In this document: positions 1 to 9,517 of the stretch, in pieces
Layout of the letters: each line of letters opens with the position of its first letter
Position numbering within the stretch: the stretch's first letter is position 1
IMG/VR virus record: IMGVR_UViG_2537562091_000001
From: a virus
Lineage: Duplodnaviria > Heunggongvirae > Uroviricota > Caudoviricetes
Reading direction: 5' to 3' (one strand)
Length of the DNA stretch: 9,517 nt
Made by a program: the position numbers and the translations under genes
The notes under the pieces: generated by a model
What the model saw: only the letters and a program-made list of their open reading frames with translations
The model's database searches: none
Told to the model about the DNA's origin: nothing

Positions 1-206
1 GTCTTCCGTAGCCTGTCATACGCGTAAAACAGCCAGCGCTGGCGCGATTTAGCCCCGACATAGCCCCACTGTTCGTCCATTTCCGCGCAGACGATGACGT
101 CACTGCCCGGCTGTATGCGCGAGGTTACCGACTGCGGCCTGAGTTTTTTAAGTGACGTAAAATCGTGTTGAGGCCAACGCCCATAATGCGGGCTGTTGCC
201 CGGCAT
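1..206 (-). CDS. insB: IS1 InsB, 5' portion only (truncated by the window boundary)
   Basis: Minus-strand frame starting at the ATG at 206-204 reads [49 protein letters not shown]..., the IS1 InsB N-terminus; it overlaps the insA 3' end as in IS1. Confidence 0.8.
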
Positions 207-400
207 CCAACGCCATTCATGGCCATATCAATGATTTTCTGGTGCGTACCGGGTTGAGAAGCGGTGTAAGTGAACTGCAGTTGCCATGTTTTACGGCAGT
301 GAGAGCAGAGATAGCGCTGATGTCCGGCGGTGCTTTTGCCGTTACGCACCACCCCGTCAGTAGCTGAACAGGAGGGACAGCTGATAGAAACAGAAGCCAC
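125..400 (-). CDS. insA: IS1 InsA (transposition inhibitor / N-terminal part of InsAB' transposase), 91 aa
   Basis: ORF translation [39 protein letters not shown]...LKNSGRSR matches IS1 InsA as recalled; it lies inside the IS1 element at the expected distance from the inverted repeat. Confidence 0.93.
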
Positions 401-735
401 TGGAGCACCTCAAAAACACCATCATACACTAAATCAGTAAGTTGGCAGCATCACCGTATTGGGGTAGTAAATGAGCTATACAATCTTAATCATTTGTTAG
501 GTGAGAACTCTTGGTCGCAGATTCAAATACTGAAAATACGTGACAAATTATTATGAGCAAAATGGTGTATGTCACGTATTTTGAATGGTAGGTTAAAAAA
601 TAACACCGACTTTCGTAGGTATTACTAATAATAAAGCAGAGTTTTTAGATAGTATCAATGTGCTTTGTGTATATTGTGGCAAATAATTGAGTTGGGGGTA
701 CAATTGTGATTGCTTTTGCATGAACATTGCGCCTT

Positions 736-752
736 TATGCATAATGAGATAA
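736..752 (+). promoter_or_regulatory. Candidate extended -10 sigma70 promoter (TGcATAAT) upstream of ybcL
   Basis: tatgcataat at 736-745 gives a TGn plus CATAAT extended -10 about 55 bp upstream of the ybcL ATG; a plausible -35 is weak. Sequence inspection only. Confidence 0.25.
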
Positions 753-798
753 AGGAATATCAAATAAAATAACGATAGGTCATAACAAAGAGGTTTTT

Positions 799-1350
799 AT
801 GAAAACACTTATCGTTTCAACTGTATTGGCATTCATAACATTTTCTGCGCAGGCTGCAGCATTTCAGGTCACTAGTAATGAAATAAAAACAGGAGAGCAA
901 CTTACAACGTCTCATGTCTTTTCTGGATTTGGGTGTGAAGGTGGTAATACATCGCCCTCATTAACCTGGTCTGGTGTTCCTGAAGGTACCAAAAGCTTTG
1001 CCGTAACTGTATATGATCCAGATGCACCTACAGGCAGTGGTTGGTGGCATTGGACTGTTGTTAATATTCCAGCAACAGTAACATATTTGCCCGTTGATGC
1101 AGGGAGACGTGATGGAACAAAACTGCCGACTGGTGCTGTTCAAGGCCGAAATGATTTTGGCTATGCTGGGTTTGGTGGCGCATGTCCTCCTAAAGGAGAT
1201 AAACCACATCATTACCAGTTTAAAGTATGGGCTCTAAAAACTGAAAAGATTCCTGTAGATTCTAACTCCAGCGGAGCGTTAGTTGGTTATATGCTTAATG
1301 CTAATAAAATCGCAACCGCTGAGATAACACCAGTTTATGAGATAAAGTAG
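799..1350 (+). CDS. ybcL: Periplasmic PEBP/RKIP-family protein (UPF0098), DLP12 YbcL-like, 183 aa
   Basis: ATG at 799 preceded by aagagg; N-terminal signal peptide MKTLIVSTVLAFITFSAQA/AAFQ; translation matches YbcL as recalled. The gene is AT-rich compared with the lambda-like genes. Confidence 0.88.
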   Translation: MKTLIVSTVLAFITFSAQAAAFQVTSNEIKTGEQLTTSHVFSGFGCEGGNTSPSLTWSGVPEGTKSFAVTVYDPDAPTGSGWWHWTVVNIPATVTYLPVDAGRRDGTKLPTGAVQGRNDFGYAGFGGACPPKGDKPHHYQFKVWALKTEKIPVDSNSSGALVGYMLNANKIATAEITPVYEIK

Positions 1351-1359
1351 GGTGAGAGT

Positions 1360-2157
1360 ATGCTGGCAAGAGGTAAGACTAACTTAAAGATCGAAGAAAT
1401 ACGGATGCATAAACATCATGAGATTCATAGGGTTAAGCCTCTTATGCCAGCTTTGTGTCGTATCCGTCAGGGAAAGAAAGTTATCAATTGGGAGACGCAT
1501 ACTTTAACTGTTGATAATAATCAAATAATATTATTTCCTTGTGGTTATGAATTTTATATTGAGAATTATCCTGAAGCAGGGCTTTATCTTGCAGAAATGC
1601 TTTACTTACCCATTGATTTAATTGAGAGTTTCCAAAAACTTTATACGGTAACTGATCAAATACGTAACAAAACAAGTTTCTTTTTACCTCAGAATCCTGA
1701 GTTAATATATTGTTGGGAGCAACTAAAAACATCTGTTTCCCGAGGCTTCTCAACTAAAATTCAGGAGCACTTAGCAATGGGCGTTCTACTTTCGTTAGGA
1801 GTGAATCATGTTAATCATTTACTTTTATCATATAGTAAACAATCATTGATAAGTCGTTGTTATAACCTGCTGCTATCCGAACCCGGCACAAAATGGACAG
1901 CAAACAAGGTTGCTCGATATCTCTACATTTCTGTTTCTACATTACATCGCCGTCTAGCAAGCGAGGGGGTAAGTTTCCAAAGTATACTGGACGATGTGAG
2001 GTTAAATAATGCGTTGTCTGCTATACAAACGACGGTAAAACCTATAAGCGAGATTGCCAGAGAAAATGGTTATAAGTGTCCTTCTCGTTTTACTGAAAGA
2101 TTTCATAATCGTTTTAATATAACACCAAGAGAGATAAGAAAAGCTTCCAGAGAGTAA
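1360..2157 (+). CDS. ybcM: AraC/XylS-family transcriptional regulator, DLP12 YbcM-like, 265 aa
   Basis: Long ORF with a C-terminal AraC-type helix-turn-helix region ([46 protein letters not shown]...[19 protein letters not shown]); it starts 10 bp after the ybcL stop and is very AT-rich. Confidence 0.85.
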
Positions 2158-2221
2158 AAGTGTTTTAAGAAGGAGCAATTCTATCGATTTTGATTTTGGG
2201 AAATCAACACGGCATAATTAT

Positions 2222-2250
2222 GTCACCGGAGCCTGAACAACTCCGGTGAC
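2222..2250 (+). terminator. Perfect 10-bp inverted repeat (gtcaccggag / ctccggtgac, 9-nt loop) between ybcM and ybcN; possible weak terminator or protein-binding site
   Basis: The stem-loop is seen directly. It lies 65 bp after the ybcM stop, but the downstream T-tract is poor (ttctg), so a terminator role is uncertain. Confidence 0.3.
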
Positions 2251-2371
2251 TTCTGCGCTAAACGGGGACGTTTATGCGCACATACAATCCAAACTCTCTT
2301 CTCCCTTCACAGATGCAGAAATGCACCTGCAATTCTTTGCATCTAGCGTTTGACCTCTGCGGAGGTGAAGC

Positions 2372-2827
2372 GTGAACCTCTCACAAGACGGCATCAAATT
2401 ACATCGCGGCAACTTCACCGCTATCGGTCGGCAGATCCAGCCTTATCTGGAGGAGGGCAAATGCTTTCGCATGGTGCTTAAACCGTGGCGTGAGAAACGC
2501 AGTCTTTCCCAGAATGCACTCAGCCACATGTGGTACAGCGAAATCAGTGAATACCTCATCAGCAGGGGTAAAACGTTCGCCACTCCAGCTTGGGTAAAAG
2601 ATGCTCTCAAACACACATATCTCGGTTATGAAACCAAAGACCTGGTTGATGTCGTAACCGGTGATATCACCACTATCCAGTCGTTACGCCATACCTCCGA
2701 CCTTGATACCGGAGAGATGTATGTCTTCCTGTGTAAGGTTGAAGCCTGGGCGATGAATATTGGCTGCCACCTGACTATTCCGCAGAGCTGCGAGTTCCAG
2801 CTGCTGCGTGATAAGCAGGAGGCGTAA
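2372..2827 (+). CDS. ybcN: Phage nin-region protein YbcN (DNA base-flipping protein family), 151 aa, GTG start
   Basis: GTG at 2372 preceded by ggagg at 2361-2365; translation [21 protein letters not shown]... matches DLP12 YbcN as recalled; it sits at the start of the nin-like block. Confidence 0.85.
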
Positions 2828-2997
2828 TGGCTACACCGCTTATTCGTGTCATGAACGGACACATCTACAAAGTACCAAATCGTCGTAAGCGTAAGCCTGA
2901 GCTGAAACCATCCGAAATACCAACACTGCTCGGATATACCGCCAGCCTGGTTGATAAAAAATGGTTGCGACTGGCAGCTAGGAGGAATCATGGCTGA
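2827..2997 (+). CDS. ninE: NinE-family protein, 56 aa
   Basis: Short [59 protein letters not shown]; its start overlaps the ybcN stop (TAATG) and its end overlaps the ybcO start. This is the expected position of ninE in DLP12; it is absent from the ORF track because it is under 60 aa. Confidence 0.75.
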   Translation: MATPLIRVMNGHIYKVPNRRKRKPELKPSEIPTLLGYTASLVDKKWLRLAARRNHG

Positions 2998-3280
2998 TTT
3001 GAGAAAAGCAGCGCGTGGTCGGGAATGCCAGGTAAGAATCCCTGGCGTATGTAATGGCAATCCTGAAACGTCTGTACTGGCACATATCCGGCTGGCTGGA
3101 TTGTGCGGTACCGGTATCAAACCGCCAGACCTGATTGCCACCATTGCATGTTCTGCCTGTCACGACGAGATCGACCGTCGCACGCATTTTGTTGACGCTG
3201 GATATGCAAAAGAATGCGCGCTGGAAGGTATGGCGAGAACGCAGGTTATCTGGCTGAAAGAGGGGGTAATTAAGGCGTGA
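2990..3280 (+). CDS. ybcO: Cys-rich DUF1364-type putative nuclease YbcO, 96 aa
   Basis: ATG at 2990 preceded by a strong AGGAGG at 2980-2985; translation [23 protein letters not shown]...CSACHDE...; the track ORF from 2951 is an upstream TTG extension. Confidence 0.85.
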
Positions 3281-3639
3281 ATACCTACAATATCACATTA
3301 CCCTGGCCGCCGAGCAATAATCGCTATTACCGCCATAATCGCGGGCGCACGCACATCAGCGCAGAGGGGCAGGCATACCGCGAAAACGTCGCCCGAATCA
3401 TTAAAAACGCAATGCTGGATATCGGCCTGGCTATGCCTGTGAAAATCCGCATTGAGTGCCACATGCCGGATCGCCGTCGCCGTGACCTGGATAATCTGCA
3501 AAAAGCCGCTTTTGACGCACTCACTAAAGCAGGTTTCTGGCTGGATGATGCTCAGGTCGTTGATTACCGCGTTGTGAAGATGCCTGTTACCAAAGGTGGG
3601 AGGCTGGAACTGACCATCACCGAAATGGGGAATGAATGA
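3277..3639 (+). CDS. rusA: RusA Holliday-junction resolvase (cryptic prophage endonuclease), 120 aa, GTG start
   Basis: Translation [24 protein letters not shown]... contains the catalytic acidic residues D70, D72 and D91 ([10 protein letters not shown]...WLDDAQ); the start overlaps the ybcO stop (GTGA). Confidence 0.92.
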
Positions 3640-3776
3640 TGTTTGAGTTTAATATGGCAGAACTTCTTCGCCACCGCTGGATGCGCCTGCGCTTATATCG
3701 TTTCCCCAGTTCTGTTTTGACCGATTACCGAATACTGAGGAATTACGCCAAAACCCTGACAGGAGCAGGAGTATGA
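3636..3776 (+). CDS. ylcG: Small nin-region protein YlcG, 46 aa
   Basis: ATG at 3636 overlaps the rusA stop (ATGA); translation [46 protein letters not shown]; same position as ylcG in DLP12. Confidence 0.7.
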
Positions 3777-3861
3777 AGTCAGAGATAACAATCAACTAAT
3801 ACTGTTTTATTGATTTTTGCTTGTAATTGGCGTTCTGGTCTGATTTTTGTGGAGTAAGTTG

Positions 3862-4245
3862 ATGCGTGATATTCAGATGGTTCTTGAGCGTTGGGGAGCG
3901 TGGGCGGCTAATAATCATGAAGATGTGACCTGGTCGTCCATTGCCGCCGGTTTTAAGGGATTAATTACTTCAAAAGTAAAATCTCGCCCGCAATGTTGTG
4001 ACGATGACGCGATGATCATTTGCGGGTGCATGGCCCGTCTGAAAAAGAACAACAGCGATTTGCACGATTTATTAGTAGATTATTATGTAGTCGGTATGAC
4101 ATTCATGTCACTGGCAGGTAAGCATTGCTGCTCTGATGGTTATATCGGGAAAAGGTTACAGAAGGCTGAGGGCATAATTGAAGGGATGTTAATGGCATTA
4201 GATATCCGGTTAGAGATGGATATCGTTGTTAATAACTCTAATTAA
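3862..4245 (+). CDS. quuD: Late-gene antiterminator Q (phage 21/82-type), DLP12 QuuD, 127 aa
   Basis: ATG at 3862 preceded by ggag at 3851-3854; translation [24 protein letters not shown]... matches QuuD as recalled; the track start at 3847 is a TTG extension. It is the last gene of the nin-like block, as Q is in lambdoid phages. Confidence 0.88.
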
Positions 4246-4261
4246 TATGCCAATTGTTTAC

Positions 4262-4297
4262 TAAAAATTATTAAAAATGGGGCGTTGAGACGCCCCC
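4262..4297 (-). terminator. Rho-independent terminator on the minus strand (stem ggggcgt/acgcccc with tgag loop at 4279-4296, then a U-rich tract from 4278 to 4262)
   Basis: Minus-strand RNA would read GGGGGCGUCUCAACGCCCC followed by AUUUUUAAUAAUUUUU, a textbook intrinsic terminator. It lies about 140 bp downstream of the nmpC stop and at the predicted 3' end of the IpeX-like RNA. Confidence 0.7.
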
Positions 4298-4434
4298 AAA
4301 AATAAAGGGTAATATATAACAGAAGGTTTATATAGTTAGAAGCAAGGTTGTGCTTCTAAAGGAAGTGGCTTGAGGGAGCCACTTATATGTTGGGGAGGCA
4401 AAGCCTCCCGCAACATATCTTTTTCGTAATCAGA
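4268..4434 (-). ncRNA. ipeX: Candidate IpeX-like small RNA in the nmpC 3' region (multi-hairpin RNA ending at the terminator above); boundaries approximate
   Basis: Four consecutive stem-loops on one strand (4385-4418, 4363-4384, 4338-4357, 4279-4297) between the nmpC stop and the terminator U-tract. IpeX is a roughly 167-nt sRNA described at this position in DLP12; ends are not mapped here. Confidence 0.4.
4385..4426 (+). terminator. Long imperfect hairpin (atatgttggggaggc-aaa-gcctcccgcaacatat) followed by cttttt; candidate plus-strand terminator just before nmpC in antisense
   Basis: About 15-bp stem with a single bulge, followed by a T5 run on the plus strand. It could terminate rightward transcription leaving quuD, or it could simply be the 5' stem of the IpeX-like RNA. 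Confidence 0.35.
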
Positions 4435-5517
4435 TTAGAACTGATACACCAGACCTACAGCGACGATGTCGTCGGTATCAATACCAGCTGTTTTGGTAAA
4501 CTTACTATCGTCAATTAAGTTGATTTTGTAATCAACAAAAGTGGACATGTTTTTATTAAAGTAGTAAGTAGCACCGACATCGACATACTTGACTAAGTCT
4601 CGGTCACCATGAACACCAAGGTCTTTACCTTTTGACTGAAGGTAAGCAACAGATGGTCGCAGACCGAAGTCAAACTGATATTGTGCTACTGCTTCAAAGT
4701 TTTGTGCTTTGTTTGCAATATGGTTATTACCAAAAACGGTCATATTCTGAGTTTCAGAATATGTGGTAGCCAGATAGATATTGTTCGCATCATATTTCAG
4801 GCCTGCAGCCCATACTTCCGCATTTTTGCCGGAGGCATTGAATTTGCTCTTACCATAGGCGACCTGACCGTCAGTGCGATCTGATTTAGCATAGGTTGCA
4901 CCCACGCCGAATCCTTCATACTCATAAGTAGTGGAGAAACCGAAACCATCACCATTGGCTTCAGTTACGTCAGTGCGGTCATTTTTACCCTGATACTGAG
5001 CAGCAAAGTTCAGGCCATCGACCAGACCAAAGAAGTCGTTGTTACGATAGGTTGCAACACCAGTGGTGCGACCAGTCATGAACACATCTGTTTGGGTCCA
5101 GGTATCGCCACCGAATTCTGGCAGAACGTCAGTCCACGCACCGATGTCGTATGCTACACCGTAGTTACGGCCGTAATCGATTGAGCCGTAGTCACCGAAT
5201 TTCAGGCCTGCAAATGCAAGACGGGTTTTGTCTTTGGAGGAACCTTGAGATTCAGCGCGGTTGCCTTTGAATTCATATTCCCACTGACCGAAACCAGTCA
5301 GTTGATCGTTGATTTGGGTTTCACCTTTGAAGCCAAGACGGGCATAAGTAGTATCACCATCATCTGCATCGTTAGAGGAAAAGTAGTGCTTGGCATTAAC
5401 TTTCCCGTACAGATCCAGCTTGTTACTGTCTTTATTATAAATTTCAGCTGCCTGAGCAGACATCGCCATCAGTACTGATGCAGCTACAGCAGAAATTGCC
5501 ACTGTTAATTTTTTCAT
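4435..5517 (-). CDS. nmpC: Outer-membrane general porin of the OmpC/PhoE/NmpC family, intact, 360 aa
   Basis: Signal peptide [29 protein letters not shown]; porin-like beta-barrel sequence ending in the C-terminal VGLVYQF with terminal Phe; uninterrupted frame on the strand opposite to the surrounding phage genes. Confidence 0.9.
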
Positions 5518-6105
5518 CGTGAGCCCTTTTTTTTGAACTATTATTAAAAAATGATGTCACTGCGCGATAAATATTCATCTAATCAATGTGATTATTTCAA
5601 GATGTAAGTTTTAGTTTCTCATTTAATTTGTGAAGTAGATCTCTATTTTTATCTGAACTTTTTCTATCGAAACCTATTTATGGCTCTTATTTGAACAAAA
5701 ATAAACCTATTAGCTAATTTATATTAATGGCTGTTATTTATGGGGGTTCTATAATTCGGTGGTTTAATTTAAATCAACTAAAAATAACGCCGGAAATTAT
5801 TTATTGGTTATTTGTTGAGGTTTTCTTATATATTTGTGGTGGTGTTTTGAACACTCGGTAGCATTCTCATAAATATCATTCAGTGGTTTACGTACGTAAA
5901 AAATTGGTTATGCTGTTAAGAGTGGTTACTTCGTCACACAGCTTAAACCCGCCGTCGAGCTGGTTTTTCCATTTTTTGAGTCTCGATATTAGCTGATAAC
6001 TCAATACCTGAGTTATTCACTGACTCCGAGTCTGTTACGTTTCTGCTTTTTTGCGATACGTTGTATTCCCTCAATTTACACCCGCTTTGTCTGCGAGGTG
6101 GGGTT

Positions 6106-6321
6106 ATGAAATCCATGGATAAGTTAACAACGGGTGTCGCCTATGGCACCTCAGCAGGTAGTGCCGGTTACTGGTTTTTACAGCTGCTCGATAAAGTCAC
6201 GCCCTCACAGTGGGCAGCAATAGGTGTGCTGGGTAGCCTGGTATTTGGCCTGCTGACGTACCTGACAAACCTTTATTTCAAGATTAAAGAAGATAAGCGC
6301 AAGGCTGCGAGAGGTGAATAA
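6106..6321 (+). CDS. essD: Phage-21-type class II holin (pinholin S21-like) with dual-start motif, 71 aa
   Basis: ATG at 6106 preceded by gaggtg at 6095-6100; translation [26 protein letters not shown]...[19 protein letters not shown] resembles S21 as recalled; Met1 and Met4 form the holin/antiholin dual start; the track start at 6061 is a TTG extension. Confidence 0.88.
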
Positions 6322-6818
6322 TGCCTCCATCATTACGAAAAGCCGTTGCTGCTGCTATTGGTGGCGGAGCAATTGCTATAGCATCAGTGTTAATCACTGG
6401 CCCAAGTGGTAACGATGGTCTGGAAGGTGTCAGCTACATACCATACAAAGATATTGTTGGTGTATGGACTGTATGTCACGGGCATACAGGAAAAGACATC
6501 ATGCTCGGTAAAACGTATACCAAAGCAGAATGCAAAGCCCTCCTGAATAAAGACCTTGCCACGGTCGCCAGACAAATTAACCCGTACATAAAAGTTGATA
6601 TACCGGAAACAACGCGCGGCGCTCTTTACTCGTTCGTTTACAACGTGGGCGCTGGCAATTTCAGAACATCGACGCTTCTTCGCAAAATAAACCAGGGCGA
6701 TATCAAAGGCGCATGTGATCAGCTACGTCGCTGGACATATGCTGGCGGTAAGCAATGGAAAGGTCTCATGACTCGTCGTGAGATTGAGCGTGAAATCTGT
6801 TTGTGGGGTCAGCAATGA
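6321..6818 (+). CDS. rrrD: SAR endolysin (T4-lysozyme-type muramidase with N-terminal signal-anchor-release domain), 165 aa
   Basis: Start overlaps the essD stop (TAATG); Gly/Ala-rich weakly hydrophobic N-terminus [20 protein letters not shown] typical of SAR domains; E35 and D44 catalytic residues present; matches R21/RrrD as recalled. Confidence 0.9.
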
Positions 6819-7276
6819 ACAGAGTAACCGCGATTATCTCCGCTCTGGTTATCTGCATCATCGTCTGCCTGTCATGGGCTGTTAATCATTACCGTGATAA
6901 CGCCATTACCTACAAAGCCCAGCGCGACAAAAATGCCAGAGAACTGAAGCTGGCGAACGCGGCAATTACTGACATGCAGATGCGCCAGCGTGATGTTGCT
7001 GCACTGGATGAAAAATACACGAAGGAGTTAGCTAATGCGAAAGCTGAAAATGATGCTCTGCGTGATGATGTTGCCGCTGGTCGTCGTCGGTTGCACATCA
7101 AAGCAGTCTGTCAGTCAGTGCGTGAAGCCACCACCGCCTCCGGCGTGGATAATGCAGCCTCCCCCCGACTGGCAGACACCGCTGAACGGGATTATTTCAC
7201 CCTCAGAGAGAGGCTGATCACTATGCAAAAACAACTGGAAGGAACCCAGAAGTATATTAATGAGCAGTGCAGATAG
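6815..7276 (+). CDS. rzpD: Spanin inner-membrane subunit Rz (i-spanin), 153 aa
   Basis: ATG at 6815 overlaps the rrrD stop (ATGA); N-terminal transmembrane helix [18 protein letters not shown] followed by a coiled-coil-like region; nearly identical to lambda Rz as recalled. Confidence 0.9.
7035..7217 (+). CDS. rzoD: Spanin outer-membrane lipoprotein subunit Rz1 (o-spanin), embedded in the +1 frame of Rz, 60 aa
   Basis: ATG at 7035 preceded by aaggag at 7022-7027; lipobox VVGC followed by a Pro-rich mature region ([16 protein letters not shown]); lies entirely within rzpD, as Rz1 does within Rz in lambda. Confidence 0.88.
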
Positions 7277-7280
7277 AGCT

Positions 7281-7296
7281 GCCCATATCGATGGGC
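7281..7296. terminator. Short GC-rich hairpin (gcccat-atcg-atgggc) between the convergent rzpD and borD genes; possible weak bidirectional terminator
   Basis: 6-bp stem seen between the two stop codons at 7276 and 7308; no clear U-tract on either strand. Confidence 0.25.
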
Positions 7297-7307
7297 AACT
7301 CATGCAA

Positions 7308-7601
7308 TTATTGTGAGCAATACACACGCGCTTCCAGCGGAGTATAAATGCCTAAAGTAATAAAACCGAGCAATCCATTTACGAATGTTTGCTGGGTTTC
7401 TGTTTTAACAACATTTTCTGCGCCGCCACAAATTTTGGCTGCATCAACAGTTTTCTCCTGTCCAATTCCCGAAACGAAGAAGTGATGGGTGATGGTTTCC
7501 TTTGGTGTTACTGCTGTCGGTTTGTTTCCAACAGTAAACGTCTGTTGAGCACATCCTGTAATAAGCATTGCCAGAGCGGCAGAAAACAACATTTTTTTCA
7601 T
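7308..7601 (-). CDS. borD: Bor-family outer-membrane lipoprotein (serum-resistance protein homologue), 97 aa
   Basis: Start at the ATG giving MKKMLFSAALAMLITGCAQQ... (lipobox ITGC); near-identical to lambda Bor as recalled; the track ORF from 7649 is an N-terminal extension. Confidence 0.88.
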   Translation of the reverse strand: MKKMLFSAALAMLITGCAQQTFTVGNKPTAVTPKETITHHFFVSGIGQEKTVDAAKICGGAENVVKTETQQTFVNGLLGFITLGIYTPLEARVYCSQ

Positions 7602-7960
7602 CTTATTATCCTGCATTGTTAAAAACGGCAGAATCCTATGTGACAACAATTAAACGATAGTTAAATGGATTGATGAAAATTAAAACTATATAGGTGGATG
7701 CTCAGCCTATTGGAGGAGGGGGGCACTCAGAATCCTGTGGAATGAAATAAACCGCTCTTTCTGTCCATTACCCTTTTAGCTGCGCTGTATCGTCGCCGTA
7801 TTCCCGCATTAACCATGACCGTAGCCCGACGGGGAATTCCTTCTGCGTGAGTGTGCGGGAATAATCAAAAACGATGCACACCGGGTTTTACTGTGCTGAC
7901 AGACGCAGGGTTACCCTCATAGTCGCTTTTCCGGTGCGATGGTGGAAGAAACCGGGATGT

Positions 7961-8155
7961 TTATTCATCATCACTCTGGATTGATGTATATGCTCTCTTT
8001 TCTGACGTTAGTCTCCGACGGCAGGCTTCAATGACCCAGGCTGAGAAATTCCCAGACCCTTTTTGCTCAAGAGCGATGTTAATTTGTTCAATCATTTGGT
8101 TAGGAAAGCGGATGTTGCGGGTTGTTGTTCTGCGGGTTCTGTTCTTAGTTGACAT
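7961..8155 (-). CDS. ylcI: Small 64-aa protein with a predicted ribbon-helix-helix-like DNA-binding pattern; by position the ylcI (DUF3950) equivalent
   Basis: ORF MSTKNRTRRTTTRNIRFPNQMIEQINIALEQKGSGNFSAWVIEACRRRL...; a basic N-terminus, then a beta-strand-like RNIRFP followed by two helices, resembles Arc/CopG-type folds (inference). It sits between bor and cos, as ylcI does in DLP12. Confidence 0.55.
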   Translation of the reverse strand: MSTKNRTRRTTTRNIRFPNQMIEQINIALEQKGSGNFSAWVIEACRRRLTSEKRAYTSIQSDDE

Positions 8156-8319
8156 GAGGTTGCCCCGTATTCAGTGTCGCTGATTTGTATTGTCTGAAGT
8201 TGTTTTTACGTTAAGTTGATGCAGATCAATTAATACGATACCTGCGTCATAATTGATTATTTGACGTGGTTTGATGGCGTAGATGCACGTTGTGACATGT
8301 AGATGATAATTATTATCAT

Positions 8320-8543
8320 TTTGCGGGTCCTTTCCGGCGATCCGACAGGTTACGGGGCGGCGACCTCGCGGGTTTTCGCTATTTATGAAAATTTTCCGGT
8401 TTAAGGCATTTCCGTTCTTCTTCGTCGTAACTTAATGTTTTTATTTAAAATACCCCCTGAAAAGAAAGGAAACGACAGGTGCTGAAAACGAGCTTTTGGG
8501 CCTCTGTCGTTTCCTTTCTCTGTTTTTGGCCGTGGAATGAACA
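8320..8543. other. Lambda-type cos site: cosQ/nick region, cosN 12-nt cohesive-end sequence gggcggcgacct at 8355-8366, and cosB (terminase/IHF binding region) extending to the nohD start
   Basis: Sequence around 8321-8540 matches the joined right and left ends of lambda as recalled (tccgacaggttacg | gggcggcgacct | cgcgggttttcgctatttatgaaaattttccgg...), with a few substitutions; the Nu1-like ORF starts about 190 bp downstream, as in lambda. Confidence 0.85.
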
Positions 8544-9095
8544 ATGGAAGTCAACAAAAAGCAGCTGGCTGACATTTTCGGTGCGAGTATCCGTACCATT
8601 CAGAACTGGCAGGAACAGGGAATGCCCGTTCTGCGAGGCGGTGGCAAGGGTAATGAGGTGCTTTATGACTCTGCCGCCGTTATAAGATGGTATGCCGAAA
8701 GGGATGCTGAAATTGAGAACGAAAAGCTGCGCCGGGAAGTTGAAGAACTGCGGCAGGCCAGCGAGACAGATCTCCAGCCAGGGACTATTGAGTACGAACG
8801 CCATCGACTTACGCGTGCGCAGGCCGACGCACAGGAGCTGAAAAATGCCAGAGACTCCGCTGAAGTGGTGGAAACCGCATTCTGTACTTTCGTGCTGTCG
8901 CGGATCGCAGGTGAAATTGCCAGTATTCTCGACGGGATCCCCCTGTCGGTGCAGCGGCGTTTTCCGGAACTGGAAAACCGACATGTTGATTTCCTGAAAC
9001 GGGATATCATCAAAGCCATGAACAAAGCAGCCGCGCTGGATGAACTGATACCGGGGTTATGGGCGTTGGCCTCAACACGATTTTACGTCACTTAA
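8544..9095 (+). CDS. nohD: Terminase small subunit Nu1 homologue, C-terminally truncated: Nu1-like residues 1 to about 171, then 11 codons and a stop read from IS1 DNA (fusion ORF of 183 aa)
   Basis: Translation [46 protein letters not shown]... follows lambda Nu1 (winged-helix N-terminus) up to ...[10 protein letters not shown], then diverges into [11 protein letters not shown] encoded by IS1 sequence; no terminase large-subunit gene follows. Confidence 0.85.
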
Positions 9096-9517
9096 AAAAC
9101 TCAGGCCGCAGTCGGTAACCTCGCGCATACAGCCGGGCAGTGACGTCATCGTCTGCGCGGAAATGGACGAACAGTGGGGCTATGTCGGGGCTAAATCGCG
9201 CCAGCGCTGGCTGTTTTACGCGTATGACAGGCTACGGAAGACGGTTGTTGCGCACGTATTCGGTGAACGCACGATGGCGACGCTGGGGCGTCTTATGAGC
9301 CTGCTGTCACCCTTTGACGTGGTGATATGGATGACGGATGGCTGGCCGCTGTATGAATCCCGCCTGAAGGGAAAGCTGCACGTAATCAGCAAGCGATATA
9401 CGCAGCGAATTGAGCGGCAGTAACCTGAATCTGAGGCAGCACCTGGCACGGCTGGGACGGAAGTCGCTGTCGTTCTCAAAATCGGTGGAGCTGCATGACA
9501 AAGTCATCGGGCATTAT
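9059..9517 (+). mobile_element. IS1 fragment lacking its left end (IS1 coordinates about 283 to 743), joined directly to nohD; runs to the window end
   Basis: From 9059 the sequence matches internal IS1 (atgggcgttggcctcaacacgattttacgtcacttaaaaaactcaggccgc...), with no terminal inverted repeat at the junction; positions 9059 to about 9243 are the reverse complement of positions about 186 to 1. Confidence 0.9.
9061..9423 (+). pseudogene. insB: IS1 insB remnant: lacks the insA-insB 5' region and carries an apparent +1 frameshift near 9420 relative to canonical InsB
   Basis: InsB frame reads [17 protein letters not shown]...[10 protein letters not shown] then stops at 9421-9423, while the canonical InsB C-terminus [31 protein letters not shown] continues in the next frame (ggcagtaacc here versus ggcataacc as recalled). 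Confidence 0.6.

Follow-up and report, generated by a model that had tools for sequence, protein, structure and literature searches.

When two IS1 sequences in opposite orientation stand at the two ends of a prophage segment, the question arises whether the DNA between them has been inverted, mobilised or trimmed. The stretch of DNA analysed here, hereafter the window (9,517 nt), is such a case, and the initial annotation had proposed that the roughly 8.6-kb block between the IS1 copies may have been inverted or trimmed relative to the ancestral prophage. In our view the window is very probably a contig of a draft E. coli genome that carries the middle part (ybcL to nohD) of a DLP12-like prophage, eroded by separate deletions and not inverted.

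The window corresponds exactly to one contig, at positions 1458-10974 of the locus L003 on scaffold GL872249.1 (draft assembly GCA_000191015.1), and runs of 192 N on the left and 548 N on the right border it. It starts and stops inside IS1 because the assembly was unable to read through the repeat; no read spans either IS1 in the assembly, and each copy is a reconstruction from a pair of contig ends whose IS1 coordinates overlap (111 nt for the left copy, 390 nt for the right one). A repeat search of the window returned inverted arms of 186 nt at 1-186 and 9057-9242, 100% complementary and both made of IS1, the left one ending where the window starts, which makes further extension impossible. 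Both the repeat and the IS1 coordinates confirm that two inverted IS1 sequences bracket the ybcL-nohD block, as had been annotated; the right arm had been placed 1-2 nt off, at 9059-9243. This perfect repeat is nt 270-455 of the element, the stretch of IS1 that the two contig ends happen to share. The features of the window are collected in Table 1.

Table 1. Features of the window, with positions counted from its first nucleotide
Feature	Position	Strand	Description
Left IS1	1..455	-	element nt 455->1; IRL, insA, A6C frameshift motif at 143-149
insA of left IS1	125..400	-	91 aa, intact; Pfam Zn_ribbon_InsA 1.3e-21, HTH_Tnp_IS1 4.7e-31
IRL terminus of left IS1	433..455	-	GGTGATGCTGCCAACTTACTGAT; prophage junction 455/456
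DLP12-like cryptic prophage block	456..9056	+	ybcL, ybcM, ylcH, ybcN, ninE, ybcO, rusA, ylcG, quuD, nmpC-type porin (-), essD, rrrD, rzpD, bor/iss (-), ylcI (-), cos, nohD'
cosN	8355-8366		GGGCGGCGACCT
nohD'::IS1 fusion ORF	8544..9095	+	183 aa; Nu1 residues 1-172, 11 IS1-encoded residues, stop; Phage_Nu1 2.5e-101
TT microhomology at deletion junction	9057..9058	+	common to nohD and IS1 nt 270-271
Right IS1 remnant	9057..9517	+	element nt 270-729; without IRL, promoter region and first ~70% of insA
insB' ORF of right remnant	9163-9423		DDE_Tnp_IS1 3.8e-49
Extra G in insB'	9420	+	causes premature stop

The block shares synteny and high identity with the DLP12 genes and holds the cos and nohD (Nu1) module. 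It differs from strain TUM17668 by one mismatch in 8,603 nt and is 99.4-99.95% identical to REL606 and 91-99% identical to K-12. GC skew of the window is uninformative at this scale. As scaffolded, the genes of the block have the order and strand of K-12 MG1655, REL606 and TUM17668, with ren/emrE on the left and cusS-cusR-cusC on the right; DLP12 itself (at argU in K-12, and also in E. coli B, REL606/BL21) shows the same succession from ren/emrE to nohD with cusSRC beyond. Compared with DLP12, IS1 stands here in place of the emrE 3' end, ylcJ and ybcK, and ybcV-ybcW are missing. The nmpC-type porin gene is intact, whereas nmpC has IS5 inside it in K-12 and IS1 with a 9-bp duplication in REL606. 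Past nohD codon 172, the aaaD, tfaD, appY, ompT, envY, ybcH and nfrAB genes of K-12 give way to the IS1 remnant and an RHS/AHH-PAAR-VgrG island. The strain is without emrE and ybcK and, at the prophage locus, also without appY-ompT-envY-nfrAB.

The left copy is apparently a full 768-bp IS1, a length obtained from two contig ends that overlap at nt 345-455 with the 192-N scaffold gap between them. Both terminal inverted repeats are present, the IRL in the window and the IRR in the neighbouring contig (L003 841-857, adjoining emrE), which holds the remainder of the element, nt 345-768. With the zinc ribbon and HTH of InsA, the A6C -1 frameshift motif and the DDE domain of insB', this copy appears to encode a transposase. 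Its nt 1-455 are those of the TUM17668 IS1 except for 127C and 262A, and its insB' part in the neighbouring contig departs from the same element by two single-base indels at the contig end. The IRL and its flank of 33.5% G+C agree with the earlier description of a normal IS1 end at 455 abutting AT-rich prophage DNA. The junction with the prophage lies 121 nt beyond the ybcK stop of relatives (in REL606 and TUM17668, ybcK ends at locus position 5879 and the flank begins at 6001), and on the IRR side the element is joined to emrE codon 45. The flanks map to REL606 3901 and 6001, so that 2,099 bp are missing. No 9-bp target duplication was found at the left IS1, whose flanks read CCCCAATAC and ACCAGAATG; as controls, the simple insertions in nmpC of REL606 (GGTTTCGGT) and in the autotransporter gene of TUM17668 (CACTGATTC) carry perfect 9-bp duplications. 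The absence of a duplication follows from the 2,099-bp deletion and is not evidence against the IS1 identity of the copy. The endpoint of the loss is the IS terminus, the IS is kept and the adjacent DNA is gone; taken together, the missing 2,099 bp and the lack of a duplication fit what would be expected of an IS1 adjacent deletion, in which either terminus may mark the original insertion site.

The left junction is absent from 5,426 complete E. coli genomes and, by exact-pattern scan, from the genome_contigs and metagenome_contigs collections, and the emrE'/IRR and IRR/flank junctions are likewise absent from the complete genomes. A match in strain c1-17 was rejected as a separate IS1 event (ylcJ-IS1-envY), and apparent 95% matches in complete E. 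coli genomes were discarded as pieces joined across other IS1 copies.

Judged by its sequence, the right copy is a dead remnant and not an active element. Homology to IS1 begins at nt 270 (window 9057), with the IRL and most of insA gone, while homology to nohD runs up to window 9058, which bears out the truncation at the nohD junction reported in the initial annotation. As reconstructed, the remnant comprises 499 bp (IS1 nt 270-768), its nt 340-768 and IRR lying in the next contig across the 548-N gap, and the overlapping contig ends are identical but for one probable error. Within the window the remnant equals nt 270-729 of the TUM17668 IS1 apart from one inserted base. This extra G is missing in the overlapping neighbour contig of the same assembly, in L007, a different sample with the same junction, and in the IS1 copies of REL606 and TUM17668; we rejected it as a real inactivating mutation and regard it as a probable sequencing error at the contig end.

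The BLAST alignment with TUM17668 locates the right junction: L003 up to 10515 aligns with TUM17668 up to 14603, and L003 from 10514 onwards with TUM17668 from 15753 (IS1 nt 270), with an overlap of 2 nt. At this site TUM17668 carries nohD in full, a terL pseudogene of 876 bp and an intact IS1, the single one between terL' and the RHS/AHH island. Relative to this arrangement, 1,151 bp are deleted in L003, comprising the nohD 3' end, the terminase fragment and IS1 nt 1-269. The native nohD protein ends in LSEYIEQSG; the fusion protein that replaces it (WP_000453613.1) has exact matches in six contigs from several samples, and the junction is common to several genomes and read sets. The right junction of the window was found in none of the 5,426 complete E. 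coli genomes and by exact-pattern scan in neither genome_contigs nor metagenome_contigs. No target duplication was seen in the available flanks of the right copy. The IRR flank of this copy differs from that of TUM17668, L003 keeping 677 bp more, so that to regard both as the same insertion assumes a further adjacent deletion in TUM17668.

The relation between the two copies is best seen in L004 (GCA_004570285.1), which matches L003 1913-10590 with one mismatch. This genome has the identical nohD'-IS1 junction and fusion ORF, ylcJ and an intact ybcK, and no left IS1. Since the right junction occurs there without the left IS1, neither event depended on the other, and truncation of the right copy probably preceded the arrival of the left one. 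It has some appeal to see in the two copies a parent and its daughter, produced in a duplicative inversion by intramolecular replicative transposition of one IS1, given their inverted orientation, their 100% identity over the comparable 186 nt and, within this stretch, a 60-nt insB allele that just 61 of 9,172 matching records carry exactly. This reading is contradicted by the L004 arrangement, and it seems to us hardly credible: a remnant without IRL, promoter region and insA start cannot transpose and therefore cannot be the parent of the other copy, nt 127 and 262 differ (127C/262A in the left copy, 127T/262T in the intact TUM17668 counterpart of the right one), no inverted 9-bp target repeats are found at the available flanks of the two copies, and the segment between them, in its scaffold orientation, is collinear with every reference. 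The allele itself, with its DRLRK(TVV) codons at window positions 1-~20 (at the left edge) and 9219-9245, lies within the repeat at the contig ends and is thus not diagnostic; its presence in a further, unlinked IS1 of TUM17668 shows it to be a mark of the IS1 population resident in the lineage rather than of a parent-daughter pair. The initial annotation was therefore right that both copies share the same insB variant, but the common source it read into this, in the sense that one copy derives from the other, finds no support in view of the unlinked copy, L004, the dead remnant and nt 127/262. It had also expected unrelated copies to be recognised by a reference-like orientation of the block and by target duplications of their own; independence and orientation are both found, and duplications are found at neither copy because each junction is a deletion endpoint.

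The orientation of the block deserves a closer reading, since all four contig ends lie inside the shared IS1 segment (nt 270-768) and on sequence grounds alone the contig could just as well lie the other way round; the collinear orientation comes from the scaffolding. The left neighbour contig (IS1 768->345) fits the right end of the window as well as the left, and inversions mediated by IS elements are well documented for E. coli (PMC4173774), so that the block might be truly inverted, or might flip by homologous recombination across the 499-bp inverted IS1 homology, while the scaffold displays a reference-like orientation. We nevertheless hold this to be very unlikely: the deposited scaffold is collinear with K-12, REL606 and TUM17668, the unequal gap sizes (192 versus 548 N) suggest that they may be read-pair estimates, and no data point to a flipped isomer. 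Run against the K-12 and B-lineage DLP12 as had been proposed, the comparison of synteny thus returned the reference orientation (per scaffold) and gave no support to an inverted block, whereas the suspected trimming is evident, the left junction having cost 2,099 bp and the right one 1,151 bp, after an older loss from terL to the attR side. Because the scaffold gaps are positive where the IS1 reconstruction implies overlaps, extra IS1-bounded DNA is possible in the gaps, the right one especially. Each gap may contain more than what one IS1 lacks; a second complete IS1 on the right, for instance, would mean that the nohD remnant and the IS1 end next to the RHS/AHH flank come from two separate copies. 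The right gap of 548 N stands against a 390-nt overlap under a single remnant, with two IS1 copies at least 378 nt would be missing, which is closer to 548, and the right IRR flank is unlike that of TUM17668. On the other hand, TUM17668 has one IS1 between terL' and the same RHS/AHH island, the overlapping contig ends agree save for the one probable error, and gap estimates across repeats are unreliable; we consider hidden DNA rather unlikely, and were it there, the detail would change and the conclusion of independent deletions would stay.

Bounded as it is by inverted IS1 homology of 499 bp and by intact IRR ends that both face outward, the 8.6-kb block could also be thought of as an invertible or transposable cassette, which appears highly improbable; if it were one, it might, in cell populations, flip by recombination or be mobilised by the left transposase, carrying along the nmpC-type porin, bor/iss, rusA and the lysis cassette. 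IS1 composite transposons with inverted copies, such as Tn1681, are known, and here as in them two IS1 flank a passenger and the outer termini are intact, both being IRR, with a left copy that appears to encode a transposase. Yet it is scarcely conceivable that the IS1, the 8.6-kb block and the remnant form such a transposon, able to mobilise nmpC, bor/iss, rusA and the lysis genes through its two outward IRR ends: one copy is dead, no 9-bp duplication surrounds the unit (ACCAGAATG/CATTCTGGT versus CAATGCATT), the passenger lies in its ancestral prophage context with syntenic flanks on both sides, and no second location was found, the left junction occurring nowhere else in the complete genomes, genome_contigs or metagenome_contigs.

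Accumulated deletions being the preferred reading, the following order of events can be proposed. To judge from relatives, an IS1-associated deletion would first have joined the truncated terL (876 bp) to the RHS/AHH-PAAR-VgrG island by cusS, with loss of the late genes, attR and the appY-ompT-nfrAB region of K-12, a state that TUM17668 would have kept on the IRL side. As the comparison with TUM17668 shows, 1,151 bp were then lost in an illegitimate deletion of the ordinary type at the TT microhomology, which removed the last 9 nohD codons, the terL fragment and IS1 nt 1-269, leaving the transposition-dead remnant of 499 bp (nt 270-768) and the nohD'-IS1 fusion ORF. Later, and solely in the line leading to this genome, a complete IS1 from another site in the genome would have inserted into the emrE-ybcK interval, facing the other way, and an IS1 adjacent deletion would have taken 2,099 bp (emrE from codon 46 onwards, ylcJ, ybcK and 121 nt), leaving both IS1 termini on non-contiguous DNA without a 9-bp duplication. 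Recombination between two direct IS1 copies would have the same outcome and is indistinguishable from an adjacent deletion at the left copy.

IS1/Tn9 is the classic case of adjacent deletions, which arise by intramolecular target-primed transposition. IS1 is among the elements documented to give such deletions, which start precisely at the element terminus (PMC9330008); by this definition the left copy is alike, with intact termini on non-contiguous DNA, no duplication and 2,099 bp lost. The same kind is met in this prophage in c1-17 (ylcJ-IS1-envY) and in TUM17668 (terL'-IS1-AHH). The right junction is of another kind, with a 2-bp microhomology and a breakpoint within IS1 (nt 269/270). Of the 12 populations of the Lenski long-term evolution experiment (LTEE), 10 lost the DLP12-like locus, and one IS1-associated deletion, 547,701-555,877, begins where the REL606 nmpC::IS1 ends (PMC4173774). 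Recurrent IS1-associated deletions of a DLP12-like remnant are thus common to both settings; those of the LTEE arose in the laboratory, in E. coli B and from nmpC::IS1, whereas the present ones are natural, at other sites and in a different lineage.

For the reading of draft genomes, the window carries a caution: an unresolved IS yields inverted repeats at the ends of contigs, and these are not to be taken as evidence of inversion. Among all collections searched the left junction is private to this genome, while the nohD'-IS1 fusion (WP_000453613.1) serves as a lineage marker in a few genomes. The decay of a prophage by deletions at IS1 copies is of an ordinary, already known kind and, with little significance beyond bookkeeping, this locus adds a well-resolved example of the stepwise decay of a DLP12-like prophage by IS1 and illegitimate deletion.

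Both ends of the window lie in IS1. A repeat search of the window retrieved an inverted repeat of 186 nt, window 1-186 against 9057-9242, which is 100% complementary over a spacer of 8,870 nt; a perfect match of this length is far beyond chance, and both arms are IS1. The initial annotation had placed the arms 1-2 nt off, but the repeat is present, and the bracketing of the block by two inverted IS1 is right in the window sequence. It is worth stressing that the window is a single contig of a draft assembly. It is found exactly at 1458-10974 of L003 (scaffold GL872249.1 of GCA_000191015.1), bordered by runs of 192 N (L003 1266-1457) and 548 N (L003 10975-11522), and its ends fall in IS1 because the assembler was unable to cross the repeat. 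The left neighbour contig carries a truncated emrE followed by IS1 nt 768->345, and the right neighbour runs from IS1 nt 340->768 into unique DNA; in IS1 coordinates they overlap the window ends by 111 nt and 390 nt, respectively. The overlaps are identical save for two single-base indels at the left contig end and a single inserted G at window 9420, which gives GGCAGTAAC instead of GGCATAAC and introduces a stop codon into insB'. This G is probably a contig-end error, since the overlapping contig from this assembly lacks it, as do another sample with the same right junction (L007) and reference IS1 copies.

Features of the window (IRL, IS1 terminus; empty cells, no entry)
Feature	Window position	Strand	Detail
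Left IS1 part	1-455	-	IS1 nt 455->1
insA of left IS1	125-400	-	intact
IRL terminus of left IS1	433-455	-	
nmpC-type porin gene	4435-5517	-	intact, 360 aa; Porin_1 1.9e-151
cosN	8355-8366		GGGCGGCGACCT
I2	8463-8488 / 8494-8519		26-nt imperfect inverted repeat
Right IS1 part	9057-9517	+	IS1 nt 270-729

When rebuilt from the window end and the neighbour contig, the left copy appears to be a complete IS1 of 768 bp. Its IRR terminus adjoins emrE after codon 45, while its IRL adjoins DNA situated 121 nt past the ybcK stop in REL606 and TUM17668; the G+C content at window 401-800, next to this terminus, is 33.5%, i.e., AT-rich. In REL606 one flank ends at 3901 and the other starts at 6001, that is 2,099 bp apart, and therefore ylcJ, ybcK, and emrE beyond codon 45 were lost. 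A script comparing IS1 flanks found no 9-bp target duplication around the left copy. The same script returned perfect 9-bp duplications for two control simple insertions (REL606 nmpC::IS1 and TUM17668 autotransporter::IS1) and none for two deletion-associated elements (terL'-IS1-AHH in TUM17668 and ylcJ-IS1-envY in E. coli c1-17). IS1 adjacent deletions start precisely at the element terminus (PMC9330008). Judged by sequence, the left-copy junctions carry the signature of such an adjacent deletion, a signature that recombination between two direct IS1 copies would give as well. The left junction was absent from 5,426 complete E. coli genomes and from collections of genome and metagenome contigs. 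A separate IS1 event, also devoid of target duplication, is seen in c1-17 (NZ_CP189959.1; positions 12531-13835 of locus L009), where IS1 links ylcJ straight to the envY side and ybcK through ompT are deleted.

The right junction is of another nature. Window 456-9058 differs from TUM17668 by one base, and TUM17668 has nohD in full there, along with a terminase-large-subunit pseudogene of 876 bp and an IS1 that is intact and oriented the same way, beyond which come an AHH/RHS-PAAR-DcrB-VgrG island and then cusS. Against this arrangement, 1,151 bp are gone from the window, a span that opens at nohD codon 173, takes in the terL fragment, and closes at IS1 nt 269; the TT at window 9057-9058 fits either side of the deletion junction (nohD or IS1). 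The trimming at IS1 junctions proposed in the initial annotation is thereby borne out, with 2,099 bp gone on the left and 1,151 bp on the right. As one deletion endpoint lies within the IS, the right junction is not a transposase product but an ordinary illegitimate deletion. The remnant has no IRL, promoter region, or most of insA, and therefore transposition is impossible. Translation of the junction ORF yields a Nu1/NohD protein in which 11 IS1-encoded residues stand in for the final 9, and an exact-sequence lookup found this fusion protein in six contigs, one of them scaffold GL872249.1, and under the accessions WP_000453613.1/EGB58839.1/TFW03426.1/MFL7287451.1. Its carriers include GCA_000191015.1, GCA_004570285.1, the genome of MFL7287451.1, SRR32288625, and ERR9669118. 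On the IRR side, L003 retains 677 bp (L003 11952-12628) missing in TUM17668 at L002 16252; this stretch holds the 3' end of the AHH toxin gene along with a 177-aa gene that may be an immunity gene. We infer that the L003 and TUM17668 lineages are each ancestral on one side of what would be the same original IS1, because the window lost 1,151 bp and TUM17668 lost 677 bp. The predicted common ancestor of the two states would carry terL'|IS1 on one side and IS1|177-aa gene on the other. Within the RHS gene, another 615 bp (L003 13016-13630) are kept in L003 and missing in TUM17668. In REL606, nohD homology ends at the equivalent of window 9052 (L001 15375; the window junction is at 9056-9058), and there a J-like tail-tip pseudogene is joined to nohD. 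This point is separated from the window's IS1 junction by only 4-6 bp, so that two independent rearrangement endpoints nearly coincide at the nohD 3' end.

The question arises as to how the two events relate. A contig of GCA_004570285.1 (L004) aligns to L003 1913-10590 with one mismatch and encodes the same fusion ORF; it has ylcJ and ybcK without the left IS1, and therefore the right junction occurs without the left copy. In the simplest order, the right junction would have formed first and the left IS1 would have come later from another of the genomic IS1 copies, which number about 30 in such genomes (31-35 matching places in TUM17668). The initial annotation had instead proposed a common source for the two copies from their common insB allele, which is uncommon at the nucleotide level, its 60-mer being found without mismatch in 61 out of 9,172 matching records. 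The same allele is carried by an unlinked IS1 of TUM17668 (L008) and therefore characterises the IS1 population of the lineage, not the pair. Moreover, the left copy has 127C/262A versus 127T/262T in the intact IS1 of TUM17668 that corresponds to the right copy. These two points add to the L004 evidence against a parent-daughter relation, and a common source is left unsupported.

Inversion of the block, likewise suggested at the outset, fares no better. In the scaffold, all aligned segments (ren/emrE, ybcL-quuD, nmpC-bor, ylcI-nohD, cusSRC) keep the strand and order of K-12 MG1655, REL606, and TUM17668, and the inverted target repeats expected of duplicative inversion were not found at the flanks; duplicative inversion was rejected on both counts. 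All four contig ends lie within shared IS1 nt 270-768, therefore a flipped contig is equally compatible with the sequence and the collinear orientation depends on scaffolding. The positive scaffold gaps (192 and 548 N) conflict with the inferred contig overlaps; either the deposited sizes look wrong or extra IS1-bounded DNA is hidden in a gap, the right one especially. A composite transposon was rejected given the absence of flanking duplication, the ancestral context, and the lack of any other location in the collections searched. The sole non-trivial reading remaining, flipping or mobilisation of the block, appears highly improbable.

Other features of the prophage deserve mention. The nmpC-type gene is intact in the window, whereas K-12 has IS5 inside it and REL606 an IS1 flanked by a perfect duplication of 9 bp (GGTTTCGGT). 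Window ~4510-7655 is ~91% identical to K-12 versus 98-99% for adjacent segments, which suggests a mosaic prophage. Unlike K-12 DLP12, the window has no counterpart of ybcV and ybcW (~1.28 kb) at ~7656-7943, between bor/iss and ylcI, where ~290 bp of unrelated sequence replaces them; REL606 and TUM17668 share this replacement. Upstream of nohD, a lambda-type cos region is kept, and we take the I2 repeat (window 8463-8519) to correspond to the R2/R1 Nu1-binding sites of lambda cosB; the large terminase subunit gene is missing, therefore the cos site is unusable in cis.

Altogether, the region is a DLP12-like cryptic prophage in IS1-associated decay, an ordinary case of a known kind. Natural cases include distinct IS1 events in the DLP12-like prophage of c1-17, TUM17668, and REL606, and in the laboratory 10 of 12 LTEE populations lost the DLP12-like locus, with IS1-mediated deletions (PMC4173774).

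Follow-up and report, generated by a model that had tools for sequence, protein, structure and literature searches.

The question raised by this locus is what is encoded in the 189 bp that separate two convergent genes of a prophage. The window (the whole stretch of DNA analysed, 9,517 nucleotides, IMG/VR record IMGVR_UViG_2537562091_000001) is an Escherichia coli lambdoid prophage of DLP12 type. The stop of quuD is at 4245, and the stop codon of the prophage porin gene is at 4435-4437 on the minus strand; the spacer between them spans 4246-4434. This spacer very probably encodes IpeX, the porin-regulating small RNA (sRNA) of DLP12/PA-2-type lambdoid prophages, as the 3' untranslated region of nmpC/lc. 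The two genes and the RNA are located as follows.

3862 to 4245, plus strand: quuD, a Q-type antiterminator gene, convergent with the porin gene; it adjoins the RNA and is not part of IpeX.
4435 to 5517, minus strand: nmpC/lc-type prophage porin gene, intact, 360 aa; IpeX is the 3' end of its transcript.
4271 to 4437, minus strand: the 167-nt small RNA IpeX, with the ends given by the K-12 annotation; it forms the 3' untranslated end of the prophage porin mRNA.

The RefSeq label 'ompC: porin OmpC' is often given to the nmpC/lc-type prophage porin and is misleading. IpeX of the cryptic prophage DLP12 and of phage PA-2 was reportedly described by Castillo-Keller, Vuong and Misra in 2006 (J Bacteriol 188:576). 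It is a 167-nt RNA that is made from the phage porin promoter within the porin transcript and then processed (PMC12197685). Its targets are ompC and ompF, and it lowers OmpC/OmpF (PMC3333887; PMC7177473) by a repression that, according to the literature, acts after transcription. It has been described as Hfq-independent (PMC8313858).

The spacer aligns with the quuD-nmpC spacer of the K-12 MG1655 DLP12 prophage at 188 of 189 positions, and with the region downstream of lc in phage PA-2 (J02580.1) at 99.5% identity. In K-12, ipeX is placed at 574365-574531, reverse strand, 167 nt, with the remark 'manually added to GFF' (PMC8313858 supplement 1, 2021). These coordinates were transferred to the window through the alignment with an offset of 570094. 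The mapped RNA begins at the first base of the porin stop codon and ends 8 nt past the terminator stem, and 166 of its 167 bases are the same as in K-12. The sole difference in the spacer is in the loop of hairpin 1, where the window has A at 4402 and K-12 has C. The initial annotation had proposed, from the sequence, an IpeX-like minus-strand RNA of about 170 nt that runs from the nmpC stop toward quuD and ends near 4265-4275. The mapped ipeX bears this out in strand, length and 3' end (4271), and the alignment to K-12 ipeX that it had suggested as a check carries the claim further: by sequence identity the spacer RNA is ipeX itself, an RNA already described and not a new one.

Position after the nmpC/lc stop, strand and terminator also agree with those of IpeX in K-12 DLP12 and PA-2. 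The same order, with the porin stop followed by IpeX on the same strand, is found in PA-2, 434B, Lambda_4C10 and 80 viral contigs. The RefSeq feature table of K-12 has no ipeX entry. A search of Rfam gave no match at gathering score in the whole window, and the matches at E of 10 or less within 4100-4600 were at chance level (E of at least 1.5). An Rfam model for IpeX appears to be absent.

The window differs from K-12 in the state of the porin gene. Insertion elements disrupt this type of porin gene in K-12 (IS5) and in REL606 (IS1). In K-12 the IS5 lies 58 bp upstream of the porin stop codon, whereas the gene is intact in the window, and IpeX can come from the porin promoter. The K-12 element (NC_000913.3, 574591-575785; L001:6592-7786) carries insH2 in the nmpC orientation. 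IpeX is reported to be expressed in K-12 despite the IS5 (PMC8313858), and its K-12 transcript may arise from read-through out of this element.

The minimum free energy (MFE) fold of the spacer on the minus strand contains five local hairpins, namely hairpins 1 to 4 and the terminator stem-loop. Four stem-loops had been counted in the initial annotation, and the one absent from that count is probably the A/U-only hairpin 4. The features of the fold are listed from the porin stop codon toward quuD.

4385 to 4418, minus strand: hairpin 1 (IpeX nt 20-53), 15 pairs with one bulge.
4363 to 4384, minus strand: hairpin 2 (IpeX nt 54-75), loop CCCUCA, from the MFE fold.
4336 to 4359, minus strand: hairpin 3 (IpeX nt 79-102), from the MFE fold.
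4313 to 4334, minus strand: hairpin 4 (IpeX nt 104-125), a weak A/U-only stem with loop ACCUUCUG and a mean unpaired probability of 0.89.
4279 to 4296, minus strand: intrinsic terminator stem-loop, 7 pairs, of which 6 are G-C, loop CUCA.
4263 to 4278, minus strand: U-rich tail AUUUUUAAUAAUUUUU, within which the annotated IpeX ends, at 4271.

The minus strand of the spacer folds with -65.1 kcal/mol (z -7.1), and none of 200 shuffled sequences folds equally well. The annotated 167-nt RNA folds with -62.9 kcal/mol (z -9.0). Folding of the minus-strand RNA, which had been named as a check, is thus far better than that of shuffled sequence. The plus strand of the spacer folds about equally well (-66.9 kcal/mol, z -5.9) because the hairpins are palindromic, and the strand is therefore not decided by folding alone. 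It is decided by the terminator. The hairpin GGGGCGU-CUCA-ACGCCCC is followed exactly by AUUUUUAAUAAUUUUU, so that on the minus strand a G+C-rich stem stands directly before a U run (AUUUUUAA). On the plus strand the sequence after the same hairpin reads CAAAAAUAAAGGG and contains no U run. The RNA is on the minus strand. The rho-independent terminator that had been read on this strand is confirmed as a GC-rich stem with a U tail, and it coincides with the annotated 3' end of ipeX. A generic terminator scan called 3 sites in 2.8 kb against 2.5 expected, a count not above chance; the case for the terminator at 4279-4296 is made by its quality, its position and its agreement with the 3' end annotated for ipeX. 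Transcription from the porin promoter would pass the stop codon and the four hairpins and halt at this terminator, and the 167-nt tail would act within the full mRNA or after processing.

The spacer may have an additional role as a two-way insulator between the convergent genes quuD and nmpC/lc, which would not be exclusive of IpeX. The minus-strand terminator would stop porin transcription before quuD, and hairpin 1 with its T run would stop quuD transcription on the plus strand. The T5 run that had been noticed after the nmpC-proximal hairpin is present on the plus strand, as CTTTTTCG at 4419-4426. The hairpin before it (4385-4418) is strong on this strand, with -22.7 kcal/mol and z -4.0, and is followed by CUUUUUCG. 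Read-through on the plus strand is also not required, since the late promoter lies outside the spacer (see below). Against this role, five U are few for an intrinsic terminator, 4 of the 20 variants retain only T4 or T3, and a consensus terminator scan did not call hairpin 1 with its T5 run. No single hairpin serves both directions: the one at 4279-4296 has its U run on the minus strand only, and hairpin 1 has its T5 run on the plus strand only. In live lambdoid phages, N normally modifies early transcription so that terminators of this kind are ignored. Of the two-way termination suggested initially, a separate plus-strand candidate therefore stands, whereas the terminator hairpin itself is unidirectional and the T run is not conserved. 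Hairpin 1 with its T5 run is a candidate weak terminator for transcription leaving quuD, and a possible role would be to keep early transcription from entering the porin gene in the antisense direction. The insulator as a whole is a tentative reading, and we consider it rather unlikely.

The ipeX sequence was found in 2510 of the 5426 complete E. coli genomes (~46%), with a median of one copy and without annotation in all of them, and in 36 phage records. Its copies in these genomes and records are always behind the prophage porin gene. The spacer copies of the 80 viral contigs are all near-identical. In E. albertii, similarity to the window stops directly after the U tail. The chromosomal porins of Salmonella, Citrobacter, Enterobacter, Serratia and other genera (80 loci), which have up to 81% protein identity, showed no ipeX-like tail. 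E. coli A36 (NZ_CP028739.1; L166 2495-3765) carries a decayed prophage that has lost ybcN through quuD. What it keeps, next to ybcM and without quuD, is the porin gene together with an IpeX spacer of 90% identity. Judged by these linkages, IpeX travels with the porin gene rather than with quuD.

Two further copies are interrupted. In IMG/VR contig 2563366891_000011 (L105:3084-3800), an insert of ~710 bp separates the porin stop codon from hairpin 1 of IpeX. The 169-aa protein encoded by this insert resembles an IS200-type transposase, and the insert would part IpeX from the porin promoter. In E. coli JB2 (L167 2501-2564), the spacer is reduced to the quuD-proximal 64 bp, and an IS5-like element replaces the remaining spacer and most of the porin gene.

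Twenty distinct copies with 87-100% identity were aligned. The terminator stem is invariant in 20 of 20, and its loop alone varies. Hairpin 2 has two apical pairs broken in 7-8 of the 20 variants, and in hairpin 3, 95% of the cells are paired. One double-sided change was found in 51 pairs, which is no better than in shuffled alignments of these very similar copies. It is a compensatory change of the apical pair of hairpin 1, from C-G to U-A, in E. albertii. Single changes that keep a wobble pair are balanced between the plus and minus strands in this alignment. Covariation is uninformative on both structure and strand because the copies are too similar.

The complementarity of IpeX to its reported targets was evaluated with ViennaRNA on four leaders, those of K-12 ompC, ompF and ompA and that of the prophage porin itself. 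One region of IpeX stands out.

4299 to 4333, minus strand: candidate target-pairing region (IpeX nt 105-139), with 27 predicted pairs to ompC mRNA at -32 to -2.

This extended duplex of 27 pairs has an energy of -26.7 kcal/mol. Its core is formed by IpeX nt 110-124 (AACCUUCUGUUAUAU, window 4314-4328) and ompC -19 to -5 (AUAUAACAGAGGGUU), with 15 consecutive pairs, of which 14 are Watson-Crick and one is G-U, and it covers the ompC Shine-Dalgarno sequence GAGGG. A run of this length was matched by 9 of 1000 dinucleotide shuffles of IpeX. The predicted ompF duplex joins IpeX nt 117-132 to ompF -13 to +2 and is weaker than that with ompC; its run length was not significant against dinucleotide shuffles. 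Net energies were calculated as duplex energy plus the opening cost of both RNAs, with IpeX held fixed. The controls were 275 leaders taken from predicted long-ORF starts of other enterobacteria, which are not curated E. coli leaders. The results are listed by leader.

ompC leader: net -12.33 kcal/mol, reached by 0 of 275 controls.
ompF leader: net -7.89 kcal/mol, reached by 3 of 275 controls; borderline.
ompA leader (non-target): net -3.79 kcal/mol, reached by 76 of 275 controls.
Porin's own leader (non-target): net -3.21 kcal/mol, reached by 95 of 275 controls.
Control leaders (n = 275): mean net -2.35 kcal/mol, best -8.37 kcal/mol.

IpeX has, by this measure, an accessible stretch complementary to the Shine-Dalgarno region of ompC beyond chance, and the result for ompF is borderline. 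IpeX was also compared with 47 porin leaders from other enterobacterial genera; those that pair best with it are of OmpC type and OmpF type, and the same two segments of IpeX are involved. Of 5371 E. coli genomes, 5339 carry the ompC site with an identity of 99% or more. The predicted unpaired probability is 0.89 for the loop of hairpin 4 and 0.68 for the linker before the terminator. IpeX nt 128-142 have been scored as accessible in vivo and as a 'likely-functional region' (PMC8313858 supplement 1), and the candidate pairing region at nt 105-139 overlaps them.

Other results were negative. Hybridisation energy alone, in 44-nt windows and without opening costs, was no better than for shuffles, and whole-molecule duplex folding was discarded after it gave long meaningless duplexes. 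Conservation in the pairing region does not significantly exceed that in the remainder of IpeX (7 of 35 against 36 of 129 variable columns, p 0.39). The Hfq CLASH supplements contain no ipeX entry and no IpeX chimeras. According to a review, there is no base-pairing between IpeX and the mRNAs of ompC and ompF.

The complementarity of IpeX to the ompC ribosome-binding site is strong and apparently previously unreported. It comes directly from the analysis, as do the identity, position, strand logic, fold, terminator and distribution; the base-pairing mechanism is what we infer. Direct pairing between IpeX and ompC has about an even chance of being real. The fuller proposal, that IpeX is an ordinary antisense RNA whose nt 105-139 would act on ompC -32 to -2 and whose nt 117-132 would act on the ompF start region, we place slightly below even, and if true it contradicts the statement of the review. 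The weakly structured nt 105-139, from the loop of hairpin 4 to the linker before the terminator, would pair with the ribosome-binding region of ompC and less strongly with that of ompF. Translation would thereby be blocked in the manner of MicC and MicF.

The plus strand of the spacer also resembles the ompC leader itself (AAATAAAGGGTAATATATAACAGAAGGTTTATA compared with ompC AAATAAAGG-CATATAACAGAGGGTTAATA), with an alignment score reached by 1 of 2000 shuffles. This suggests that IpeX arose from a captured and inverted porin 5' region that was placed behind the phage porin gene.

The spacer could instead be a passive porin 3' untranslated region, with stabilising hairpins and a terminator and no action on other genes. 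Such a 3' end would equally show the hairpins, the terminator and the linkage to the porin gene, and the uninformative covariation does not speak against it. IpeX was also discovered as a multicopy suppressor (PMC3617542), so an effect at natural dosage is less certain. We nevertheless hold a passive 3' end to be improbable: several papers report the repression of OmpC/OmpF by IpeX, and the complementarity to the ompC ribosome-binding region exceeds that of all 275 control leaders.

The location of the spacer directly downstream of a Q-type gene, together with a plus-strand hairpin and T run, raises the further reading of a Q-dependent late promoter with the Q loading site and first late terminator, as in lambda and Stx phages. 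A promoter-like site was found on neither strand of the spacer, and in A36 the spacer is present without quuD. A homologue of the Stx-phage region is located elsewhere, beyond the porin gene. Window positions 5887-5970 on the plus strand share 76-90% similarity with the sequence that directly follows Q in many Stx phages. The annotation of Stx phage 06-3462 maps its pR' late promoter to ~5887-5914 and its rho-independent terminator to ~5948-5970; the terminator-like hairpin of the window at ~5948-5970 folds no better than shuffles (z 0.47). By this homology the late promoter of the prophage is between the porin and holin genes, at ~5887-5970, and a late promoter within the spacer was rejected as very improbable. 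Since the pR' homologue lies beyond the porin gene, the porin gene and IpeX would therefore be an inserted cassette between Q and its promoter.

QuuD (127 aa) has a weak match to the solved phage 21 Q (6P18, 6JNX), with an E value of 7.6e-07 over residues 8-87, and is by this match a distant relative of phage 21 Q. Yet its presumed promoter region is similar to that of Stx phages of the 933W type.

A plus-strand ORF starting from 4388 in hairpin 1 runs antisense through the porin gene and is annotated as 'ORF1' in PA-2 (L003:180-389) and as a hypothetical protein in 434B (L004:3142-4550). It is probably not real because its length is not conserved (~43 codons here, 69 in PA-2). That the spacer encodes a small protein, as old or automatic ORFs across it in PA-2, 434B and strain JB2 would have it, or that its hairpins are a dispersed REP-like palindromic repeat, is scarcely credible and was rejected, given this ORF length, the lack of any ORF of at least 50 aa listed at 4388 in the window, and a median of one copy per genome, always at the quuD-porin locus.

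IpeX, as the preferred reading of the spacer, can be compared with several known systems. The nearest parallels to its predicted action are MicC and MicF, which have the same ompC and ompF targets and pair with their ribosome-binding regions; the predicted pairing of IpeX likewise covers the Shine-Dalgarno region. MicC and MicF each have a separate gene and promoter and are Hfq-dependent, whereas IpeX is a prophage mRNA tail described as Hfq-independent, and it has no sequence relationship to MicC or MicF. Like CpxQ, SroC and UhpU, IpeX shares the terminator of its parent mRNA and is released from the 3' end of a coding transcript (PMC12197685). Unlike IpeX, these three RNAs are core-genome and Hfq-binding. 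DicF of Qin and InvR of Salmonella SPI-1 are, like IpeX, horizontally acquired RNAs that regulate core-genome genes, and InvR also targets a porin. DicF and InvR have their own promoters, and their sequences are unrelated to IpeX. In kind, IpeX is a 3'-UTR-derived prophage sRNA acting on core-genome porin genes.

The reading of the raw sequence recovered a real, published sRNA that automated annotation had missed. The ipeX gene is unmarked in RefSeq and Rfam although nearly half of the complete E. coli genomes carry it. If the predicted ompC pairing is true, a regulator that has been regarded for twenty years as having a 'novel mechanism' free of base-pairing becomes a conventional antisense RNA, and its targets become predictable. 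For the prophage, IpeX would be the means by which its porin gene displaces host OmpC/OmpF: as IpeX lowers the host porins, the phage porin would replace them, with altered permeability and altered display of phage receptors. OmpC is the receptor of PA-2, and the displacement of OmpC would therefore also be a form of superinfection exclusion.

Follow-up and report, generated by a model that had tools for sequence, protein, structure and literature searches.

The porin gene nmpC (lc) of this DLP12/PA-2-type prophage very probably forms an uninterrupted lysogenic-conversion cassette that is placed between the late antiterminator gene Q (quuD) and the late promoter PR' and is transcribed independently of the late operon. 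The cassette (~4222-5886 of the window, by which we mean the whole 9,517-nt stretch of DNA analysed) would consist of an AT-rich upstream region with its own promoter, the porin ORF and an IpeX 3'UTR with its own terminator. Its independence from the late operon would follow from its lying upstream of PR' and facing the other way. QuuD would act in trans at PR'/qut (5887 to ~5945), and the Q-modified polymerase would read rightwards into essD-rrrD-rzpD, leaving nmpC untraversed. If the cassette is expressed, NmpC would be placed in the outer membrane, and IpeX from the 3'UTR would lower host OmpC/OmpF, resulting in a porin swap. We infer the start sites, the Q dependence, the expression of NmpC and the activity of IpeX in this strain from its sequence. 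Most likely PR' has been displaced 1.6 kb from Q by the cassette, which would explain how a conversion gene can sit amid the late control region and be neither driven nor disturbed by late transcription. Major features of the window are summarized in Table 1.

Table 1. Features of the prophage window, in order of position
Feature	Coordinates	Strand	Basis
Left genes: ybcL (799-1350), ybcM, ybcN, ninE, ybcO, rusA (3277-3639)			ORFs, Pfam
quuD, Q-type late antiterminator, 127 aa	3859..4245	+	Pfam Phage_antitermQ, E=3.5e-53
nmpC 3'UTR, fitting IpeX RNA; ~167 nt, five stem-loops, Rho-independent terminator	4270..4437	-	Fold, literature description
Predicted intrinsic terminator for quuD-side transcripts; 15-bp bulged stem (4385-4418), then CTTTTT	4385..4424	+	Fold; function inferred
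nmpC (lc-type porin), intact, 360 aa	4435..5517	-	ORF list, Pfam, alignment to PA-2 Lc
nmpC signal peptide coding part	5449-5517	-	Matches PA-2 sig_peptide
nmpC upstream/regulatory region, ~27% GC	5518..5886	.	Composition
RpoE-type promoter-like sequence; TGAACTA, 16 nt, TCACT (5534-5561)	5534..5567	+	Sequence reading; coincides with implied +1
PR' homolog; -35 TTTACG (5887-5892), 16-nt spacer, -10 TATGCT (5909-5914)	5887..5914	+	Alignment to annotated PR'
Late/lysis-operon leader (predicted)	5921..6105	+	Alignments and folding
Lysis cassette: essD (6106-6321), rrrD (6321-6818), rzpD (6815-7276), embedded rzoD (7035-7217)	6106..7276	+	ORFs, Pfam
Right genes: borD (7308-7601, -), nohD (8544-9095)			ORFs, Pfam

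The presence of a porin gene at 4435-5517 is confirmed far beyond chance. The original prediction described its ORF as uninterrupted from the signal peptide to the C-terminal Phe and as lying in antisense between Q and the lysis cassette, and both points are borne out. The ORF starts with ATG, has no internal stops in its 360 codons and ends in ...GLVYQF, and the gene order, quuD (+), nmpC (-), essD/rrrD/rzpD (+), is that of K-12, 434B, PA-2 and 36 phage records. Residues 29-360 cover the whole Pfam Porin_1 profile (PF00267, positions 1-337 of 337; E=1.9e-151), scoring 504.7 bits against a curated Pfam cut-off of 23.7. Residues 24-360 align to the solved chains of OmpC, OmpK36, PhoE and OmpF with E values down to 5.8e-137, and the mature chain is similar in sequence from end to end to the solved OmpC/OmpK36 trimers (E=5.8e-137). 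The 23-aa N-terminal Sec signal peptide has an A-x-A cleavage site followed by AEIY and is identical to the 23-aa sig_peptide in the PA-2 lc record. The translation also carries the PEFGG loop-3 motif and the C-terminal Phe (...VYQF). By family, NmpC is a general bacterial porin, predicted to be a trimeric 16-strand beta-barrel that acts as a diffusion pore. OmpC, OmpF, PhoE and Salmonella OmpD belong to the same Pfam family and align with it over the full length, but nmpC differs from the host porins in being phage-borne, IpeX-linked and located away from the chromosomal ompC locus.

The late promoter of this Q family can be placed by homology on the essD side of nmpC. QuuD, whose start in the ORF list is an upstream TTG (3847), is 80% identical to Q of the Stx1 phage Ss-VASD and of H-19B and 77% identical to Q of 933W and VT2-Sakai; the homology of quuD to the Stx-phage Q genes ends at about codon 121. 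The stretch ~5886-5970 of the window can be aligned with what the records of phages 06-3462 and Ss-VASD annotate as "pR' putative late promoter" and as the first terminator. In the Stx phages, the match to 5886-5968 lies directly 3' of Q and overlaps its 3' end, whereas here the PR' homolog does not abut the Q 3' end and the porin cassette lies between the two. The block stands 190 bp upstream of essD and 1.64 kb from the quuD stop, a distance that is positional only, because Q acts in trans. It is also conserved in K-12, BL21, PA-2, 434B, SfII and PhiR55_1. Transcription from the PR' homolog would start near A5921.

The two noncoding flanks of nmpC were searched separately against phage genomes. 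The PR' segment (5886-5968) was found in 355 phage records, mostly porin-less Stx phages, and a QuuD-family Q in 400, while the Q-nmpC spacer (4230-4440) was found in only 36, all of them porin carriers. By these counts, the PR' block is associated with this Q family, and the spacer is associated with the porin. No PR' homology was found when the spacer was searched against the phage genomes. The annotated promoter in the family can itself be set against published data. In phage 06-3462 the promoter is annotated at 1502-1529 and a terminator at 1562-1584, and a second annotated terminator stands 258 nt from the promoter, a distance that matches exactly the length of the PR'-tR' transcript determined by Term-seq for the Sakai Stx phages (PMC7547250). 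This agreement supports the annotated promoter position in the Stx-phage family. The hexamers of the PR' homolog are weak (8/12 consensus matches), and the source records themselves label the Stx-phage PR' promoters as "putative". Consensus scans for sigma-70 promoters and terminators (built-in, relaxed) gave no discrimination in this AT-rich DNA, so PR' was placed by homology. With the PR' homolog at 5887-5970, beyond the porin, the original prediction that late transcription from near quuD would have to cross nmpC in antisense, with possible interference between porin and lysis genes, is not supported, and late transcription modified by Q most likely begins past nmpC.

The -35 element of PR' falls within a 14-bp perfect palindrome, TTTACGTACGTAAA (5887-5900). 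The Stx phages have TTTACGATCGTAAA at this site, which is also a perfect palindrome with a different centre. Since the symmetry is perfect in spite of the different centre, the change is compensatory, and the palindrome may be a candidate binding site for this Q family.

Published work on DLP12 also bears on where the lysis genes are transcribed from. The DLP12 SRRz/Rz1 operon has been described as under the control of a phage Q-type antiterminator, RpoE and Hha, and its lysis-promoter reporter was a PCR fragment numbered -121 to +650 (PMC7918800). On the window the fragment runs from 5445 to ~6228 and leaves out nearly all of nmpC (forward primer at 5445-5464; reverse primer, with a one-base typo, at ~6210-6228). 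With the forward primer at 5445 taken as -121, the published +1 falls near 5566, at the end of the RpoE-type promoter-like sequence in Table 1, which we take to be the essDp of Rueggeberg 2015. The published numbering and the PR' homolog thus imply different starts, near 5566 and near 5921, respectively. DLP12 may use the former, the PR' homolog at 5887-5914, or both. Seen from nmpC, both candidate starts lie past its start codon, towards essD, so the porin ORF would not have to be crossed by Q-dependent late transcription. A promoter near 5566 would stand back-to-back with the nmpC promoter region, so that any interplay would be one of divergent promoters, not of antisense transcription across nmpC. 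A genomic-SELEX paper on RpoD has no entry for the spacer. For the interval from insH to essD, a paper on the minor sigma factors lists nothing but an RpoS-holoenzyme peak, too coarse a signal for locating a promoter.

Consensus scans did not locate the nmpC promoter within 5518-5886. This region is 92% identical to that of PA-2 and 99.7% identical to that of BL21. The PA-2 record annotates CRP-type sites, of which one (misc_binding) could be placed in the window, as an exact match at 5626-5646. In addition, nmpC mRNA has been described as a target of RybB (PMC3333887). Together with the 27% GC of the upstream region, these features would suit a gene that is intact but transcriptionally quiet in its host, through AT-rich silencing or through catabolite or temperature control, and that contributes little to the outer membrane under laboratory conditions. 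Such silence is possible, though we think it somewhat doubtful. PA-2 Lc, whose upstream region is so similar, was reportedly an expressed lysogen protein in the PA-2 work of the 1970s-80s. Moreover, ipeX RNA has been detected in clinical isolates (PMC7177473), which also speaks against a quiet nmpC.

The spacer between Q and nmpC appears to be part of the cassette. Read as the minus strand, 4437-4262 folds with a dG of -63.4 kcal/mol (z = -10.0), and 0 of 200 shuffled sequences were as stable. The fold ends in a terminator whose stem (4296-4279) reads GGGGCGTCTCAACGCCCC and is followed by ATTTTT, giving a 3'UTR of ~165-168 nt compared with the 167 nt reported for IpeX. Of the 189 bases of the spacer, one differs from K-12 and one from PA-2. 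The nmpC 3'UTR therefore fits the described IpeX RNA, although a permissive Rfam search covering the whole window returned no match to an IpeX model. IpeX represses ompC and ompF (PMC5069750; PMC3333887). Because nmpC and its 3'UTR are contiguous in the window, the intact copy would be expected to yield both NmpC and IpeX. Going by the cited descriptions, the interference to expect would be with the host porins OmpC and OmpF and not with the lysis genes.

The opposite strand of the spacer is also highly structured. The plus strand of 4243-4437 folds with a dG of -66.9 kcal/mol (z = -5.8), and it contains the predicted terminator for quuD-side transcripts, a stem that a simple terminator scanner missed owing to its bulge. 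From the positions and strand specificity of the two predicted terminators, the quuD RNA (ending at ~4424) and the nmpC-ipeX RNA (ending at ~4270) would share ~155 nt of perfect complementarity, spanning IpeX, at their convergent 3' ends. If one were strongly transcribed, it could then destabilise or sequester the other, and in intact phages N-antiterminated early transcription could run antisense into nmpC. The near invariance of the spacer, next to an ORF that is 86.5% identical to lc, is in keeping with such interference, but it is equally explained by the function of IpeX and its terminator. The argument is purely structural, and in a prophage without an early region strong plus-strand transcription through quuD is not expected. 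We regard interference at these ends as unlikely. Equally tentative, and if anything less probable, is a model in which the nested ends make the quuD 3'UTR a ~155-nt perfect antisense to IpeX and couple the level of Q to porin/IpeX through RNA degradation or sequestration. If true, the quuD/IpeX overlap would be a different form of the interference that was suspected.

The spacer is also where a promoter beside quuD, as assumed in the original prediction, would have to lie. A late promoter just downstream of quuD, as in lambda, from which Q-modified transcription would pass antisense through nmpC and cause porin/lysis interference, is highly improbable: PR' does abut Q in lambda and the Stx phages, a relaxed scan picks up a single weak match on the plus strand of the spacer (TTGAGA, 19 nt, TAATAT, 4285-4315) and Q-modified polymerase could in principle pass the spacer hairpins, but that match has a 19-nt spacing and a -35 inside a terminator stem, the spacer has no homology to any PR' and is confined to porin carriers (36 records), the PR' block of this Q family is at 5887-5970 and the published lysis-promoter fragment starts only at 5445.

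A porin gene between Q and the lysis genes has long been known from phage PA-2. Its lc gene (GenBank J02580) has the same place and orientation between Q and the lysis genes as nmpC in the window, and the Q-side spacer and PR' block are 99.5% and 100% identical, respectively. Over the ORF the two share 86.5% of their DNA and 91% of their protein sequence (331/365). The first 180 residues, including the signal peptide, are essentially identical, and NmpC of the window is 5 residues shorter, with a few differing patches in the C-terminal half. Between residues ~180 and 345 (4435-4980 of the window), the differences from the K-12/PA-2 porin consist of short patches and two small deletions totalling 5 residues. 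We suspect that these variable patches are surface loops. The DLP12 (qsr') prophage of K-12 has the same backbone, spacer and PR' block, and its quuD is 100% identical in DNA sequence. It differs in having IS5 after codon 346 of nmpC, whereas the prophage in the window is further truncated by IS1 on both sides.

The Stx phages, whose Q is of the same family and whose PR' is homologous, also carry accessory cargo between Q and the lysis cassette, namely stx and other morons placed downstream of PR'/tR'. However, stx follows PR', is read in the sense direction and belongs to the late-transcribed genes, while the porin cassette precedes PR' and faces the other way, which would leave it uncoupled from late transcription. 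The left edge of the cassette is at ~4222, about codon 121 of Q, and its right edge at ~5886, where the homology of other phages resumes at the -35. Other cargo occupies the gap between Q and PR' in PhiR55_1 (a 148-aa antisense gene), SfII (two antisense genes) and phiP27 (a sense-strand GIY-YIG gene). None of the antisense cargo genes had a match in a Pfam search. The variety of this cargo suggests that the Q-PR' gap is a recurrent cargo site. Another antisense outer-membrane cargo gene occurs at 1110-2069 of phage 434B, a hybrid that acquired a DLP12 segment. This gene, which stands just upstream of that segment and beside an N-terminal fragment of lambda Q, encodes a lipid A deacylase of the LpxR family (Pfam E=6.8e-40).

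The intact cassette is widespread. In 2393 of 5426 complete E. coli genomes, a 2.6-kb block from Q through the porin to S and R reaches a coverage of at least 80%, and in many natural isolates it is 100% identical. The nmpC ORF by itself reaches this coverage in 2503 of the 5426, nearly always as one uninterrupted piece. Among phages, 36 records have the whole block without a break, at 92-97% identity; they include induced and plaque-forming lambdoid phages. The exact NmpC protein occurs on at least 1000 public contigs, and its 90% cluster has 2741 members, some titled "outer membrane porin protein LC". An intact nmpC is therefore not unusual; it is an already known lysogenic-conversion moron in its common form. 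The suggestion that this copy may be expressible is reasonable but not new, as the intact allele is the common natural state. The practical gain is one of annotation: RefSeq names the gene "porin OmpC", yet this "ompC" is the phage porin nmpC/lc with an IpeX 3'UTR. In the many natural isolates that carry it, an intact nmpC-ipeX could change outer-membrane permeability, the display of phage receptors and the levels of OmpC/OmpF.

The K-12 and B laboratory strains have each lost nmpC-ipeX through an insertion sequence. The original prediction was right that K-12 nmpC is broken by IS5. The K-12 record annotates the gene as a pseudogene split into two fragments, IS5B standing 58 bp from its 3' end, and the text of the phage 434B record reads "IS5 insertion after codon 346". 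Splicing IS5 out of the K-12 sequence restores a 365-aa ORF; the actual frame enters IS5 and stops at 355 aa. Compared with the K-12 IS5 site, the window has no insertion, and at codon 346 it also lacks the TTAG/CTAA target (acc aaa aca, against act aaa gca in K-12). IS5 in K-12 parts the nmpC ORF and promoter from the 3'UTR, while in the window all are contiguous. BL21(DE3) has, at 5480-7339 of its own record, the same nmpC allele as the window, with flanks 99.7-100% identical, but split by IS1, an inactivation independent of the IS5 of K-12. IS1 lies inside nmpC in both BL21 and REL606, and the left IS1 junction of the window is missing from both. Identity to K-12 is 99.0% over 456-4476 and only 91% over 4510-7655. 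The mosaic junction (4476-4510) falls in the 3' end of nmpC, where K-12 has IS5.

Downstream of the PR' homolog, the predicted leader begins with a conserved initial transcribed segment, AGTGGTTACTTCGTCACACAG (TAAGAGTGGTTACTTCG.CACACAG in the alignment). It contains a first hairpin with a T run (5939-5975) and, beyond it, a long second one (5979-6033) that ends in a U-rich tail. The homolog of the first in 06-3462 is annotated as a "possible rho-independent terminator"; the first hairpin reads GAGCTGG in the window, PA-2, BL21 and TUM17668, and GAGCGGG, which makes a perfect stem, in K-12 and 434B. These two structures with their U runs (within 5939-6052) are the tR' candidates, the first being mismatched in this allele. 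The mapped tR' of the Stx phages at +258 has no counterpart in the leader of the window. The leader was also considered as a homolog of the StxS RNA and rejected, since only the first ~50 nt are shared and not the active 74-nt 3' fragment. The lysis genes behind it match Phage_holin_2_1 (2e-35), Phage_lysozyme (1.3e-45) and Phage_lysis (4.3e-54) in Pfam, and essD encodes a P21-type holin.

The ORF list and Pfam scans identify the window as a DLP12-type defective lambdoid prophage. Both of its ends are IS1 (1-455 and 9059-9517, with InsA at 125-400 on the minus strand and InsB from 9163 on the plus strand), and the homology to K-12 DLP12 runs from 456 to 9058, ending inside nohD. The flanking IS1 copies indicate that the prophage has been cut down, having lost int through ybcK on one side and everything after nohD on the other. 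No member of the complete-genome collection matched the whole window with both IS1 junctions. A segment of ~1.3 kb that carries ybcV-ybcW in K-12 is absent from the window (7656-7943), so that borD and ylcI are only 288 bp apart. The same arrangement is seen in BL21 and TUM17668, whose borD homolog goes under the name "iss" (increased serum survival) in RefSeq. A tRNA scan of the window was empty, and hence tRNA cargo like that of the Stx phages was not found. The sole Rfam match in the window, mir-578 at 8460-8522 (E=0.91), is due to chance and was rejected; the matched sequence, between cosN and nohD, is an inverted repeat made up of CGTTTCCTTTCT-type sequences. This repeat resembles the terminase-binding sites of cosB, rather than an RNA gene. 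The exact core of lambda cosN, GGGCGGCGACCT, is present at 8355-8366, upstream of nohD.

Follow-up and report, generated by a model that had tools for sequence, protein, structure and literature searches.

The window analysed here, the whole stretch of 9,517 nucleotides, corresponds to one contig of the E. coli draft assembly GCA_000191015.1 (scaffold GL872249.1, where it is identical to positions 1458-10974 of the extracted locus), and on both sides it is flanked by runs of N that lie inside IS1 copies. Read from 455 down to 1, the left end of the window represents positions 1-455 of IS1, whose left inverted repeat borders on position 456. This copy is in the orientation opposite to that of the IS1 sequence at the right end. 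In the right-hand sequence, the extra G at 9420 shifts the reading frame of insB. As the window ends coincide with the gaps in the scaffold, the terminal IS1 copies are contig ends within a repeat.

The window shows 99.7% identity to the DLP12-type prophage of E. coli B/BL21 and 100% to that of strain TUM17668, and its gene order, ybcL, ybcM, ybcN, ninE, ybcO, rusA, ylcG, quuD, nmpC, essD, rrrD, rzpD, bor/iss, ylcI, cos and nohD, is that of DLP12 in strain K-12 (Table 1). This DLP12 (qsr') arrangement is found near cus: to the right of the window the source scaffold runs through IS1 and an rhs/PAAR/vgrG cluster to cusS-cusR-cusC, argU itself lying outside the scaffold sequence examined. The cos-nohD region of K-12 DLP12 thus belongs to the same prophage family, insertion neighbourhood and gene order as the window, but its cos allele differs at 9 positions (K-12 has T53 and G54), its nohD is full-length where that of the window is fused to IS1, and it retains ybcV and ybcW, both of which are missing from the window. 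Note that the open reading frame for the nmpC-type porin is whole here, while the K-12 copy is broken by IS5 and the BL21 copy by IS1.

To the left of the window on the scaffold, the source prophage is missing about 5 kb that TUM17668 has, comprising the repressor/cro (immunity) region, an O-like gene and most of P, and emrE-ylcJ-ybcK is replaced by an IS1. None of the hallmark genes of phage-inducible chromosomal islands (PICIs), alpA, pri-rep and rpp, was found among those genes of the locus that carry an annotation or a Pfam label, and a scan of 7900-9100 for promoters and terminators gave no signal above shuffled expectation.

Table 1. Features of the window, with the corresponding positions in phage lambda where applicable.
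Feature	Window position	Strand	Remarks
nmpC-type porin gene, 360 aa	4435-5517	minus	intact; 2.8-3.9 kb left of cosN, on the cosQ side
Homologue of lambda right-end non-coding DNA upstream of cosQ (lambda 48092-48472)	7944-8324	+	95.6% identity
ylcI	7961-8155	minus	annotation carried over from identical TUM17668 sequence
cosQ, GGGTCCT (lambda 48473-48479)	8325-8331	+	identical to lambda; 23 bp from top-strand nick, as in lambda
cosN core, symmetric	8353-8368	none	identical to lambda; cosN as defined in PMC9026076
12-nt cohesive end, GGGCGGCGACCT (lambda 1-12)	8355-8366		identical to lambda
I2 bent spacer (lambda 18-50)	8372-8404	+	sequence and length of lambda, no indel
R3, small-subunit binding site, AGGCATTTCCGTTCTT (lambda 50-65)	8404-8419	+	one change, G54A
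I1 region between R3 and R2, predicted IHF site (lambda 66-108)	8420-8462	none	73 A>G, 102 T>C
IHF-consensus-like core inside I1	8433-8445	minus	core unchanged relative to lambda
R2, inverted copy of CTGTCGTTTCCTTTCT (lambda 109-124)	8463-8478	minus	identical to lambda
R1, CTGTCGTTTCCTTTCT (lambda 151-166)	8504-8519	+	identical to lambda
nohD', homologue of Nu1 (terminase small subunit)	8544-9095	+	residues 1-172 lambda-like (K48R, A75T, L132I)
Internal IS1 fragment (IS1 positions 270-729)	9057-9517	+	joined to nohD at lambda 705; extra G at 9420

The cos site and natural variation in R3

Lambda positions refer to NC_001416, with subsites as defined in papers from the Feiss laboratory (including PMC4669245, PMC4856287 and PMC9026076); window coordinates equal 8354 plus the lambda left-end position up to lambda 137, and 8353 plus the position beyond. 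In local alignments, window 7944-8354 matched lambda 48092-48502 with 95.6% identity over 411 bp and window 8355-9058 matched lambda 1-705 with 97.9% identity over 705 bp. Both had E = 0, so that a chance match is excluded, and the entire stretch 7944-9058 is colinear with the annealed lambda ends and free of rearrangement. A preliminary description had placed a lambda-type cos site at 8160-8543, with only a few substitutions in the cohesive end and the adjacent terminase-binding region. This span, which differs from NC_001416 by 15 substitutions and one 1-bp deletion, does contain the feature, although its start at 8160 is generous and cos proper begins at 8325. The changes in the functional cos (8325-8519) are indeed few, amounting to five substitutions (48486 T>C, 54 G>A, 73 A>G, 102 T>C and 134 G>A), with 145 T>G and the loss of G138 in addition.

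The order, orientation and spacing of all subsites are those of lambda cos and Nu1, and cosQ, cosN, I2, R2 and R1 are identical in sequence. From lambda 48487 through 53 there is no difference at all between window and phage, and hence the nick region and the distances from cosQ to cosN and from cosN to R3 are all those of lambda. Nicks are expected at 8354/8355 in the top strand and at 8366/8367 in the bottom strand. Outside the conserved elements, 48486 T>C sits between cosQ and cosN, 134 G>A and 145 T>G fall into the spacer between R2 and R1, and 73 A>G and 102 T>C, both also present in PhiR42_1, PhiR34_1 and 2H10, flank the IHF-like core of a predicted IHF site that is identical to lambda from 74 to 101. 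The conserved elements include cosQ, which is needed to terminate packaging (PMC4669245), and I2, which is essential for an early packaging step (PMC4856287). Judged by its sequence, the site is therefore a structurally complete cos (cosQ, cosN, I2, R3, I1, R2 and R1) of lambda packaging specificity.

Between 8491 and 8492 the window lacks lambda G138, a base present in NC_001416, which shortens the R2-R1 spacer by 1 bp. This base is also missing from DE3, a lambda derivative, from four other phages and from all DLP12 copies compared, making NC_001416 the odd one out; its presence there stems either from variation between strains or from a mistake made when the reference was sequenced long ago.

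The alignment to lambda cos, with R1-R3 and the IHF site scored, had been proposed as a check, and substitutions known to abolish terminase binding or cutting as the result that would speak against a usable site. None was found at such positions: R1, R2 and the IHF-like core are unchanged, and the sole change within any R site, G54A, lies outside positions 55-63. The contacts seen by NMR in R3 fall at 55-63, and mutations that affect packaging are located at 56, 58 and 59 (Feiss laboratory papers, including PMC9026076). Position 54 is the G of the CGTTTCC core that is common to all three lambda R sites, and its replacement could weaken R3 or make packaging dependent on IHF.

Natural variation nevertheless argues for tolerance of G54A. 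Over 8301-8546 (246 bp), A54 included, the window does not differ from phage PhiR42_1, in whose Nu1 residues 1-47 are those of lambda. This phage was deposited as a complete genome of 48.7 kb with Nu1, A, W, B and a named propagation host, its viability resting on the database record. A54 was found in 76 IMG/VR contigs. Of the 75 with enough flanking sequence, 42 agree with the window at every base from cosQ to the ATG of Nu1; in 14 of these 42, a full-length lambda-type TerL follows cos. A full-length TerL downstream is rarer after A54 (18 of 33 contigs) than after G54 (24 of 28), a difference that is probably due to the defective DLP12 lineage having been sampled repeatedly. Among the lambda-type R3 haplotypes in IMG/VR, recurrent natural variants are confined to positions 53 and 54, giving CGTTTCC, CATTTCC and TGTTTCC, the last being the R3 allele of K-12 DLP12. 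BL21, TUM17668 and the window are identical across cos.

In five IMG/VR contigs, a cos with A54 is followed by an open reading frame of 64 amino acids with a Nu1-like start (MEVNK) and a wholly divergent remainder; here the small terminase gene has been truncated or replaced in another way, downstream of a cos that is intact.

Loss of the cognate terminase

Of the 181 residues of lambda Nu1, the first 172 are represented in nohD' with 169 matches and three conservative changes, and residues 1-47, which form the helix-turn-helix and wing, are identical, in agreement with the earlier statement that the DNA-binding N-terminus is intact. The last 9 residues are swapped for 11 residues read from IS1. 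Binding of TerL resides at the extreme C-terminus of the small subunit (PMC4669245). Homology to lambda ends at lambda 705, 6 bp short of the start codon of gene A, where the sequence passes into IS1 at position 270. Gene A, encoding the terminase large subunit, is wholly absent. The preliminary description of a packaging-deficient prophage, in which a lambda-type cos is followed by no large subunit, therefore holds: the specificity site is complete and gene A is gone.

Relative to TUM17668, the junction between nohD and IS1 (9056-9060, with 2 bp of microhomology) represents a deletion of 1151 bp that comprises the 3' end of nohD, an 876-bp remnant of gene A and the first 269 bp of IS1. As it is internal to IS1, the junction is not a transposition end. 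From this comparison, the cognate terminase appears to have been destroyed by an IS1-associated deletion that removed the last 9 codons of Nu1 together with all of gene A. The exact Nu1-IS1 chimera and its junction are present in five independent assemblies, draft or metagenome (GCA_000191015.1 and four others), and an assembly artefact as the origin of the fusion is ruled out by this recurrence of the exact chimeric protein. Neither of the two IS1 junctions of the window was found in 5,426 complete E. coli genomes, and the right, nohD-IS1, junction was not found in GTDB representatives.

Helper packaging and recombination

Terminase binds cosB, nicks cosN, stays on the cosB end as Complex I and translocates DNA from there (PMC4669245, PMC4856287). 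The end on the cosQ side is unprotected and left to nucleases (PMC4856287), and it is the recombinogenic side (PMC3945230). Terminases of the cos type need a second cos for the terminal cut, 38-51 kb away and in the same orientation, and DNA that protrudes from the head blocks the joining of tails (PMC6687093). Lateral transduction is not carried out by cos phages (PMC12829572).

Against this background, the proposal that the element could be cut and packaged in trans by a superinfecting lambda-like phage, as happens with cosmids, stands in its first part only. No substitution falls where a change is known to prevent binding or nicking by terminase, so that a terminase of lambda specificity, provided in trans, could plausibly cut the site. 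Cosmid-like packaging is opposed by the polarity of the process, by the single cos and by the loss of O and most of P. No second cos is present within -9.8/+10.7 kb, the 20.5 kb of source scaffold, and in K-12 the DLP12 cos has none within 60 kb upstream, a region of housekeeping genes. The suggested route for mobilising nmpC in particular is not borne out, since packaging would run away from the cosQ side, where nmpC is located together with the lysis genes and bor.

Cosmids and cos-type PICIs such as EcCICFT073 likewise carry a non-phage cos that a helper terminase could recognise in trans. Cosmids, however, are packaged because they replicate and multimerise, and PICIs replicate and excise, so that two cos sites come to flank a packageable length; PICIs also encode int, alpA, pri-rep, Rpp and a cosB of their own. 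The window element has no replication genes and none of these PICI functions. With the repressor region, O and most of P lost, the source element cannot form concatemers. It was found to have neither replication and excision of its own nor two cos sites 38-51 kb apart, and its cargo lies neither downstream of cosB nor between two cos sites. The cos of lambda itself acts within a replicating concatemer, whereas that of the window is chromosomal and single-copy, with gene A absent and the C-terminus of Nu1 replaced.

A further likeness is offered by the 'doc' particles of lambda, reportedly described by Little and Gottesman in 1971 and by Sternberg and Weisberg in 1975 as products of in situ packaging from an unexcised prophage. 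In that case a chromosomal cos is said to be cut and host DNA to be packaged one way from the Nu1 side, the heads being left unfinished when there is no second cos. The terminase for doc particles is said to come from the same prophage, whereas the window cos would need that of another phage, and the process is predicted here from sequence.

Hybrid qsr'/p4 phages carrying nmpC were described in the 1970s-80s, and so was a lambda cos deletion that reverted through recombination with a cryptic prophage. The term 'DLP12 cos junction' was used by Poteete's group in 2004 (PMC545071). According to De Paepe et al. 2014, 3,353 bp are common to lambda and K-12 DLP12, extending over the lysis genes, cos and the terminase genes; recombinants between the two are frequent, half of their junctions adjoin cos, and those with the DLP12 nu1 are viable. 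The authors put the hotspot down to cleavage of cos in lambda and perhaps also in DLP12 (PMC3945230). This K-12 work used the DLP12 cos allele that differs from that of the window at 9 positions.

In the window, homology to lambda is confined to three blocks, 6815-7655 (Rz-bor, 94%), 7778-7888 (82%) and 7944-9058 (cos-Nu1, 96-98%). Left of 6815 there was no match to lambda 38000-48502, and to the left of nmpC no homology to lambda 38000-44499 was found. Lambda could swap the cos/Nu1/Rz/bor block here, but as homology is missing to the left of nmpC, lambda itself has no left-hand crossover site inside the window. Pickup of nmpC could occur only via a left crossover outside the window, or via phages that share the nin/Q region.

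A cos of this kind is common: with a 226-bp query and a match over at least 80% of its length, it was detected in 3,982 of 5,426 complete E. coli genomes (73%), at a median of two places per genome and at up to eight. Both the cos of DLP12 and its recombination with lambda have been described before, and the feature as such is ordinary.

Plasmid matches were inspected for a natural cosmid, and the candidates NZ_CP148748.1 and NZ_CP069918.1 (14-16 kb, with nohD) were rejected as fragments of intact lambdoid head/tail modules. Three further PLSDB records, NZ_CP068597.1, NZ_CP104294.1 and NZ_CP082339.1, are 'plasmids' of 48,499-48,502 bp from Paenibacillus, Stenotrophomonas and Salmonella with 97% identity to the region. 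As this identity is lambda's own to the window and the length is that of lambda, the records most likely represent control DNA of lambda that was submitted as plasmid sequence.

Possible fates of the relic cos

We consider it well supported, with a probability of roughly 0.8, that the feature is a relic cos of a DLP12-type (qsr') prophage at argU beside cus, complete and of lambda specificity, that a helper could cleave, from which packaging to the right would be abortive, and which would serve as a patch for recombination. When a phage of lambda specificity grows in the cell, its small subunit would bind R3 and R2, spanning the IHF bend, and the large subunit of this helper would then nick at 8354/8355 and 8366/8367. 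The enzyme would remain on the nohD side and package to the right, through IS1 and rhs/vgrG towards cus, and with no second cos downstream packaging would never be completed into an infectious particle. The outcome would be a double-strand break next to a patch of high homology, and we infer that in the source strain the site may in this way stimulate recombination, as a hotspot and a donor for incoming lambdoid phages, in the way demonstrated for DLP12 of K-12. It is via such recombination, and not via packaging of the island, that DLP12 genes reach phage genomes.

The same intact cos of lambda specificity could be taken to indicate a cosmid or cos-type island, cut and packaged by a superinfecting lambda-like phage that would carry nmpC and the other cargo to new hosts, and helper-dependent packaging is real for cosmids and for PICIs of Gram-negative bacteria (PMC9026076; see also PMC6092414). 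We regard this as very improbable here, as nmpC on the cosQ side would not be translocated from the window cos and would be exposed to nucleases, the required same-orientation second cos (PMC6687093) is found neither on the source scaffold nor in the K-12 interval searched, cos phages do not perform lateral transduction (PMC12829572), concatemers cannot form after the loss of the repressor region, O and most of P, and alpA, pri-rep and rpp are not among the called genes. In addition, sequencing of lambda-induced K-12 particles returned host reads almost only from beside the lambda attachment site (PMC7667829); that strain carries a DLP12 cos, but as DLP12 was not singled out in the study, this is weak negative evidence. 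A further possibility, that a helper terminase packages the interval between an upstream lambda-type cos in the same orientation (38-51 kb away) and the window cos, is given hardly any weight. If true, it would amount to cos-to-cos chromosomal transduction in which relic cos sites act as terminators, with nmpC and the lysis-bor cassette forming the last few kilobases of DNA in the particle.

Reports on the particle DNA bear also on the opposite idea of an inert relic, the debris of recent decay on which no terminase acts, owing to G54A or to the chromosomal context, and whose homology would be its sole consequence. No DLP12 signal was reported in that study (PMC7667829), the cognate terminase is gone, G54A falls into the conserved CGTTTCC core, and the DLP12 copies, with BL21, TUM17668 and the window identical, are too little diverged to reveal selection on cos. 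Such inertness is nevertheless unlikely in view of the complete phage that combines an identical cos with an identical TerS DNA-binding domain, of the 14 contigs in which the same cos precedes an intact TerL, and of the K-12 lambda/DLP12 junctions that cluster at cos, a pattern that the authors put down to cos cutting (PMC3945230). Finally, cos and the altered Nu1, which keeps the regions for DNA binding and oligomerisation, might form an interference device against lambda-type phages, by titration of terminase, by occupancy of cosB or by cleavage of the chromosome. In Nu1 the DNA-binding domain has been left whole and replacement is limited to the extreme C-terminus, the part that binds TerL, the gene lies downstream of the Q-dependent late operon, and the same fusion recurs in five assemblies. 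Its expression and phenotype are conjectural, however, the fusion resembles an accidental IS1-associated deletion, related strains retain a full nohD, and lambda grows and recombines freely on K-12 that carries DLP12 (PMC3945230), such that we hold a role of this type to be highly doubtful.

The relic cos of the DLP12-type prophage is a worked example: the survival of an intact packaging site in a dead prophage is not enough to move adjacent genes, as packaging from cos runs in one direction and requires two sites. Its realistic consequence is a different one: recombination with incoming lambdoid phages can move late-region genes of DLP12 into viable phage genomes.

Follow-up and report, generated by a model that had tools for sequence, protein, structure and literature searches.

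The window analysed here, a stretch of 9,517 nucleotides, covers the right half of a defective lambdoid prophage of the DLP12 type in Escherichia coli, with IS1 sequence at both of its ends (positions 1-455 inverted, 9057-9517 forward). The same sequence stands, without a difference, at positions 1458-10974 of locus L003 (scaffold GL872249.1, assembly GCA_000191015.1), where it forms a single contig between two runs of N, and both of its ends therefore lie within IS1 copies. The prophage segment proper (456..9056, plus strand) carries ybcL, ybcM, ybcN, ninE, ybcO, rusA, ylcG and quuD, followed by an intact nmpC/ompC-like porin gene, essD, rrrD, rzpD, bor/iss, ylcI and nohD. It matches the annotated locus of strain TUM17668 at 8,602 of 8,603 bases and BL21(DE3) at 99.4-99.95% identity over two aligned pieces. 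The porin gene (4435-5517, minus strand, 360 aa, annotated as ompC/porin) is intact in both the window and TUM17668, and is split by IS1 in BL21(DE3) and other B strains.

A second IS1 occupies the left end of the window and runs from its nt 455 to nt 1 (1..455, minus strand) with the left inverted repeat (IRL) abutting the prophage at 455/456; it provides context and stands apart from the junction event described below. Positions 1-186 and 9057-9242 both correspond to IS1 nt 270-455 and, being oppositely oriented, form a perfect inverted repeat of 186 bp; the entire 8.6-kb prophage segment could be inverted if the two IS1 copies underwent homologous recombination.

A nohD reading frame that runs into IS1

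At the right end of the prophage segment, nohD continues into IS1 as a chimeric ORF of 183 aa (8544..9095, plus strand), identified from the ORF list, its translation and a Pfam match (PF07471, Phage_Nu1) on the identical product. Residues 1-172 are those of a Nu1-type small terminase subunit, and the remaining 11 residues are read from IS1 in a frame that, by arithmetic on the sequence, is neither that of insA nor that of insB and that ends at a taa inside the IS1 frameshift motif. NohD retains 172 of its 181 residues, loses nine (LSEYIEQSG) and gains eleven encoded by IS1, while codon 172 changes from ttg to tta and specifies Leu either way. Homology to Nu1 over its full length, C-terminal region included, is absent, as it stops at nt 515 of 546 and the last nine residues are replaced. 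The identical 183-aa product is held in RefSeq as WP_000453613.1 (“DNA-packaging protein”) and under three GenBank accessions; that entry is a Nu1-IS1 chimera and no natural terminase variant.

The position of the joint within window 9040-9120 (...gatgaactgataccggggTTatgggcgttggcctcaacacg...) follows from alignments made from both sides. Phage Nu1 genes align to 8544-9058 and end there, the alignment of nohD from the TUM17668 DLP12 prophage likewise reaches 9058, and the IS1 alignment starts at 9057 (IS1 nt 270) and extends to the end of the window at 9517 (IS1 nt 729). The deletion joint is accordingly placed at 9057..9058 (without strand), a tt common to nohD nt 514-515 and IS1 nt 270-271, on the basis of a three-way alignment with the TUM17668 breakpoints and of the ends of the BLAST pieces. 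In this alignment the left side is perfect to nohD and the right side perfect to IS1, and beyond the tt the similarity of the flanks across the joint is at chance level on either side. The calculated probability that a random joint shares at least 2 bp is 1 - 0.5625 - 0.281 = ~0.16, so that a 2-bp microhomology is about what chance would give and carries no mechanistic weight.

Neither form of the IS1 terminal inverted repeat (GGTGATGCTGCCAACTTACTGAT or GGTAATGACTCCAACTTATTGAT) was found at the joint, and the IRL is absent from the right-hand copy; the closest IS1 end lies 269 nt from the joint in the reference element and is missing from the window. As the element has lost its left end, an 8-9-bp target duplication in the usual sense could not exist at this joint; its right end falls past the window, on the far side of a gap in the scaffold, and the flank of the right inverted repeat (IRR) there (CAATGCATT...) is unrelated to nohD. 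A preliminary description of this DNA had read the Nu1 frame as fused to the interior of IS1 and not to one of its ends, with only the tt at 9057-9058 in common and with no inverted repeat or target duplication, and had proposed an alignment against nu1 and IS1 to fix the breakpoint. The alignments given above bear out this reading and shift its breakpoint, which lies at IS1 nt 270-272 and not at about nt 283, a difference of some 12 nt. Since the joint is to the interior of IS1 and shows neither inverted repeat nor duplication, it comes from a secondary event and not from transposition; the earlier proposal of a secondary deletion or illegitimate recombination is supported, and related genomes show the undeleted state.

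To the right of the joint lies a 5'-truncated IS1 (9057..9517, plus strand; nt 270-729 of 768, by BLAST against the 768-bp IS1 of TUM17668), in which 460 of 460 aligned bases are identical to the TUM17668 element and a single g is extra. This remnant is without the IRL, the 5' part of insA and its promoter, and is cut on its 3' side by the contig end; it retains the 3' end of insA, the A6C frameshift site and most of insB, and an ORF within it (9163-9423) matches PF03400 (DDE_Tnp_IS1). Because of the extra g (9420..9420, plus strand; IS1 nt 633, GAGCGGCA-g-TAACC), the insB frame meets a stop at 9421-9423. This base, 98 nt before the contig ends, is private to the window contig, being missing from a Logan contig with the same junction (L007) and from the adjoining IS1 contig in the source scaffold, and it reflects an error of sequencing or assembly or else a private mutation. 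Beyond the right end of the window the source scaffold has 548 N and then a contig that begins at IS1 nt 340 and reaches the IRR. The IS1 overlap of these two right-hand contigs is identical except for the extra g, and the gap is likely to represent a single IS1 remnant with a wrong gap estimate.

A joint of this kind might have been created by an assembler that joined reads across a repeat, in which case the true molecule would hold an intact nohD and a normal IS1. The window contig does end in IS1 on both sides within a gapped scaffold, the 1-nt insertion 98 nt short of its end is suspicious, and its joint is absent from every complete RefSeq E. coli genome (0 of 5,426). The exact 183-aa fusion protein is, however, present in five independent assemblies, namely the NCBI drafts GCA_000191015.1 and GCA_004570285.1, the ENA metagenome assembly ERZ27272545 (contig k141_...) and the Logan assemblies of two public runs (SRR32288625 and ERR9669118). 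Each of the five carrier loci enters IS1 at nt 270 and has flanks that match the window at 99.9-100% identity. This comparison takes the place of the check for misassembly that had been proposed for the locus, and rules misassembly out: a joint identical to the base across different projects and assemblers is no assembler chimera, as a random chimera would not fall repeatedly at one and the same nucleotide, and we regard an artefact as exceedingly improbable. The joint can thus be taken as real and inherited, and a joint to the interior of a repeat near a contig end need not mean misassembly. Because no complete long-read genome has the junction, the DNA to the right of the truncated IS1 has never been read through. 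Searches with the exact 35-mer of the joint gave zero matches in GTDB species representatives (one genome per species) and in JGI metagenome contigs (environmental data), neither of which is informative for this question.

Precursor arrangement and order of events

The undeleted state was found in three complete genomes, TUM17668 (human, Japan), PK8276 (chicken, Pakistan) and QML220614 (yak, Tibet), the only ones among 5,426 to carry this arrangement as one contiguous match (99.9-100% identity); in four more, at least 80% of the query is covered, only as two joined pieces and at ~98% identity. In each of these three genomes nohD is complete (546 bp) and is followed by a stub of the gene for the large terminase subunit, made up of its first 875 bp, to which an entire IS1 of 768 bp is joined by its IRL. 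Beyond IS1 follow a truncated AHH/Rhs toxin gene, PAAR, DcrB-like and VgrG genes, which make up a T6SS/Rhs island, and then cusS. The flanks of this IS1 show no target duplication (...GATGCCCG vs TATTTGTTC...). As the rest of the terminase gene and the head and tail genes are missing in these genomes, they had been lost already, in association with IS1.

The window equals the TUM17668 arrangement minus exactly 1,151 bp (L001 11604-12754), with colinear flanks and, left of the joint, the single base difference in 8,603 already mentioned. The missing DNA comprises the final 31 nt of nohD, the terminase stub of 875 bp (in overlap with the end of nohD) and the left part of IS1 (nt 1-271, or nt 1-269, depending on the assignment of the common tt). 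Read from these alignments, deletion is the sole parsimonious direction of change. The comparison with related E. coli genomes suggested in the preliminary description has thus been made, and it alters part of the account given there: the 3' end of nohD (31 nt) was removed as stated, whereas of the large terminase, also listed as removed, it took only the 875-bp stub of an already truncated gene, and the morphogenesis genes were already gone. The claim that this event explains why the prophage is defective does not hold either, since the morphogenesis genes had been lost in the precursor type before the junction arose. The 1,151 bp removed is DNA that was already non-functional.

Over about 8.6 kb, the sole base difference between the window and TUM17668 is at position 606 (C/T), and the sole one between the window and GCA_004570285.1 is at position 695 (G/A). 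Both positions are in the ybcK-ybcL intergenic stretch, and at the prophage locus the junction carriers are very closely related to the precursor-type genomes. Within the deleted terminase stub, a 22-mer (L001 11933-11954) that lies 551 bp upstream of the left end of IS1 is identical to the IRL at 17 of 22 positions (77%; GGTGATGCCGAGAACTTTATGA vs GGTGATGCTGCCAACTTACTGA).

On the right, past the IRR of IS1, the source scaffold has 677 bp (L003 11952-12628) that are absent from TUM17668, PK8276 and QML220614. This stretch consists of a 177-aa ORF, placed where an Rhs immunity gene would be, together with the 3' end of an Rhs gene for an AHH toxin; in the three complete genomes the IRR stands directly inside the AHH gene (L001 13252), and the joint between the IRR and the 677 bp seen in the scaffold is in no complete genome. 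The right-side differences are independent IS1-adjacent deletions, with the three complete genomes carrying an end-anchored one of their own. TUM17668 was considered as the strict ancestor and rejected, because it has lost a further 677 bp at the right flank of IS1 relative to the source scaffold, and by the same difference none of the three precursor-type genomes is a strict ancestor.

On the left, the IS1 of the scaffold (L003 841-1912) has its IRR inside emrE and stands where TUM17668 has 2,100 bp (L001 901-3000) with the remainder of emrE together with ylcJ and ybcK; its flanks (CATTCTGGT vs GTATTGGGG) show no target duplication. This arrangement has the form of a typical end-anchored IS1 adjacent deletion. 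The element is split in the scaffold by a “gap” of 192 N, yet its two contigs overlap by 110 nt. In GCA_004570285.1 (L004) the nohD-IS1 joint is present, ylcJ and ybcK are kept and the left IS1 is absent, which makes the joint older than the event on the left.

These flanks bear on whether a simple 1,151-bp deletion is only an approximation of a more complex history, in which the truncated IS1 and the Rhs-side copy would be two different elements, or in which IS1-IS1 recombination or inversion with the left copy would have taken part. A 548-N gap followed by IS1 nt 340-768, a right flank of the Rhs-side IS1 that differs by 677 bp from three complete genomes, and the inverted orientation of the window's two IS1 pieces, with 186 identical bp in common, would all be consistent with such a history. 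The gap sizes of this scaffold are unreliable, however, as the left-hand “gap” of 192 N illustrates; the right-hand contigs are identical over their IS1 overlap apart from the extra g, and the order of the scaffold is the gene order of TUM17668. We consider a more complex history unlikely, and no such point would change the nature of the nohD-IS1 joint itself.

Origin of the joint

Based on these comparisons, we propose (with a probability of roughly 85%) that the joint is a real, vertically inherited deletion of 1,151 bp in a sublineage of E. coli, derived from a precursor with an IRL-joined IS1 and produced without the use of an IS1 end. In this precursor, the normal IRL of IS1 would have been joined to the DLP12 gene for the large terminase subunit at nt 875, with the rest of the terminase and the morphogenesis genes already gone and the T6SS/Rhs island beyond IS1. 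A later event in which no IS1 end took part would have joined nohD nt 513-515 to IS1 nt 270-272, deleting the 3' end of nohD, the terminase stub and the left end of IS1, and leaving the chimeric nohD ORF and a dead, one-ended IS1. The trigger may have been a break or replication error near the left end of IS1, possibly a transposase-made break at the IRL; nucleolytic resection may have followed on both sides, over ~880 bp on one and ~270 bp on the other, and the ends may then have been united by microhomology-poor end joining or by a template switch.

The most likely mechanism, as far as sequence can indicate, is illegitimate recombination independent of RecA and of transposase ends. This is the best-supported option given that the IS1 end is lost, that no cryptic end was found at the breakpoint and that no repeats bracket it; a search for direct or inverted repeats bracketing the breakpoints found none, and the repeats that were found are short and located elsewhere. 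All transposase-catalysed products of IS1 (simple insertions, cointegrates, adjacent deletions and inversions) are known to keep an IS1 end at the new joint.

An aberrant InsAB' reaction could in principle produce the same molecule, if a cryptic internal end near nt 270 together with the IRR attacked nohD and a replicative adjacent deletion left IS1(270-768) behind. The topology of such a product would be right, and both excised circles and adjacent deletions of the replicative type are known for IS1 (Turlan & Chandler 1995, cited in bioRxiv 10.1101/2023.06.07.543989). When every IS1 position on both strands was scored against the IRL and IRR, the best internal match was 14/23 at nt 292 to 270 (window 9057-9079, minus strand; CGTGTTGAGGCCAACGCCCATAA), a stretch that touches the breakpoint. 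This site is on the other strand, however, with its outer end at 292, and cleavage there would place the joint at 292 and not at 270; a match of 14/23 against either inverted repeat is also weak. A usable site would have to read rightwards from an outer end at 270-272, and in that orientation the positions from nt 268 to 273 score 6-9/23, which is the background mean, and a cryptic IS1 end at the breakpoint was accordingly rejected. The GG of the product's GGTTATG comes from nohD and not from IS1. We judge an aberrant transposase reaction very improbable, and the coincidence of the 14/23 site with the breakpoint, in the wrong orientation for a cryptic-end reaction, is probably no more than that.

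A more speculative idea is that IS1 nt 270-292 is a weak, inverted, IR-like site that InsA or InsAB' might bind, and that aberrant deletions provoked by the transposase would therefore break preferentially here and kill the element. In that case, independent truncations near nt 270 would be a recurrent feature of IS1-rich genomes. This conjecture seems to us more improbable still than the aberrant reaction itself. In the same preprint (bioRxiv 10.1101/2023.06.07.543989), the IEE system is described as tying microhomology-mediated joining to IS excision, and excision of IS1 is stimulated too. In the literature collection searched, no paper combines DLP12, IS1 and terminase deletions.

Comparison with known deletions and prophage decay

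The junction is an ordinary scar of prophage and IS decay, left by illegitimate deletion. It may be used as a clean, single-origin marker of one E. coli sublineage, and its significance beyond such bookkeeping is little. The locus as a whole presents stepwise decay of a prophage around one IS1, beginning with an insertion with loss of flanking DNA, continuing with several end-anchored adjacent deletions and ending with a deletion that killed the IS1 itself.

The last of these steps resembles the RecA-independent illegitimate deletions of E. coli, such as imprecise IS excision and the products of alternative end joining. As in those systems, a precursor with the intervening DNA exists, here in undeleted relatives with colinear flanks; the deletion is in the kilobase range, few bases or none are common at the joint (here the 2 bp tt, with no bracketing repeats), and neither a transposon end nor a site-specific recombination site is found there. 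The sole peculiarity of the present case is that one breakpoint falls inside IS1, so that the deleted segment spans the left end of the element.

In IS1-mediated adjacent deletions, which arise by intramolecular replicative transposition, flanking DNA next to IS1 is removed, as it is here. Genuine cases occur at this same locus, where IS1 ends stand on non-duplicated flanks in the terminase stub, in the Rhs/AHH gene and between emrE and ybcL. Such deletions begin exactly at an IS1 end and leave the element intact, whereas at the nohD joint IS1 loses 269-271 nt, including the IRL.

Finally, the DLP12 prophages of E. coli K-12 and B have the same gene order from ybcL to nohD, with the close identity to BL21(DE3) given above (99.4-99.95%), and the decay of the DLP12 morphogenesis region differs between lineages. 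In BL21 a small-terminase ORF of 191 aa is kept and is joined to fragments of tail genes, and the porin gene contains an IS1, in contrast to the lineage of the window, which has an intact porin gene, a nohD-IS1 chimera and a T6SS/Rhs island beyond.
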